A DNA stretch of 64,000 nucleotides from Clostridiales bacterium. Lineage in GTDB: Bacteria; Bacillota; Clostridia; TANB77; CAG-508. The DNA lies in assembly GCA_003525075.1 (NCBI GenBank), contig DQFO01000014.1, positions 64,032 to 128,031 of the forward strand. Reading direction: 5' to 3'. Position numbers and translations under genes: made by a program. Under the pieces are notes generated by a model. It was given only the letters and a program-made list of their open reading frames with translations, had not been told where the DNA came from and did not search any database. Positions 1-64,000 of this stretch are shown here, one piece after another; the stretch's first letter is position 1; each line of letters starts with the position of its first letter.

Positions 1-205
1 TTTATTTTTTCTTTATATTTATTAATTATGAAATAACCAAAATATAATATTTCTATTCCATATAACATAGCAAGTCTTATTAATGTACTTTTTTCTAGTA
101 TTACTTTTTTTGAAAATAATAGTTCTATTATTATTGGTATAATTAAGTATATAACTCCTTTTAATATATTTTTTCCTACTTTTTTCAATTGTTTTTTCTC
201 CATTC

Positions 206-1891
206 TTAATAACTTATTTTATTATAATTTATCTTTGGCAAATCTGTATCTAATCTATAATTTTTATTATAATAAGGATCTCCTTTTGCAATTACTTTAG
301 ACCATCTTTTTACAAAAAGCTCATATTCTTTAGCAAATCTTTTTTGTTTTTCTGTATTTTCTGTGTCTTCTCCTCTTGATTTTGATTCATAATGATATGC
401 TTCAACAAATGGATTGTATACAATTAGATATTTTGCAGTTCTTATTTTCATGCAAAAATCGACATCATTAAATGCTACTGCCAATTTTTCATCAAAACCT
501 AACATATCTATATATAATTGTTTTCTTACCATAAAACATGCTGCTGTAACTGCACTTAAATCTTGAACTATATTTATATAATCATCTTTTTTGAAGTCTT
601 TTTCTTGTACTTCTCTACATCGATGTCCTGCAAGACCTCTAGTTCCTAATGTAACTCCTGCATGTTGAATACTTCTATCAGGGAAATATAATTTTGCCCC
701 ACATATTCCTACATCTGGTCTTTGTGCATACATAAGTAATTGTTCTATCCAGTCTTCTGTTATAAATTCTATATCATTATTTAACATTACTATGTATTCA
801 CCATTTGAACATTCAACACCATAATTTACAATTGCAGAATAGTTAAAGTAATTTATATCAAATTTGCAGACCTTTATTCTATTATCTTGTTTTGAAATCT
901 TTTCATAATATTCAAATGTTTCTTTATTTTTGCTATTATTTTCTACTATTATAACTTCATAATTTGAATATGTTGATTTTTCTAAAGATTTTAGCAATTT
1001 ACTTAAATCTTGTATATGATCCATATTTGGTACAACTAGTGATACTAATGGATTTCCTTTTATTTTATAATTAATTTTATATTGTCCTTCAAATCTTCCA
1101 TCTTTTATATTATCATATTCTAAGTTCATTCTTTTTAAATGTTTTGCTATTATTTGTTTTTCATCTTCAACATCTATTTTTCTGTTTTCAATTGTTTCAT
1201 GATATAGTATTTTTTGAATGTGTTCAATTTTTCTTGTTTTTTCACTAATTTGTAATAGTATGTCATAAATTATATTCTTATTTAAATTATTTAAAATATC
1301 TTGATGTATTTTTATAAAATCTGTTTTTACTGCAATAAATTGTCCAATATAATTTTGAGATAAAATTGTATCTCTTGCAAATCCTGGTTTAAAATGTGGT
1401 TCAGTTCTTTTTTCATCTATTAATTTGTCATTATCAGAATAAATTAATATACTATCTCTATATTCTATTGATTTTACTATTTCATATAATGCAAATTGGG
1501 CAAGTTCTATATTATTACCTAAAAAGATTAAATAATCACTTTTTGAGTTTAATATTCTTTCTTTCTCAAATTTATAAACATTATATTTTTTATATGTTTG
1601 ATTTTCTATACTTTTTATTAGTTTCTCATCATTTGGGCATATTATATCAAATTTCAAATTTTGACAAGATTCGTACTTTTTTTCATTTTCAAGTTCAGAA
1701 GTATTAGGCTCATTATTAGCAATCCATGTTGCATATTCGTCTAACACTACCTTTCCAAATCTTATTTTGTTAATTATTGTTGTTCCTAAACCTTTAAAAC
1801 CATTATTCTTTATATATCTAAGAACTGATTTCATATTTTGTAAATTAATTGCATTTAAAACTTTTTTTACTTTCCTTATTAGAGATTTCAT
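206..1891 (-). CDS. two-domain family 2 glycosyltransferase (polymerising GT of the glycopolymer locus)
   Basis: 561 aa. Two GT2-like nucleotide-sugar-binding regions are present: DIICPNDEKLIKSIENQTY near residue 80 and VSLVVPNMDHIQDL...YEVIIVENNS near residue 285. The DxD-containing core is typical of WbbL/rhamnosyltransferase-like GT2 enzymes. Codon usage matches the host. Confidence 0.7.
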   Translation of the reverse strand: MKSLIRKVKKVLNAINLQNMKSVLRYIKNNGFKGLGTTIINKIRFGKVVLDEYATWIANNEPNTSELENEKKYESCQNLKFDIICPNDEKLIKSIENQTYKKYNVYKFEKERILNSKSDYLIFLGNNIELAQFALYEIVKSIEYRDSILIYSDNDKLIDEKRTEPHFKPGFARDTILSQNYIGQFIAVKTDFIKIHQDILNNLNKNIIYDILLQISEKTRKIEHIQKILYHETIENRKIDVEDEKQIIAKHLKRMNLEYDNIKDGRFEGQYKINYKIKGNPLVSLVVPNMDHIQDLSKLLKSLEKSTYSNYEVIIVENNSKNKETFEYYEKISKQDNRIKVCKFDINYFNYSAIVNYGVECSNGEYIVMLNNDIEFITEDWIEQLLMYAQRPDVGICGAKLYFPDRSIQHAGVTLGTRGLAGHRCREVQEKDFKKDDYINIVQDLSAVTAACFMVRKQLYIDMLGFDEKLAVAFNDVDFCMKIRTAKYLIVYNPFVEAYHYESKSRGEDTENTEKQKRFAKEYELFVKRWSKVIAKGDPYYNKNYRLDTDLPKINYNKISY

Positions 1892-1907
1892 TCACAATCC
1901 TCTTTCT

Positions 1908-4025
1908 TTATTGTTTTTTTATCCCCATTTTTATTAAAATATTTTTCAACACTCTTTTACATCTTCTTAAAAATCTATATGTTTTTCCATGATTGTCTAC
2001 ATATATTGGTTGTGCTTTTTGTAACTCTTCTGAGCATTTCATTGCTTCTTCTGTAGCTAAAAAAGCTGATTTTTTATAAAGTGGTTTTATCTCTGGTATA
2101 TCTTTATAATCTGTTTCTAACATGTCTTTTACTGCTTTTAAATATTCTTCAAATCCTTTTTCAAGTGGATAATTTTTCATATATTGTACACCAAATTTTG
2201 ACATCTTCTCAGCCACTTGTGGATTATCTAATATATATGCAATAGCACTAGCAATAGCCTCTGGTATTGGTTGTGCAAGCAATACTCCTTCATCTGGCAA
2301 GTCATATATGTTATTTTCTTTATATAATTCTACTACTGGTAACCCTGCTGACATCATTTCAAATGGTATTCTTGATGGATTTGATGCACTCATACATATT
2401 CCAACTTTACATTTATTATATAATTCATTACATTCTTTTATTGGTATTATATTTAAGTTTTTACATTCAAATTCAAATGTTGCTGGCATACTTGAACCAT
2501 ATAAATATATTTGTACATCTGGTTTCATTGCTTTTAATATTTTTAAAGCTTTTAATCCTATATAATCACATCTTCTTGGCTTTTCTGGTTGATATACAAA
2601 ACATATTGCATTTTCCTTTTTTACTTTTGGTAATGGTTTATATACATTTAAATCTGCACCAAAACTAAAATATTCTGCTGGCGTATTAAATTCTGCCTGC
2701 ATTTTATGCGCTAACCATTTTCCTATTGTTACTGGTAAAAATCCATATCTATATGAATTTTCTGTAATTAAATATTGATCTCCCATTGGGAAGAACCATG
2801 GTTCAAAATCTTGTATAAAATATGCTTTTTTCTTTGCTGGTAGTTTTCTTACAAATTCTACTGTTTGCCAACCTGTTGCAAACATCAAATCATATTCTTG
2901 TTTTAAATCAAATCCAACATATACTCCTGCATCACATTTTTCATACCAATCATTTATTTTTTGTCTTACTATTTCAGATGTTGAAACACCATCTTCTTCA
3001 AAATATAAATCACAATCATATCCTGCTCTTATTAAAGCATTTACATTTTGAATTATTGTTCTATGCCCACCAGATCCTTTTCCAGGATGTGGTATTACCC
3101 ATGCAATTTTCTTTTTTCCATTATCTTTTTTTGGTAATAATGGATACATAAAACTTCTTCTTAATTCTTGTTTGTCTTTGATTTCTTTTGTTAATTCATA
3201 TGTTTTAGATATCTCGTCTTGAATTCTACAAATCTCATTAAATTCGATTTCTGCTTTTACATCTGTACATACTGATGAACCATGTTTTCTATAATAGTTA
3301 AGTGGCTTATTACACCAACTAATCTTTCCATTTTTTAATATATTAAAATAAATATACCAGTCTCCTGCAACCTTAAATTCTCCTGCTTTTTCTAAAATTT
3401 CTGTGTAATCTTGTTTTTTCCACATTACACTAGAAACATTTAATATTGTGTTTGTTACACTTAAATGTTCTTTTATTTCTTTTTCTCCTGGCCATATATA
3501 TGATTTATTCCATTCTCCTGTTCTGCACATATCATATAAATCATCTGATTTTTCTCTTATTAAATTATTTTCTCCATCAATTCTAGCAGATTCACAATAT
3601 GATAATACAACTTCTGGATCATCAAATGGTTTTATTAAATTTTCAACAAAATCATTTTCAGCAGAATCATCTGCTTCTGCAATCCATATATAATCTCCTG
3701 TCGAAGCATTAAATCCCTTTTTCCATTGTTTAAATACACAACCACCACTATTTTTTTCATTAATGATAAATTGAACTTTTATTTCTGGATGTTCTTTTTT
3801 TATCTCATCTATTTTTTTATTTATTACTTTAACACTATTGTCTGGTGAACAATCATCTAATATAACAATTTCATATATTGGATATGTTTGCATTAATACA
3901 GAGTCTATTCTCTCTATTATATATTTTTCGTAATTATAATTTGGAATTATTACACTTACTTTTTTTGGATTTTCTATTTTTAATTTTTTCTTTTGATGTT
4001 TATAAATATCTATTTTTTTCTCCAT
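1908..4025 (-). CDS. bifunctional glycosyltransferase (N-terminal GT2 domain plus C-terminal WsaF/GT4-like domain)
   Basis: About 705 aa. The N-terminus VSVIIPNYNYEKYIIERIDSVLMQTYPIYEIVILDDCSPDNS is a classic GT2 signature. The C-terminal half (IAWVIPHPGKGSGGHRTIIQNV...) resembles WsaF-type rhamnosyltransferases. The start is probably the second Met (MEKKIDIY). Confidence 0.7.
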   Translation of the reverse strand: MEKKIDIYKHQKKKLKIENPKKVSVIIPNYNYEKYIIERIDSVLMQTYPIYEIVILDDCSPDNSVKVINKKIDEIKKEHPEIKVQFIINEKNSGGCVFKQWKKGFNASTGDYIWIAEADDSAENDFVENLIKPFDDPEVVLSYCESARIDGENNLIREKSDDLYDMCRTGEWNKSYIWPGEKEIKEHLSVTNTILNVSSVMWKKQDYTEILEKAGEFKVAGDWYIYFNILKNGKISWCNKPLNYYRKHGSSVCTDVKAEIEFNEICRIQDEISKTYELTKEIKDKQELRRSFMYPLLPKKDNGKKKIAWVIPHPGKGSGGHRTIIQNVNALIRAGYDCDLYFEEDGVSTSEIVRQKINDWYEKCDAGVYVGFDLKQEYDLMFATGWQTVEFVRKLPAKKKAYFIQDFEPWFFPMGDQYLITENSYRYGFLPVTIGKWLAHKMQAEFNTPAEYFSFGADLNVYKPLPKVKKENAICFVYQPEKPRRCDYIGLKALKILKAMKPDVQIYLYGSSMPATFEFECKNLNIIPIKECNELYNKCKVGICMSASNPSRIPFEMMSAGLPVVELYKENNIYDLPDEGVLLAQPIPEAIASAIAYILDNPQVAEKMSKFGVQYMKNYPLEKGFEEYLKAVKDMLETDYKDIPEIKPLYKKSAFLATEEAMKCSEELQKAQPIYVDNHGKTYRFLRRCKRVLKNILIKMGIKKQ

Positions 4026-5542
4026 AAAAACCTCCATTTTGGTATTTTTACATATTGCTCTCTTAATCTTTTATTTTCTTCTGTTAAATTAAAAATTTGT
4101 TCTTTCAAATTATCTGCTTCTGCTTTTTGTGCATTACTTCTAATATTCAAGTTTTCTATTTCTTGTTCTTGTGCCTTATTTCTTATATTTTGATTTATTA
4201 ATTCTTGTTTTGTCGCATCTATATCTATAATATTATTTTGCTTATATGATTTCCATGTTTCATCATCTCTTACCATTTCTTGCATTTTATCATCTAGTTT
4301 TTTAAATAGTTCTAAATATTTTGTTAAATTGTATTTTTCTAATAAATCTTCAATTTTTATAAATCTTCTTAATGATATTGTATATAAAATAGATCTATAT
4401 AAAATGTATTCAACTGGTAAATTAGGCTCGTCCCATTCTTGATCAAAGAAATAGAAATCATTATCTATATAAAAACAATTTTTAAATGTCATATCCCATA
4501 ATCCTTTAGGAGTAAAATGCAAATCATTTATTATAGTTTTATCTTGTATTTCTAGATTATATTTTCCAAATGCTGTTTTTTCATAATTTTCTTCATGATA
4601 TATATCAATACTAATTTTTTCTATAAATTTATCTAATATTTCATAAAATTCATCATTTCTCTGTTCTTCAAGTAGCTCTGTTAATCTATTATTTAATAAA
4701 TTTTTCTGTTCTATATATTTACTTCTTATTATTTGATTTTCTATATAATCAACAGTTTTTATACCATTTTCATTTAAATATCTTATATTACTTTTTATAT
4801 TTTCATAATGTTTATGTGCTTTTTCATTTACTTCTTGTTTTTCCACATATTCATCTGCAATTTTTGTAATTAATCTATATTTTTCTTTTCTTATATTATT
4901 AAAAGATATATATTTATATGTTTTATCACATTCACCTTTTGTTATTTCAATTAAAAATGAATTTGCAAAAAATGTAAACATATTTTTATCTGTTTTTAAT
5001 ATTTCTCTAAATACATCAATTTCATTAAATGTAATATCATTATTTTCTATATAATATGGATGATATTTATCTATACTATTATATTCTGGCAATTGTTCAT
5101 CTGTAAAAATTACATTAGGCTTTTTATAATCTGGTAATGGATAATAAAATCTCATATTATATCCTAATTTTCTTATTTCATTTTCTATACTTGATTTTGT
5201 ATATGTTTCTCTTTTATTTTGTTCATTATTATATCCTGTTAAACTAGCAAATTTCTTTTTATATATTTTATCTGGCGTTCCATTAAATGCTTCTAGCCCA
5301 AATTTATTATCAATTGTTATTAGTATTTTTCCTTTTTCTTCTAAAATTTTTTCTACCTTTTTTATAAGTTCTTTTAATTTGATATTTTGATTTTCAAAGA
5401 TTCCTACAAGTATAATTACATCAAATTTTTCATTACATAAATCAATTTCTTCTATATTTTTTATTTCTTTTATTTTTTGGTTTTCTTTAAAAGGATACCA
5501 ATTTAATATATTAGGACTTTGAACTTCACCCACTATTTCCAC
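4010..5542 (-). CDS. hypothetical protein with a methyltransferase-like N-terminal region lacking a GxGxG motif and a long C-terminal coiled coil; possible WbdD-like chain-length regulator or terminator
   Basis: 510 aa. FDVIILVGIFEN...LEEKGKILITI resembles the post-motif-I part of class I methyltransferases. The C-terminal 120 aa are heptad-rich (EIENLNIRSNAQKAEADNLKEQIFNLTEENKRLREQ). It sits between glycosyltransferases and wzt. It probably starts at a GTG with a strong SD (aaagagg). Confidence 0.4.
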   Translation of the reverse strand: MEIVGEVQSPNILNWYPFKENQKIKEIKNIEEIDLCNEKFDVIILVGIFENQNIKLKELIKKVEKILEEKGKILITIDNKFGLEAFNGTPDKIYKKKFASLTGYNNEQNKRETYTKSSIENEIRKLGYNMRFYYPLPDYKKPNVIFTDEQLPEYNSIDKYHPYYIENNDITFNEIDVFREILKTDKNMFTFFANSFLIEITKGECDKTYKYISFNNIRKEKYRLITKIADEYVEKQEVNEKAHKHYENIKSNIRYLNENGIKTVDYIENQIIRSKYIEQKNLLNNRLTELLEEQRNDEFYEILDKFIEKISIDIYHEENYEKTAFGKYNLEIQDKTIINDLHFTPKGLWDMTFKNCFYIDNDFYFFDQEWDEPNLPVEYILYRSILYTISLRRFIKIEDLLEKYNLTKYLELFKKLDDKMQEMVRDDETWKSYKQNNIIDIDATKQELINQNIRNKAQEQEIENLNIRSNAQKAEADNLKEQIFNLTEENKRLREQYVKIPKWRFLWRKK

Positions 5543-5546
5543 CTCT

Positions 5547-6437
5547 TTATATTGAAATTTTTATATTTCCATCTTTCTCTATAATATTTTTATTTACATT
5601 TAATTCTTCAATCCATTTTCTAGTTTCTTTAGTTTTCCAAGGTCCTGAATCTTCACCATTTCCTGAATCATTAATCCATAGCCAATCTGGTGTTGGCCAT
5701 AAACATATTTTAGGTTTTATGTATTCATATATTTCTTTACTAACTCCTTGTTGACCATGATGTGCCATTTGCAATATATTTACTTTTAATTTTTCCTTTT
5801 GATTATCTAATAATTTATTTCCACTTTCTACTCCAGTATCTCCTAAAAATAAAATTGAGTTTTTCTTTGTCTCCATTTTTATTACCATACTAGAATTGTT
5901 TATTGCATTTTTTGTTATTTCTGGATTTTTTATTCCTAAAATTTCACATTTTATATTATCAATTTGTATTTGTTCATTTAATGTTACTTCTTCAACTTTT
6001 GAAGATATTTTTTCAGATTTTATAGTGTCTAAAAATCTTATACACTCATCTGCTCTACCATCTCCATAATTATTATACCATTCTTCATCTTCTGTTGTTA
6101 CATATACTTTACCAATATCTATATTATAATTATTTACTATCTCAATAAATGCTGTTGCATGGTCTTGATGTGGATGTGTTATAAACCAATAATCTACTTT
6201 TCCTGTGTATTCGTTTATTTTCTGTAAAAGATTTTCTGTATCATCAGATGTCCCACCATCAATAACAATTATTTTATCATTATCTGTTTTTATGATATAT
6301 CCCATCATTTGACTATGTCCACTATTTTTTAATTGTTCTAGTGTAGTCGTCTTTAAATTTAATTTCCAAACTTCCAAAATTCCTACAAGTATTATTAATA
6401 TTATTACTGTTAAAAATATTTTCTTTTTATTTTTCAT
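5547..6437 (-). CDS. membrane-anchored MBL-fold metallo-hydrolase
   Basis: 296 aa. There is an N-terminal TM helix followed by the HPHQDHATAF (HxHxDH) and MAHHGQQG motifs of the metallo-beta-lactamase fold (ComEC C-terminal-like). Confidence 0.65.
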   Translation of the reverse strand: MKNKKKIFLTVIILIILVGILEVWKLNLKTTTLEQLKNSGHSQMMGYIIKTDNDKIIVIDGGTSDDTENLLQKINEYTGKVDYWFITHPHQDHATAFIEIVNNYNIDIGKVYVTTEDEEWYNNYGDGRADECIRFLDTIKSEKISSKVEEVTLNEQIQIDNIKCEILGIKNPEITKNAINNSSMVIKMETKKNSILFLGDTGVESGNKLLDNQKEKLKVNILQMAHHGQQGVSKEIYEYIKPKICLWPTPDWLWINDSGNGEDSGPWKTKETRKWIEELNVNKNIIEKDGNIKISI

Positions 6438-7749
6438 TATTTCCTCTTATTTTTTCAATTTTGATTTTTGAATCTAATCTCATCAATCCAACAGTATCTT
6501 TTGTAGATAAAACTTCAATCAATAATGCATCATATTTTCTGTTTAATACTTCTAATTCACCTTTACTATTAAAATGTGTACAACTAAATGATAATGTATA
6601 TTTTCCTGGTGCTACATTTATTACCTGTCTGAATTCTGCAACTACTACATCACCTTTTTTATAATTTCCTGTTGCAATTTTTTCTATTAATGTATTTGTT
6701 CCTGCCATCTCAAGACCTTTAAAATCTTTTACAGTCATTGTAAATATAGGATCTTTTACATCTTTATGAAAAACTATTTTAGATTTTAATACTACTTCTT
6801 TATCATTTTCTAATACTGATATATAATTTTCATTTTCATCAAACATTCCATAATCTACTACTTCTGCACTTCCATCTCCATATGTAATTAAATTTGGATT
6901 TTCATTAAAGTGTGATTTCCATGTTTCTCCATTTTTCTCTTTTAATGCTTGATAATTAGGATTTTTTTCTAATATTTGCTTATCTGTAAGTATTCCTTCT
7001 TTACTTGTTTTATCATCTAGTCCAACTATAATTTTCTTATATTTTTCTACTCCTTCTTTTACATCTCCATCAAATATTTTTCTGCCTGCATCAATTATAA
7101 TCGTTCTTGTACAGTTTCTTAAAATATCAGTTATACTATGTGTTACAAATAAAATTGTTTTTCCACTTTCTTTAAATTGTTCAAATTTTTTGAAACATTT
7201 TAATTGGAATGACATATCTCCAACAGATAATACTTCATCTACAATTAATATATCTGGATTAACATTTATTGCACATGCAAATGCTAGTCTTGCAAACATT
7301 CCTGATGAATATGTTTTTACTGGTTGATATAAGTGATCCCCTATATCTGCAAAGTCTATTATTTCCTGTTCTCTAGCTTTTATTTCTTCATTTGTTAATC
7401 CCATAACTTGTCCATGTTGATATATATTCTCATATCCAGTTAATTCTTGATTAAATGCTGTTCCTAACTCTAAAAGTGAACTTATTTTTCCTTTAGCTTC
7501 TATTGTTCCTTTTGTTGGTGTTACAACACCTGTTATCATTTTTAATAATGTTGATTTTCCTGCACCATTTTTTCCTAAGACACCAAGTACTTCACCTTTT
7601 TTTACTTCTAAATTAAAATCATGCATTGCTTCAAATACTCCATGTCTTTCAACTCCTGGAAATAATGTTTCTATTATCCTATCTTTTTTCCTTGCAAACA
7701 TTTTGTAATCTTTTGAAAGCCCTTCTATTTTTAAAACTGTTTCACTCAT
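6427..7749 (-). CDS. polysaccharide/teichoic-acid ABC exporter ATP-binding protein with C-terminal carbohydrate-binding domain (Wzt/TagH-like)
   Basis: 440 aa. Walker A LGKNGAGKSTLLKMITG, ABC signature YSSGMFARL and Walker B ILIVDE are all present. About 180 extra C-terminal residues resemble the Wzt beta-sandwich substrate-recognition domain. Confidence 0.8.
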   Translation of the reverse strand: MSETVLKIEGLSKDYKMFARKKDRIIETLFPGVERHGVFEAMHDFNLEVKKGEVLGVLGKNGAGKSTLLKMITGVVTPTKGTIEAKGKISSLLELGTAFNQELTGYENIYQHGQVMGLTNEEIKAREQEIIDFADIGDHLYQPVKTYSSGMFARLAFACAINVNPDILIVDEVLSVGDMSFQLKCFKKFEQFKESGKTILFVTHSITDILRNCTRTIIIDAGRKIFDGDVKEGVEKYKKIIVGLDDKTSKEGILTDKQILEKNPNYQALKEKNGETWKSHFNENPNLITYGDGSAEVVDYGMFDENENYISVLENDKEVVLKSKIVFHKDVKDPIFTMTVKDFKGLEMAGTNTLIEKIATGNYKKGDVVVAEFRQVINVAPGKYTLSFSCTHFNSKGELEVLNRKYDALLIEVLSTKDTVGLMRLDSKIKIEKIRGNNEK

Positions 7750-7769
7750 ATTGTATAACTCCTTTTCGC

Positions 7770-8756
7770 CTATCTTTTTAATTTTTTAAATCCTCTTCTA
7801 ATTTTAAACAATCCTCTTCCTATTGCAGGCATATTCATTATTATAAAGTTTTCTATATAATAAATTAATGTTTCTGTTTTATATAATTCATGAAATATTC
7901 CCCATCCTTTAAAATTAAAGTTTTTCTTTTTTTGAATATCTTGAAAATATTTATATGCTTTTTCATTTTGTTTTTGAAGTTTTTCTGGAAATATTTCTTT
8001 ATGTTTTACATATGTACCAAATACACCTAATTTTACATTTATGAATAATTCTCTTACTTGTTCTAATTCTTGAAAATTATGTGATATCTTATTTGTTCCA
8101 ACTTGATTATTTCCATGTTGCCTATATTTTATATACTTTTCTGGCATATATGCCAATTTTCCATTTAATGCAATAACAATTCCAATCCAATGGTCATGTA
8201 TTAAATATTTAGAATCTGTTGGAAATGGTAATATTTTTTCTATAAATTCTTTTGTAGATAATATTGTACAACCTGTAACTACATTATATAAATAATTTAC
8301 TTTATAACTTCCAATGTATTTATTTATTTTTCTATTCAATAACATGAAATCTCCAAAAGAAGGATATATTGTTTCTAATTTTTCATTTACTACTTCTAAG
8401 TCTCCAAAAACTAAATCTGCTCCTGTTTCTTTTTGTTTTTGAATAGTTTTTTCTATTTTTTCTGGAAGCCATACATCATCTTGATCTGATAACATATAAA
8501 ATTTGCTTTCTACTTGTCTTAGTAAAAATTCAAAATTTTTATTTGAACCTAAGTTCCTGTCGTGTAAAAATATTTTTATTCTATCATCTTTTTTCTCATA
8601 TTCTTGCAATATTTCTTGTGTTCTATCTTTTGAACAATCATCTGAAATTAAAATTCTTATATTTTTATATGTTTGTTTTATTATACTATCTAATTGTTCT
8701 CTTAAATATTTTTCTCCATTATATGTTGCTACAAGAACATCTACTTTTTCTTTCAT
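7770..8756 (-). CDS. family 2 glycosyltransferase (rhamnosyltransferase-like), paralog of 10158-11138
   Basis: 328 aa. VLVATYNGEKYLREQLDSIIKQTYKNIRILISDDCSKDRT and the DxD region SDQDDVW are present. The N-terminal 100 aa are about 50% identical to the ORF at 10158-11138. Confidence 0.75.
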   Translation of the reverse strand: MKEKVDVLVATYNGEKYLREQLDSIIKQTYKNIRILISDDCSKDRTQEILQEYEKKDDRIKIFLHDRNLGSNKNFEFLLRQVESKFYMLSDQDDVWLPEKIEKTIQKQKETGADLVFGDLEVVNEKLETIYPSFGDFMLLNRKINKYIGSYKVNYLYNVVTGCTILSTKEFIEKILPFPTDSKYLIHDHWIGIVIALNGKLAYMPEKYIKYRQHGNNQVGTNKISHNFQELEQVRELFINVKLGVFGTYVKHKEIFPEKLQKQNEKAYKYFQDIQKKKNFNFKGWGIFHELYKTETLIYYIENFIIMNMPAIGRGLFKIRRGFKKLKR

Positions 8757-8776
8757 TTTTGCTTCCCTTCTATTGT

Positions 8777-9571
8777 TTATAATACATCTGCAAAATCTTT
8801 TTTACTCTTTTTAAATATATAATTTCCCCATGCAAAAATTAATATTGTTATTACCCAAAATGCAATTGTAAACATTCCATGGTTTGCTGTTACTATATTT
8901 GTATTTCCCATAAAACAATCTCTAAATCCTGTTACTAAATATGTAAATGGTAAGAATTTCATAATCATTGAAATTTTATGATGTTCTGCAATCATTGATA
9001 AGTCCCAAACAACTGGTGTAAGCCACATACATATTTGCATTACAATTCCTAATAAATTTGAAAAGTCTGGAACTAATGTTGCAACAGCTGATGTAAATCT
9101 TGTTATTGCTATTAAGAATATATATACTGAAATTATCATATATATCATTTGAAATACATTTGGTACAAATTTGAATATTACACATACTGCTGTTGCTATA
9201 ACAATTAAAAATAATGATACAAATGCATTAGCTATTAATGATATTAATGGTATTATATCTACTGGAAATACTACTTTTTTTACTAAATAACTATATCCTC
9301 TTATTGAATTACTTGCTCCTATAATTCCATCATTTATTGTCATCCACATTGCCATTCCAGGCATAAACCATACTACATATGGTGCTCCTCCAGGTCCTGT
9401 TTGCTTAAATATATATTGAAATACTATTACATACATCATCATAAATACAAATGGTTGTAAAAATCCCCATATACTTCCTAAGCTTGTATTAGCAAATCTA
9501 TTTTTAAAGTCATTTTTTCCTAATTGCCATGCTAATCTTTTGTTTTTCAAAAATACTTTTAAAAATTCCAT
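8777..9571 (-). CDS. ABC-2 type polysaccharide exporter permease (Wzm/TagG-like)
   Basis: 264 aa with about 6 TM helices in an ABC-2 family layout. It is adjacent to the Wzt-like ATPase. Confidence 0.75.
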   Translation of the reverse strand: MEFLKVFLKNKRLAWQLGKNDFKNRFANTSLGSIWGFLQPFVFMMMYVIVFQYIFKQTGPGGAPYVVWFMPGMAMWMTINDGIIGASNSIRGYSYLVKKVVFPVDIIPLISLIANAFVSLFLIVIATAVCVIFKFVPNVFQMIYMIISVYIFLIAITRFTSAVATLVPDFSNLLGIVMQICMWLTPVVWDLSMIAEHHKISMIMKFLPFTYLVTGFRDCFMGNTNIVTANHGMFTIAFWVITILIFAWGNYIFKKSKKDFADVL

Positions 9572-9714
9572 TTCTTCCTTTTCCTTTCGCCATTCATCCC
9601 TCTGTTTTTTATCTTCTACATTCTATCTTTAAATTGCTTATTTGTCAATAAATGGGCTTCAAAAAAAAGAATTACATAGAAAATAATTCTCTATGTAATT
9701 CTTTTATTAATTCA

Positions 9715-10160
9715 TACTATTATCAACTGAAAAAGACCCATTTGATAATTCTATATATCCAGCTCCAGAACCAATTCCTTGTGATTCCATATTTATATTT
9801 TTTAATACTTCATTCATTGTAATTATTTTATCTGTTGTTTTGGCAGTTTCATATGCTGGATTCTTATATGATAACTTTTCCTTTATTTTTTAATGAATAT
9901 AGATAGTCTGTAGTCCATCTTCTGTTTCTTGCAAATAATTACTAGAATTATAGTCATCTAATAAAAAATTCAAATACTCTTTTGCTTTTCCTTCTTCATT
10001 TGCTTCTTTTGATCTTGCTACAATTCCATTCTTTCAAGTCAATGCATTTATTGTAGTTCCAGCAAAAACCAACATAATAACTATTGTTACTGCAAGAGTT
10101 ATTAGTGTCATCCCATCTTTTGTTATTATCCCATTTTCTCCTATTCTAATACCACTTTTA
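9715..10160 (-). pseudogene. decayed ORF remnant (multiple in-frame stops and frame changes), hydrophobic N-terminus
   Basis: Minus-strand translation gives ...TKDGMTLITLAVTIVIMLVFAGTTINALT*KNGIVARSKEANEEGKAKEYLNFLLDDYNSSNYLQETEDGLQTIYIH*KIKEKL... Coding-like periodicity is interrupted by stops. No intact ORF of 60 aa or more exists in 9600-10160. A hairpin lies at 9672-9704. Confidence 0.4.
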
Positions 10161-11138
10161 GTATCTGTATTTTAAATATGAAATTATTGGAAAGTGAAAC
10201 AATGCAATTTCTCTTATCATTTTCTTTCCTTGATTTTTTCCTGACAAAATTTTGAAATAGTCTCCTATATTTTTAATATTTATTTTCTTTGTTTTATATA
10301 TTTCATTATAATAATTTATTGCTTTTTGGCAAAATTCTAAATCTATTTTTTTATTTGCATATTGTTCACACATCTTTATTCCACCATCATATGCCCTTTT
10401 TATAGCATCTTCTCTGTATTTTAAGAATGCATCATAACTATTACCATTCTTCTCTTTCCATCTATTCAAATTTTGATTTAAACTTCGTCCTCCAAAAACA
10501 TTTGAATTATGTAATCTATAATCAAATAATTCTTCTTTTATATAGTCTATTCCCTTTCCTTCATTTGCAATAAAAGCTGCTAACCAATCATGTGCAATTA
10601 CTTTAGATTTAAATGGTATCATCTTTTCTTTAACTGATTTAGTTATTATTTGAGAACATCCAATCCCAACACATCTTGATATTGCCAATTTGTCATTCCC
10701 TTTTACTAATGGTACATTTTTATATTTGAAATAGTTGTCTCTTAGCACAATTCCATCTTCATCTATTTGCCTACAATTGCAATAAACCATATCAACATCT
10801 TTGTCTTTTAATAATTTTAGGCTTTTTTCTACTTTATCTTTATGCCAAACATCGTCATGATCTGAAAACATTATATAATTTGCTGTAGATTGTTGTAACA
10901 AAAATTCAAAATTTTTATTATATCCTAAATTTTGAGGTTGCAAAAATAATCTTATTCGATTATCATTTTTTTCATACTCTTCTAGTAATTCCTTTATTTC
11001 ATTTTTATTTGAATTGTCATCACTTATATATATTTTTATATTTTTATATGTTTGTCTTAATATACTTTCAATTTGTTTTTTTAGATATTTTTCATTTGTA
11101 TTATATGTTGTAACTAATATATCTACTACTTCGTCCAT
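10158..11138 (-). CDS. family 2 glycosyltransferase (rhamnosyltransferase-like), paralog of 7770-8756
   Basis: 326 aa. VDILVTTYNTNEKYLKKQIESILRQTYKNIKIYISDDNS and SDHDDVWHKDKVEK are present. Confidence 0.75.
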   Translation of the reverse strand: MDEVVDILVTTYNTNEKYLKKQIESILRQTYKNIKIYISDDNSNKNEIKELLEEYEKNDNRIRLFLQPQNLGYNKNFEFLLQQSTANYIMFSDHDDVWHKDKVEKSLKLLKDKDVDMVYCNCRQIDEDGIVLRDNYFKYKNVPLVKGNDKLAISRCVGIGCSQIITKSVKEKMIPFKSKVIAHDWLAAFIANEGKGIDYIKEELFDYRLHNSNVFGGRSLNQNLNRWKEKNGNSYDAFLKYREDAIKRAYDGGIKMCEQYANKKIDLEFCQKAINYYNEIYKTKKINIKNIGDYFKILSGKNQGKKMIREIALFHFPIISYLKYRY

Positions 11139-11213
11139 TTTCCGCTCCCTTTTTTTATTTAATTGAATTTTAGCATATCTATTTTATAAAGTCAAATTCA
11201 TTTTACATAAACA

Positions 11214-11242
11214 TTGACATTTTTTTCTAATTATACTATAAT
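11214..11242 (+). promoter_or_regulatory. perfect sigma70/sigmaA consensus promoter: TTGACA, 17-nt spacer, TATAAT
   Basis: ttgaca at 11214-11219, a 17-nt spacer, then tataat at 11237-11242. The AAGGAGGG Shine-Dalgarno is at 11285-11292, 6 nt before the ATG at 11299. Confidence 0.6.
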
Positions 11243-11298
11243 AATAATATAGGCTGATTTGCCTATTATAATTTTGTGGCCTACAAGGAGGGCTAATT

Positions 11299-11607
11299 AT
11301 GAGCATTTTTGAGAATGACGGAAACTACTACGCCAACTATTCTGTCCCTGCAATTTCTTTTTGCAACAGAAAAGCATCATCTGCCGAGTTCCGCAAATAC
11401 CTGGCCGAACATCCTTCTGTACAGGAAGATGTTCCGTCCTCTATTATGGAAGAACTCCAGAAGATGCCCAGCGCCAAACCCGCTGGTGCTGCCTACTATG
11501 CAACCCTGAACACTCAGCTGTTCACCAAGTTCTGCAAAGATGTGGCAACGGCGATGGTAGAGAAGTCTCGCGATCCTCAGTGTGTTATGGTCTTCTCTGG
11601 AAACTAA
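11299..11607 (+). CDS. small protein of unknown function encoded by a compositionally foreign (GC-rich) ORF
   Basis: 102 aa. The ORF is about 50% GC in a roughly 25% GC genome. Codons such as ctg, gcc, ccc, cgc and ccg are ones the host almost never uses. It is on the plus strand among minus-strand genes, with a strong SD and an intrinsic terminator immediately downstream. I do not recognise a family. Confidence 0.6.
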   Translation: MSIFENDGNYYANYSVPAISFCNRKASSAEFRKYLAEHPSVQEDVPSSIMEELQKMPSAKPAGAAYYATLNTQLFTKFCKDVATAMVEKSRDPQCVMVFSGN

Positions 11608-11635
11608 AATAGATTTTATATTTTAGTTTTTCACA

Positions 11636-11676
11636 AAAGCCCGCAGATGAAAAAAATCATCTGCGGGCTTTTTATA
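11636..11676. terminator. bidirectional rho-independent terminator (GC-rich 15-bp stem flanked by A and T runs)
   Basis: aaaagcccgcagatga aaaaaa tcatctgcgggcttttt. It serves the plus-strand foreign ORF and the minus-strand recO. Confidence 0.75.
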
Positions 11677-12381
11677 TTATCTTTCTAATTTATCATCAAA
11701 ATATAATTTTGAAACAAGTTTTAATTCATTTAAAGATTCATCTTTTAAAGAAAATGAAAATAATTTTTTTGCTGGAGCCATAACAATATATCTAATCGCT
11801 GATACTGTACTTTCAGATATTGAAATTGCCCCTTTATCTAATCTTCCACAATTTTCACATTTAAAGCCATCATTTTTTAGACTAAAATACTTCAAATTAT
11901 TTTTTTCTTTACAATTTACACATTCCATAATTCTTGGTGTAAAACCAAGAAAGCATAATAATTTTAACTTAAATGTACTTATAACTAAATCTATATTTTT
12001 ATCTGTCTCTGATAAAGTATATAACGTATTTAATAACATTTGTAATATTTTATAACAATTTTCATTTTCATCAGTTACATCTCTTACAATTTTTGTAATC
12101 TCTATTGCATAATTAAGTTTATCTAAATCTGTTCTCAAATTATAAAAAACTTCAATAGTATCACAAGAATTTATATTATATGTATTTGACCCTTTATACA
12201 TCATATACTCTCCAAAACAAAATAACTGTGTTCCAGCTAGCAAGGCGCTTCTCGGACGCCTCGCCCCTTTAGCAACACACGATATCTTGCCTAATCCTGG
12301 AGTTAACATTGTAAGCATTTTGTCATAATCTCCTAAATTGCTTTCAGAGATTATTATCCCACTTGTTTTTATTGTCCCCAT
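11677..12381 (-). CDS. recO: DNA repair protein RecO
   Basis: 234 aa. AKGARRPRSALL is the RecO GARR motif. A C-terminal CxxC...CxxC zinc finger is present (CVNCKEKN...CENCGR). Position matches era-yqzL-recO synteny. Confidence 0.85.
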   Translation of the reverse strand: MGTIKTSGIIISESNLGDYDKMLTMLTPGLGKISCVAKGARRPRSALLAGTQLFCFGEYMMYKGSNTYNINSCDTIEVFYNLRTDLDKLNYAIEITKIVRDVTDENENCYKILQMLLNTLYTLSETDKNIDLVISTFKLKLLCFLGFTPRIMECVNCKEKNNLKYFSLKNDGFKCENCGRLDKGAISISESTVSAIRYIVMAPAKKLFSFSLKDESLNELKLVSKLYFDDKLER

Positions 12382-12511
12382 ATTTTTCCGCCTTTTGTTC
12401 CATATTATTATTTTGCAATTGTTCTTCTATTCCTTGAAATTGTTTTAATTCTAAAAATGTATTAACATCTCCTGTATTTTTAAATGTGTCCCATGCAATT
12501 TTTTTAATCAT
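12344..12511 (-). CDS. yqzL: YqzL-family small protein (not in the ORF track because it is under 60 aa)
   Basis: 56 aa: MIKKIAWDTFKNTGDVNTFLELKQFQGIEEQLQNNNMEQKAEKYGDNKNKWDNNL. The N-terminus matches the Bacillus YqzL pattern (FTWKLFSETGHIDTYLL). SD ggaagtgag lies 6 nt upstream. The 3' end overlaps the recO start, as in Bacillus. Confidence 0.65.
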   Translation of the reverse strand: MIKKIAWDTFKNTGDVNTFLELKQFQGIEEQLQNNNMEQKAEKYGDNKNKWDNNL

Positions 12512-12576
12512 AAGCTCACTTCCTTTAACATTATCTTTTGCATTTTATTATTTTTTATTCATATTTGTGACTATTA

Positions 12577-13476
12577 TTATAACTTGAATTTTTTTACAAC
12601 TGATGTATCATCAAGCCAATTTTCTTTAACTTTTACCCATGTTCTTAAATTAACTTTTGTTCCAAAGTTTCTTTCCATGTCAATTCTTGCTGATTGTCCA
12701 ATTCTTTTTAACATCGTTCCATCTTTTCCAATTATTATCCCTTTATGTGATTCTCTTAAACAATATATTGTTGCTTCAATATCATAAAATTCTTCTTTAT
12801 TCTTAGTTTTCTTTAATTTCATTTTTGTTACTTCTACATATATCCCATGTGGAACTTCGTCTTGTAAATACATTAATGCTTTTTCTCTTATTGTCTCTTC
12901 AGCAAGTTGCCTCATTGTCTGATCTGTATATTCTTCAACATCATAATATGCTGGCCCAGGCTTTAATACTTTTTCTATTTCATCTAATATAATATCTCTA
13001 TATTTTGATTTTATTGATGATACAGGAATTACAGCTTCAAAGTTATATTCTTTTTGATATAAATCAATTAATTTTAATAAACTCTCTTTTTTTACTAAAT
13101 CTATTTTATTAATAATTAATATTGCCTTTTTCTTAGATTCTTTAATCTTCTCTAAGATTCTCATATCTCCTCTTCCAATTTCATCACTTGTAGCTTCTAT
13201 AACAAATAATATTAAATCAATATCTTTTATTACTCCAAATGATGTTTCAATCATTGTTTCATTTAATTTTGTCTTTGGTTTATGAATTCCAGGAGTATCT
13301 ATAAATATGATTTGAGAATTTTCTCTATTTACAATACCTCTTATTGCAGTTCTTGTTGTTTGAACTTTATTTGCTGTTGCAGCTACTTTTTCTCCAACTA
13401 AGAGATTTACTAAAGTTGACTTTCCTACATTCGTTCTTCCTAGCATTGCTACAAATCCTGATTTAAATTCTGACAT
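12577..13476 (-). CDS. era: GTPase Era
   Basis: 299 aa. G1 motif GRTNVGKST, DTPG, NKIDL, and a C-terminal KH domain (GKDGTMLKRIG). Confidence 0.95.
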   Translation of the reverse strand: MSEFKSGFVAMLGRTNVGKSTLVNLLVGEKVAATANKVQTTRTAIRGIVNRENSQIIFIDTPGIHKPKTKLNETMIETSFGVIKDIDLILFVIEATSDEIGRGDMRILEKIKESKKKAILIINKIDLVKKESLLKLIDLYQKEYNFEAVIPVSSIKSKYRDIILDEIEKVLKPGPAYYDVEEYTDQTMRQLAEETIREKALMYLQDEVPHGIYVEVTKMKLKKTKNKEEFYDIEATIYCLRESHKGIIIGKDGTMLKRIGQSARIDMERNFGTKVNLRTWVKVKENWLDDTSVVKKFKL

Positions 13477-15773
13477 TATTCTTCCTCCATTTGTTTAACT
13501 GAATACTCTAAAACATTAATATTTTTTACAATTAATTTTGCTCCAATTTCCTCATCGTCTAATTTTCCTATTCTTATAACTTTTTTTGATTCTAATTTTA
13601 TGTCCATATCACTTAACTTAGCTATAATTCTAGTATCATTATCCATTCCAATTGGTAATGTTTTATTTTGGTTATCATAATATATACAATTAGAAAATGC
13701 TATAACATTTGAACCTTTTTCTAATTTTATTTTATATAAATTAATCTTACTATTTTCTGATTTTTCTGTTGCTTTTTTTACTTCATCTTCAGCATTTAAA
13801 TTAAATACATTTATTTTATTTGCATCAATACTTTCTCCATCTTCAGTCCACATATATGCAATAATGTCTTGACTTGTAGTTACTTTAGTAATTGCTTCAT
13901 TTATTCTCCAAATAACTTGACTAAGATTTACTTTATAATCAACAACTTTATATTGTTTTGCTAAACCTAATATTAGAAATTTATTTTTTGGATTTTCTCT
14001 ATGGGATTTATTATCTAATTTTTTTATTTTTCTCGTATCTTCTTCCAATCCTCCAAAAATATCAACTTCATCATCTAATCTTCCTTTTTGTTCCTTATAT
14101 TCAGCTTTCAATATTTTTAAATACTTATCCAATTCTTTAGGTTCTAATGAATTTGTCTTTAATTTATTTATTGGCTCTATTTGTTCTGTTGCTACCAAAA
14201 ATATAGAATCTAACTCTTCTTTATTTAATTTATTTCTTTGAACTTTATCCATCATAATGCCAAATTCTTCAAAATCTTCTTCAAACTCAAAAGTTTTGGT
14301 ATGTGGTTTTACATTTACAACTTCTTCTTCACCTTCTGCTAAAGACTTTACTTCATCTTTATTACTGTATTTCCAAAATTCAAATATACTCTTTTTATGA
14401 CTATCTATTTCAGCTATAAAAGCTGATGCATTTTCTATCTTTTTTGTTAAATTAACTTTCTTTAATTTTATTGCATTTATATCCATTTTTGTATTGTTAA
14501 ATTCTTTTTCTTTTTCTGCAGTCTCTTTTCCTTTTTCTAACAAATCGTCTAATGTATATTGTTTTTTTATTTTTTCTTCTTCATCTACTTCAGCTACTTC
14601 TTGTATTGTGTTATTTTCTTTTACTTCTGCTTCTTTTTTTGCTTCTTTCTTTTTCTTCTTTCCACTATATTTAAAGAAATATTTAACTTTTCCAAAAAAT
14701 GTTTTTTTACATTCTAAAAATGTTGAAATTTGTTTTTCTTTTTCTATATAATCTGCTTCAAGTTTTTCTGTTTCTTTTTTTAAAATTTCTAATTTATTTT
14801 TATATTCTATATTATTTTTTATATTTTCTTCTTCTATATCAATTAATTTTTTATATTGACTATTAATAAAGTCTGGTAGATCATCATATTTTAAAATTTC
14901 ATCTTGATAATAAAATTCTAGTTCTCCCTGTTTGTCTATTTGAACTTCAAATTTATAATACTCCGGAATTTCTGTTTGGAGTATATATAATGCTTTTACA
15001 AGTTTAAAAAATTTACTTGCATCTATTTTTCCGGTAAGTTTTACTTTGTATTCTGATTTTATTGTTCCTAAAACTTGAGTTTGTCCAATTATTTGTAATG
15101 ACACTTTCCCTGTTTTATCATAAACTTCATATATTGATGGCCAATCATTTGTAAATGTCCATAAATAATTTTCCAAGCTTTCAATTTCTGTTTTATTTAA
15201 TATTTCCTTTGAATAATCTATATTACTTATAGGAACAAATATCTTTCCAGCTTTCTTTTTTTCTAATTGTTTTTTTAATACATAAAAAAATGTTGAATAG
15301 TCTTTATCTTCAGTTGTTACTATCATAAAATATTTTTCATCATTTTCTGAATAATATATTTGCCATAAATAATTTTTTGGATATCTTATTTTGAAAGGAA
15401 TTTTTTTATTTAAATTTTGTTGTTGTTCTTCAATTTCTTTTATCTCATCTATATCAACTTCACTTAACATTCTTAAAAATTCTTCATGTAGTTGCTTTTC
15501 TTCTTCTGTTTTGGGATCTAAATATGAAACTAATGGTTTGGCCATAGAATATTTTGTTTTAGTATCTTCTAATCTATTACATGGTGATACCAATATTTCT
15601 AATTCTTTTGGTGATACAAATCTATATTGTTTATACTTATTTTCTTCAATTCCTGTATTAGGTCTAAAATTTATATTTTCAACATATTTTAATGTTTCAG
15701 GTATTTGTTCTAAATCTAAGCATATATATTCTAATTTTTCTGCTATTTCTTGTGCTATTTTTTTCTTTTCCAA
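13476..15773 (-). CDS. large hypothetical protein, Lys/Glu-rich with coiled-coil segments, translationally coupled to era
   Basis: 765 aa. Its stop overlaps the era start as TAATG. No catalytic motif recognised. Host codon usage. Confidence 0.5.
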   Translation of the reverse strand: MEKKKIAQEIAEKLEYICLDLEQIPETLKYVENINFRPNTGIEENKYKQYRFVSPKELEILVSPCNRLEDTKTKYSMAKPLVSYLDPKTEEEKQLHEEFLRMLSEVDIDEIKEIEEQQQNLNKKIPFKIRYPKNYLWQIYYSENDEKYFMIVTTEDKDYSTFFYVLKKQLEKKKAGKIFVPISNIDYSKEILNKTEIESLENYLWTFTNDWPSIYEVYDKTGKVSLQIIGQTQVLGTIKSEYKVKLTGKIDASKFFKLVKALYILQTEIPEYYKFEVQIDKQGELEFYYQDEILKYDDLPDFINSQYKKLIDIEEENIKNNIEYKNKLEILKKETEKLEADYIEKEKQISTFLECKKTFFGKVKYFFKYSGKKKKKEAKKEAEVKENNTIQEVAEVDEEEKIKKQYTLDDLLEKGKETAEKEKEFNNTKMDINAIKLKKVNLTKKIENASAFIAEIDSHKKSIFEFWKYSNKDEVKSLAEGEEEVVNVKPHTKTFEFEEDFEEFGIMMDKVQRNKLNKEELDSIFLVATEQIEPINKLKTNSLEPKELDKYLKILKAEYKEQKGRLDDEVDIFGGLEEDTRKIKKLDNKSHRENPKNKFLILGLAKQYKVVDYKVNLSQVIWRINEAITKVTTSQDIIAYMWTEDGESIDANKINVFNLNAEDEVKKATEKSENSKINLYKIKLEKGSNVIAFSNCIYYDNQNKTLPIGMDNDTRIIAKLSDMDIKLESKKVIRIGKLDDEEIGAKLIVKNINVLEYSVKQMEEE

Positions 15774-15839
15774 AACTAGATTTTCCTTTCTCTTTATTTC
15801 TTTTTTATTTTACTATTATTTACTGAAAATATCAATATT

Positions 15840-16820
15840 TTAATTTTTATTTTCCATAAAAAATTTTTTTACTTTATCTATAAGTTCATCTGCATTTGTT
15901 ATATGATTTACTTCATCTCTAAATTTTGAAGCTTCTGGCATATTTTTTGTGTATGCTGATATGTTTTTTCTCATTTCATTAATTCCAACAATCTCTCCCT
16001 TTTCTTTTATATTTAATTCTATATGTTGTTTAATAATTTCATATTTTTCTTTATTATCAGGTCTGGGCATTTTATTATTATTTTCTATAAAGTATTTTAT
16101 TTGTTCAAATATCCAAGGATTTCCCATTGCTCCTCTTCCTATCATTATCCCATCAACACCTGTATATTCAAACATTTTTAATGCTGATTCTTCATCAACT
16201 ATGTCTCCATTTCCTATTACTGGTATTTTTACTGATTCTTTAACTTTCTTTATAATATCTAAATCTGCTTTTCCGGAATAATATTCTTCTCTTGTTCTTC
16301 CATGTATTGTTATTGCTGAAACCCCACATTTTTCAGCAATTTTAGCTAATTCACATGCAACAATATTTTCATTATTCCATCCTTTTCTAAATTTTAAAGT
16401 CACTGGTTTGGTTGAATTTTTTACTACTGATCTTATTATTTCTTCAGCTTTGTCTATATCTAATAATAATTTACTACCATCACCATTTTTTACAACTTTT
16501 GGGGCTGGACATCCCATATTTATATCTACTATATCTGCTATTTTACTTACATATTGTGCTGCAAATCCCATAGTTTCAGGATCACTTCCAAATATTTGCA
16601 TGCTTACTGGAACATTTTCTCCTGTTCTATTTAATAATTGTTTTGTTTTTTCGTCTCCAAAAAACAAGGCTTTTGAACTTACCATTTCTGTACAAACTAA
16701 ACCAGGTTTGAATTTTTCTGTAATTATTCTAAAAGGCAGGTCTGTTACACCTGCCATTGGAGCTAATATTAAGTTATTTTCTAATTCTAAATTTCCAATC
16801 TTTAATTTTTTTAAATACAT
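15840..16820 (-). CDS. dusB: tRNA-dihydrouridine synthase (DusB-like)
   Basis: 326 aa. LAPMAGVTDLPFR, the FMN-binding TIM-barrel motifs (DINMGCP) and a C-terminal helical domain are present. Confidence 0.85.
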   Translation of the reverse strand: MYLKKLKIGNLELENNLILAPMAGVTDLPFRIITEKFKPGLVCTEMVSSKALFFGDEKTKQLLNRTGENVPVSMQIFGSDPETMGFAAQYVSKIADIVDINMGCPAPKVVKNGDGSKLLLDIDKAEEIIRSVVKNSTKPVTLKFRKGWNNENIVACELAKIAEKCGVSAITIHGRTREEYYSGKADLDIIKKVKESVKIPVIGNGDIVDEESALKMFEYTGVDGIMIGRGAMGNPWIFEQIKYFIENNNKMPRPDNKEKYEIIKQHIELNIKEKGEIVGINEMRKNISAYTKNMPEASKFRDEVNHITNADELIDKVKKFFMENKN

Positions 16821-16829
16821 CTTTTACTC

Positions 16830-17945
16830 CTATTTGTTAAACAATCCATTTCGTCTTTGACTACTAATATTTAATAAAATTCCAATTGCAACAAAACTTG
16901 TCATCATAGAACTTCCACCATAACTTACAAATAATAATGGAACTCCTGTTATTGGTAATACTCCCATTGTCATACCAATATTTTCTAAAGTATGAAATAA
17001 AAATATTCCAGCAATTCCAATTGCAACATATGCTCCTGCTTCATCTTTTATCCCTTTTGCAATCTGAACTGCTTTTACAATAATCAATATATTCAGTAAT
17101 ATTACTGAGCATGCAATTATAAAGCCCATTTCTTCTCCGACTACTGCAAAAATAAAATCTGTTGTTTTAGGATATAAATATCCTAATTGTGTTTGATTTC
17201 CTTTTAATACTCCCATTCCAGTAATTTGTCCAGAGCCTATTGCTAATTTAGATTGTAAAATATTATATCCAGATCCTGTTGGATCTGATTCTGGATTTAA
17301 AAATGTGTCAATTCTATCTTTTGCATGTTTTGGTAAAATAAAATTATATGTTATAGGTGTTGCTATAGCTATTATCAAAATTGATACAATAATGTATTTT
17401 TTATCAATTCCAGCTACAAAAATCATTAGTAAAAATGACACAATATATGCTGCTGCTGTTCCATAATCTGGTTCTACAATTATAAGTACTAAAGGAATTG
17501 CTATTGCTAATAATATTAATGCTAACTTGCTAATTCTATTTATTTCATCTCTTCCATTTCTTATCTGAATAAAAGAAATAACGTATGACATAAATAAAAT
17601 TATAAATATTTTTGATATTTCAGCTGGTTGAAATGAAAATAAATCATCTCCTATTACAAACCAACTCCTTGCACCATTTATTGGTTTGGTAAATAGTACT
17701 GCAATTAACATTATTATTGAAATTCCATAAAAAATCGGTGACACTTTAACTAAAATTTTATAATCTATTAACATAACAATTAGCATAAGTACAAAACTTA
17801 TGCCAATCCAAATTGCTTGTTTCTTAAATTCTTCTAAATTTGTATCATATGAAGCTGAATATAATGCAACTAGTCCAATTACACATAATATTATTGCCGC
17901 TATTGGAATCAGCCATTCTATCTTTCTTAATCTTCTTATATCCAT
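16830..17945 (-). CDS. rodA: SEDS-family peptidoglycan glycosyltransferase RodA/FtsW
   Basis: 371 aa polytopic membrane protein with the conserved C-terminal GGSS motif (VSYGGSSMM). It is adjacent to minDE. Confidence 0.8.
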   Translation of the reverse strand: MDIRRLRKIEWLIPIAAIILCVIGLVALYSASYDTNLEEFKKQAIWIGISFVLMLIVMLIDYKILVKVSPIFYGISIIMLIAVLFTKPINGARSWFVIGDDLFSFQPAEISKIFIILFMSYVISFIQIRNGRDEINRISKLALILLAIAIPLVLIIVEPDYGTAAAYIVSFLLMIFVAGIDKKYIIVSILIIAIATPITYNFILPKHAKDRIDTFLNPESDPTGSGYNILQSKLAIGSGQITGMGVLKGNQTQLGYLYPKTTDFIFAVVGEEMGFIIACSVILLNILIIVKAVQIAKGIKDEAGAYVAIGIAGIFLFHTLENIGMTMGVLPITGVPLLFVSYGGSSMMTSFVAIGILLNISSQRRNGLFNK

Positions 17946-17962
17946 TAAATCACTCTTTATTC

Positions 17963-18499
17963 TTAATTTTTATGTTTTTTTTGTTTTTTCTTAAAATTAT
18001 TATTTGATTTATAATTGTTTGAATTGTTATTTTGTTCGTTTTCGTTCTTTTCCTCTATTGTTTTTGTATTTTCTTCTATTATTGTGATTTCTTCTTTTTC
18101 TTGATTATCTTCTAATAAAGTTTCTTTTTTTTCTTCATTATCATTTATAAAGTTTTCTTTTTTTTCTTCGTCTTTTGTTTTTACTTTTGCTGTTTGTCTT
18201 ACTTCATCTTTTATATTTAAAATTGGTATATTAGCATATAATGCTGGTGCACCATTTGTTCCATCCCCATTATCTTTATTGGTTAGTTTTACATCTATTG
18301 CGCTTTCATCTATCTCTATGTATTTTTTTATTACGTCTATTATTTCTTGTTTCATCAAATCTAAAAAGTCTGCGGATACATTTGCTCTATCTTGCATTAA
18401 TACTAGATGTAGTCTTTCTTTTGCTGCATCTTTAGATTTTAATGTTTGATCTTCTTTTTTTGTTACTTTTCTTACTAATTTCATTATGCTTTCAAACAT
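17963..18499 (-). CDS. minE: cell division topological specificity factor MinE with a roughly 90-aa low-complexity C-terminal tail
   Basis: The N-terminal 90 aa (AKERLHLVLMQDRANVSADFLDLMKQEIIDVIKKYIEIDESAIDVKL) match MinE. A K/E/N-rich tail follows. It lies downstream of minD. Confidence 0.8.
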   Translation of the reverse strand: MFESIMKLVRKVTKKEDQTLKSKDAAKERLHLVLMQDRANVSADFLDLMKQEIIDVIKKYIEIDESAIDVKLTNKDNGDGTNGAPALYANIPILNIKDEVRQTAKVKTKDEEKKENFINDNEEKKETLLEDNQEKEEITIIEENTKTIEEKNENEQNNNSNNYKSNNNFKKKQKKHKN

Positions 18500-18520
18500 T
18501 ATCCTTTCTCCTTTATTGTT

Positions 18521-19312
18521 TTATTTTTTAAATATGCTTTTTATTCTTGAAAAGAAACCTTTTTCTCTTCCAGGTATTGTTACTTCTATGTTTTCCCCAA
18601 GAACTCTTTTTGCAATTTCTAAATATGCTTTTCCTGATGGTGCTTTTCTGTTCTGAATTACTGGCTCACCTTTATTTGTTTGTGTTATTATATATTCATC
18701 ATCTGGAACTACACCTATTAAATCAATAGACAATAAATCAACAATATCATCGACATCCATCATTTCACCTTTTCTTACCATATTAGGTCTAATTCTATTT
18801 ATTACTAGTTCTGGATTTTTTATTTCTGCTGATTCTAATAATCCTATGATTCTATCAGCATCTCTTATTGATGATATTTCTGCCGTTGTTACTACTATTG
18901 CTCTATTTGCTCCTGCAATTGCATTTTTAAAACCTTGTTCAATTCCTGCAGGACAATCTACAAGTATATAATCAAATTCTTCTTTTAATTTATTTGTTAA
19001 TTCTATCATTTGTTCTTCATTTACTGCACTTTTATCTCTTGTTTGTGCTGCAGGCAATAAATATAATTCTTTAAATCTTTTATCTTTTATTAATGCTTGT
19101 CTTAGTTTACATTTTCCTTCAACAACATCTACTATATCATATACTATTCTATTTTCTAGCCCCATTACAACATCTAAGTTTCTTAAACCAATATCTGTAT
19201 CTATTAATGCTACTTTTTTTCCTTCTAATGCTAAACTTGATCCTAGATTTGCTGTTGTTGTTGTTTTACCTACTCCACCTTTTCCTGATGTTATTACTAT
19301 AACTTCTCCCAT
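18521..19312 (-). CDS. minD: septum site-determining ATPase MinD
   Basis: 263 aa with the deviant Walker A SGKGGVGKTTTTANLG and the ParA/MinD fold. Confidence 0.95.
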   Translation of the reverse strand: MGEVIVITSGKGGVGKTTTTANLGSSLALEGKKVALIDTDIGLRNLDVVMGLENRIVYDIVDVVEGKCKLRQALIKDKRFKELYLLPAAQTRDKSAVNEEQMIELTNKLKEEFDYILVDCPAGIEQGFKNAIAGANRAIVVTTAEISSIRDADRIIGLLESAEIKNPELVINRIRPNMVRKGEMMDVDDIVDLLSIDLIGVVPDDEYIITQTNKGEPVIQNRKAPSGKAYLEIAKRVLGENIEVTIPGREKGFFSRIKSIFKK

Positions 19313-19423
19313 ATTTTTCCTCCTTAGGATTTTTGTTTATAGGTTTTCTTCTTTTTTACTTGTCCTAAATTTATGCTTATATCATACACTCAAATCGTAA
19401 AAAAGTCAATAATAATATTGACT

Positions 19424-20132
19424 TTAATCGTAAAAATAATCAATTATTCCATTATACATTCCCCATGCTAATCTGTTTTGATAATCATCTTCTAAAAGCT
19501 TTTTTTCTTCAGTTGGATTTGATAAAAATCCACATTCTACAATTGTAATTGGAATCTCTACATGTTTTATTATATATATGTTCTCTATTGTTTTCGCCAC
19601 TCTATTATTTTCTTTTTGAATCGCTTCATTTAAATTATTTTGTATTGATATTGCAAGTTTTTTTCCTTCTTCACTCCCTTGCTTATAAAATGTTTGCCAA
19701 CCGTCATATTGTTGTTGTGGGATTTTGTTCAAATGTATTGATACAAACAAATCAGCAGAACTTTCATTTCCAATTTTTACTCTATTATGTATGTCTGATA
19801 TTTTTTTCTGTTTTAATGTTTTGGCCTCTATATCATATATAGCATTTTCATCTGAGCGTGTTAATATTACTATTGTTCCACTTTGTTCTAATAAATTTTG
19901 TAATTTTAATGCAATTTTCAAATTTGTTGCAGCTTCTGTTGTTCCTGTACTACTTTGTGCCCCTTCATCTGGTTTTCCATGTCCGTGCATCTATTACTAT
20001 AGTTTTTCCAGAGACTGGTAATGATACTGTTGGTACTATTTCTTTCTTATCTTTTATAAGTGTAAATACTAATATTGACAAAAATACACTGAATACAATA
20101 AATGTTATTCTTTTTTTTCTTAATAAAATCAT
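19424..20132 (-). pseudogene. cwlD: CwlD-type N-acetylmuramoyl-L-alanine amidase gene (spore cortex maturation) interrupted by a +1 frameshift
   Basis: The ORF 19424-19990 starts MHGHGKPDEGAQ, mid-way through the amidase_3 motif. The signal-anchor and start of the catalytic domain (MILLRKKRITFIVFSVFLSILVFTL...SGKTIVIDA) are in another frame from 20132 with SD gggag. One extra C near 19985 (gatgcaCggacatgg) separates them. Removing it gives VIDAGHGKPDEGA. Confidence 0.7.
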
Positions 20133-20181
20133 AATAAAACTCCCATACTTTTTTTATAATTGTATGCAATTTTTTTATTAT

Positions 20182-20778
20182 TTATGTTTTAGATATTTCT
20201 TTTCTAATCTGTTTTAGTTTTTTTATTTCATTATCAAAGTCTTCTTTATCCCAAAAACAAAATGTATACATTGAATCATTTTTTTCTCTTGCTAATTCCA
20301 TTTCTTCTATTGTTACATATTTTACATCTGAAACTTCCTCTTTTTGTAATGTATACTCATTTATTTTATAATTAACTTTAAAAATAAAATTATATGAAAA
20401 TCTTTTGGTTTTATCATTACTTTTATGAATATCATATATTTTTATTTGATTTTTTGGAATCTCTATACCTAGTTCTTCTTTTACTTCTCTGAATATAGCA
20501 TTTTCAACACTTTCGCCACTATCTACTTGTCCACCAGTTTTGGCCCATTTGTTAGGATTCTTCTTTTTATTACTAGATCTTTTTTGAAGTAGAATCTCAC
20601 CTTTTTCATTCATTATCCAACATGATACAGTTCTTCTCCAAAGTCCTTTTTCATAAGCTATTTCTCTTTCTTCAATTTGACCAGTAAATTCATTATTCTC
20701 ATTTACAATATCAATTAATTCCATCTTCTCTCCTCTCTCATAATTAATTTTATCATTTATATATTTTTTATGCAACAA
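20182..20778 (-). CDS. NUDIX hydrolase
   Basis: 198 aa. Nudix box GGQVDSGESVENAIFREVKEELGIE (Gx5Ex7REUxEExGU). Confidence 0.85.
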   Translation of the reverse strand: MLHKKYINDKINYERGEKMELIDIVNENNEFTGQIEEREIAYEKGLWRRTVSCWIMNEKGEILLQKRSSNKKKNPNKWAKTGGQVDSGESVENAIFREVKEELGIEIPKNQIKIYDIHKSNDKTKRFSYNFIFKVNYKINEYTLQKEEVSDVKYVTIEEMELAREKNDSMYTFCFWDKEDFDNEIKKLKQIRKEISKT

Positions 20779-20809
20779 GAAAAAATTGCAAATTTCTCAA
20801 TCTGCAATT

Positions 20810-21151
20810 TTATATATAATAAATAATTATTCCTATCAAAATTAATAGATTTCCTATTAATTTCTTTTTAGTTATTTTTTCTTTTAAAATTCTATTACTT
20901 AAAATCATTACGAAAATATATCCTAATGATTCTATAATTGGCTCATTTTTATATGGAACTCCTTTTAATCCTAAAACTACTAAAACTGTTGATAATACCA
21001 TTAATCCATATCCTATTATTACATATGGATTTAAATATTCTTTTATTATTGAATTGTAAGTTTTAGAAGCACTTTTTTTCAAAATTATTTGTGATACAGA
21101 ACTTACTACAACTGCTAATACTAATAAAATTATATATTTACTCATCTTCAC
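20810..21151 (-). CDS. small 4-TM membrane protein (SMR/ArnF-like flippase subunit)
   Basis: 113 aa with 4 predicted TM helices. It is paired with the adjacent 122-aa 4-TM ORF, as in ArnE/ArnF-type heterodimeric undecaprenyl-phosphate-aminosugar flippases. The gene ends overlap. Confidence 0.55.
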   Translation of the reverse strand: MKMSKYIILLVLAVVVSSVSQIILKKSASKTYNSIIKEYLNPYVIIGYGLMVLSTVLVVLGLKGVPYKNEPIIESLGYIFVMILSNRILKEKITKKKLIGNLLILIGIIIYYI

Positions 21152-21506
21152 TATTTACTATAATTGTACCTGCTATTACAATTATTACTCCTATTACATT
21201 TTTTATTGTTATTGTTTCATTAAATATTAAGATTGCCCATACAATTGACCATAGCAATCCCATTGCTTTATTTGCATATGCAACTGATATATCAAACTTT
21301 TTTATTAATTGTTGCCAAATTATTGCATATACACCTAATATAAGGATTTCTATTCCATAAAATAATATGAACTTAAATGATAAAAATTCTTGTCCTGATG
21401 CAAATTTTGCAAACACTGTTGATAATGTATAAACTGCTATTACTGCTTGTAATATACATATATCTCTAATTTTCGTTTTTTTCTTTACTTCTTTTTCTTT
21501 ATCCAT
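21138..21506 (-). CDS. small 4-TM membrane protein (SMR/ArnE-like flippase subunit)
   Basis: 122 aa, 4 TM helices, overlaps its partner gene by 14 nt. Confidence 0.55.
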   Translation of the reverse strand: MDKEKEVKKKTKIRDICILQAVIAVYTLSTVFAKFASGQEFLSFKFILFYGIEILILGVYAIIWQQLIKKFDISVAYANKAMGLLWSIVWAILIFNETITIKNVIGVIIVIAGTIIVNSEDE

Positions 21507-21530
21507 TTTTATTTCCTTTTAAATAATATT

Positions 21531-22646
21531 TTATATTGCTAAAATATAATATCCATATCTTGTTGAACTATCTATAATTTTATGAGAATTTATTTCATCA
21601 ATTGGACTAATATAATAAATATATTCTGGATGTTCTTTCTTTATCTTCTCTAATTCATCTACATCACTTTTGGTGAAAATAAATTTTATTACTGCTTGTT
21701 TTGGATTTGTAACTTTAGTAAAATCTGGTTTATTACCTAATGCTACATCTATTACCATTTTTAAAAAGTCATATCCTGTAGAAATTTGAACTAAGTCTGA
21801 ACCTATACAATCTCCACCCATTCTGGCACCAATTTCTATTATCTTCACTTCTCCTTCAGGTGTAATTTTAAATTCTGCATGTGATGCACTATTTTTTATT
21901 TTTAAACTATTTAATCCTGCAATCACTTCTTTTTTTACCTTTTCTTGCATTTCATTACTTAATCCTGCAGGCTCTGTATGTCCTGTTTCTATAAAATGTG
22001 GTGCACCAGTTGTCTGCTTTCTAGTTATTGTTAATATTGTATGTTCTCCATTATATGTAATACCTTCTGCACTGAATTCATCACCATCAATATATTCTTC
22101 TACAATAGCTTTTTTTTCAAATGATACTTCTATTGCATCTCTAATTGCTGTTTTTAACTTTTCTTCATCATTCAAATCTTCTATTTTAGTAATTGATCTA
22201 CTTCCAGATCTATCTGTCGGTTTTACAATTATTGGGGTCTTCATTTCCTTTATTTTAGATAAATCATTAACATCTGATATTTCAAAAAATTTAGGTACTG
22301 ATACACCATATTTTTGAAATGCCTTTCTCATTTCATATTTATTCGTTGAAATTTTAGTACATTCTAAACTATTTCCAGCAAGTCCTAATTTTTCAGCTAA
22401 ATAATTTACTGTTAATGTTGCCAAATCTGATGCAACAGATGTAATTGCATCAGGCTTAATTTCTTTGCATTTTTCTAATATCTTTTCTTTTTCTATTATA
22501 CTAATTGGATAAAAATAATCTGCAAATTCTGCCCCAACAGCTCCATCTGCCCAAGCGAAAACATGTGTCTCATATCCTAATTGTTTCGCTTTTTTTATTA
22601 ATGGCATTTGAAAATTATTTGCCCCTATTATAACAATTTTTTTCAT
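21531..22646 (-). CDS. ATP-grasp domain ligase
   Basis: 371 aa. The N-terminus MKKIVIIGANNFQ is a pre-ATP-grasp Rossmann motif. A central ATP-grasp fold is present, with the C-terminal EINARMGG-like loop as IEIGARMGGD. Confidence 0.7.
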   Translation of the reverse strand: MKKIVIIGANNFQMPLIKKAKQLGYETHVFAWADGAVGAEFADYFYPISIIEKEKILEKCKEIKPDAITSVASDLATLTVNYLAEKLGLAGNSLECTKISTNKYEMRKAFQKYGVSVPKFFEISDVNDLSKIKEMKTPIIVKPTDRSGSRSITKIEDLNDEEKLKTAIRDAIEVSFEKKAIVEEYIDGDEFSAEGITYNGEHTILTITRKQTTGAPHFIETGHTEPAGLSNEMQEKVKKEVIAGLNSLKIKNSASHAEFKITPEGEVKIIEIGARMGGDCIGSDLVQISTGYDFLKMVIDVALGNKPDFTKVTNPKQAVIKFIFTKSDVDELEKIKKEHPEYIYYISPIDEINSHKIIDSSTRYGYYILAI

Positions 22647-22668
22647 TAAAAAATCTCACCTTCTGTAA

Positions 22669-23799
22669 TTATTTTTGATAAAATTCTTTTATTCTTTTTA
22701 TTACTTCATCTTGATCTTGCTTTGTTAGTCCATAATACATTGGAAGTCTAATTAATTTTTCGCTTTCTATTGTAGTAAATTCATCTTTTCCATTAAATCT
22801 TCCAAATCTCTTTCCTGCTGGAGAATCATGTAATGGTATATAATGGAATACTGCTTGTATACCATTGTCTTTTAAATATTTTATTAAGCTTGTTCTTTCA
22901 TCTAAACTTCTTGCTTTTATATAAAACATATGTGCATTATGTGTACTATATTCTGGAACTGTTTGTATTTTTATTAATCCTTTTTTTTCTAATTCTTCTA
23001 AATTCTTTTTATAATAATTCCATGAACTTAATCTTGCATTATTAATTTCTTCTGCTTTATCTAATTGTGGATATAAATAAGCACAATTTAGCTCACTTGG
23101 TAAATATGATGAACCATAATCTACCCATGTATATTTGTCAATTTCACCTCTAAAGAATTTATTTCTGTTTGTTCCTTTTTCTCTTATTATTTCTGCTCTT
23201 TCAATTAAATCAGGATCATTTATTACTACTGCTCCACCTTCGCCCATACTATAATTTTTTGTTTCATGGAAACTATAACAACCAATGTCTCCAATTGTTC
23301 CAAGATATTTGTCTTTATATTTAGCCATAAATCCTTGTGCTGCATCTTCTACAACTTTTAAATTATGTTCTTTAGCAATTTTCATTACTTTATCCATATC
23401 TGGTGAAATTCCTGCATAATGAACAACAGCAATTGCTTTTGTTTTATCTGTTATTGCTTCTTTTATTTTTTCTTCATCTATATTCATTGTATCAGGATTT
23501 ACATCTACAAAAACAACCTTTGCCCCTACCATTACAAATGCATCAGCAGTTGATACAAATGTATATGATGGCATTATTACTTCATCACCTGGTTTTAAAT
23601 CTAATAATATTGCTGCCATCTCTAATGCTGATGTACAAGATGTTGTCATTAATACTTTATGAGCATTAAATTTATTTTCCATCCATTCACTACATTTTTT
23701 AGTAAATGCTCCATCACCACAAATTTTTCTACTTTCTGCAGCTTCTTTTATACAATCTATTGATTCTTTTATATAAATTGGTACATTAAACCCTATCAT
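22669..23799 (-). CDS. DegT/DnrJ/EryC1/StrS-family sugar aminotransferase (ArnB-like, PLP-dependent)
   Basis: 376 aa. The N-terminal motif ...CTSALEMA and a putative PLP lysine in SFHETKN are typical of NDP-4-keto-sugar aminotransferases. Confidence 0.85.
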   Translation of the reverse strand: MIGFNVPIYIKESIDCIKEAAESRKICGDGAFTKKCSEWMENKFNAHKVLMTTSCTSALEMAAILLDLKPGDEVIMPSYTFVSTADAFVMVGAKVVFVDVNPDTMNIDEEKIKEAITDKTKAIAVVHYAGISPDMDKVMKIAKEHNLKVVEDAAQGFMAKYKDKYLGTIGDIGCYSFHETKNYSMGEGGAVVINDPDLIERAEIIREKGTNRNKFFRGEIDKYTWVDYGSSYLPSELNCAYLYPQLDKAEEINNARLSSWNYYKKNLEELEKKGLIKIQTVPEYSTHNAHMFYIKARSLDERTSLIKYLKDNGIQAVFHYIPLHDSPAGKRFGRFNGKDEFTTIESEKLIRLPMYYGLTKQDQDEVIKRIKEFYQK

Positions 23800-23815
23800 T
23801 TTTACCCTCTTCTTT

Positions 23816-25201
23816 CTATTTATATGTTGGTATTATATATCCAAATAATGCTCTTTGTGCTATTAAGATTATAATTACCATTATTACTATAATTATTATA
23901 TTTCTAATTTTTTCTGACTTTATAAATTTTTCTAAAATAGTTTTTATTCCACTAACTATAAAATATGTAAATGGTATTATTATCCCCATTATATATCTTC
24001 CTTGTGCTTGATAATCACTTGTATATGAATAATATATGCTTAAAATAATAGGAATTATAATTGATGGAATAAATATATAATTTAATAAATATCTATTTTT
24101 TTCTTTTTTATTATAAATAAATAATTCTTTAAAATTGATTAGACATCCTATAATTCCAAGTCCCCATAATATTAAGTAAAATTGATAAATTCTACTAGAC
24201 ATTATTATATTTTGATACCCAAAAATTCCAACAAAGCTTTTTAATGTTGTCTTTATCCAATCATCCTTTATCAACATATCCATTACTGATTCATTATTTT
24301 TTTGTGGTGTTTCTCTTTTTGATGGTTTATATTTATCAATTGCATATTTGTCTCCACATTCCACCTGTGTTTTCATTCCTAATATATCACCATCATAAAT
24401 AATTGCATTTCTTATAAACCACCACCCAGCAACTGCAAATGCCATTAATGCTACTATTAATACTTTTTGAAGTATTTCTTTAATTTTCATCTTATTAGAA
24501 ATTACTGATACTAAACAAAGTATAACACTACATAAGATATATCCATAAGCATTATAATATGTAAGAGAACAAAATCCTATTGAAAGTCCTAATAATATAC
24601 AATGTTTTGTCTTCCAATTACTTTCTAATCCTAAAATCCATAAATATATTATCATTGTTGTTGCCAATACTGCTGTAGAATCATTATTTATATATGATGC
24701 TAAAAATGCCGTTATTGGTTGAAATACTATAATTACTATAAATAAATATTTATATATTCCTTTCAATAATTTTTGAGCTATTTTAACTACAAAATATACA
24801 GATACTGTCATACTTATTGTACTTACAAGTCTTGCAGCAACAACTAATGCAAATTTATCATTTGTGAAAAATGATGCTATTTTAACAAAAACACCACCTA
24901 TCATATATGTAAGAATTGGTTGAAATGCATATGATATTCCCCAATCAGGTTCTCTTATTTCTTCATTACCTCCTTGTGGAATACTGCCATGTTTAGCTAT
25001 ATATTTACATATCTTCCACTTCATTCCTTCATCAGGACACTTATTAAATGGTTGAGAAACTGTCCATATAAGAAAATATGAAAATACAAAAATTAAAAAA
25101 ATTCCTAATATTAATTTTTTATGTTTTTTACATTTTTCGACAAAATTTGTAATATTTATTTTTTTATATTTTTTTATTTCATTTGTCATCTTTTTTCTCA
25201 T
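23816..25201 (-). CDS. GT-C fold integral membrane glycosyltransferase (ArnT/PMT-like, GT39/GT83)
   Basis: 461 aa with about 11-13 TM helices. An early extracytoplasmic loop carries acidic residues (DEGMKWKICKY). It is next to and overlaps the GtrB/ArnC-like GT2 gene. Confidence 0.7.
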   Translation of the reverse strand: MRKKMTNEIKKYKKINITNFVEKCKKHKKLILGIFLIFVFSYFLIWTVSQPFNKCPDEGMKWKICKYIAKHGSIPQGGNEEIREPDWGISYAFQPILTYMIGGVFVKIASFFTNDKFALVVAARLVSTISMTVSVYFVVKIAQKLLKGIYKYLFIVIIVFQPITAFLASYINNDSTAVLATTMIIYLWILGLESNWKTKHCILLGLSIGFCSLTYYNAYGYILCSVILCLVSVISNKMKIKEILQKVLIVALMAFAVAGWWFIRNAIIYDGDILGMKTQVECGDKYAIDKYKPSKRETPQKNNESVMDMLIKDDWIKTTLKSFVGIFGYQNIIMSSRIYQFYLILWGLGIIGCLINFKELFIYNKKEKNRYLLNYIFIPSIIIPIILSIYYSYTSDYQAQGRYIMGIIIPFTYFIVSGIKTILEKFIKSEKIRNIIIIVIMVIIILIAQRALFGYIIPTYK

Positions 25202-26126
25202 CCCCTTTTTCCACTTTTTCTATGATATATGGTGGTCTTTTTCTTGCAGCATCATATGTTCTCCATAAGTATTCTCCTATAATTCCTATTGATAACATAA
25301 TTACTCCAAATCCCATAAGCATAATCATTACAAGCGAAGTATAACCTTCAACATCTATTTTACCAGTTATCTTTTTATATACTATTGCAATTAATAAAAC
25401 TAAAGATAATAATGATGTTAAAAATCCAGTTGTTGTTATTAATTTTACTGGGAAATATGAAAAACTTAGTAATGAATCATATACTAGTTTTATTTTTTTA
25501 GATAATGTCCATCTTGACTTTCCTATTTCTCTTTTCTTTCTTATATATGGAACTGTTGTTGTTTCAAAACCAGCCCATAAAATTTGACTCATTAATGATG
25601 TATTTTTTTCTTGCATATTAACTAATAAATTTATAACTTGTCTATCTATTAAAAATGAATCAAATCCTCCCTTAGGCATATTATGAAGTGCTAATTTTCT
25701 CATTAAAAATGCATATAAATTTGAAAACATTTTTTGAGTTAATGGTTCTTCCCTATCAGCCCTTGTTGCTAATACCACTTTATAACCTTCATCATATTTT
25801 TGTATCATATCTAATATCATTTCAGATGGTTCTTGTAAATCAGCAGCTTTTCTTACTGCACAATCCCCCGTACATTGTGATAGACCTGCTAATATTGCCG
25901 AATGTTCTCCAAAATTTCTTGATAGTCTTATTGTCTTTATATTAGAATCTATTTTTGCTAATTCTTTCATTACACTATATGAATCATCTTTTGACCCATC
26001 ATCTACAAATATTAGCTCATATCCTATATCAAGTTTTGATAATACCTTTTCTTTTAAATCAGCATATAATGGTAGTAAATTATCATGATTATAATATACT
26101 GGTACTACTATTGATATTTTCTTCAT
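25179..26126 (-). CDS. polyprenyl-phosphate sugar synthase, GT2 (ArnC/GtrB/CsbB-like)
   Basis: 315 aa. ISIVVPVYYNHDNL...ELIFVDDGSKDDS is present, with two C-terminal TM helices characteristic of GtrB/ArnC. Confidence 0.8.
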   Translation of the reverse strand: MKKISIVVPVYYNHDNLLPLYADLKEKVLSKLDIGYELIFVDDGSKDDSYSVMKELAKIDSNIKTIRLSRNFGEHSAILAGLSQCTGDCAVRKAADLQEPSEMILDMIQKYDEGYKVVLATRADREEPLTQKMFSNLYAFLMRKLALHNMPKGGFDSFLIDRQVINLLVNMQEKNTSLMSQILWAGFETTTVPYIRKKREIGKSRWTLSKKIKLVYDSLLSFSYFPVKLITTTGFLTSLLSLVLLIAIVYKKITGKIDVEGYTSLVMIMLMGFGVIMLSIGIIGEYLWRTYDAARKRPPYIIEKVEKGDEKKDDK

Positions 26127-26189
26127 CTAAATTTTCCCTCCAATTATTTCGTTGCTATTTTACCATATAATTATCCTGAAATCAATCTT

Positions 26190-26699
26190 TTATTTATTAA
26201 GATTATTCTTAATATTTTCAATGCTTTCATTTAATTTGGATGTACAATATGGACACCTATCTGCTTTTATATTAATTTTATTATAACAATGTGGACAAAT
26301 CTTTGTATCTTCTGCTTTTTTCTCTTCTTGTTTTTCTCCTATTTTTGCAATTTTATTCATAACTTTTACAAGTATAAATATTACAAATGCCATTATCAAA
26401 AAGTTTATTATATCTGTTAAAAATGCTCCATATGTTAGTTTTAATTTTCCAATTTCTAATACCCATTCTGAAAAATTTACTCCTCCAAAACATCCTAAAA
26501 TTGGAGAAATAATATTATTTGTAAATGATGTTACAACACTTTGAAATGCACTTCCTATCAATACACCTACTGCTAAGTCTAAAACATTTCCTCTAAGTGC
26601 GAATTCTTTAAATTCCTTAAAAAACTTTCCTTGTTTTTTCTTTGCTTTTTCTATCGCATCTTTTGCTTCTTTTATTTTTTCTTCATTTTCTTTTTTCAT
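26190..26699 (-). CDS. mscL: large-conductance mechanosensitive channel MscL with C-terminal zinc-ribbon extension
   Basis: 169 aa. ALRGNVLDLAVGVLIGSAFQSVV is the MscL TM1 signature. The C-terminus has CPHCYNKINIKADRCPYC (CxxC-N10-CxxC). Confidence 0.85.
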   Translation of the reverse strand: MKKENEEKIKEAKDAIEKAKKKQGKFFKEFKEFALRGNVLDLAVGVLIGSAFQSVVTSFTNNIISPILGCFGGVNFSEWVLEIGKLKLTYGAFLTDIINFLIMAFVIFILVKVMNKIAKIGEKQEEKKAEDTKICPHCYNKINIKADRCPYCTSKLNESIENIKNNLNK

Positions 26700-26790
26700 T
26701 ATAATATACCTTCTTCCGCTGTTATTATATTACATTTTTATTTACATATCAATATAAAAGTGATATTATATTTTTGAAGGAGATTTTTAT

Positions 26791-27675
26791 ATGATAGATT
26801 TACATATGCATACAACTTATTCAGATGGCACTGAAAGTTGTAGTACAGTTTTAAAAAAATGCCAAGAAAAAAACTTAAATTTTATTTCAATAACAGATCA
26901 TAATACTGCTTTAGTATATGAAGAGTTAGAAGATCAAAGTATTTCTTCACTTTTTAATGGTCATATTATTTCAGGAATAGAGCTTAATACAAAAGCTTTA
27001 AATATTCCTATAGAAATTCTTGGATATGGTATTGATTACAAAAAAATGAATGAACTTGTAAAAAATGTGTATATTCCCGCTGAAGAAAGAAATAAAATCG
27101 AAGTAAAAAGATTATATGATAAATGTATTAATGCTGGAATTGTCCTAGATAAGAACTGTCTGGAAAACTACTCACCAGATATGTTTGCCTCAACATTTTT
27201 CCATAAAGAAATAACAAAACATGCGGAAAATAAAAAAATATTATCTGAAGAAGCTTGGAATTCTAGTAAAATCTTTTATAGACAATATATGTCTGATCCA
27301 AAAACAAAATTATATGTTGAAATGGATGATTTTGTACCAGACTTTGAAACTGCTAGTAATTTAGTTAGAGAAGCTGGTGGTTTAGTATTTATTCCTCATA
27401 TTTATGAATACAAGAAAAATTCAGAACCTATACTAGAACATATTCTTAAAAATTATAAAATTGATGGTATTGAATGTTATTATACAACATTTACTGAAGA
27501 ACAACATAAAAGATTATTAAATCTTTGTAAAGAACGTAATTTATTTGTTTCAGGTGGTAGTGACTTCCATGGTACTATAAAACCAGATGTAGATATTGGT
27601 GTTGGATATGGAAATATGCAAATTCCTGATGAAATTTTAAATTCTTGGAAAAATAAAATTAAATTTTTCAAATAA
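26791..27675 (+). CDS. PHP-domain metal-dependent phosphoesterase
   Basis: 294 aa. MIDLHMHTTYSDGT is the PHP motif I, and there are further His/Asp motifs (ITDHNT, FIPH, GGSDFHG). A host-like promoter TTTACA-17-TATTAT lies at 26746-26774. Confidence 0.8.
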   Translation: MIDLHMHTTYSDGTESCSTVLKKCQEKNLNFISITDHNTALVYEELEDQSISSLFNGHIISGIELNTKALNIPIEILGYGIDYKKMNELVKNVYIPAEERNKIEVKRLYDKCINAGIVLDKNCLENYSPDMFASTFFHKEITKHAENKKILSEEAWNSSKIFYRQYMSDPKTKLYVEMDDFVPDFETASNLVREAGGLVFIPHIYEYKKNSEPILEHILKNYKIDGIECYYTTFTEEQHKRLLNLCKERNLFVSGGSDFHGTIKPDVDIGVGYGNMQIPDEILNSWKNKIKFFK

Positions 27676-27678
27676 AAT

Positions 27679-27707
27679 TTGACACATTTCGATTTTTGGT
27701 ATATAAT
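27679..27707 (+). promoter_or_regulatory. perfect sigma70/sigmaA consensus promoter: TTGACA, 17-nt spacer, TATAAT
   Basis: ttgaca at 27679-27684, a 17-nt spacer, tataat at 27702-27707. It begins 3 nt after the PHP gene stop. A roughly 75-nt leader follows, then SD ggagg at 27768-27772 and the ATG at 27784. Confidence 0.6.
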
Positions 27708-27783
27708 TAATATATTAACCCATTGTATGGATTTGCTATTCAAAAATCGGATAGTAAAAAACAATTTATGGAGGTATGGCACT

Positions 27784-28416
27784 ATGACTACTCGTTGGAT
27801 TGCTGTTACTGGCTTGGACGGAAGTGGCAAAACCACTTTGGTCGACAATCTCGTTAAATTTCTCGAATCTAAGGGATTCAAGGTTTACCGGGATCGTTTC
27901 CCCCACGATAAGTATTTGACCAAGACTCTCTTGAATGAGAGCAAGGATGCTTATACTGATCGTCTGCTCTTTGCACTGGATAATCGCATCGCGGGTACTC
28001 ACCTGCGTGGCATCATTGAGACTGGTGAATATGATTTCATAGTTACTCAGCGTTGTTTCCTGGACAGTTTTGTCCATGGTGCAGTTCAGGGCTATTCCTA
28101 TTCTTGGGTGTCTGAACTCAATCATGTCAGAGATCTTCCCAAGTGTGACATTATGGTCCACATGGTCGCAGAAGCCCGCATCGCGTATGCGCGCATTTGC
28201 AATGATCCTGATGCTGATAAGTTCGAATATCCTGAATACATCGGCAAACAAGAGCAAGAAACCCGGCGGGCATATGTTGAAGTTGAAGCGCATAACAATC
28301 CTGCACTCATCCACTTTAACACTTGCCAAAACATCTACATGGACACCACTCAGATGTCCACTGATGAGGTCTTCGAAACGGTAAGCTCTAAGCTCGTTAA
28401 GATGCTCAACCTCTAA
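27784..28416 (+). CDS. P-loop nucleoside/nucleotide kinase-like protein (deoxynucleoside kinase / thymidylate kinase superfamily) encoded by a compositionally foreign GC-rich ORF
   Basis: 211 aa from the ATG at 27784. The ORF-track TTG start at 27679 lies inside the promoter and is spurious. Walker A is IAVTGLDGSGKTT. VTQRCFLDSF resembles the dNK ERS...DR-F motif, and the Arg-rich EARIAYARICNDPDADKFE is LID-like. The ORF is about 50% GC with ctg/gcc/ggc/cgc codons, and a terminator follows 5 nt after the stop. Confidence 0.6.
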   Translation: MTTRWIAVTGLDGSGKTTLVDNLVKFLESKGFKVYRDRFPHDKYLTKTLLNESKDAYTDRLLFALDNRIAGTHLRGIIETGEYDFIVTQRCFLDSFVHGAVQGYSYSWVSELNHVRDLPKCDIMVHMVAEARIAYARICNDPDADKFEYPEYIGKQEQETRRAYVEVEAHNNPALIHFNTCQNIYMDTTQMSTDEVFETVSSKLVKMLNL

Positions 28417-28420
28417 AAAA

Positions 28421-28462
28421 TAAAGCCCAAGTAGCGTATACGTTACTTGGGCTTTATTTTAT
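28421..28462. terminator. rho-independent terminator (GC-rich stem with one G-U wobble) shared by the convergent foreign kinase ORF and the GGDEF gene
   Basis: aaataaagcccaagtagcgta tacgttacttgggctttatttt. Confidence 0.7.
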
Positions 28463-28469
28463 TAAAATC

Positions 28470-29396
28470 TTATTCATGTCTTCTATCAACTGCATAACTA
28501 CTTCCAATAATAGATTTTGCAACATGTTTTACTTGTGCTCCTATTTCACCTATTTCCAATATATTGGCAAATCTATCCTTATCTGCAATTACAGCTCCTA
28601 TAGAAATTGATGTTAAAGAAAATTGTTCTATAATTCCTTTTCTATTTGCAACCTCTATATATCCTTTTTCTAGATCCTCTTCAGTAAAGAATTTTGTTAC
28701 CCCTTCATCAAAGTTAGCAATTATTAATTGGCATATATTATCAACATCTAATGTTGGAACGATTGCTATAAAATCATCTCCACCTATATGCCCTATAAAA
28801 TAATTTTCCTTAAAACTTTGATGAATACATTTTAAAATTGTATCTGCTGTATATTCAATTATTTGATCTCCTTTTAAAAATCCATATACATCATTATATG
28901 CTTTAAAATTATCCAAATCTAAATATAAAACTGAAAATTCCTCTTTATTTGTAATTCTTTTCTTCAATTCTGCATGAATTTGTACATTTCCTGGTAAACC
29001 TGTTAATGGACTTATTCTTCTATTCATTTTCAATAATCTATCTAAGTTTTTTATTGTATAATACAAATATTCTGTATCAACTGGTTTTTTTATATAATAT
29101 TCAACTGATTGTTCTAAAACTTCTAATTTATGATATTTATCAGTATTTGATGACACAACAATTATTGGTGTTATTTGATTATCTTCATCTGTTCTTATCT
29201 GTTTACATAGGCCTGTAATATCTCTATCTATTGAATCTTCATTTATAATTATCAAAAAAGGTATATTTTTTAATGTTATATCTATTTGTTCAGTTTTTAC
29301 TCCAATAAATTTGAACTCTTTATCATTTCTAAATAATTCTTTAAAAATCGGAATAGATGATTCATCATCATCTATTACATATATATCTTGTGCCAT
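28470..29396 (-). CDS. response regulator with receiver domain and GGDEF-type domain carrying a non-canonical GGDDF motif
   Basis: 308 aa. The N-terminal receiver is MAQDIYVIDDDESS.... The C-terminal GGDEF fold has ...RISPLTGLPGN... and IGHIGGDDFIAIVP. Confidence 0.75.
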   Translation of the reverse strand: MAQDIYVIDDDESSIPIFKELFRNDKEFKFIGVKTEQIDITLKNIPFLIIINEDSIDRDITGLCKQIRTDEDNQITPIIVVSSNTDKYHKLEVLEQSVEYYIKKPVDTEYLYYTIKNLDRLLKMNRRISPLTGLPGNVQIHAELKKRITNKEEFSVLYLDLDNFKAYNDVYGFLKGDQIIEYTADTILKCIHQSFKENYFIGHIGGDDFIAIVPTLDVDNICQLIIANFDEGVTKFFTEEDLEKGYIEVANRKGIIEQFSLTSISIGAVIADKDRFANILEIGEIGAQVKHVAKSIIGSSYAVDRRHE

Positions 29397-29421
29397 ATTT
29401 TCCCTCGTTTCTTATTTTATT

Positions 29422-30393
29422 CTATGGTAAACTACATTGTGCCTTCTTTGAAGTTGTCAAATTCTCATTTGATGCCTCTATTATTAATTTATTATCAAAT
29501 CCTTTTTGTAGTACAATTTCTGTTGTATATTCACTTGAATTTACATCTATATTTACTTTTTCTTCATCATTTAAAGTTATTTTTACATTTTTTAGTATAA
29601 CTTCGTCTTTTATTGATATTGAATAATAAACATTTCCATCAAGCTTCTTTATCGCTTGAACTTTTATTTCTGGTACTTTTGCTCCAATTACTACTTGTGT
29701 TTTTTCTGTTTTTATTCCTTTATCATCTATTACTTCTATTTTTAGCGTATGTTTTCCAACTGGTGCTATAATTCTTTCTGAATATTGTGTTGAATTAACT
29801 TCTATTACTTTCTCTTGTTCATCATCCCATTTATATGATACTTTCTTTATTTTTTCAACTGATGTAACTGTTAATTTTACAGCATTATCCACATTATTTA
29901 AATCTATTTGTGCTAAATTACCTACAGTATATTCTTGTTCATATTCTACAAGATGATTCATTTCATCTGTTGCTTTTACAACTATCTTGTTTTTTCCTCC
30001 ATCCAATTTTACTGTAGTTTTTATATCTTGTTGATTATTTCCTTCAATAACTTTTTCATCTTGATTGTTTAGTGTATATATAACTTGTGTTATTCCTTTT
30101 GGATGGTGAACTGAAATGTCAACAGAACTTTCATCTTCATTAAAACTAAAATTAACTACTGGTGTTGCATTTTCTTCAATATTTTTATTTATTTTGTCTT
30201 TTGCATATATACTTCCAGCAATAATACATATCCCTAAAATTAATATACTTATTGCAAAAAAGATTACTATTTTATTTATTTCAATAACTGATTTTTCTTT
30301 ATATACTTTTTGTTTTTTATTTTGATTATAATTTCCATAGTTTATATTATTATTTTTGAATTGTTCTTCACCTGTATCTAATATTTGATTCAT
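29422..30393 (-). CDS. type-II membrane-anchored protein with extracellular beta-rich (Ig-like) repeats, hypothetical
   Basis: 323 aa. A single TM helix (IVIFFAISILILGICIIAGSIYA) follows an N/Q/K-rich cytoplasmic N-terminus. The remainder is V/T/K-rich beta-strand periodicity. Confidence 0.5.
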   Translation of the reverse strand: MNQILDTGEEQFKNNNINYGNYNQNKKQKVYKEKSVIEINKIVIFFAISILILGICIIAGSIYAKDKINKNIEENATPVVNFSFNEDESSVDISVHHPKGITQVIYTLNNQDEKVIEGNNQQDIKTTVKLDGGKNKIVVKATDEMNHLVEYEQEYTVGNLAQIDLNNVDNAVKLTVTSVEKIKKVSYKWDDEQEKVIEVNSTQYSERIIAPVGKHTLKIEVIDDKGIKTEKTQVVIGAKVPEIKVQAIKKLDGNVYYSISIKDEVILKNVKITLNDEEKVNIDVNSSEYTTEIVLQKGFDNKLIIEASNENLTTSKKAQCSLP

Positions 30394-30502
30394 TTTTTCA
30401 CCTCATGTTTTTTTATTTCTATGTTGAATTATAACATATTGATTTTTAGTTGTAAATAGTAAGATTTAATAAAATTTTTTCCTATTTTATTATTATTACA
30501 CA

Positions 30503-30540
30503 AATCAAAAGACTAGATTATTGTAAATCTAGTCTTTTGA
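30503..30540. terminator. rho-independent terminator downstream of ldh
   Basis: caaaagactagatt attgtaa atctagtcttttgatttt, a perfect 14-bp stem. Confidence 0.7.
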
Positions 30541-30542
30541 TT

Positions 30543-31499
30543 TTATTGTTTTAACATTGGATCAATTTCATTTTTTATATTTTCTTTCATTATATCACAA
30601 CTATGATCAAATTTTGCTTGATCTTCATTGCTAAGTTTTAATTTCAATATTTCTTTTACACCATTTTTATTTATTATTGCTGGAACTCCTATATATAAAC
30701 CTTCTTGTTCATATTCTCCATTTTGATATGTTGAAACTGTTAATATTGCATTTTCGTCATTTAAAACTGCTTTCACTAATCTATTTAATGCCATACCAAT
30801 TCCATAATATGTTGCTCTCTTTTTATCAATTATTTCATATGCTGCTTTCCATACTCCATCATGAATTTTCTTTAAATCTTCCATTGGATAATTATTGTCT
30901 TCCATAATATCAACCATTTTTTTACATCCAACATAGCAATGCTCCCATGGAACAAATGATGAATCACCATGTTCTCCTAATATATATGCATGTACATTTT
31001 TACTTGAAACATCTAAGTATTCTGCAATTAAATATCTTAAACGTGCTGTATCTAATACTGTTCCAGATCCTATTACCTTTGATGTTGGTAAACCTGACAC
31101 TTTTGAAACAACATATGACATTAAGTCTACTGGGTTACTTGCAATTATAAATACTCCATTAAATCCACTCGCCATTACTTGTTCTGTTATTTCTTTTACT
31201 ATTTTTGTATTAGCTACTGCTAATTCTAATCTAGATTGTCCTGGTTTTTGTGGTAATCCAGCTGTTATAACAACTACATTAGCATCTTTACATTCAGAAT
31301 AATCTCCTGCTTTTATTGTCATTTTTTGTGGGGCATATGGTAATCCATGTGATAAATCCATTTCCTCACCTTTTGCTTTATCTTTTAATACATCTATTAG
31401 TACAAGTTCATCTACTCCTCCTTGGTTTAGCATTGCATATGCCATACTCATTCCAACAAAACCTGTTCCTACTAATACTACTTTTTTATTTGTATCCAT
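30543..31499 (-). CDS. ldh: L-lactate dehydrogenase
   Basis: VVLVGTGFVGMSMAYA is the NAD-binding motif, and the LDH substrate loop and catalytic His are present (GEHGDS). The start is probably the internal MDTNKK; the 19 aa upstream in the ORF track are likely not translated. Confidence 0.9.
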   Translation of the reverse strand: MDTNKKVVLVGTGFVGMSMAYAMLNQGGVDELVLIDVLKDKAKGEEMDLSHGLPYAPQKMTIKAGDYSECKDANVVVITAGLPQKPGQSRLELAVANTKIVKEITEQVMASGFNGVFIIASNPVDLMSYVVSKVSGLPTSKVIGSGTVLDTARLRYLIAEYLDVSSKNVHAYILGEHGDSSFVPWEHCYVGCKKMVDIMEDNNYPMEDLKKIHDGVWKAAYEIIDKKRATYYGIGMALNRLVKAVLNDENAILTVSTYQNGEYEQEGLYIGVPAIINKNGVKEILKLKLSNEDQAKFDHSCDIMKENIKNEIDPMLKQ

Positions 31500-31562
31500 A
31501 AAAATCACATTCCTTTCCCATTTGTTTTTGAACATTATAATTATAGCACATATCACTAATTT

Positions 31563-33266
31563 TTAAACTATTTTTTTATTAAATTCTTTTAATTTTTCTT
31601 CAACTTCACTTGTAGTTCCTAACTTTAATATTTCTTCTGCTAATTTTTCACATTCTTTTTTATCTAACATATTAACAATTTTTCTTGAATTTAATATTTT
31701 ATTAGGATTCATTGAAAATTCATCTAATCCTAACCCCACTAATAATGGTATTAATAATTCATCACTAGCTGCTTCTCCACACATTCCGCAAAATATTCCA
31801 GCCTTATGTGCCCCATCTATTGATGATTTTATTAATCTTATAACTGCTGGATGATATTTTGAATATAAATTTGATATTTTTTCATTTCCTCTTTCTACTG
31901 CAACGGTGTATTGAATTAAATCGTTTGTTCCTATACTAAAGAAATCACATTCTTTTGCAATTTCTTCTGCAATAATTGCTACAGATGGTATTTCTACCAT
32001 TATTCCTGTTTTTATATCTTTTTTATATTCTTTTCCTTCATTATCTAATTCTTTCTTACATTCTTCTACAACTGCTTTTGCTCTTCTTAATTCTTCTATT
32101 GAAGAAATCATTGGAAACATTATTGCAATATTTCCATATGCACTTGCTCTTAATAATGCTCTTATTTGTGGCTTAAATATTTCAGGATTATCTAGGCATA
32201 ATCTAATTGCTCTATATCCTAAAAATGGATTTGCTTCTTTTTCCATTTTTAAATATTTAATTTCTTTATCTCCTCCAACATCTAGTGTTCTTATTATTAC
32301 TTGTTTTCCTTGCATTTTTTCAGCAACTTCTTTATATGAATTAAATTGTTCTTCTTCTGTTGGCATTTCTTCACTATCCATATATAAAAATTCACTTCTT
32401 AATAATCCAATTCCTTCTGCTGTATTTTTTAAAACTAATTCCACATCTGCTGGTGTTCCTATGTTTGATACAAGTTCAACTTTAAATCCATCTTTTGTCT
32501 TACTTTCTGAATTTTTATATTTTTCTAATTCAACTTTACTTTCAATAAAATCTTTTTGGATTTTTATTAAATTTTGTTGTTGTTCTTCTGTTGGATTTTC
32601 AAAGATTTCTCCACTTCCTCCATTTATGGCTACATATTCTCCATTTTTTAATATTGTTGTTGCATTTTCTACTTTTGTTACTGCTGGAAGCAAATGAGTT
32701 CTTGCCATAATTGATGTATGAGAATTTTCTCCACCAACTTCTGTAATTATTCCTGATATATTCTTAAAATCTAATTTTGCTGTATCTGATGTTGTAAGTT
32801 CTTTTGCAACTATTATTGTATTATTTTTTAATTTACTCAAATCTATCTTTTCTTCATTATATAATTTTGATATTATTCTATCTTTTATATCTGCAATATC
32901 TCTAGCTCTTCCAGACATATATTCATCATCCATATTTTCAAATATTTGTATTACAGAATTAAATCCCATTTCTGTGGCATATTCTGCATTTATTTTTGAA
33001 TTTTTAATTTGACTTTCTGTTTCTAAAATTAATGATGGATCTTGCATAATCATCAAATATGCTGTCATAATTTCTTTTTCTGTTCCTCTTGCCTTTTCTA
33101 CAATTTGATTAGTTTCATTTATTACCTCTTCTAGAGCTTTATGAAATCGTTCTAATTCTTTATCTGAATCTTCTACAATATTTTTTTCTATTTTTCTTAT
33201 TTCATTTTTCAAAATAACAATATTTCCAAAACCAATACCTACAGAAACTCCTTTTCCTTTTATCAT
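31563..33266 (-). CDS. ptsI: phosphoenolpyruvate-protein phosphotransferase (PTS enzyme I)
   Basis: About 567 aa. The phosphohistidine domain has GGENSHTSIMAR. The PEP-utilising C-terminal barrel has the catalytic Cys region (GMCGE). The probable start is MIKGKG. Confidence 0.9.
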   Translation of the reverse strand: MIKGKGVSVGIGFGNIVILKNEIRKIEKNIVEDSDKELERFHKALEEVINETNQIVEKARGTEKEIMTAYLMIMQDPSLILETESQIKNSKINAEYATEMGFNSVIQIFENMDDEYMSGRARDIADIKDRIISKLYNEEKIDLSKLKNNTIIVAKELTTSDTAKLDFKNISGIITEVGGENSHTSIMARTHLLPAVTKVENATTILKNGEYVAINGGSGEIFENPTEEQQQNLIKIQKDFIESKVELEKYKNSESKTKDGFKVELVSNIGTPADVELVLKNTAEGIGLLRSEFLYMDSEEMPTEEEQFNSYKEVAEKMQGKQVIIRTLDVGGDKEIKYLKMEKEANPFLGYRAIRLCLDNPEIFKPQIRALLRASAYGNIAIMFPMISSIEELRRAKAVVEECKKELDNEGKEYKKDIKTGIMVEIPSVAIIAEEIAKECDFFSIGTNDLIQYTVAVERGNEKISNLYSKYHPAVIRLIKSSIDGAHKAGIFCGMCGEAASDELLIPLLVGLGLDEFSMNPNKILNSRKIVNMLDKKECEKLAEEILKLGTTSEVEEKLKEFNKKIV

Positions 33267-33329
33267 TTTTATCACATTCCTTCCTAACATATTAAATGCC
33301 TATAATAAAATTATTATAGGCATTTTTTA

Positions 33330-33593
33330 TTATTCTCCAAAGTTATTTTCAAAAGCTTGTAAAAGCTCTTTCATTGCAGATTCTTCGTCTGCTCCATCAC
33401 ATTGAATTTCAATTTCTGTACTTGATTTAATTCCAGCTGCCATAATATTTAAGATTGATTTTGCATTAATTGTTTTTCCATTTGCAATTAAGCTTATTGT
33501 ACTTTGATATTTTGATGCGATTTTTACTATTTCTGATGCAGGTCTTGCATGTAAACCTGTTTCATTTTTTAATGTAATTTTTTCTGTTTTCAT
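33330..33593 (-). CDS. ptsH: phosphocarrier protein HPr
   Basis: 87 aa. GLHARPAS carries the His15 site. The Ser46 region is GKTINAKSILNIMAAG. Confidence 0.95.
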   Translation of the reverse strand: MKTEKITLKNETGLHARPASEIVKIASKYQSTISLIANGKTINAKSILNIMAAGIKSSTEIEIQCDGADEESAMKELLQAFENNFGE

Positions 33594-33613
33594 ATTTTAT
33601 CTCATTCCTTCCA

Positions 33614-35536
33614 TTATTTTTTATCATATTCAGGTAAGTTTTTCTTTAATTTTGCCATAATCATAGTTGATACAACTGTTCCTACAGCAATTGCTAATAA
33701 ATATAATAAAGGATGTCCTATTGTTGCTACAACAAATATTCCTCCGTGTGGTGCCATCAATGTACAATTAAATATCATTGATAATGCCCCTGTTACTGCT
33801 GAACCAACAACAAATGCTGGTAATGTTCTTAATGGATCTGCAGATGCAAATGGTATTGCACCTTCTGATATAAATGAAAGTCCCATTATATAATTAACAT
33901 ATGCTGCTTGTTTATCTTTTTTAGATATTTTCTTTGGAAATGCTGTTGCTAAAAATGCGATTGCAAGTGGTGGTACCATTCCTCCAGCCATTACTGCTGC
34001 CATTATTTCATATTGACCTGATGCTAACATTCCTGTTCCAAATGTATATGCTGCTTTATTAATAGGTCCTCCTAGGTCTATTGCCATCATTCCACCTAAG
34101 ATTGCGCCTAAAACAACTTTATTTGCAGTTCCCATTGATGATAAGTAATTATTTATTGCTGTATTTATTGCTCCAACATATGGGTTAATTAATAACATAA
34201 ATGCTCCAATAAGTAAAATTCCAAATACTGGATATAATAAGATTGTTTTTATTCCCTCTATACTGTCTGGTAAATAACTGCAAATTTTCTTTAATAATAT
34301 TACAATATATCCACCAACAAAACCTGCTATTAAAGCTCCTAAAAATCCTGAACTTACAAGTACAACTGAACTATCTGTTAATGATGCAAATGTTGTTCCT
34401 TGAACTGCTAAAATTCCTCCAACAAATCCAACTGCTAAACCTGGTCTATCTGCAATACTCATTGCTATATACCCAGCCAATATATATAACATTACATTAA
34501 ATGCTGCTCCTCCGACTGTTTTAAAGAATGCAGCTACTGGTGTATTCATACCAAAATTAGATGGATTTATTGAATAATCATCTAATAAAAATGCTATTGC
34601 AATTAAAATACCTCCACCTACAACAAATGGTAACATATGTGTAACACCATTCATTAAATGTTTGTATATTTTTGTTCCAAATCCTTCTTTTTCATCTGAA
34701 TCACTATTTTGAGATTTATTGCTTGAATGATATATTTTTGCATCACTTGATAATACACGTTCTATTAACTCTTGTGGTCTATTAATTCCATCTGCAACTT
34801 TTGCCTTTATTAATTTTTTGCCATCAAATCTTGACAAATCAATCTTTGTGTCTGCAGCAATTATTACTGCTTTTGCATTTTTTATTTCTTCTTTTGTAAA
34901 TTTATTTTTCACACCTGAAGAACCATGTGTTTCTACTTTTACTTTATGTCCTAATTGTTCTCCCATTTTTTCTAATGCTTCTGCTGCCATATATGTATGA
35001 GCAATTCCTGTAGGACATGATGTAATAGCTAATATTTCATATTCATCATTTTTCTTTGTTTGTGATAATTTTGCATTTTCTGCAATATCTATATATCTTA
35101 GAAATTCTTCTGGAGTTTTTGCTTCCATTAGAGACTTCCTAAATTCTGTATCCATCAATAATGTTGATAATCTACTTAATACATCTAAATGTACATTATC
35201 TTTTGTATTTGGTGCGGCAATTAAAAATAATAATTTTGCAGGCTGTCCATCTAATGAATCAAATTCTACTCCATCATTTATTACCATTGCTGATAATCCT
35301 GGTTTTGAAACTGCATCTGTTTTTCCATGTGGTATTGCAATTCCTTCTCCAATTCCTGTTGACCCTTCTTCTTCTCTTTTTAATACAACTTGTGTGTATT
35401 TTTCTTTGTCTGTTAAGTTTCCATTTTTCGCCATTAAATCTACTAATTTATTAATAGCATCTTGTTTACTATTTGCTATGCCATTTAATTTTATAGCATC
35501 TTTGCTAAGTAAATCTGTAATTTTCATAACATTCAT
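33614..35536 (-). CDS. fruA: PTS fructose-specific transporter subunit IIABC
   Basis: 640 aa with an N-terminal IIA domain (GIAIPHG), a IIB domain (ITSCPTGIAHTYMA) and a C-terminal IIC polytopic domain. It is adjacent to fruK. Confidence 0.9.
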   Translation of the reverse strand: MNVMKITDLLSKDAIKLNGIANSKQDAINKLVDLMAKNGNLTDKEKYTQVVLKREEEGSTGIGEGIAIPHGKTDAVSKPGLSAMVINDGVEFDSLDGQPAKLLFLIAAPNTKDNVHLDVLSRLSTLLMDTEFRKSLMEAKTPEEFLRYIDIAENAKLSQTKKNDEYEILAITSCPTGIAHTYMAAEALEKMGEQLGHKVKVETHGSSGVKNKFTKEEIKNAKAVIIAADTKIDLSRFDGKKLIKAKVADGINRPQELIERVLSSDAKIYHSSNKSQNSDSDEKEGFGTKIYKHLMNGVTHMLPFVVGGGILIAIAFLLDDYSINPSNFGMNTPVAAFFKTVGGAAFNVMLYILAGYIAMSIADRPGLAVGFVGGILAVQGTTFASLTDSSVVLVSSGFLGALIAGFVGGYIVILLKKICSYLPDSIEGIKTILLYPVFGILLIGAFMLLINPYVGAINTAINNYLSSMGTANKVVLGAILGGMMAIDLGGPINKAAYTFGTGMLASGQYEIMAAVMAGGMVPPLAIAFLATAFPKKISKKDKQAAYVNYIMGLSFISEGAIPFASADPLRTLPAFVVGSAVTGALSMIFNCTLMAPHGGIFVVATIGHPLLYLLAIAVGTVVSTMIMAKLKKNLPEYDKK

Positions 35537-35600
35537 CCTTTCTTTAGTTTTTCTATATAAAGACCTTTAAGCTATATCTTAAAGAATTTTATAAACTTAT

Positions 35601-36542
35601 TTATATTTTTTCTATAGTAATTTGTTTTAATAATCCATTAATTTCTTCATTCATTGCCAATCCTGCTGAAAAAGCTGTTGCACTTCCTGATGCAATTCCT
35701 AATTTTAGAGCTTCTTTGTAATCTTTTTTTTTCAAATATCCTGCTACAAAACCAGCAACCATTGAGTCTCCTGCACCCACTGTATTTATAACTTGTCCTT
35801 TTGGTGTATTTGAATAATATACTTCGTTTTTTTCTGTAAGTAATATTGCTCCATCTCCACCAAGTGATATAAGTACATTTTGAGCACCTTTTTCTTGAAG
35901 CTTTTTAGCATAAATTATTATTTCTTCTTTTGTTTCTATTTTTGTATTAAATGTTTCTTCTAATTCTTCTTTATTTGGTTTTATAAAAAATGGTTTATAT
36001 TTTAAGCAATTCATTAATAATTTTTGCGATGCATCTACTACAAATTTTACATTCTTTCCATCTAATTCTTTACATATTATTTCATATATATTTTCATTTA
36101 TACATTTTGGAATATTTCCAGATAATATTACTATATCATTTGAATTAATATTTTGTATTTTCTGTAACAATTTTTCAATATCATTTTCTGTAATTTCTGG
36201 TCCATTACCATTTAATGCTGTCTCACTTTCTTGTATTAATGAATTTTTTTCTAATGAGCTAATCTTTACATTTATTCTAGTATATCCTCTGTTCGTTTCA
36301 ATAAATTCCGTTTCTATATTATATTGTCGTATTTTTCTTTCTAATTCTTTTCCAGTAAATCCTGCTATAAAAGAAAGTGCCGTATTTTCTATTCCTAATC
36401 TTTTTAAAATTATTGACACATTTAACCCTTTTCCTCCGGCTAATATATTTTCTGATTTTGTTCTATTTATTTTTCCTATTTCAAATTTTTCAACTTGTAC
36501 TGTATAGTCTAAAGCAGGATTAAATGTTATTGTATATATCAT
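35601..36542 (-). CDS. fruK: 1-phosphofructokinase (PfkB family)
   Basis: 313 aa. The ribokinase-family motifs GGKGLN and the C-terminal DTVGAGDSMVAGF are present. Confidence 0.85.
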   Translation of the reverse strand: MIYTITFNPALDYTVQVEKFEIGKINRTKSENILAGGKGLNVSIILKRLGIENTALSFIAGFTGKELERKIRQYNIETEFIETNRGYTRINVKISSLEKNSLIQESETALNGNGPEITENDIEKLLQKIQNINSNDIVILSGNIPKCINENIYEIICKELDGKNVKFVVDASQKLLMNCLKYKPFFIKPNKEELEETFNTKIETKEEIIIYAKKLQEKGAQNVLISLGGDGAILLTEKNEVYYSNTPKGQVINTVGAGDSMVAGFVAGYLKKKDYKEALKLGIASGSATAFSAGLAMNEEINGLLKQITIEKI

Positions 36543-36688
36543 ATTTTCACATTCCTTTCCTCTTTTGTTCTCATTTCCAATTTGATAATATCATAATCTT
36601 ATTTTTTTTACAATAGATTTTTTCATTTTAGACCTAAAAAAAGAACCACAATTTTTCAATATAATTGTGATTCCGACTTTTTTCTTTT

Positions 36689-37252
36689 TTATCCGTTAAA
36701 TGGTATAAATTTATTTACTATACTTCCTGCTGATGCTTTTCCAATTTCTCCATCATCTGTTCTAAACATTGCATATGAAGAATTTATTTTACTATCTATT
36801 AATTCTTCTACTTCATTTTGTGTTGAATTTTCTGCAAAAACAAGTTCGCTTACAAGTATTTGTTTTGCATTATATAACATTTTCTTTTCACCTGTTGATA
36901 AACCTTTTTCTTTTTGTTTAAAACTTAAATTTCTGACAACATCTGCGATTTCATAAATGTTTCCACTTTTCATTTTGTCCATATTTTCTCTATAACGTTT
37001 ATTCCAATTCTTTTCCATTTCTGTTTCATCTTGTTCTAATACTGACATAACTTTTTGTGCTTCTTCTTTATTTATTACACTTCTTATACCATGTTCTTCA
37101 GCTGTTGCTGTTGGTATCATTACCTTAACTTCTCCAGGCATTTCTAATATATAATATGATTGTTTTTCCTCCATTACTTCTCTTTCTTCTATTGCTACAA
37201 TTCTTCCTGCTCCATGCATTGGGTATACAACTTCGTCTCCTACATTATACAT
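36689..37252 (-). CDS. CarD/CdnL-family transcriptional regulator
   Basis: The CarD_TRCF RNAP-interacting domain is present (YNVGDEVVYPMHGAGRIVAIEEREV...). The likely start is MYNVG with SD gagaggag. A terminator hairpin lies at about 36640-36680. Confidence 0.8.
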   Translation of the reverse strand: MYNVGDEVVYPMHGAGRIVAIEEREVMEEKQSYYILEMPGEVKVMIPTATAEEHGIRSVINKEEAQKVMSVLEQDETEMEKNWNKRYRENMDKMKSGNIYEIADVVRNLSFKQKEKGLSTGEKKMLYNAKQILVSELVFAENSTQNEVEELIDSKINSSYAMFRTDDGEIGKASAGSIVNKFIPFNG

Positions 37253-37403
37253 GTCTTTCTCTCCTCTCAGTAAATTTATTTGGCATATTTCAATCATAAA
37301 ATTTTTTTTTTAGATTTTTTTAACCTTCTTTATTATACCACAAAAAATGGCAAAAGTCAAAGCATTTGCCATTTTTTCTAATTTTTTTATTGCTAATTTT
37401 AAA

Positions 37404-37865
37404 CTAATTGGTAGATCCAAATCCACCATTTCTTTCACCATTTGCAGTATCATTATCTGCCACAAGATATGGTGTAAATATTGCCTGACCTATTCTGTCA
37501 CCTTTTTTTATTTCTATATCTTCATCTTTTATATTATAAAAAGCAAACATTATATGTCCATCATTATCTTCATTTCCATAATAATCTTTATCTACAATTC
37601 CAATACTATTTGCTAATATTAATCCTTTTTTTCCTGGATTAGAACTTCTATTTACTAACATTAAATATTCATTATCTTGCATATATGCTTTTATACCTGT
37701 TTTTACTAATGTAGGTTTCATACCTTTCTTAAAGCTTGGAATTATAACATCTTCTGCTGATTCTACATCATATCCAGCTGAATATTTTGTCTTTCTTTCT
37801 GGTAAATTTATTCCATTATTTTCAAATCCTTTTGCTATCTCAAATCCTCTAATTCTTTTCATCAT
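37404..37865 (-). CDS. dut: dUTP diphosphatase
   Basis: 153 aa with the dUTPase motifs SAGYDV, GLILANSIGIVDKDY and the C-terminal RNGGFGSTN. Confidence 0.9.
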   Translation of the reverse strand: MMKRIRGFEIAKGFENNGINLPERKTKYSAGYDVESAEDVIIPSFKKGMKPTLVKTGIKAYMQDNEYLMLVNRSSNPGKKGLILANSIGIVDKDYYGNEDNDGHIMFAFYNIKDEDIEIKKGDRIGQAIFTPYLVADNDTANGERNGGFGSTN

Positions 37866-37884
37866 TTTTTCCTTTCATTTGTTT

Positions 37885-38412
37885 TTATTTTCCATTTACT
37901 TTTATCATTCCAGTACTACTTGCTGCTATTGTATATTGACCTGCATTTGTAAAGCTTAAAAGAGAACCTTTTAATGTTTGTGCTTGTGTTGTATTTGTAT
38001 TTTTTACATTTACTACAATTCTATCTCCTTCTTTTAAACTTATCTCACCAGTTGTTGAACTTTCTAATTGTTCTAATACTTGTGTTGTATATTCTGAATA
38101 ATAAACATTTTCACCAATTTTGGTATAATTTGCTTGTGTTGTTTTCTTCCCAGGGTTTTCATCTAAATGTTGTACTTCCATTTCAACATTATATGTATTT
38201 CCTGTTGCTGCTAGAGAATTTTCTAATGATTGGTATTTTGCTTGTGATATTATTCCTGTATTTTGTACATCTGTTACAAATTCATTTACTAATAATTCTA
38301 CATTTTCTTGAACCACATTATCATTTCTTTCTGTTAATGAAACTAGTGGTGCTACGAATAGTAATGTTGCTGCTAAACATATTGCTATTACTGTTGTTGT
38401 TGTATTTTGCAT
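37885..38412 (-). CDS. secreted or membrane-anchored hypothetical protein
   Basis: 175 aa with an N-terminal signal/anchor (VIAICLAATLLFVAPLV). The remainder is T/Q/N-rich. Confidence 0.45.
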   Translation of the reverse strand: MQNTTTTVIAICLAATLLFVAPLVSLTERNDNVVQENVELLVNEFVTDVQNTGIISQAKYQSLENSLAATGNTYNVEMEVQHLDENPGKKTTQANYTKIGENVYYSEYTTQVLEQLESSTTGEISLKEGDRIVVNVKNTNTTQAQTLKGSLLSFTNAGQYTIAASSTGMIKVNGK

Positions 38413-38443
38413 AAAATCACATCCTTTCTTATTTTATTAAACA

Positions 38444-40408
38444 TTATTTTTCATTTTTTGTCAAATTTTGATCATATTTTTCTAATATATAATCTAAACT
38501 TTTTGCAAATTCTTCTAGCATAACAATTTTTATTGATGCTGTTTTGTCTTTTATATATTCTCTTATAACTTCTCTTAATTTTATTAAGTTATCTTTTTCT
38601 TCAAGTAATAATTCTGAATATAATTCAGCTCTTTTTATCATCTTGTCTTTTATAGTAACTAAGTCTTCATTACTAGAATACATTAATCGTTGTAAAACAT
38701 TTCTTGGCTCATAATATCTAAAGATTGGTATTTCCATACATTCTTTATCAAATCTATCATAGAATTGTTCCATTTTCATAGGAATACATTTGAATATTTC
38801 TTCTGCCTTTTTTCCAAAGGCTTTTTCTTTTAAACTTTCATTTATTTCATAAAATTTATTTAGTATTTTTTGCATATCTTTTTGATTTTGAACTAATGCA
38901 AATTCAGTAAATTCATCTTTTTTTATTTCATAGTATTCTGATTTTTGAGCAACTAAATCCATACTATCTTCAAATATCTTTTTTATTGTTTCAGATTCAT
39001 ATGGGATTAATTTTTTACTTGAAAAATAACTAAAATATGAATATAGTTTTACTAATTCAATTAATTCTACTTTTCCAGATTTTATTTCTTTTATTATATC
39101 ATTTATTACTTTCAAAAATTCCTCATCAGGTATTTTCCAATATTCTTCTGTTAATAATCTTTTATATGCAGGAACATTTCTATTTTCTCCTGTATTTTGT
39201 ATTTCTGCCATGTCATTTTTTAATAGTTTCATATCAAAGATTCTTGTTCTCACATAATATTCAATAAATTTAAAAAATCTATATTCTGCTTTAAAATTAT
39301 AATAATAATTATTATCAAATTCTTTAATATAAAATTGTCTATTATCCATTAATACTCTTGATGATACTAATATTGCTTTATATTCTTCATTATTTTTTAT
39401 ATCTATAAATTTATCTTTAGTTACTTTTCCTGCTTTTATCTCAAAGGATATTGCTATAGTAAATATTAGCATTGTTTGAATTACTCTATTACTAATATCA
39501 GGATATTTTTGTGTTACAACTTGATATATTTTTTGAAAATCTTTTAATGCATGTTTTAAAATTCTTAAGTTTCTAGTTCCACTTTTTTTAAATGTTGAAA
39601 TTATAAGGTTTATATTTGTTCTATAAAATCTTTCTAAATCAGGATCATCTTCATATCTAATTAATATTCCATTTATTATATAATCAAATTTTGGAGCATA
39701 TTCAAATGTTTCGCCTATAAGTTTTTCTTTTATTCTTTCATAATCATTTGCTTTATCAAATACATTTTCTATTTGGTCTTTTATTTTTTCGACCATAGGC
39801 TTATTATTATCTTGTAACTCACCTTCTTTATCAAGTATATATGTAGCTATAAATGTTTTCATTTCCAAATTGCTACTTTTTATTTTTGTTGATAATTCTT
39901 TTTCATTACATATTATTATTGTTTTTATATGATCATGCTCAACAAAATTATTTATATATCCTAAAATGTCTATAACATCTACATTTGCTCTTTCTAGGTC
40001 ATCGAAACATAATACTTTATCATCTGTAGAGAAAAATTCTTCATAATCTATTTTTCCTTCATTTGCTGATACTCCAAATAGATTTGCCATATCTAACCCT
40101 GTTTTAGCATATTCTGGTATTGTCATTTCTTCATGTTGATTCATATATTTTTTTAAGTTTTTGTCCATAAGTTGTGTTGTTTCTATAAAAATCTTTTTAC
40201 TTATATCTTCAAGATTAGAAATTCCATATAATGACATATATATTGTTTTATATTGTTTTCCATTAAATTTCATGGAATCTATTTTCTTTCTAATTTTGTT
40301 ATTCCAAAAATGTGTTTTTCCTGAGCCCCATTCTCCATTAATCATTATTGCATAATCTGTATAATCTGCTCTTACATAATCTAATATACTTTCAACTAAG
40401 TCTTCCAT
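38444..40408 (-). CDS. KAP-family P-loop NTPase
   Basis: 654 aa. AIMINGEWGSGKTHFW is the GxWGxGKT Walker A diagnostic of KAP NTPases. Walker B is VLCFDDLERA. The C-terminal region is long and helical. Confidence 0.75.
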   Translation of the reverse strand: MEDLVESILDYVRADYTDYAIMINGEWGSGKTHFWNNKIRKKIDSMKFNGKQYKTIYMSLYGISNLEDISKKIFIETTQLMDKNLKKYMNQHEEMTIPEYAKTGLDMANLFGVSANEGKIDYEEFFSTDDKVLCFDDLERANVDVIDILGYINNFVEHDHIKTIIICNEKELSTKIKSSNLEMKTFIATYILDKEGELQDNNKPMVEKIKDQIENVFDKANDYERIKEKLIGETFEYAPKFDYIINGILIRYEDDPDLERFYRTNINLIISTFKKSGTRNLRILKHALKDFQKIYQVVTQKYPDISNRVIQTMLIFTIAISFEIKAGKVTKDKFIDIKNNEEYKAILVSSRVLMDNRQFYIKEFDNNYYYNFKAEYRFFKFIEYYVRTRIFDMKLLKNDMAEIQNTGENRNVPAYKRLLTEEYWKIPDEEFLKVINDIIKEIKSGKVELIELVKLYSYFSYFSSKKLIPYESETIKKIFEDSMDLVAQKSEYYEIKKDEFTEFALVQNQKDMQKILNKFYEINESLKEKAFGKKAEEIFKCIPMKMEQFYDRFDKECMEIPIFRYYEPRNVLQRLMYSSNEDLVTIKDKMIKRAELYSELLLEEKDNLIKLREVIREYIKDKTASIKIVMLEEFAKSLDYILEKYDQNLTKNEK

Positions 40409-40451
40409 AAATCTATAGCAAATGCTTTTATTAGCATTTTCTCCTTTCTAT

Positions 40452-41063
40452 TTAATCTTTTGCAAGAGTTAGTACACCTATGTTTTCTTTTTTTATTCCA
40501 TTTTTTCTTAAGAGATTTGAACATTCATTTAATGTACTTCCAGTTGTATAAATGTCATCTATTATAAGAATTTTATTGTTCATTATTTTTTCTATATTTT
40601 TTATCTTAAATGCTCCTTTTATATTTTCTTTTCTTTCTTTTTTATTTAGTGTACTTTGCGGTACAATATTTTTAGTTTTATATAATATTCTACTTTCTAT
40701 TTTTATTTGTAAAATACTTGAAATTATTTCTGCTATTAATTGACTTTGGTTATAGCCTCTTTGTAGCCTTCTTTTCCAACTTAATGGTACCACAATAATT
40801 ATATCATATTTTTTTAATTTTTCCAAATATTTTTTATTATTTTGTAAAAAATATTCAATTGTTTTGTAGATATATGGTTTTTTTTGAAATTTCATTTCCA
40901 AAATCATATTTCTTATTAAATCTTTGTATTGAAATAAATAATATTGTTCTAAAAAATTTTTGTCTTTAGTATGAATTTTTGTAAATTTGAATTCTTTTTG
41001 TATTTTTTTCTTACATTTATAGCAAAGTGAATTTCTACTTTCATTTTTACATATTCCACACAT
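40452..41063 (-). CDS. comFC: ComF-family protein (ComFC, phosphoribosyltransferase fold with N-terminal zinc finger)
   Basis: 203 aa. The N-terminus has CGICKNES...CYKCKKK. The C-terminal PRTase motif is ILIIDDIYTTGSTL. Confidence 0.8.
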   Translation of the reverse strand: MCGICKNESRNSLCYKCKKKIQKEFKFTKIHTKDKNFLEQYYLFQYKDLIRNMILEMKFQKKPYIYKTIEYFLQNNKKYLEKLKKYDIIIVVPLSWKRRLQRGYNQSQLIAEIISSILQIKIESRILYKTKNIVPQSTLNKKERKENIKGAFKIKNIEKIMNNKILIIDDIYTTGSTLNECSNLLRKNGIKKENIGVLTLAKD

Positions 41064-41182
41064 TTGCGGATAAAAAATGTCTAGTATTTTTTGAATTTTT
41101 TTATTATTGATTATATCTTTATTTCATCTCTCCTTCATAAAACAATAAAAAGAGCTTATCTTTAATAAGCCCCTCTATTTTA

Positions 41183-43054
41183 TTATACTTCCATGATTAT
41201 TGGTATAATCATTGGATTTCTTTTTGTTTTTATAAATAAGTAATCTCTTAGGTTTTCTTTAATTGTTGATTTTATTGTTGTCCAATCACGTATTCCTCTT
41301 TCTTCGCATTTTGCCACTTCATGTCTTACAACACTTTTTACATCATCCATTAAATTTTCTGATTCTCTTACATATACGAATCCTCTTGAAATTACATCTG
41401 GACCAGCTACAACTTCCCCTGTTTGTGAATCCATTGTTAATACTATTACTATTAGTCCATCTTGTGCTAAATGTTGTCTATCTCTTAATACAATATTTCC
41501 AACATCTCCAACACCTAATCCGTCAACCAATACTCTTCCACTTGGTACACTTCCATTAAATTTGCATTCATCTTCATTCATTTCTAATACTCTACCATTT
41601 GTAAGCATAAAAATGTTTGATTCACTTATTCCCATTAATTTCGCTGTATCTGCATGTGCTCTTAATTGTCTATATTCACCATGTACTGGTATAAAATATT
41701 TTGGTTTTGCTAATGCCATTATTAATTTTTGTTCTTCTTGGCATGCATGTCCTGAAACATGTACATTTGCTAATGCACTATATACAACTTCTGCACCTAA
41801 TTGCATTAAATCATCTATTACTTTTGATACATATTTTTCATTTCCTGGAATTGGTGTTGCTGATATTATTATTAAATCATTTGGTGTTATTGTTATTTTT
41901 CTATGATCACCTGCTGCCATTCTTGTTAATGCTGACATTGGTTCTCCTTGACTTCCTGTTGTTATAATAACTAATTGTTCATCTGTATATGTTCCTATCA
42001 TATCAATATCAATAAATATGTTGTCTGGACATTTGATATATCCTAATTCTATTGATGTATTTATAATATTTATCATACTTCTTCCACATACAGCTATTTT
42101 TCTGTTATATTTAATAGCCGAATTTACTATTTGTTGTATTCTGTGTACATTTGACGCAAATGTTGCTACAACTATTCTTTTTGAACAATTTTGAAATACT
42201 GTATCAAATAGTTCTCCTACAGAACTTTCTGACATTGTAAAGCCTTTTCTTTCTGCATTTGTACTATCTGACATTAATGCTAATATTCCTTTATTTCCTA
42301 ATTCTGCAATTCTTCCAAAATCCATAAGTTGTCCATCTATTGGTGTGTAATCTACTTTAAAGTCTCCTGTATGTAATATTGTTCCTGCTGGTGTTGTAAT
42401 TGCTAACATTACAGAATCTGGTATGCTGTGTGAACTTCTTATAAATTCTACTTTAAAGTTCTTTCCTAATTGAATTGTTTCACCTTGTGTTACTATATGC
42501 ATTTCTGTACTTCTTAATAATTTATGTTCTTCTAATTTATTGCTTATTAGTCCTGCTGCTAATCTTGTTGCATATATTGGTGTATTTATTTGTTTTAAGA
42601 AATATGGTATTCCTCCTATATGATCTTCATGACCATGTGTTATAACCATTCCTTTTAATTTTTCTTGATTTTTTACTAAATATGTTATATCTGGAATTAC
42701 TAAGTCAACTCCTAACATATCATCTTCTGGAAATGATAAACCACAATCTACAACAATCATTTCATCTTCATATTCAAATACTGTAATATTTTTTCCGATT
42801 TCATGTAATCCTCCTAATGGGATTATTTTTAAACTTGATTTTTTGAATACCTCTTTTGCAATGCTTGTTTCTACTACTTCTCCATCTTTTACTTCTTGCA
42901 TTATTTTTGGTGTTCTTGTTTTATAATTTCTCTTTGTTTTTGTTCCTTCTTCTTGTTTATAATTTTCTTTTTTATGATAATTTCTTCTTGTCTTTCTTAC
43001 TTTTTCTGCAACAGTACTTGCTGTTTCTTCCAATATATTTTTTTCTTCTGACAT
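41183..43054 (-). CDS. rnj: ribonuclease J (beta-CASP metallo-beta-lactamase RNase) with a roughly 70-aa basic N-terminal extension
   Basis: KIIPLGGLHEIGKN is the RNase J N-terminal signature, with HGHEDHIGG and the beta-CASP and C-terminal domains. Residues 1-70 are K/R/E-rich and absent from typical RNase J proteins. Confidence 0.85.
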   Translation of the reverse strand: MSEEKNILEETASTVAEKVRKTRRNYHKKENYKQEEGTKTKRNYKTRTPKIMQEVKDGEVVETSIAKEVFKKSSLKIIPLGGLHEIGKNITVFEYEDEMIVVDCGLSFPEDDMLGVDLVIPDITYLVKNQEKLKGMVITHGHEDHIGGIPYFLKQINTPIYATRLAAGLISNKLEEHKLLRSTEMHIVTQGETIQLGKNFKVEFIRSSHSIPDSVMLAITTPAGTILHTGDFKVDYTPIDGQLMDFGRIAELGNKGILALMSDSTNAERKGFTMSESSVGELFDTVFQNCSKRIVVATFASNVHRIQQIVNSAIKYNRKIAVCGRSMINIINTSIELGYIKCPDNIFIDIDMIGTYTDEQLVIITTGSQGEPMSALTRMAAGDHRKITITPNDLIIISATPIPGNEKYVSKVIDDLMQLGAEVVYSALANVHVSGHACQEEQKLIMALAKPKYFIPVHGEYRQLRAHADTAKLMGISESNIFMLTNGRVLEMNEDECKFNGSVPSGRVLVDGLGVGDVGNIVLRDRQHLAQDGLIVIVLTMDSQTGEVVAGPDVISRGFVYVRESENLMDDVKSVVRHEVAKCEERGIRDWTTIKSTIKENLRDYLFIKTKRNPMIIPIIMEV

Positions 43055-43331
43055 TTATTTATCTATTCTCCTTTCTCTTTTAATTTTATCTGTATCAAAT
43101 AGAACAAATAAGAAAAATTTAAAATTTTTCTTTGATTTGTTCTTGAATATTTTTTATTTAATTATCTCTCATAATTATTTACTACTTTTATCATTTCATA
43201 CGATAAAATCAAATCAATCTCTTGACAACACATTTGATATTTTAGCATATTTTTATATAATTGTCAATTGTATAAATTCCATTTTCTTGTAAATAATAGC
43301 ATTATAATATTTTTTACAAGAAAGGATCATT

Positions 43332-44426
43332 ATGGAAAATACTAAAATTGGAAATAAAGAAGCAATTGCCCTTTTAACAACAATCTCATTTAATCAAATA
43401 ATTATATTTGGAGTAAAATCTATAATAAACAATACTTCATCTGCTTCTTTACTTAATCTACTATATTTAAGTATTATTATATTAATTTTCACAATTTTAA
43501 TATGTTATTTATTAAATAAATTTCCATCATTTGATTTACTTGATATATCTGATTATCTTGGTGGAAAAATATTAAAATGGATTATTGGAATTTTATTTTT
43601 TATATATTTTATTATTTTTGCAGGGAATTCACTTCATCTGTTTTCTTCATGTTTAGAAATAATATATTTTCCTTTAACTCTACTGATTTTTATAAGATCA
43701 TTTTTAATAATAGGTGCTACTATTACTTGCTTATTCAAAAATAATGCGTTATATAGAAGCAATTTTATTGTTTTTCCTTTAATTATAATTACTACTATTT
43801 TTATGTTTTTCTCTGATATGAAATATTTTAACATTGAAAATGTATACCCTATATTTGGAGATAGTCTCTTTTACACTTTTATTGTTGGATTAAATAATAT
43901 GATTGTATTTCAAAGTTTAGCATATATTTTTTTCTTGCCACCATTATTAAAAAATACTCAAAACATAAAAAAAATTGCAATAACATCTATTGTAATATCT
44001 TGTATTTTAAACTTATTATGTGTTGCAACAGTTCTTTTTACATTTGATGGTTTTACAGAAATAGATGAATTACTACCTTTATATTCAGCAGTAAAGCATA
44101 TAGAATATGGTGAATTTTTTAGAAAAATGGATTCTATATTTTTTCTAATTTGGATTATTAGTTTTGTAAGTTACTTAAGTTTAACACTAAAATTTTCAGC
44201 AAATATTTTAAAAAAATTAACATATTCAAAATCCAACTTTTTCTTTATATTTATTTCTGCATTTCTATTATTTATAACATCTGGATGGCAGAAAAATTAT
44301 AATACATCTTTGATGTTTACTGAAAATTTTTTAAGTTATTTCTTTTTTATATTAGTATTCGTAATTGCTATTTTAGTTTTACTATTAGCATTTATAAAAA
44401 AGAAAATTAAAAGGTGGTCAAAATGA
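43332..44426 (+). CDS. spore germination protein, GerAB/GerKB-type (APC-superfamily permease subunit of a germinant receptor)
   Basis: 364 aa with about 10 TM helices and the Spore_permease-like layout. It is followed, with overlap, by a Ger(x)C lipoprotein gene. Confidence 0.75.
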   Translation: MENTKIGNKEAIALLTTISFNQIIIFGVKSIINNTSSASLLNLLYLSIIILIFTILICYLLNKFPSFDLLDISDYLGGKILKWIIGILFFIYFIIFAGNSLHLFSSCLEIIYFPLTLLIFIRSFLIIGATITCLFKNNALYRSNFIVFPLIIITTIFMFFSDMKYFNIENVYPIFGDSLFYTFIVGLNNMIVFQSLAYIFFLPPLLKNTQNIKKIAITSIVISCILNLLCVATVLFTFDGFTEIDELLPLYSAVKHIEYGEFFRKMDSIFFLIWIISFVSYLSLTLKFSANILKKLTYSKSNFFFIFISAFLLFITSGWQKNYNTSLMFTENFLSYFFFILVFVIAILVLLLAFIKKKIKRWSK

Positions 44427-45802
44427 AGAAAAAATTTATAATTATTTTAATATTATTTGTTGTCTTTATTACATTTATTGCAGGATTTTCCAATTCATAC
44501 ATCTCTCGTCGTATAGAACATCTTGCATATGTTCTTGTGCTTGGAATTGATAAAGGTGAAAAAGCAAGATTAAAAATTTCTATTCAATTTATAAATGTTT
44601 CTTCTTCATCAAGTGGTGCATCTTCTGATTCTTCGCAAATTGTATTAACATCTTGCGAAGCTAATTCTATGTTTAGTGGATTAAACCTTTTAAATAGTTA
44701 TATAGGTAAAGAAATTAATCTTGCACATTGTAGTGTTGTCGTTTTTTCAGAAGAAATTGCCAAAGAAGGAATTTCATCAGAGATATATAGTTTAATAAAT
44801 AATGAAGAAATTCGTTCTTCTGCTAATATTGTTGTTGCAAATTGTAAAGCATATGATTATATTAATAATAGTAAACCTAATTTAGAAAATCTAACAAGTA
44901 AATATTTCGATACATTTGATATTACAAGTAAACTAACTGGATATTTTTCAAATATAACACTTGGTGATTTTTTTAATAATCTATCTGAAAGCAATTCAGA
45001 CCCAATAGCAGTTTTAGGCGGATTAAATTCAACAGCACGTTCTGAAGAAGATAAATCATCTTCAAATTCTTCTGAAGAAAGTTCTTCATCTTCAAATTCT
45101 TCTGAAGAAAGTTCTTCATCTTCAAATAGTGGCAATTCAGACAATATAAATGGTGAAACCTCAAATTCTAATTCATCATCACAAGATATTGAAGATCAAG
45201 AGAAACAAGAAATTGAAACTACTCAAAATAATTTAGTTGCTGGAAAAAGTTCAATTGTTGGTGGAAGAGGTACAGAAAACCTTGGTCTTGCTATTTTTTC
45301 TGGTGATAAATATATTGGAGAATTAACTGTTTGGGAATCAATTTGTCATTCTCTTATCACAAATTCTATTGATACCTGTATAATATCTGTTGAAGATCCT
45401 TTAGTTGAAAATAAACAATTAGAAATTCAACTTTCTCCTAATAAAAAATCAAAAATAACATCTAATATCGAAAATGGAGCTATAAATATAAATATTGAAC
45501 TAAATTTAATTGCTAATATAATTTCATTAAATTCAAATATAAACTATGAAGATACAGATACTATAAATAAGATATCCACAGCTACTCAAAATCGTTTAAA
45601 TGACGAATTAAATAAATATTTTGATAAAACAGCAAGAAAGTATAATGTTGATATTGATAAATATTATTTAAGTATTCTAAAATATTTTCCTTATCAAAAA
45701 AACTTTGATAATTTTAATTATAAAGAAAAATTAAAAAATGCCAACTTTAATTGTAATACACATGTGAACATCATTTCTTCATTACTTATAACCAAAACAT
45801 AA
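44414..45802 (+). CDS. germination protein Ger(x)C family (lipoprotein) with an inserted Ser-rich low-complexity region
   Basis: 462 aa. Signal/TM is followed by AYVLVLGIDKGEKARLKISIQF, a Ger(x)C N-domain signature. The insert SSNSSEESSSSSNSSEESSSSSNSGNS is encoded by a tandem DNA repeat. Confidence 0.75.
   Translation: MVKMKKKFIIILILFVVFITFIAGFSNSYISRRIEHLAYVLVLGIDKGEKARLKISIQFINVSSSSSGASSDSSQIVLTSCEANSMFSGLNLLNSYIGKEINLAHCSVVVFSEEIAKEGISSEIYSLINNEEIRSSANIVVANCKAYDYINNSKPNLENLTSKYFDTFDITSKLTGYFSNITLGDFFNNLSESNSDPIAVLGGLNSTARSEEDKSSSNSSEESSSSSNSSEESSSSSNSGNSDNINGETSNSNSSSQDIEDQEKQEIETTQNNLVAGKSSIVGGRGTENLGLAIFSGDKYIGELTVWESICHSLITNSIDTCIISVEDPLVENKQLEIQLSPNKKSKITSNIENGAININIELNLIANIISLNSNINYEDTDTINKISTATQNRLNDELNKYFDKTARKYNVDIDKYYLSILKYFPYQKNFDNFNYKEKLKNANFNCNTHVNIISSLLITKT
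45041..45132 (+). repeat. tandem direct repeat (30-nt unit x2 plus partial copies) within the gerC-like gene
   Basis: The unit ttcaaattcttctgaagaaagttcttcatc occurs at 45061-45090 and 45091-45120, with partial copies on both sides. Confidence 0.85.
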
Positions 45803-45830
45803 GTGCAAATGTATTTTAACATTTGCACTT

Positions 45831-46688
45831 TTAATTTGATTCTTTAAATCCTTTTCCTAATACTTCTCTTGCATTTGCAACTACAATAAAACATTTTTCA
45901 TCAATATTTTGAGCAATACTTTTTATTCTTGGTATATCTCCTATATTTGCTGCACATATTAATACTAATTTGTCATTTCCACTATACATTCCTTTTCCAT
46001 AAAGTCCTGTTACTCCTCTTTTTACATTTTCTTCTATCTGTTTTGAAATTTTCTCACTTTTATCTGAAATTATAAACATTATCTTAGTATAATAAACTCC
46101 TTCAAATATAGTGTCAATTAATTTTTCATATAAATATATTGCAATTGCAGAATATAATCCTATTTCAATATGTTTAAATACAAATACATTTGCAATGACA
46201 ATTATAATATCTATTATTGCTAAATATCTACTTATAGTAATATTAGGTTTATATGATTTTATTAAATTTGCAATTAATTCTGTTCCACCAGTAGATGCTC
46301 CTACTTTTAAAATTATTGCTGTTCCTATTCCAATTATTGTTCCCCCATATACTGATGCTAAAAATCTGTCTGTTGTTATTGGTTCAATTTTATCAAATAT
46401 ATCTATAAAAACTGACAAACTTGCCGTTCCTACTATAGATTTTATTAAAAACTTTTTTCCTATTCTATAATTTGAAAAAATAAACATTGGAATATTTAAT
46501 ATTAAATTCATTAATCCCATAGGAATATTAAATAAATAATATGTTATTGTTGCTATTCCAGAAAATCCTCCTGTTGATAATTGATTTGGTAATAAAAATA
46601 ATGATATTCCAAATGCCATTATCATTGCACCTATTACTGTTCCACTTCCATCTAAAATAGCTTGTTTTACTCCACTTTTCACAAACAT
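45831..46688 (-). CDS. YitT-family membrane protein (DUF161/DUF2179)
   Basis: 285 aa. The N-terminal 5-6 TM region has GGFSGIATITYY. The C-terminal DUF2179-like soluble domain has GVTGLYGKGMYSGNDKLVLIC. Confidence 0.75.
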   Translation of the reverse strand: MFVKSGVKQAILDGSGTVIGAMIMAFGISLFLLPNQLSTGGFSGIATITYYLFNIPMGLMNLILNIPMFIFSNYRIGKKFLIKSIVGTASLSVFIDIFDKIEPITTDRFLASVYGGTIIGIGTAIILKVGASTGGTELIANLIKSYKPNITISRYLAIIDIIIVIANVFVFKHIEIGLYSAIAIYLYEKLIDTIFEGVYYTKIMFIISDKSEKISKQIEENVKRGVTGLYGKGMYSGNDKLVLICAANIGDIPRIKSIAQNIDEKCFIVVANAREVLGKGFKESN

Positions 46689-46753
46689 CTCCTTTACAAA
46701 AAAAACTATATATTACAATTATTTGTAATATATAGTTTTTTATACATATTATA

Positions 46754-48097
46754 TTAGACAACCACTTTTTCACCTGTTTCAATATTATAATATTCTGTTA
46801 ATCTTTGTGGTTCAATTTTTAAGACATCTGTAAAGTTATATACATATTCTGGAATTCCGCCACCTTCATTTGCACTTCTATCATATTTTATTATTATAGG
46901 TTCAATTGTTGTCTCAAAATCATGTATTGTCATATCATAATAATTTCCCCACTCTGTTACAGATACTAAATTTTCATCAAGTGATTGTTCAAAAAATCCA
47001 TTTATTTCAATATAATAATTTAAAATATAAAAATTATTTGTATCTTGATTTGCTTTTACTTTTAAATCTGAAACTTCTCTTTCTATATCTTTTATTTTAT
47101 TTGATACTAATTGTTTTTCGAAATCACTACTATTATCCTCATCCCATAAAACTGAAATCTCTATAAAATAATTTTTCTCATTTTGATAATTTGTATAATA
47201 ATAAAAATCGTTTAATGTCCTATCTGTTAATGTATATAAATTTTTATATCCTATGTTATTTGATTTATATAATGATTCACTTGATAAATACTTATTATAA
47301 ATATTTATGTAGTCAGCCCATTCTTCAAATGAAACTGGTATATATATTTCATCATATACTATCATAATTGCTGATGGAGTACAATAAAAGTCTGTTATTT
47401 TTCCATTTTTATATTGTTCTATAAAATCTGCAACATCTTCTTCTATATTTCCATAATCATTAACTTGTAAATCTCCACTTAAATTCATCTCAGCTCTATT
47501 TGACACAAATCCATAATATGCTGATTTTCTTAATATTTCAGTTATTGGAGCATTCGTTGTAAATAAATCTTCTAACTTTATTAAATTTCCTGTATTTAGG
47601 TCATATGTAAATCCTTTTTGAACATTTATCAAATCATCACTATCATCATTTATTTTTCCCCAAGAAAATGAAGAAAAAGAAAGTATGTTACTAAAATTAG
47701 CTGTCTCATATAAACTTATTGAAGCATTTACAACTTTATCTAAATCAATGTTTTCTTTATATCCATTTAGAGCTTCAATTTCAATTTCTTTATTTATCTT
47801 ATCTTGAATTTTTTGATCTTTTAAACCATCTATCTGAAAGTATGTTATTTCAACTCTTTCTTTTGTTACTCTTTTTTCTACAATTTTTAAATCATTTTGA
47901 TTATATTTTCCTTTTAAATCAATTCCTTTTTCATTTGTTGACTCATTGGCTTTTGTTTCTTCTGTTTTGGATGTTTCTTCTGAATTATCATATTTTATAT
48001 CAATTCTTTTATACATAACTAATATTGATGTTATTATTATACAAATAACAGAAAATATAACAACAAAGATCAATTTTCCTTTAATAGTTTTGAACAT
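46754..48097 (-). CDS. membrane-anchored hypothetical protein (DUF3298/DUF4163-like extracytoplasmic domains)
   Basis: About 447 aa. The probable start is MFKTIKGK, which puts it 17 nt inside the 3' end of the upstream pstS-like gene (the two ORFs overlap). An N-terminal TM helix is followed by a large extracellular region. Confidence 0.45.
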   Translation of the reverse strand: MFKTIKGKLIFVVIFSVICIIITSILVMYKRIDIKYDNSEETSKTEETKANESTNEKGIDLKGKYNQNDLKIVEKRVTKERVEITYFQIDGLKDQKIQDKINKEIEIEALNGYKENIDLDKVVNASISLYETANFSNILSFSSFSWGKINDDSDDLINVQKGFTYDLNTGNLIKLEDLFTTNAPITEILRKSAYYGFVSNRAEMNLSGDLQVNDYGNIEEDVADFIEQYKNGKITDFYCTPSAIMIVYDEIYIPVSFEEWADYINIYNKYLSSESLYKSNNIGYKNLYTLTDRTLNDFYYYTNYQNEKNYFIEISVLWDEDNSSDFEKQLVSNKIKDIEREVSDLKVKANQDTNNFYILNYYIEINGFFEQSLDENLVSVTEWGNYYDMTIHDFETTIEPIIIKYDRSANEGGGIPEYVYNFTDVLKIEPQRLTEYYNIETGEKVVV

Positions 48098-48998
48098 ATC
48101 CTGCCTCCTTAGCAACTTTTTGACCATATGTTGATATCATCGCATTTAATAATTTTCTAGCATTACTATTTTCTGGCTCGTCTTTTCTTATTACAGCATA
48201 ATATGCTGTTTGGATATTATATAAACCTGTTTTTATATTATCATAAGTTGGTTCTATTCCATTTACAGATAAAAGTTTTATTTTGTCTTTTGAATACATT
48301 GTTGTAATATAATAATAATATGAATATCCTATAGCATTCTCTTTATTTTGATAATCTGAAACTACATCAACTATATCTACCATAGATTGTGCAACTGTTT
48401 CTTTTTCAGGTTCTTTCATTTTTATTCCTTGCATTACAAGTGATAACATTCCAGACTGACTTCCAGAATTTTGTGGTCTTTGATATGCTAATATTTGAGC
48501 ATCTGTTCCTCCAACTTCTTTCCAATTAGTTACTTTTCCTGAATATATATCTTGAATTTGATTTAATGTTAAATTATCTATTGAATTTTCCTTATTAACA
48601 AAAAATACAAAGGCTTCTTTTACAACTGGTACAATTTCTAATTCTACCCCTGCATCTTTTGCAAGTTGTTGTTCTTCTTCAGATGGATATGTTACTAATA
48701 TTAAATCTGATTTTTTATTTATTAAATTAACATATGCATTATGTGTTTTAGAATGTGTAACATCAACATTTTCAATATCTGTTCCTGTAAATGCTGATTT
48801 ATATGCTTGTGCTAAAGGTAATGTAGCTGTTGAACCATCTATTTTAGGATAATTTTCCATTGTAAAAATTGGATCTTGATTTTTATCTTTCTTTTCCCAT
48901 GCATGTGTAAAATATAAATATGCAACAATACATCCCACAACAACTAATATCATTATAACAATCAATAATATATTTATAGTTTTATTTTCTTTTTCCAT
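48081..48998 (-). CDS. PstS-family (PBP superfamily) phosphate-binding protein, orphan substrate-binding protein
   Basis: 305 aa. A signal anchor is followed by KIDGSTATLPLAQAYKSAF and NWKEVGG, both typical of PstS-like binding proteins. No pstCAB genes are adjacent. Confidence 0.7.
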   Translation of the reverse strand: MEKENKTINILLIVIMILVVVGCIVAYLYFTHAWEKKDKNQDPIFTMENYPKIDGSTATLPLAQAYKSAFTGTDIENVDVTHSKTHNAYVNLINKKSDLILVTYPSEEEQQLAKDAGVELEIVPVVKEAFVFFVNKENSIDNLTLNQIQDIYSGKVTNWKEVGGTDAQILAYQRPQNSGSQSGMLSLVMQGIKMKEPEKETVAQSMVDIVDVVSDYQNKENAIGYSYYYYITTMYSKDKIKLLSVNGIEPTYDNIKTGLYNIQTAYYAVIRKDEPENSNARKLLNAMISTYGQKVAKEAGYVQNY

Positions 48999-49006
48999 AG
49001 TTTCTT

Positions 49007-50068
49007 TTATTCCTTTTCATCTAAAAATTCTGGATATTTTTCTAATATTTCTAGTTTGAATTTTCCTTCTTTCATTTTTTCATCTTGTTCAATTATTAAA
49101 TCTAATTCATATACATCTTTCAATTTTTGAATATTTTCCCTTTTATGTCCAACAACATTATTTACATCTTTAGGATTAATTATAATTTTTACCCTTTTTA
49201 CCTTAGTATTCATTTCTTTTATTCTTTTTAATATATCATCATACCATAAATTTGCTTCTACTAATTGTCTAAATGCTGGATGATATGGACCTGCAACTAC
49301 TTCACTTCCTTTTACAGATGGATCTGTTATTTCATCTGTATTTTGAAGTCCTATTCTAATTATATCTATTCCTTTTTCTCTAAATATTGGTACAATCTCT
49401 TTACATGTTTCTACAGCTTGTACAACTGTTAATGGCTTATATTTTCCTTCTAAATAATCTTTTTCAAGTTTTGTATTATGTATTACTAACACAGGATAAA
49501 TTCTTACCATTTTTGGTTTTAATTTAATTAATTCTTTTGCTGTATTTATTTCATCTAATCTAGTACTTTCTGGCAAACCTACCATCATTTGATGTCCTAG
49601 ATAAAATCCATACCATCTGATTAATTTTGATGCTTTTTTTACATCTTCAAATGTATGCCCTCTGTGACTTTGTTTTAATATATAATCATTTGCAGATTGA
49701 ACTCCTAATTCTATTGTTCTTACTTTATATTTCTTCAATCTTTTTAATATATCTTTATTTATATAATCAGGTCTTGTTGAAACTCTTATACTATCTATTC
49801 TTCCATCTTTTATAAATTTATATGCTGTTTGTAGAAATTCTTCTTGTTTGTCTACATCAATTCCAGTAAAACTTCCACCAAAAAATGCAACTTCTTTTTT
49901 TGCTTCTTTATCTTTTATGTTCTCTAAATAAAAATTAATTGTTTTTATTATATCTTCTTTTGTTATCATTTTTTGTTGACCACTTATTGATTTCTGATTA
50001 CAAAATACACAATCATTTGGACATCCTAAATGTGGTACAAATATTGGAATTATATAACGTTTTTTCAT
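49007..50068 (-). CDS. radical SAM protein (TIGR01212/ELP3-like family)
   Basis: 353 aa. CPNDCVFCNQ is the CxxxCxxC cluster, within an ELP3-like radical SAM core. Confidence 0.75.
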   Translation of the reverse strand: MKKRYIIPIFVPHLGCPNDCVFCNQKSISGQQKMITKEDIIKTINFYLENIKDKEAKKEVAFFGGSFTGIDVDKQEEFLQTAYKFIKDGRIDSIRVSTRPDYINKDILKRLKKYKVRTIELGVQSANDYILKQSHRGHTFEDVKKASKLIRWYGFYLGHQMMVGLPESTRLDEINTAKELIKLKPKMVRIYPVLVIHNTKLEKDYLEGKYKPLTVVQAVETCKEIVPIFREKGIDIIRIGLQNTDEITDPSVKGSEVVAGPYHPAFRQLVEANLWYDDILKRIKEMNTKVKRVKIIINPKDVNNVVGHKRENIQKLKDVYELDLIIEQDEKMKEGKFKLEILEKYPEFLDEKE

Positions 50069-50102
50069 ATTTTTAATTCCTTTCTTACATTATATATTTA
50101 TT

Positions 50103-50771
50103 TTATTTTAAGATTTCAAGAGCTTTTCTTGCAGCTTCCATTTCTGCAATTTTTTTAGATTTTCCTTCACCTATTGCAAGTTTTTTTCCATTCCATTCTA
50201 CTTGTGATACAAATATTTTTGCATGGTCTGGTCCTTTTTCATCTATTATTTCATATTTTATGCTTGTTGTTCCATGTGCTTGTAGTTTTTCTTGAAGTAC
50301 TGTTTTATAATCTTTTTGTCCAACATGTTTTGTTGCAACTTCAATTTCGTTTTTTAAATTATCTATAATAAATCTTTGAGCTTCTTCTAAATTACTATCT
50401 AAGTACATTGCTGCAATTACTGCTTCAACACTGTCTGCTAAAATGGCCTTTCTAATTTGCTCTTTTCCTTTTATTTCTGAATTTCCTAAATATAAAAATT
50501 CATTAAATTTTAGTCTTGTTGCTATTTTATACAAACTATCTTCACATACTACTGTTGCTCTTACTTTTGTCATCTCCCCTTCTTTTAATGTTGGATAATT
50601 TTGATATATATATATACTTGATATGAATTCTAATATGCTATCACCTAAAAATTCTAGTTTTTCATTACTTTGAACTCCTTTTTCATAAGCATATGATGTA
50701 TGTGTTAATGCTCTTTTTAGTAATTCTTTATTTTTAAATGTATATCCTATATTTTCTTCTAAACTCTTCAT
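50103..50771 (-). CDS. rnc: ribonuclease III
   Basis: 222 aa. The RNase III signature is ERLEFLGDSILE. A C-terminal dsRBD is present. Confidence 0.95.
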   Translation of the reverse strand: MKSLEENIGYTFKNKELLKRALTHTSYAYEKGVQSNEKLEFLGDSILEFISSIYIYQNYPTLKEGEMTKVRATVVCEDSLYKIATRLKFNEFLYLGNSEIKGKEQIRKAILADSVEAVIAAMYLDSNLEEAQRFIIDNLKNEIEVATKHVGQKDYKTVLQEKLQAHGTTSIKYEIIDEKGPDHAKIFVSQVEWNGKKLAIGEGKSKKIAEMEAARKALEILK

Positions 50772-51011
50772 GATTTATTTAACTTACCTCTTTTTTCCAT
50801 TATTATATGTTTCTATTTTACTATATCAAATAAAAAAATGCAATAAGAAAAGTGACTTTGTCAACTTTTCTTAACACGATTTGAGTTTTCTACTTGTAGT
50901 AGAAAATCTCAAAGGGAATAGCGATTGGAGCATCATTTTATTATGCAAAAATTATAAATTTTTGCATAATAAAAAGGACATGTTTTTTAACATGCCTATC
51001 TTTTGTTTTTA

Positions 51012-51251
51012 TTATACATTTTCTTTTATGTAATCTACTACATCTCCAACTGTAACAACTTTTTCTGCATCAGCGTCTGGAATTTCTATATCAAATTCTT
51101 CTTCTAATGCCATAACTAATTCTACTATATCTAAAGAATCAGCACCTAAGTCATCAATGAAAGATGCTTCTAATGTAACTGCTGTATCAGCTACACCTAA
51201 TTGTTCAACAATTATTCCTTTTACTTTTTCAAATACTTCTTCTGAACTCAC
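51012..51251 (-). CDS. acpP: acyl carrier protein
   Basis: [19 protein letters not shown] is the phosphopantetheine-attachment motif. The probable start is a GTG (VSSEEVFEK) preceded by SD gagggggtg. Confidence 0.9.
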
Positions 51252-51390
51252 TACAAGTTCACCCCCTCTCAATTTTAAATGATATATTTCATTTAATTTT
51301 CAAATGTTTCTTTAACATTTATATTATATGTTTATTATTTTGTCAAGCATATTTGGATTTTTTTTATTTTTTATACTAACCATTCAATAT

Positions 51391-52416
51391 TTAAGCTTTA
51401 TTAATTTGTTCAAAGTGCTCTATCATCTTATCTACAGCTTTATTTTCAACAAATTTTTCAGCTTGTTTTATTGTAAATTCAAATAGTTTTTCATCACTAC
51501 TTCCATGTGCTTTTACAACTGGCTTTTTTACTCCTAAGAATAATGCTCCTCCATATGATTTATAATCCATTGTCTTTTTAAATCTATTAATTGCTGGCAA
51601 ACATGGTATTGTTCCAATTTTAGCAAATATATTTTGTGTTAGACTTTCTGATAAAGTTCTTTTTACAAATTTTCCAAGTCCTTCTGTTGTTTTCAAAAAT
51701 ACATTTCCTGTAAATCCATCTGTTACTATTGCATCAACTTTTCCTGAAAATGCATCTCTTCCTTCAACATTTCCTATAAAGTTTATTCCTAATTCCTTTG
51801 ATTTTTCTTTTAATAACTGATAACTTTCTTTTACTAACTCATTTCCTTTTGTTTCTTCTGTTCCTATATTTAATAAACCTACTGCTGGTTTTTCAATTCC
51901 AAATGTGTTTCTTAAATATATTGTTGACATTTGAGCAAATTGTAATAAGTTAATTGGTTTACAATTTGTATTTGATCCTGAGTCTATTAATAATAATTGG
52001 CTTTTATATGCTGGTAATATTCCTGCTAATGCTGGTCTATCTATTCCTTTTATTCTTCCAACAATTAATGTTGCTCCTGCAAGCAATGCTCCTGAATTTC
52101 CAGCAGATATGAATACATCACCTTCGTTTTCTTTTAGCATTTTAAATCCAACTACCATTGATGAATCTTTTTTGTGTCTGATTGCATCTGTTGGTCCATC
52201 TTCCATTTCAATTGTTTCTGTTGCATTTTTTATTTTTAGTCTATCTGATACTTCTTCAATTTCTTTTCCTGTAAATTCTTTTACTTTGTTTCTTATTACT
52301 TCTTCTTTTCCTACTAATGTTATTGTTGCTTTTATTTGATTAACTGCTTTTAATGCTCCTTTTATATTGGCATCTGGTGCATTGTCTCCTCCCATTGCGT
52401 CTAGTAATATATTCAT
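51391..52416 (-). CDS. plsX: phosphate acyltransferase PlsX
   Basis: 341 aa with the PlsX family signature (MGGDNAP..., GNVEGRD). It lies upstream of acpP. Confidence 0.95.
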   Translation of the reverse strand: MNILLDAMGGDNAPDANIKGALKAVNQIKATITLVGKEEVIRNKVKEFTGKEIEEVSDRLKIKNATETIEMEDGPTDAIRHKKDSSMVVGFKMLKENEGDVFISAGNSGALLAGATLIVGRIKGIDRPALAGILPAYKSQLLLIDSGSNTNCKPINLLQFAQMSTIYLRNTFGIEKPAVGLLNIGTEETKGNELVKESYQLLKEKSKELGINFIGNVEGRDAFSGKVDAIVTDGFTGNVFLKTTEGLGKFVKRTLSESLTQNIFAKIGTIPCLPAINRFKKTMDYKSYGGALFLGVKKPVVKAHGSSDEKLFEFTIKQAEKFVENKAVDKMIEHFEQINKA

Positions 52417-52559
52417 TGTTTCATTTCCTTTCTTATTATGTTTGTTATATTTTGCTATTATTCTTATTCATGATGTTTCTATTTTATTATTGTTTTATTA
52501 AAATTGCAATAGTAATCAATAAAAAACCATAGAAATTTATATTTCTATGGTTTTTTGTT

Positions 52560-53693
52560 TTATCTTTCTTCGTCTTGTTCTTCATCCGTTTTAAAAGTTA
52601 ATTCAAAGTCTTCTTGTTCCTTATCCTGTATTAGCTGTTCTTGTTGATGTTGTTCCCCTTCTTTTGCTTGTTCATTATCTTCTTGACACTCTTTCTTTAC
52701 TTTTTCTCTATATTCCTTTGATTTATCAATAACTTCTGAATTTTCTTCTACTTTTTCATCTTTTTTATTTTTAGAAAAAATATTAGAAATTTTACTTCCT
52801 AAATTTTTAAATACTTCTGCTAATTTAGAATTTTTTATTTTTGTAACAATATTTTCTTTTTTTATTATTGCTGGTAAATTATTTCCCTGGTCTTTTACAG
52901 TTTTATCATTTTCTTCAATTTCTTTAACAGATATCATTCTTTCTTTTAATTGTCTTTTTAATTCATCTTGCTTTTTTACTGCATCTTTCCCACCAATTAT
53001 TCCTGATACCATCAAAGATTGCTGTGTTTCGATAAGTTCCTTTAACTTACCTATTTCTTTATCATCTTTTTCAACATCTTCTATTACTTTTTCCCATTTA
53101 TCTATATCAGTTTTAGAAACTCTTTTTAATTCAGAAATTTTATTTTCATTATTAACTAATTGTTCTCCATACTTTTCACCAACAATTCTTCCAGAAGCAA
53201 ACATTGCTCTATGATTTTCAACCATTTCCTTAGTTTCATCATATCTTTTATTTATCTCTGGTGCAGATTTTATTTTCTCTTTATATGCTATTGCCAATTC
53301 TCTCTTATAAGCCATAATTTTATTATGAGGAATTTCCCTCATACTAGCTAATTCTTTTTTATATTCTTCTATTTGTTTGAAATATCCCTCTGATACTTGT
53401 CTTCCAGATATAACCATTGCATTATGTGATTCAATTAATTCTGACAATTCATTTATTCTATTATTATTTTTTTCATATTCATCTAGTTTTTTCTCGTATT
53501 CATTTACTTTATCATCTATCTGTTTTTCACTTATAACAGACATACTAGAATATTTCTCTTTCATAGATTTCAATTGTTCAAAATACATCTCTCCTACTTT
53601 TTTTCCTGAAGCAATTACAGCATTATGATTTGCAATTTCCTCTTCTAAATCTTTTACGTTTTTATTATTTTCATACATTTCTGATATTGTCAT
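52560..53693 (-). CDS. hypothetical protein with four internal ~55-60 aa repeats
   Basis: 377 aa. Repeats are anchored by IANHNAVIASGKKVGEMYFEQL, IESHNAMVISGRQVSEGYFKQI, VENHRAMFASGRIVGEKYGEQL and IETQQSLMVSGIIGGKDAVKKQ. The C-terminus is acidic. A terminator hairpin lies at 52521-52558. Confidence 0.5.
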   Translation of the reverse strand: MTISEMYENNKNVKDLEEEIANHNAVIASGKKVGEMYFEQLKSMKEKYSSMSVISEKQIDDKVNEYEKKLDEYEKNNNRINELSELIESHNAMVISGRQVSEGYFKQIEEYKKELASMREIPHNKIMAYKRELAIAYKEKIKSAPEINKRYDETKEMVENHRAMFASGRIVGEKYGEQLVNNENKISELKRVSKTDIDKWEKVIEDVEKDDKEIGKLKELIETQQSLMVSGIIGGKDAVKKQDELKRQLKERMISVKEIEENDKTVKDQGNNLPAIIKKENIVTKIKNSKLAEVFKNLGSKISNIFSKNKKDEKVEENSEVIDKSKEYREKVKKECQEDNEQAKEGEQHQQEQLIQDKEQEDFELTFKTDEEQDEER

Positions 53694-53929
53694 ATAAAAT
53701 CATCCTTTCTTTACATAAAATTACAGCAACTAGTTTTATTTTAGCACAATTTAGCATAATTGTCAACTTTATGTAAATTAAACTAGTATCATCTAAACTA
53801 CCATAATTATAACTTATACAATAAAAAAAGTATATTTCAATATCATTAAATTTTCATTACAATTTTATTACAATTTTCATGCTTTTTTGATATATGACAA
53901 TTTTGTCTATATTAGGTACTTGTTTCCGA

Positions 53930-53970
53930 ATACAAAAAGAACTATGAAAAATTCATAGTTCTTTTTGTAT
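53930..53970. terminator. terminator-like perfect hairpin downstream of tuf
   Basis: atacaaaaagaactatg aaaaatt catagttctttttgtat, a 17-bp perfect stem. Confidence 0.65.
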
Positions 53971-53981
53971 TTATTCAAATA

Positions 53982-55184
53982 TTATTCAATTATATCAGCA
54001 ACAACACCTGAACCAACTGTTCTACCACCTTCACGAATAGCGAATCTTAATCCCTTTTCGATAGCGATAGGTGTAATTAATTCAATTGTCATTGATACGT
54101 TATCACCTGGCATAACCATTTCTGTTCCAGCAGGTAATTCAATAACACCTGTTACGTCTGTTGTTCTGAAATAGAATTGTGGTCTGTATCCGTTGAAGAA
54201 TGGTGTATGACGTCCACCTTCTTCTTTTGTTAGAACGTATACTTCTGATGTGAATTTTGTATGTGGATGTATTGTTCCTGGTTTACATAGTACTTGACCT
54301 CTTTCGATGTCTTTTCTATCAATACCTCTTAATAATGTTCCGATATTATCTCCAGCTTCAGCTTGGTCTAATAATTTTCTGAACATTTCAACACCTGTTA
54401 CAACTGTTTTCTTTCTTTCTTGTGATAATCCTATGATTTCAACTTCGTCAGAAACTTTAACTTCTCCTCTTTCTACTCTACCTGTAGCAACTGTACCACG
54501 TCCTGTGATTGTGAATACATCTTCAACTGGCATTAAGAATGGTTGGTCAATTGGTCTTTGTGGTGTTGGGATATAGCTATCAACTGCATCCATTAATTCT
54601 TTCATTGGAGCATAAACTGGATCGTTAGGATCTGTTGATGTGCTCTCTAATACTTTTAATGATGATCCTTTTACAACTGGAATTTCGTCTCCTGGGAAAC
54701 CATATTCTGTTAATAAGTCTCTAACTTCCATTTCAACTAATTCTAATAATTCTGGATCGTCAACCATATCACATTTATTTAAGTAAACAACGATGTATTT
54801 TACACCTACTTGTCTAGCTAATAAGATGTGTTCTCTTGTTTGTGGCATTGGTCCATCAGCTGCAGAAACAACTAATATTGCACCATCCATTTGTGCAGCA
54901 CCTGTGATCATGTTCTTTACATAGTCAGCATGTCCTGGGCAGTCAACGTGAGCATAGTGTCTTGTATCTGTTTCATATTCAACGTGAGCTGTATTAATTG
55001 TGATTCCTCTTGCTTTTTCTTCTGGTGCTCCATCGATTTGATCATAAGCTTCGAATTTAGCTTGACCTTTTAATGATAAATATTTTGTAATAGCAGCTGT
55101 TGTTGTTGTTTTTCCATGGTCTACGTGTCCGATAGTACCGATGTTAACGTGTGGCTTTGTTCTTTCAAATTTTGCTTTTGCCAT
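53982..55184 (-). CDS. tuf: elongation factor Tu
   Basis: 400 aa. [17 protein letters not shown] and NKCD are present. Confidence 0.98.
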
Positions 55185-55328
55185 TTTTTATTCCTCCTTA
55201 TTTTTTTGAGATTTCTCTCTATATTTTAAATTTAATAACGTATTTTATTTTGCACTTGCATTTTATAACATTTCAGCCTAAAATGCAAGCGTTTTTACAA
55301 AATTCACATATTTCTTTATTTTAGTGTA

Positions 55329-57413
55329 TTAGTTTTCTTTCTTAGCTCTTGAAGCTACGATTGCTTCTAATACTGATTTTGGAACTTCTTCATAATGAGA
55401 TGGTTCCATAGAGTATGTTCCTCTACCTTGTGTTTTTGAACGTAAGTCTGTAGCATAACCAAACATTTCTGATAATGGTATGAATGCTTTTATTTCTTGC
55501 ATTCCATCATTTGCTTCCATTCCTTCCATTCTACCACGTCTTGAGTTTACATCTCCAATAACATCTCCCATGTATTCTTCTGGAACTGTTATTTCTACTT
55601 TCATTATTGGCTCTAATAGAACTGACTTAGCTTGTTTACATCCTTCTTTGAATGCCATTGATGCAGCTATTTTGAATGCCATTTCTGAAGAGTCAACTTC
55701 ATGGTATGATCCATCTACTAATGATGCTTTGAAATCGATTACTGGATATCCAGCTAAAATTCCTGTTTCAGCAGCTTCTCTTAAACCTTGTTCAATTGGT
55801 TTAATATATTCTTTTGGAACTGCTCCACCAACAATTTTACTTTCGAATTCAACACCTTTACCTGGCTCTAATGGTTCCATTTCAAACCATACGTCTCCGT
55901 ATTGTCCTTTACCACCAGATTGACGGATAAATTTACCTTGAACTTTAACTTTATTTCTTATTGTTTCTTTGTAAGCAACTTGTGGTTTACCTACATTACA
56001 TTCTACTTTGAATTCTCTCTTTAATCTATCAACAATGATATCTAGGTGTAATTCACCCATACCAGCAATGATTGTTTGACCTGTTTCTTGATTTGTATAA
56101 GCTTTGAATGTTGGGTCTTCTTCAGCTAATTTTGCTAAAGCTATTCCCATTTTTTCTTGAGCAGCTTTATCTTTTGGTTCAATAGCTATATCAATAACTG
56201 GTTCTGGGAATTCCATTGATTCTAGAATTATTGGATGTTCAGGATCACATAATGTATTTCCTGTTGTAACATCTTTTAATCCAACTGCAGCAGCAATATC
56301 ACCAGCATATACTTTTTCAATATCTTCTCTGTGATTTGAGTGCATTTGTAGAATTCTTCCAATTCTTTCTTTTTTATCTTTACTTGAATTTAAAACTGTA
56401 GATCCTGTTTCTAATGTTCCTGAATATACTCTAAAGAAACATAATTTTCCTACAAATGGATCTGTTGCAATTTTAAATGCTAATGCAGCAAATGGTTCTG
56501 AATCAGATGTTTTAGCTTCTGTTTCAACACCATCTAATGTTGTTCCTTTGATATGTGGTATATCTAATGGAGATGGCATATAGTCAACTATTGCATTTAA
56601 TAATTCTTGTACACCTTTGTTTTTATATGAAGAACCACATGTTACTGGAACGATTTGATTTGCTATTGTTCCTTTTCTTAATGCTTTTTTGATTTCTTCT
56701 TCAGATGGTTCTTTTCCATCTAAATAATTCATCATTAATTCTTCATCTTGTTCACATGCAGCTTCAATCATTGTAGTTCTCCATTTTTTAGCTTCTTCTA
56801 ACATATCTTCTGGAATATCTGTTTCTTCAATTTCTTTTCCTAAATCATCTTTATGAATGAATGCTCTCATTTTAATTAAATCAACAATTCCTCTAAAGTG
56901 ATCTTCTGCTCCGATTGGTAATTGAACTGGTACTGGATTTGCATGTAATCTATTTTTTAATTGGTCAACGCAAAGCATAAAGTTTGCTCCAACGATGTCC
57001 ATTTTATTTACATATACCATTCTTGGAACTTGGTATTTATCAGCTTGTCTCCAAACTGTTTCTGTTTGTGGTTGAACTCCACCTTTTGCTGCTAATACTG
57101 TAACCGCACCATCAAGTACTCTTAGAGATCTTTGTACTTCTACTGTAAAGTCAACGTGACCTGGAGTATCAATTATATTGATTCTGTTATTTTTCCAGAA
57201 ACATGTTGTTGCAGCAGATGTTATTGTTATACCTCTTTCTTGTTCTTGTTCCATCCAGTCCATTGTTGCAGCACCCTCGTGAACTTCTCCTATTTTATGT
57301 GTTTTCCCTGTATAGAATAATATTCTCTCTGTTGTTGTTGTTTTACCAGCATCAATATGAGCCATTATTCCTATATTTCTAGTTCTTTCTAGTGGGTATG
57401 CTCTTCCTGCCAT
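55329..57413 (-). CDS. fusA: elongation factor G
   Basis: 694 aa. [17 protein letters not shown] and domains III-V are present. Confidence 0.98.
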
Positions 57414-57483
57414 GTAATTATTCCCTCCTTTTTTTCATTTTATGATTGAAATAATTGTTACACTTTTTTTCTCAATCTAAATT

Positions 57484-57954
57484 TTACCATTTATAATGTG
57501 CAAATGCTTTATTAGCTTCTGCCATTCTATGTGTATCTTCTTTCTTCTTAAATGCTCCACCGTTTCCATTAACAGCGTCCATGATTTCACCAGCTAATTT
57601 CTCAGCCATTGTTTTTTCATGTCTTGTTCTAGCATATGTTACTAACCATCTTAAACCTAATGTTTGTCTTCTTTCAGGTCTAATTTCTAATGGTACTTGG
57701 TATGTTGCTCCACCAACTCTTCTTGCTTTTACTTCAAGAACTGGCATGATGTTTTCTAATGCTGCTTCAAATACTTCTAATGGATTTTTTCCTTCTTTTT
57801 CTTTTATTATATCAAAAGCATCATAAACTATTCCTTGAGCAACTGATTTTTTACCATCTAACATTATGTTGTTAATTAATTTTGTAACAACTTTGCTATT
57901 GTATATTGGATCTGGTAATACATCTCTTTTTGCTATAAATCCTCTTCTTGGCAC
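57484..57954 (-). CDS. rpsG: 30S ribosomal protein S7
   Basis: 156 aa of conserved S7 sequence. Confidence 0.97.
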
Positions 57955-58130
57955 TATTCTTCACTCCTTTTCTTTCTGAGATTTGCTCTCTTATTGATGA
58001 TATCTATAAGATATCTAAGTTACTCTGAAAATCTATTGATTTTCCGTTTAGTGCTACATTATCTATTCTAAATTTAAGTACCTTAATTTAGTAAGATGTG
58101 CATGCACTATAAAATAAATCCTTTATCGAT

Positions 58131-58544
58131 TTATTTTTTTGGGCGTTTTGCTCCATATTTTGAACGTCCTTGCATTCTGTCTTTTACACCTGCAGTATCT
58201 AATGTTCCTCTGATAATATGGTATCTAACACCTGGAAGGTCTTTTACTCTTCCTCCTCTGATTAGAACAACACTATGTTCTTGTAAGTTATGTCCTATTC
58301 CTGGGATATATGATGTTACTTCATAACCATTTGAAAGTCTAACTCTGGCAACTTTTCTTAAAGCTGAGTTTGGCTTCTTTGGTGTTACTGTTTTTACAAC
58401 TGTACATACACCTCTTTTTTGTGGTGCTTTATTGTTTGTTAATGTTTTGTTTTTTGAATTCCATCCATGTTGTAAAGCTGGTGCTGTTGATTTTGCCTTT
58501 GTTGATTTTCTTCCTTTTCTTACTAATTGATTAATTGTTGGCAC
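58131..58544 (-). CDS. rpsL: 30S ribosomal protein S12
   Basis: 137 aa. The N-terminus is [13 protein letters not shown] and the [10 protein letters not shown] region is present. Confidence 0.97.
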
Positions 58545-58689
58545 TTAAATTTCACCTCTTTCCCTAATTTTACTTAATTTTAAAAATTAAATTAACCGCA
58601 AACAAATTATTAAAAATAATTCGTATTGCGGTTAATATTTTATCATTTTTTTCCTATTATGTCAATGTTTTTTATATTAAATTTATTAA

Positions 58690-59973
58690 TTATTCTTTAT
58701 TTCCTTCTGGTAATATATTTGCACTACTTATATTAAATATTTTCTTCATAAAACATTTTATTTTTTCTGATAGTGTTACATTTCCAATTATATCTACTAA
58801 TGCATTTTGTGTTGAATTTTTTACTATTTTTTGTAAAATTTTTATTTCTTTTTTACTTATTTTTGCTTCATTTATATATGATAAATTATATGTTATAGCT
58901 GGTAATATATCTGAATCGTAATCATCTATTGATGAAAATGACATTACATAGTTATATACTAAATTTTGAGAATCCATATCATATTGTACTGCATATCTAT
59001 CTAAAATTTCACAAACAATTGGATCCATTTTCTTTATTGCTATATTTCTTAAGTTTCTATAGTTCTTTGCTGAATATTCTATTAACTCTCTTTTCCATGT
59101 TTCTCTTTCAAATTTTTCTTTTTCTAATATTTTTTCTTTAATAGGATATATTTTTATTGTTGTTTCATTACTTAATTCTGCTTTATATATTAATTCACCA
59201 TTTTCTACTTTTACAACAATATTCTTTATCGTTGTTGGTTCTTCTGTATTTGTATTAACTAATTGATTTTCTTCAGTTTCTTCTAAAGTAATTATTTCTT
59301 TTTCTAAATTTTTAGTTATTTCATTTATATTATTATAATAATCTGTTAATACTGGATCAATAGCAATTTCTTCAATAGGTTTTAGCTCTTCATTTATTAA
59401 TTGAACTTGTTCGTTTTCTTCTTTATTTTCAATTTCTTGTTTTTCTATTATTTCATTTATTTGTTCAGATTGTTCTTGGCTTTCTTCTATTTCTGTAGTT
59501 GAAAATAAATTAATTACATCAACAATTTGATTATGTTTGATCAATCTTTTTGCAAACATAATTCTAGCCATACTTTGTCCTATTTCATTTATGTTATCTG
59601 TTAATTCATAAATTTCTTCTGGATCAAGATTGTCTCTATTTTCTTCTATTTGTTCACTAATAATTCTACTTTTTCTTACACTTTCAGCAATCAAATTATC
59701 TATTTCTATAAATGCTTGTTCTCTAACTCTTAAAAGTTTAGAATTTATTTGATTTTGAAACCATTGGCTTTGGTTTCCTAAATCTGATATTTGTTTTCCT
59801 AAGCAATTTACTTCTGACCAAACATCTTCATCATTATTTATTTTATTTTGTGCTTTTTTTGTATTTCTTTCTTTTGCTAATTCATTTCTTTTGCTTTCTA
59901 TATCTCTTATCTGAGCACTTAAAACTGCTTTTTCATTAACAAATATATCTAATTCATTAATTAATTCTTCCAT
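58690..59973 (-). CDS. acidic coiled-coil hypothetical protein
   Basis: 427 aa, E/N/I-rich with heptad segments. No recognisable catalytic motif. A hairpin lies at 58590-58640. Confidence 0.45.
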   Translation of the reverse strand: MEELINELDIFVNEKAVLSAQIRDIESKRNELAKERNTKKAQNKINNDEDVWSEVNCLGKQISDLGNQSQWFQNQINSKLLRVREQAFIEIDNLIAESVRKSRIISEQIEENRDNLDPEEIYELTDNINEIGQSMARIMFAKRLIKHNQIVDVINLFSTTEIEESQEQSEQINEIIEKQEIENKEENEQVQLINEELKPIEEIAIDPVLTDYYNNINEITKNLEKEIITLEETEENQLVNTNTEEPTTIKNIVVKVENGELIYKAELSNETTIKIYPIKEKILEKEKFERETWKRELIEYSAKNYRNLRNIAIKKMDPIVCEILDRYAVQYDMDSQNLVYNYVMSFSSIDDYDSDILPAITYNLSYINEAKISKKEIKILQKIVKNSTQNALVDIIGNVTLSEKIKCFMKKIFNISSANILPEGNKE

Positions 59974-60125
59974 CTTTTTTTAACCTGTTATATTAAGTTG
60001 ATTGCTTCTTAATACATTCCTTTCTTTTGTTATTTCCGAATTTTATTCATTTGTTATTCTATCATATGACTTTATTTCTTGCAAGAGTTTTTTGTCAATT
60101 TTTTTAATATTTTATCATTTTTTGG

Positions 60126-61478
60126 TTAATCAATTTTTAAGTTCTCAATAGCCCTATCTGCTAACATTCCATACTTTATTTTTTTGTCTTTTATTCTCTT
60201 TGGAAGTTCTGGAACAATTCCAAAATTTGCATTCATTGGTTGAAATTTGTCATTTGCTGTTGAAATATATTTTGCTAATGCTCCTATCATTGATAAATTT
60301 GAAAATTCAATTTTGCTTTCATTTTTTATTTGTGAAACAGCATTTAATGCTGACACCATTCCTGATGAAATTGATTCAACATAACCTTCAACACCTGTAA
60401 TTTGTCCGGCAAAATAAATATTTTTATTATCTTTGAAGTTATATGTGTTATCTAATAATTTCGTTGAATTTATATATGTGTTTCTATGCATAACTCCATA
60501 TTTTACAAATTCAGCATTTTGTAATCCAGGAATCATTCCAAATACTCTTTTCTGTTCTCCATATTTTAAATTTGTTTGAAATCCAACTATATTATAAATT
60601 GTTCCTAATTCATTATCTTGCCTCAATTGAATTACTGCATATGGTCTTTTTCCTGTTCTTGGATCATCAAATCCAACTGGTTTTAATGGTCCATATCTTA
60701 ATGTATCTTTTCCCCTTTTTGCCATTACTTCTACCGGCATACAACCTTCAAATATCTCTCTTTTTTCAAATTCATGTAATGTTATAACTTCAGCATTTAT
60801 TAATTCTTCTACAAATTTTTCATATTCATCTTTATTCATTGGTAAATTTATATAACTTGCTTCTTGTTTGTGTAATCTTTCTTTCCAATCATCTATTGTT
60901 TCATCTTTTCCTTTTTCTTGTTCATATCTATTACCAAAAAAAGCAATATTAAAATCGATGCTTTCTTTTGTAACAATTGGTGCAGCTGCATCATAAAAAT
61001 GTAATTTATCTTCTCCAGTTATTTTAGAGATTTCTTTTGATAATCCTTCTGATGTTAATGGTCCTGTTGCAATTATTACAATTCCTTTTTCTGCAATTTT
61101 TTCTATTTCTGTTACTTCTTGATGAATTATTTCTATTAATGGATTTTTTTCTAATTCTTCTGTTACTTTTTGTGAAAACAATTCTCTATCTACTGCTAAT
61201 GCTTGTCCTGCTGGTATTTGTGTTTCATCTGCTATTCTTATTAGCAATGAGTCTAGTTTTCTTAATTCTTCTTTTAACAAACCACATGCATTTGTATGTA
61301 AATTAGATTTGAACGAGTTACTACATACTATCTCAGCCAAATTTTTATTACTATGTGCTTCTGTAAATTTATCAGGCTTCATCTCATACAATTTTACCTT
61401 TATTCCTCTTTTTGCTATTTGATATGCAGCTTCACTTCCAGCTAATCCTCCACCTATTATTGTTATATAATCTACCAT
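60126..61478 (-). CDS. trmFO: methylenetetrahydrofolate--tRNA-(uracil-5-)-methyltransferase TrmFO
   Basis: IIGGGLAGSEAAYQ is the FAD-binding motif and TrmFO/Gid family conservation is present. The likely start is MVDYITII with SD aaggaagg. Confidence 0.9.
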   Translation of the reverse strand: MVDYITIIGGGLAGSEAAYQIAKRGIKVKLYEMKPDKFTEAHSNKNLAEIVCSNSFKSNLHTNACGLLKEELRKLDSLLIRIADETQIPAGQALAVDRELFSQKVTEELEKNPLIEIIHQEVTEIEKIAEKGIVIIATGPLTSEGLSKEISKITGEDKLHFYDAAAPIVTKESIDFNIAFFGNRYEQEKGKDETIDDWKERLHKQEASYINLPMNKDEYEKFVEELINAEVITLHEFEKREIFEGCMPVEVMAKRGKDTLRYGPLKPVGFDDPRTGKRPYAVIQLRQDNELGTIYNIVGFQTNLKYGEQKRVFGMIPGLQNAEFVKYGVMHRNTYINSTKLLDNTYNFKDNKNIYFAGQITGVEGYVESISSGMVSALNAVSQIKNESKIEFSNLSMIGALAKYISTANDKFQPMNANFGIVPELPKRIKDKKIKYGMLADRAIENLKID

Positions 61479-61507
61479 TTTATTTTCCTTCCTTTTTTCA
61501 TTAAAAA

Positions 61508-61534
61508 GTCTCTGCAAAAATGCAGAGAACTTTT
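61508..61534. terminator. rho-independent terminator downstream of clpE
   Basis: tctctgcaaaaatgcagaga followed by a T run on the minus strand. Confidence 0.6.
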
Positions 61535-61536
61535 AA

Positions 61537-63885
61537 TTATTCAATATTAAATTTTAATTCATTATTTTCTATGTCAACATTAATAGTTTGCCCATCATGG
61601 ACATCACCTTTTAAAATCATTTCAGAAATTTCATCTTCAACATATCTTTGAATAGCTCTTCTTAAGGGTCTTGCACCATATTTCAAATTAGTTCCTTTTT
61701 CTAATATAAAATCTTTTGCATTTTCTGAAACATTTAAAGAAATATTTTTGTCTGCTAAAGCTTTTACTGTATCTTTTAACATTAATTCAACAATTTGTAA
61801 TAATTCAGTTTTTGTTAATGAATCAAATACTATAATTTCATCTATTCTATTTAAAAATTCAGGTCTAAAAACTTGTTTTAGATTTTCTTCTATTTTATTA
61901 TTATCAACTGTTTTTTTATCAAAACCAATTGAATTTGTATTAACATTTGAACCTGCATTTGATGTCATAATTATAATTGTATTTTGGAAACTAACAACAT
62001 TTCCTTGTGAATCTGTAAGTTTTCCATCATCTAATACTTGTAATAAAATGTTAAATACATCAGGGTGTGCTTTTTCAATTTCATCAAATAATATAATAGA
62101 ATATGGTTTTCTTTTTACTTTTTCAGTAAGTTGACCTGCATCATCATATCCAACATATCCTGGAGGTGCACCAATAAGTTTTGCTGTTGAGTGGCTTTCC
62201 ATATATTCAGACATATCTACTCTTATTATTGAGTCTTCTGATCCAAACATTTCATATGCTAAGCTTTTTGCAAGTTCTGTTTTTCCAACACCTGTTGGTC
62301 CAACAAATATGAATGATGGTGGACGTTTCGTGCTTTGAAGTCCAGCACGATTTCTTCTTATTGCTCTAGAAACTGCAGATACTGCTTTATCTTGGCCAAT
62401 AACTCTTTTATGAAGATTTGTTTCAAGATTTAATAGTTTTTGTGTCTCTGCTTCTGTAATTTTTTTAACTGGAATTTTAGTCCAATTTTCAATAACTTGT
62501 GCTATATCTTGAACTGTTAAAGATTTTAATTTTATTGTACTATTTAAATGGTCAATTTCTTCAATTAATCTACATTCTTTAGTTTTTAAATCTGCTGCTT
62601 TTTGATAATCTTCTGTTGAATCTGCTTGTGCAGCATCTTCTTTTTGTGCTTGAACATCAGCAAGTTCTTGTTTTAACATTTCAAGTTTAAACAATTCTTT
62701 ATTTTCAAGATTAATTCTAGAACAAGCCTCATCTAAAATATCAATTGCTTTATCTGGCAAAAATCTATCATGAATGTATTTTTCAGACATTATAACTGCT
62801 TGTTTTATAACATCATTTGAAATTTTTACTTTGTGATATTCTTCATAATATTTCTTTATTCCTGTTAAAATTGAAATTGTATCATCGATATTAGGTTCTT
62901 CAACTAAAACTTGTTGGAATCTTCTTTCTAATGCTGTATCTTTCTCTATATATTTTCTATATTCTCTTAAAGTAGTAGTACCTATTAATTGAATTTCTCC
63001 ATTTGCAAGTGATGGTTTTAAAATATTAGCAGCATTCATAGAATGTTCTCCATCTCCTGCTCCAATTATATTGTGAATTTCATCTATTACAAGAATAATA
63101 TTCTTGAATTCTTTACATTCATCAATAATACCTTTCATACGAGCTTCAAATTGTCCTCTAAATTGAGTACCAGCTATAACAGATGTCATATCTAATAAAT
63201 AAACTTCTTTATTTAAAAGTTTTGCTGGAACATTATTATTAGCAATTTTTATAGCCAAACCTTGAGCAATTGCTGTTTTACCAACACCAGGTTCACCAAT
63301 CAAACAAGGATTATTTTTAGTACGTCTATTTAAGATTTGTATAACTCTTTGAATTTCCTTATCACGACCAATAACCATATCAAGTTCATTATTTTTAGCT
63401 TTTTGAGTTAGATTTGTTCCAAAAGTATCAAGATATTTTTTCTTTTTCTTAGCTTTCTTTGATTCAACTTTAACCTTTTGTCTACCACCATTAGTTTCTT
63501 CCTCATCTTTTTGTTTTTTAGGAACAAAATTAGCAAAGATAGATCCAATAGGAATTCCCATAGAAATACCCTCTGGAGCATTTTCATCATCAACATCTTC
63601 ATCACCATCAGATTCAAAATTTTCAAAATCCATATTTTCAAGATTTTCCAATTTTAAATTAGAAGATAAATCCTTAAACAAAGACTCTAACTGTTTTGAC
63701 ATATTATTCATATCTATATTATTATTCGTTTGATTAGAAGTAGACTGATTTGTATTAGTCTCAGGAACATCTAATCCACGTTTTTTTGCACACTCTTTAC
63801 ATAAGCCTTCCATTGAAGAAACGCCATTTTCAATTTTGTTTATAAATACAACTGCAGTGCGTTTTTTACATTGTGAACATATCAT
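61537..63885 (-). CDS. clpE: ATP-dependent Clp protease ATP-binding subunit ClpE (N-terminal zinc finger, two AAA+ modules)
   Basis: 782 aa. The N-terminus has CSQCKKR...CKEC. Two Walker A motifs are present (GEPGVGKTAIA, GPTGVGKTELAK). The Clp N-terminal zinc ribbon is typical of ClpE. Confidence 0.9.
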   Translation of the reverse strand: MICSQCKKRTAVVFINKIENGVSSMEGLCKECAKKRGLDVPETNTNQSTSNQTNNNIDMNNMSKQLESLFKDLSSNLKLENLENMDFENFESDGDEDVDDENAPEGISMGIPIGSIFANFVPKKQKDEEETNGGRQKVKVESKKAKKKKKYLDTFGTNLTQKAKNNELDMVIGRDKEIQRVIQILNRRTKNNPCLIGEPGVGKTAIAQGLAIKIANNNVPAKLLNKEVYLLDMTSVIAGTQFRGQFEARMKGIIDECKEFKNIILVIDEIHNIIGAGDGEHSMNAANILKPSLANGEIQLIGTTTLREYRKYIEKDTALERRFQQVLVEEPNIDDTISILTGIKKYYEEYHKVKISNDVIKQAVIMSEKYIHDRFLPDKAIDILDEACSRINLENKELFKLEMLKQELADVQAQKEDAAQADSTEDYQKAADLKTKECRLIEEIDHLNSTIKLKSLTVQDIAQVIENWTKIPVKKITEAETQKLLNLETNLHKRVIGQDKAVSAVSRAIRRNRAGLQSTKRPPSFIFVGPTGVGKTELAKSLAYEMFGSEDSIIRVDMSEYMESHSTAKLIGAPPGYVGYDDAGQLTEKVKRKPYSIILFDEIEKAHPDVFNILLQVLDDGKLTDSQGNVVSFQNTIIIMTSNAGSNVNTNSIGFDKKTVDNNKIEENLKQVFRPEFLNRIDEIIVFDSLTKTELLQIVELMLKDTVKALADKNISLNVSENAKDFILEKGTNLKYGARPLRRAIQRYVEDEISEMILKGDVHDGQTINVDIENNELKFNIE

Positions 63886-64000
63886 ATACTATAATTCCTC
63901 TTTTCTTTTATTAAAATATTATATATTCTACATTAAATTTTCCAAATAGTCAAGAGAAAATACATTATAGTACTAGACAAAAAAATAAAAATATGATATA

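Follow-up and report, generated by a model that had tools for sequence, protein, structure and literature searches.

A gene for a thymidylate kinase-like protein in very AT-rich Clostridia of the human gut has its own promoter, its own terminator and a base composition that deviates strongly from that of the genes around it, and it is conserved at the same locus in ~35 related genomes. The gene is native and vertically inherited, and is not a recent import. That we are dealing with a native single-gene transcription unit in which selection on the transcript maintains the composition has, in our estimate, about an even chance of being correct. The locus was analyzed in a 64-kb stretch of DNA (referred to below as the window), in which an earlier note had described two compositionally foreign expression cassettes, i.e., the kinase cassette and a second one (cassette 1). 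The observation was confirmed, but not the conclusion drawn from it that the cassette is a recent, engineered or phage-type import.

Organization of the locus and transcription signals

The kinase gene is located between the gene of a PHP-domain phosphoesterase and a convergent GGDEF gene. The autonomous unit of promoter, Shine-Dalgarno site, open reading frame and terminator that had been described here was recovered with every sequence element in its place (Table 1). Exact 12/12 matches to the consensus promoter were found at two sites of the 64-kb window, which are those of the two GC-rich cassettes, against a chance expectation of 0.07; two or more such matches occurred in none of 100 shuffles of the window. 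Nearly all kinase orthologs are preceded by a promoter with 11-12 of the 12 matches, usually of the form TTGACATAA...TATAAT, and their start codons by GGAGG-like sites. Furthermore, a 5'UTR hairpin of 8-14 bp can be found at the equivalent position in ~25 of 35 orthologs. Its stem sequences differ by lineage, and the changes in it between the window genome and locus L013 preserve pairing. The mean folding z-score of the leaders of the orthologs is -2.0. A riboswitch or another known RNA was considered as well and rejected, as no Rfam match was obtained anywhere in the window.

The hairpin at the 3' end of the gene is predicted to be stable on both strands (plus strand, dG -29.1 kcal/mol, z -9.1; minus strand, dG -24.3 kcal/mol, z -8.2) and therefore appears to be a bidirectional terminator common to the kinase gene and the convergent GGDEF gene, in agreement with the earlier note. 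A simple terminator scan overlooked this hairpin, presumably because its T-run falls below the 5-T rule of the scan; the same sequence appears as repeat I1 in the repeat listing. The 3' ends of the orthologs carry hairpins of unrelated sequence.

Table 1. Features of the kinase locus and of cassette 1 (positions refer to the window).
Feature	Position	Strand	Description
PHP-domain phosphoesterase gene	26791-27675	+	294 aa; PF02811, E 5.9e-9; stop codon at 27673-27675
Sigma-A/sigma-70 consensus promoter	27679-27707	+	12/12 matches
-35 element	27679-27684	+	TTGACA; starts 3 nt past the PHP stop codon
-10 element	27702-27707	+	TATAAT; 17-nt spacer after -35
Kinase leader	~27714-27783	+	~70 nt
5'UTR hairpin	27732-27758	+	10-bp stem, 7-nt loop (fold prediction)
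Antisense ORF	27766-28329	-	187 aa; rejected as a gene
Shine-Dalgarno site	27770-27774	+	GGAGG; 9 nt upstream of the ATG at 27784
Kinase CDS	27784-28416	+	210 aa; predicted Tmk-fold P-loop kinase; 46% GC; GC3 0.52
Terminator hairpin	28417-28460	both	Perfect 20-bp stem flanked by A-run and T-run
GGDEF gene	28470-29396	-	Convergent with the kinase gene
Cassette 1	11214-11674	+	Promoter, Shine-Dalgarno site, ORF and terminator; design as in the kinase cassette
Cassette 1 promoter	11214-11242	+	Exact consensus
Cassette 1 ORF	11299-11607	+	102-aa ORFan; GC3 0.53; AAGGAGG upstream
Cassette 1 terminator hairpin	11635-11674	+	Fold prediction

The encoded protein resembles thymidylate kinase

The protein matches the thymidylate kinase (Tmk) family PF02223 over residues 10-166 (35.6 bits, cut-off 27; E 9.6e-9). 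Its Walker A motif GLDGSGKT (residues 10-17) is invariant in all 27 family members compared. All 50 PDB matches listed by Foldseek for the AlphaFold2 model (pLDDT 91.6) were Tmk proteins, with TM scores of 0.63-0.76 (0.70-0.76 for the best ones) and sequence identities of 17-24%. On the strength of this model, the kinase is a divergent P-loop enzyme of Tmk fold. The P-loop kinase assignment of the earlier note thus holds, including the proposed check by structure prediction. Its deoxynucleoside kinase (dNK) part was not confirmed: PF01712 scored 18 bits against a cut-off of 27 and matched only the P-loop region (residues 6-55), which does not support a deoxynucleoside kinase. An assignment as dTMP kinase proper is not supported either, since the score for TIGR00041 (49.1 bits) is under the equivalog cut-off of 83.25 and the Asp of the D-R-Y/H/F motif is missing; NF005923 reached 38 bits against a cut-off of 193. 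Finally, PADLOC gave no significant match to a defence-system model, the best match being a partial one to PDC-M51B (22 bits, E 2.5e-5) and the others being confined to the P-loop.

The segment VTQRCFLDSF, taken previously as dNK-like, is present in the protein. Q89 and R90 are invariant in the motif T-Q-R-[G/C]-F, which retains the Arg of D-R-Y/H/F and has its Asp replaced. Besides this Arg, the invariant residues of the family comprise the Arg aligned to that of 'REP', the stacking Phe in 'LLF' and the Arg next to it. An Arg-rich LID-like segment had been claimed too; however, where the Tmk LID would be expected by homology, the protein has the acidic stretch NDPDADKFEY. Judged from the alignment alone, its DPDADKFEY part is invariant, R137 and K146 are nearby, and the P-loop is without Arg. 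The kinase defines an uncharacterized thymidylate kinase-like subfamily.

The kinase gene is genomically coupled to a phosphatase gene

The PHP gene has a host-like composition (GC3 0.115), and its product matches the NCBIfam models of RNase RNM and 3',5'-nucleoside bisphosphate phosphatase weakly, far under the cut-offs. Wherever the neighbourhood could be read (35 clade loci), it adjoins the kinase gene, in tandem at most of these loci and in convergent or divergent orientation at six. This genomic coupling suggests that the two proteins are probably coupled functionally as well. In 8 actinobacterial loci, an NT5C nucleotidase, which is non-homologous to PHP, is encoded immediately downstream of the kinase homolog. 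The kinase and its PHP neighbour may therefore work as a kinase/phosphatase pair, with a (deoxy)nucleoside phosphate as the substrate. We found no description of the kinase-PHP pair in the literature searched. Pairing with unrelated phosphatases in two phyla (PHP in Clostridia, NT5C in Actinobacteria) points to an unstudied nucleotide-metabolism couple in abundant uncultured gut bacteria.

Distribution and inheritance of the two cassettes

The exact kinase protein (its artefactual 245-aa TTG form included) heads a cluster of 451 members from Logan, ENA and NCBI assemblies, and its gene occurs in unchanged PHP/GGDEF context in dozens of independent human-gut metagenome assemblies, which contradicts the proposal of an imported or engineered cassette. 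Orthologs with 44-91% identity are present in ~35 related very AT-rich human-gut Clostridia genomes, i.e., those of uncultured 'Clostridium sp.' such as 26_21 and CAG:343. They stand beside the PHP gene in all 35 genomes in which the neighbourhood is readable, an outcome that the earlier note itself had named as speaking against its reading. No presence/absence polymorphism was seen among the loci of the ~35 species, all recovered via the kinase itself, with genomes devoid of the gene lying outside this sample. Among 185,579 species genomes, all homologs with >44% identity belong to AT-rich Clostridia MAGs; remoter homologs can be found in high-GC Actinobacteria and Planctomycetota.

Pairwise distances of PHP and of the kinase are correlated (r = 0.71, 630 pairs). 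In comparison with the closest species, the kinase gene has the local recombination mosaic of its neighbours. The drop in identity to these species is common to the kinase gene, the GGDEF gene and the next gene and thus marks a recombination block, and a kinase-specific fast substitution was rejected for this reason. The phage and mobile-element type assumed by the earlier note was not supported either: IMG/VR contained no relatives of the kinase, INPHARED gave no nucleotide matches and, at the protein level, only remote canonical tmk (22-29% identity), and PLSDB plasmids likewise only remote canonical tmk. A phage or plasmid origin was therefore rejected.

Cassette 1 shares the design of the kinase cassette, as had been observed before, with an exact consensus promoter, a Shine-Dalgarno site and a terminator; both terminators indeed start with AAAGCCC and end with GGGCTTT. 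Its protein gave no family matches in Pfam, NCBIfam, PADLOC and PHROG, and the model (pLDDT 56) was too poor for a fold search. Homologs are limited to 5 clusters, all at least 68% identical. In these close relatives the cassette is syntenic, lying between GT2 and recO, and shows one-sided S/W differences. The kinase gene, in contrast, is found clade-wide beside PHP (35 genomes). The two cassettes are thus alike in design but not co-inherited, and the idea that they arrived together is not supported. Related genomes possess further GC-rich ORFs that follow consensus promoters and have a patchy distribution.

Composition and codon usage of the kinase gene

The compositional discontinuity of the earlier note persists when computed quantitatively, although the ORF is one codon shorter than the 211 aa given there and its GC content lower than the ~50% estimated. 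The break is sharp, with 0.43-0.50 GC per 100 nt in the kinase ORF versus 0.20-0.33 in the flanks, and begins exactly at the start codon, the leader being still AT-rich. The GC content at third codon positions (GC3) is 0.49-0.52, compared to 0.07-0.18 in every host ORF (~0.10 for the host), and the ORFs of the two cassettes are the only ones in the window with such outlying values. In each of the clade genomes, the kinase gene has a GC3 of 0.21-0.58 versus a flank median of 0.09-0.22. The lowest values, in L036 (0.21) and L026 (0.24), are near host composition, so any selection on this property must be variable, or lost in places. The homologs from Bacilli, Actinobacteria and Planctomycetota have the composition of their hosts. 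Same-locus orthologs together with a persisting compositional break are the point of interest of this locus.

Adenine is depleted at the third codon position of the kinase gene (A3 0.12 vs 0.40 in PHP), whereas T3 stays at 0.38. The codons TTA, CTA, TCA, ACA and CCA are not used at all in the kinase CDS, and CTC, CTG, CGC, CGG, GGC, GTC and ACC are favoured. The codon pattern is thus one of avoidance of A-ending codons. Translational optimization can be ruled out, as the host genes for EF-Tu, EF-G and S7 do not contain a single one of these favoured codons. The amino acid composition is 'GC-rich' as well: relative to PHP, the kinase is enriched in Ala and Arg and depleted of Ile, Lys and Asn.

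Between the kinase gene and its orthologs in all but the closest species, identity at four-fold sites is 0.22-0.44, compared to 0.20-0.31 expected by chance. Because these sites are saturated, neutral amelioration ought to have removed the GC excess, which under the AT bias of the host would be expected to relax at about twice the per-site number of S<->W substitutions. Polarized SNPs from 30 strain-level loci (10 W>S and 12 S>W in the kinase gene) are confounded by recombination and were not relied on; indeed, the flanks show in the same set an implausible W>S excess, which stems from outgroup homoplasy and from recombinant haplotypes of deep origin. In a three-taxon test, L012 and L013 were nearly identical in the kinase gene. 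With saturated outgroups and recombination-confounded strain data, the substitutions carry no polarity, and we therefore argue for the stationarity of GC3 rather than read it from them.

Predicted folding of the kinase mRNA

All folding energies reported here are predictions. Each of the 36 kinase CDSs was more stable than its synonymous-codon shuffles, with a mean z of -4.83. For the neighbouring PHP genes the mean was -0.59, and the difference is significant in a paired Wilcoxon test (p = 2e-10). The excess persists under dinucleotide shuffles and also under 35-codon block shuffles, and the latter rule out regional GC heterogeneity as its source. In the window genome the contrast is modest, with z -3.3 for the kinase CDS and z -2.0 for PHP in dinucleotide shuffles; in codon shuffles, other host genes reach values between -1.5 and -3.4. 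No such excess was found in the out-of-clade kinase homologs. Within subclades, the consensus fold exceeds column shuffles (z -1.5 to -4.2). However, RNAalifold did not reveal a clade-wide consensus RNA structure for the 36 orthologs (3 pairs, no compensatory changes), and what is conserved across the clade is therefore a folding property and not a defined fold. The antisense strand of the kinase CDS is nearly as foldable (z -2.9), so that the folding signal is not assignable to RNA over DNA.

What maintains the GC-rich composition?

We infer that selection rather than history maintains the composition of the kinase gene. Its 'foreign' appearance probably dates back to the ancestor of the clade, which would have acquired the gene from a donor of higher GC content. 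Since then, the GC-rich composition would have been actively maintained and not merely left un-ameliorated. Selection on the transcript would keep the maximal-strength sigma-A promoter, the 5'UTR hairpin together with the strong ribosome-binding site, the internally base-paired coding sequence poor in A-ending codons, and the perfect terminator hairpin. In a cell whose remaining mRNAs may be expected to be A/U-rich and unstructured, these features would most likely serve to make the mRNA abundant, nuclease-resistant and long-lived, and mRNA stability would then be the selected property.

An ancient horizontal acquisition with slow and incomplete neutral amelioration, under which GC-richness reflects history and there is nothing special about the promoter and terminator, appears unlikely to us but deserves consideration. 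The 'GC-rich' amino acid composition, the occurrence of the remoter homologs in high-GC Actinobacteria and Planctomycetota and the one-sided S/W differences of cassette 1 among close relatives are consistent with it, as is the GC3 spread of 0.21-0.58 with host-like values in some lineages, which decay predicts. However, all tips are equally old, and such a spread would thus require very unequal mutation rates. Furthermore, GC3 is 2-5 times the host value despite saturation of the four-fold sites, some of the most GC-rich copies reside in the most AT-rich hosts, and depletion of A3 with T3 kept is not a generic donor signature. Neither the excess folding nor the strictly conserved 12/12 promoter is predicted by neutral decay.

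Selection could alternatively act on the codons themselves. Minor-tRNA codons (CTC/CTG, CGN, AAG, NNC) would then uncouple translation from the A/U-ending tRNA pool, which might be useful in amino acid starvation or tRNA-targeting stress, or would slow translation, with the promoter compensating. The kinase gene indeed contains codons that highly expressed host genes never use, TTA, AGA, ACA, CCA and ATA are nearly missing, the shift coincides with the start codon while the leader remains AT-rich, and the maximal promoter and Shine-Dalgarno site could serve as compensation. (The window itself contains no tRNA genes.) We nevertheless regard this possibility as rather improbable: it does not predict excess pairing relative to same-codon shuffles, and it leaves unexplained why T-ending codons are retained and A-ending ones purged.

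It is more doubtful still that the GC content is refreshed through xenologous gene conversion, with the gene being replaced in place time and again from a GC-richer pool that has not been sampled. Mosaic recombination around the locus in close species and the other GC-rich, patchy consensus-promoter ORFs of these genomes would fit such a process. The homologs above 44% identity, however, all come from AT-rich Clostridia MAGs in the 185,579 species genomes, viral or plasmid copies were not found in IMG/VR, INPHARED and PLSDB, and the divergence of PHP is paralleled by that of the kinase.

The original proposal, a recently imported or engineered cassette forming one system with cassette 1 (e.g., a phage-derived anti-defence or nucleotide-metabolism module), must be considered very improbable. 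It draws on the textbook design of promoter, Shine-Dalgarno site and terminator in both cassettes, on the confinement of the exact promoter to these two sites of the window and on the matching ends of the two terminators. Against it stand the presence of the kinase cassette in many independent natural metagenomes, its synteny and co-divergence with the neighbouring gene in ~35 species, the entirely different, very narrow distribution of cassette 1, the unrelated sequences of the ortholog terminators, and the lack of significant PADLOC matches and of IMG/VR relatives. A second function of the DNA as an antisense gene can hardly account for the GC-richness, since its frame, although long in the window and stop-free in 11 orthologs, contains as many as 16 stops in the remaining 25, is thus not conserved, and is open only where the sense strand lacks TTA, CTA and TCA, i.e., as a by-product of the avoidance of A-ending codons.

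If selection on the transcript is indeed causal, the locus represents a natural experiment with ~35 replicates on synonymous-site and mRNA-folding selection under extreme AT bias. A wider and more tentative possibility is that a few genes of very AT-rich gut Clostridia form a 'hard-wired' class, whose members remain GC-rich, A-poor and base-paired against the mutational bias. Were this true, selection on their synonymous sites would have lasted for family-level evolutionary time, and each of these genes would also have a perfect consensus promoter, a 5' hairpin and a perfect terminator, amounting to an undescribed gene-specific strategy of mRNA stabilization or insulation. The Tmk-like kinase would be the conserved flagship of the class; cassette 1 would belong to it as well, as would those GC-rich ORFs of related genomes that have 12/12 promoters. 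Persistent GC-rich genes of this kind were not described in the literature searched. Recent horizontal transfer is the routine explanation when an odd GC content is met beside a clean promoter and terminator, and in a screen such as the present one engineering may be suggested instead; the kinase locus is a counter-example.

Comparison with known systems

Bacterial Tmk (PF02223; TIGR00041; PDB 2pbr, 4s2e, 2ccg, 3hjn) shares the P-loop and, as predicted, the overall fold with the kinase, at ~20% identity. In the kinase, however, the Asp of the Tmk motif D-R-Y/H is replaced by an invariant Gln (TQR[G/C]F) and the Tyr-Gln-Gly stretch by His-Gly, and according to the alignment an acidic segment (DPDADKFEY) takes the place of the Arg-rich LID. 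The gene contexts differ as well: tmk is usually found as tmk-holB, whereas the kinase gene has a phosphatase gene as its neighbour.

Horizontally acquired genes are said to ameliorate, according to the model of Lawrence and Ochman. Like such genes, the kinase gene has GC content and codon usage atypical for its host. Unlike them, its composition has outlasted synonymous saturation and family-level divergence, and it combines a non-random codon pattern with excess predicted mRNA folding. With phage 'morons' the kinase unit shares its whole anatomy, i.e., a promoter, an ORF, a terminator and a compositional break between host genes. However, it lies outside any prophage, is without relatives in IMG/VR and is present in every recovered clade locus of ~35 species, these loci having been found via the kinase. 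The moron-like description fits cassette 1, as a narrowly distributed ORFan, better than the kinase cassette.

Finally, mRNAs of Gram-positive bacteria are stabilized by 5' stem-loops, e.g. in the aprE and ermC leaders, and by 3' terminator hairpins, and structure within coding sequences has been linked to functional mRNA half-life. In a similar way, the kinase unit joins a predicted 5'UTR hairpin, a strong Shine-Dalgarno site and a perfect 3' hairpin with a coding sequence that is predicted to be highly paired. In contrast to stabilizers of the aprE/ermC type, however, the whole kinase coding sequence seems, judging from its predicted folding, to have been recoded against the AT bias throughout the clade.

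Anatomy of the kinase gene

Cassette 2, the unit wedged between a PHP phosphoesterase gene and a convergent GGDEF gene, carries with high confidence a native gene that is transcribed on its own and encodes a Tmk-like kinase; the gene is conserved across a clade of related gut Clostridia as the partner of the PHP phosphoesterase. The layout of elements described in the earlier note was recovered, with a protein of 210 rather than 211 amino acids.

Elements of cassette 2, and cassette 1, in window coordinates
Feature	Position	Strand	Basis or description
PHP gene end	27675	+	sequence
Promoter -35, TTGACA	27679-27684	+	sequence
Promoter -10, TATAAT	27702-27707	+	17 nt after TTGACA
Leader, ~70 nt	between TATAAT and kinase ATG	+	sequence
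GGAGG (SD)	27770-27774	+	sequence
Kinase ORF, 210 aa	ATG 27784, end 28416	+	sequence
Hairpin, perfect 20-bp stem	28417-28460	both	predicted fold
Cassette 1	11214-11674	+	exact consensus promoter, GC-rich ORFan of 102 aa, perfect hairpin

The exact 12/12 promoter pattern occurs at two sites in the 64 kb (0.07 expected by chance), i.e., in cassette 2 and in cassette 1 (11214-11242). Nearly all kinase orthologs are preceded by an 11-12/12 promoter, commonly TTGACATAA...TATAAT; promoters of 11/12 or better precede 13% of the ordinary genes that have an upstream region to themselves. The leader of ~70 nt is predicted to form a hairpin of 8-14 bp at a constant position, with differing stem sequences, in ~25 of 35 orthologs; the changes between the window and L013 (a locus of a related genome) preserve its base pairs, and ortholog leaders have a mean folding z of -2.0. 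The hairpin is missing from the shorter leaders (36-46 nt) of one subclade. L043 and L044, which diverge most within the clade and carry PHP in divergent orientation, have leaders of 108-114 nt compared to ~70 nt elsewhere, and their kinase ORF is extended in frame at the N-terminus or else preceded by an upstream ORF (L043:9932-9988, L044:9881-9988).

The strong predicted fold of the 3' hairpin on the + strand (dG -29.1 kcal/mol, z -9.1) as well as on the - strand (dG -24.3, z -8.2) points to a bidirectional terminator that serves the kinase gene as well as GGDEF, its convergent neighbour. Terminator hairpins also follow the kinase orthologs, with sequences unrelated among them. Therefore, the AAAGCCC...GGGCTTT ends, which the terminators of both cassettes indeed have in common, are no mark of a common origin.

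Almost all host genes of the window are on the - strand, and the GC skew is negative throughout; the + strand carries only PHP, the kinase gene, cassette 1 and a pair of genes at 43332-45802. Both strongly promoted cassettes are thus oriented against the prevailing gene direction and are probably opposed to replication.

Composition and codon usage

The compositional discontinuity was confirmed as well. In a host sequence of 26% GC, the kinase ORF has 46% GC (not ~50%, as first estimated) and a GC3 of 0.49-0.52 vs 0.07-0.18 in host ORFs; the 102-aa ORF of cassette 1 is the only other one in the window to deviate so. In all clade genomes the orthologs have a GC3 of 0.21-0.58 compared to a flanking-ORF median of 0.09-0.22, and the kinase gene is usually the most GC-rich segment of the 20-kb locus. 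Bacilli homologs resemble their hosts (GC3 0.13-0.19 vs 0.13-0.15), and the composition of homologs in high-GC phyla agrees with that of the host.

We conclude with moderate confidence that selection maintains the GC-rich, A-poor composition of the coding sequence, which is not un-ameliorated foreign DNA. The most likely of five alternatives is slow neutral amelioration, i.e., a GC excess that is still decaying. If the host equilibrium GC3 is ~0.1, GC-to-AT mutation would be about nine times AT-to-GC mutation, and the excess would relax about twice as fast as S<->W substitutions accumulate per site. By that measure, the nucleotide divergence of 13% between the window and its relatives L012/L013 would have removed roughly one quarter of the excess, and saturated divergence would erase all of it. 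Apart from the closest species, comparison with the window shows four-fold degenerate sites at conserved residues to be close to random (identity 0.22-0.44; 0.20-0.31 expected from composition alone). This relaxation reasoning would argue against neutral decay and for a stationary GC3, although substitutions that bear on stationarity are obscured by saturation in the outgroups and by recombination in the strain-level data. Since the tips are equally old, the GC3 spread among the orthologs argues for lineage-specific balances rather than for common decay.

Most of the codon shift is due to the loss of A-ending codons: the kinase gene has an A3 of 0.12 vs 0.40 in PHP, while T3 stays at 0.38. TTA, CTA, TCA, ACA and CCA are absent, and AGA makes up 8% of Arg codons (82% in PHP) and AAA 25% of Lys codons (86% in PHP). 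The gene relies on CTC, CTG, CGC, CGG, GGC, GTC and ACC, a choice for which selection for minor-tRNA codons is, after slow amelioration, the next most likely alternative explanation. Translational optimisation is ruled out by these seven codons, none of which is used in host EF-Tu, EF-G and S7, even though the use of C-ending two-fold codons is similar to that in highly expressed genes.

Natural occurrence and conservation in place

A 245-aa form of the ORF, which starts at TTG and reads through the promoter, represents a 451-member protein cluster drawn from Logan, ENA and NCBI assemblies, and contigs with this protein have PHP upstream and GGDEF downstream, as in the window. A metagenome scan revealed 28 near-identical copies in independent human-gut assemblies. 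In NCBI MAGs, the neighbouring proteins are labelled 'Clostridium sp.' or 'Clostridiales bacterium'. Many proteins are 60-92% identical to the kinase; both of the relatives examined (67-69% identity; genomes of ~29% GC) are encoded immediately downstream of a PHP gene. In a one-genome-per-species scan, the family was found in ~35 AT-rich uncultured Clostridia species (44-91% identity), including 'Clostridium sp. 26_21' and 'CAG:343'. Distant homologs occur in Bacilli (42-44%), and more distant ones in Actinobacteria, Mycobacterium spp., Planctomycetota and others (32-39%). PHP adjoins the kinase gene at every clade locus with a readable neighbourhood, mostly in tandem (convergent in L035, L041, L042 and L045; divergent in L043 and L044), and the pairwise protein distances of the two correlate (r = 0.71, 630 pairs).

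Recurrent replacement of the gene from an unseen GC-rich pool ranks third among the alternatives. In comparison with its closest relative, the kinase gene belongs to one recombination block together with GGDEF and the gene after it, so it behaves like its neighbours. The gene had been proposed to be of a type found in phages and mobile elements; no relative was found in IMG/VR, and INPHARED and PLSDB contained only remote canonical tmk genes and no closer relative. The earlier note envisaged an imported or engineered system; a recent or engineered import is effectively excluded by the natural gut copies and by the PHP-adjacent orthologs at the same locus across the clade.

Over window positions 27800-30600, nucleotide identity to L012, the closest species, falls from 96-99% to ~70-90% across the kinase gene, GGDEF and the next gene and returns to 97-100%, a recombination mosaic. 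L012 also carries an insertion of ~780 bp between mscL and PHP (~window 26600-26800).

Predicted folding of the coding sequence

All 36 orthologous coding sequences have a predicted folding energy below that of synonymous-codon shuffles (z -1.5 to -8.5, mean -4.83), compared to a mean z of -0.59 for PHP in the same genomes (paired Wilcoxon p = 2e-10). The excess persists with shuffles in 35-codon blocks, which change only 12-15% of bases, and with dinucleotide shuffles (z -3.3). Bacilli, actinobacterial and planctomycete homologs have no such excess (z +0.8 to -1.2). As a caveat, host genes of the window's own genome likewise reach z -1.5 to -3.4. A clade-wide consensus structure was not found in the coding sequence. 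Against column shuffles preserving codon position, subclade consensus energies gave z -2.3, -2.8, -1.5, -2.8, -4.2 and -3.8 for the kinase and -0.7, -1.1, -1.5, +2.1, -0.2 and +1.3 for PHP; small hairpins recur at 28061-28085, 28230-28253 and 28340-28360.

With lower confidence, the selected property may be a highly paired, stable and abundant mRNA, to which the maximal promoter, 5' hairpin, strong SD, paired coding sequence and perfect 3' hairpin all point; moreover, A is the base whose removal raises pairing potential most.

The predicted folding of the antisense strand is almost as strong. The last of the alternatives, an antisense gene, is effectively excluded, as the long ORF at 27766-28329 is broken in 25 of 36 orthologs and stays open only if the sense frame has no TTA, CTA and TCA, i.e., it is a by-product of their absence.

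Cassette 1 and other GC-rich ORFs

Cassette 1 shares the anatomy of cassette 2 and has a similar codon bias. A joint arrival of the two is nevertheless not borne out, as homologs of the cassette 1 protein fall into no more than five clusters, each with at least 68% identity, whereas cassette 2 is clade-wide. Family searches gave no match for the 102-aa protein, and its structure model (pLDDT 56) was too poor for use. In close relatives, cassette 1 is flanked by a GT2 gene and recO. Its promoter, leader and terminator share ~99% identity with those of L075 (a locus of a close relative), and the terminator stem shows a compensatory change from G-C to A-T; the ORFs share ~89% identity, and where they differ the window mostly has S and L075 W. 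This fits a younger acquisition decaying in one lineage.

Among other GC-rich ORFs of related genomes, 10 of 29 have 11-12/12 promoters (13% of ordinary genes) and excess predicted folding is frequent, hinting at a wider class of GC-rich, consensus-promoter genes. GC-elevated ORFs (GC3 0.35-0.60 vs ~0.1-0.2) were noted at L008:3872-4891, L017:7866-8879, L014:1805-2089, L027:3191-3475, L035:12358-12744, L041:4131-4769 and L037:12327-12890. Several have 12/12 or 11/12 promoters, predicted folding exceeds that of synonymous shuffles in most of the ORFs tested, and one encodes a HIT-like protein of ~338 aa divergent from PHP. A GC-rich stretch (~45-52%) at L027:13733-14402 encodes tandem repeats of a Pro/Lys/Thr-rich peptide (...KGPTPTQKGTDPNTKRDRPQ...), and a short patch of 43-47% GC (e.g., GCTAGCAAGGCGCTTCTCGGACGCCTCGCCCC) lies inside the AT-rich recO of the window (12173-12398, - strand).

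The kinase, its phosphatase partners and thymidylate kinase

In eight actinobacterial loci (L050-L056 and L058, ~10600-11500; Mycobacterium spp. included), a gene for an NT5C-type 5'-deoxynucleotidase directly follows the kinase homolog. This second phosphatase partner is non-homologous to PHP, which is itself weakly similar to RNase RNM and 3',5'-bisphosphate nucleotidase. The pairing of two unrelated phosphatases with one kinase family suggests a kinase/phosphatase couple acting on a nucleotide.

The protein matches PF02223 (35.6 bits, cut-off 27) and scores 49 bits, below the cut-off of 83, with the NCBIfam dTMP-kinase equivalog. The top PDB matches of its AlphaFold2 model (pLDDT 91.6) are all thymidylate kinases (TM 0.70-0.76, ~20% identity). 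Mean column identity in the family is 71%; GLDGSGKT, R38, F63, R68, Q89-R90, H98-G99 and DPDADKFEY are invariant. Judged from the model and its altered motifs, the protein is a Tmk-fold kinase, not a demonstrated dTMP kinase: it keeps the phosphate-binding arginines and the stacking Phe of Tmk, whereas the Asp of D-R-Y is replaced by Gln, the Tyr-Gln-Gly stretch by His-Gly, and the LID-equivalent segment, previously described as Arg-rich, is acidic.
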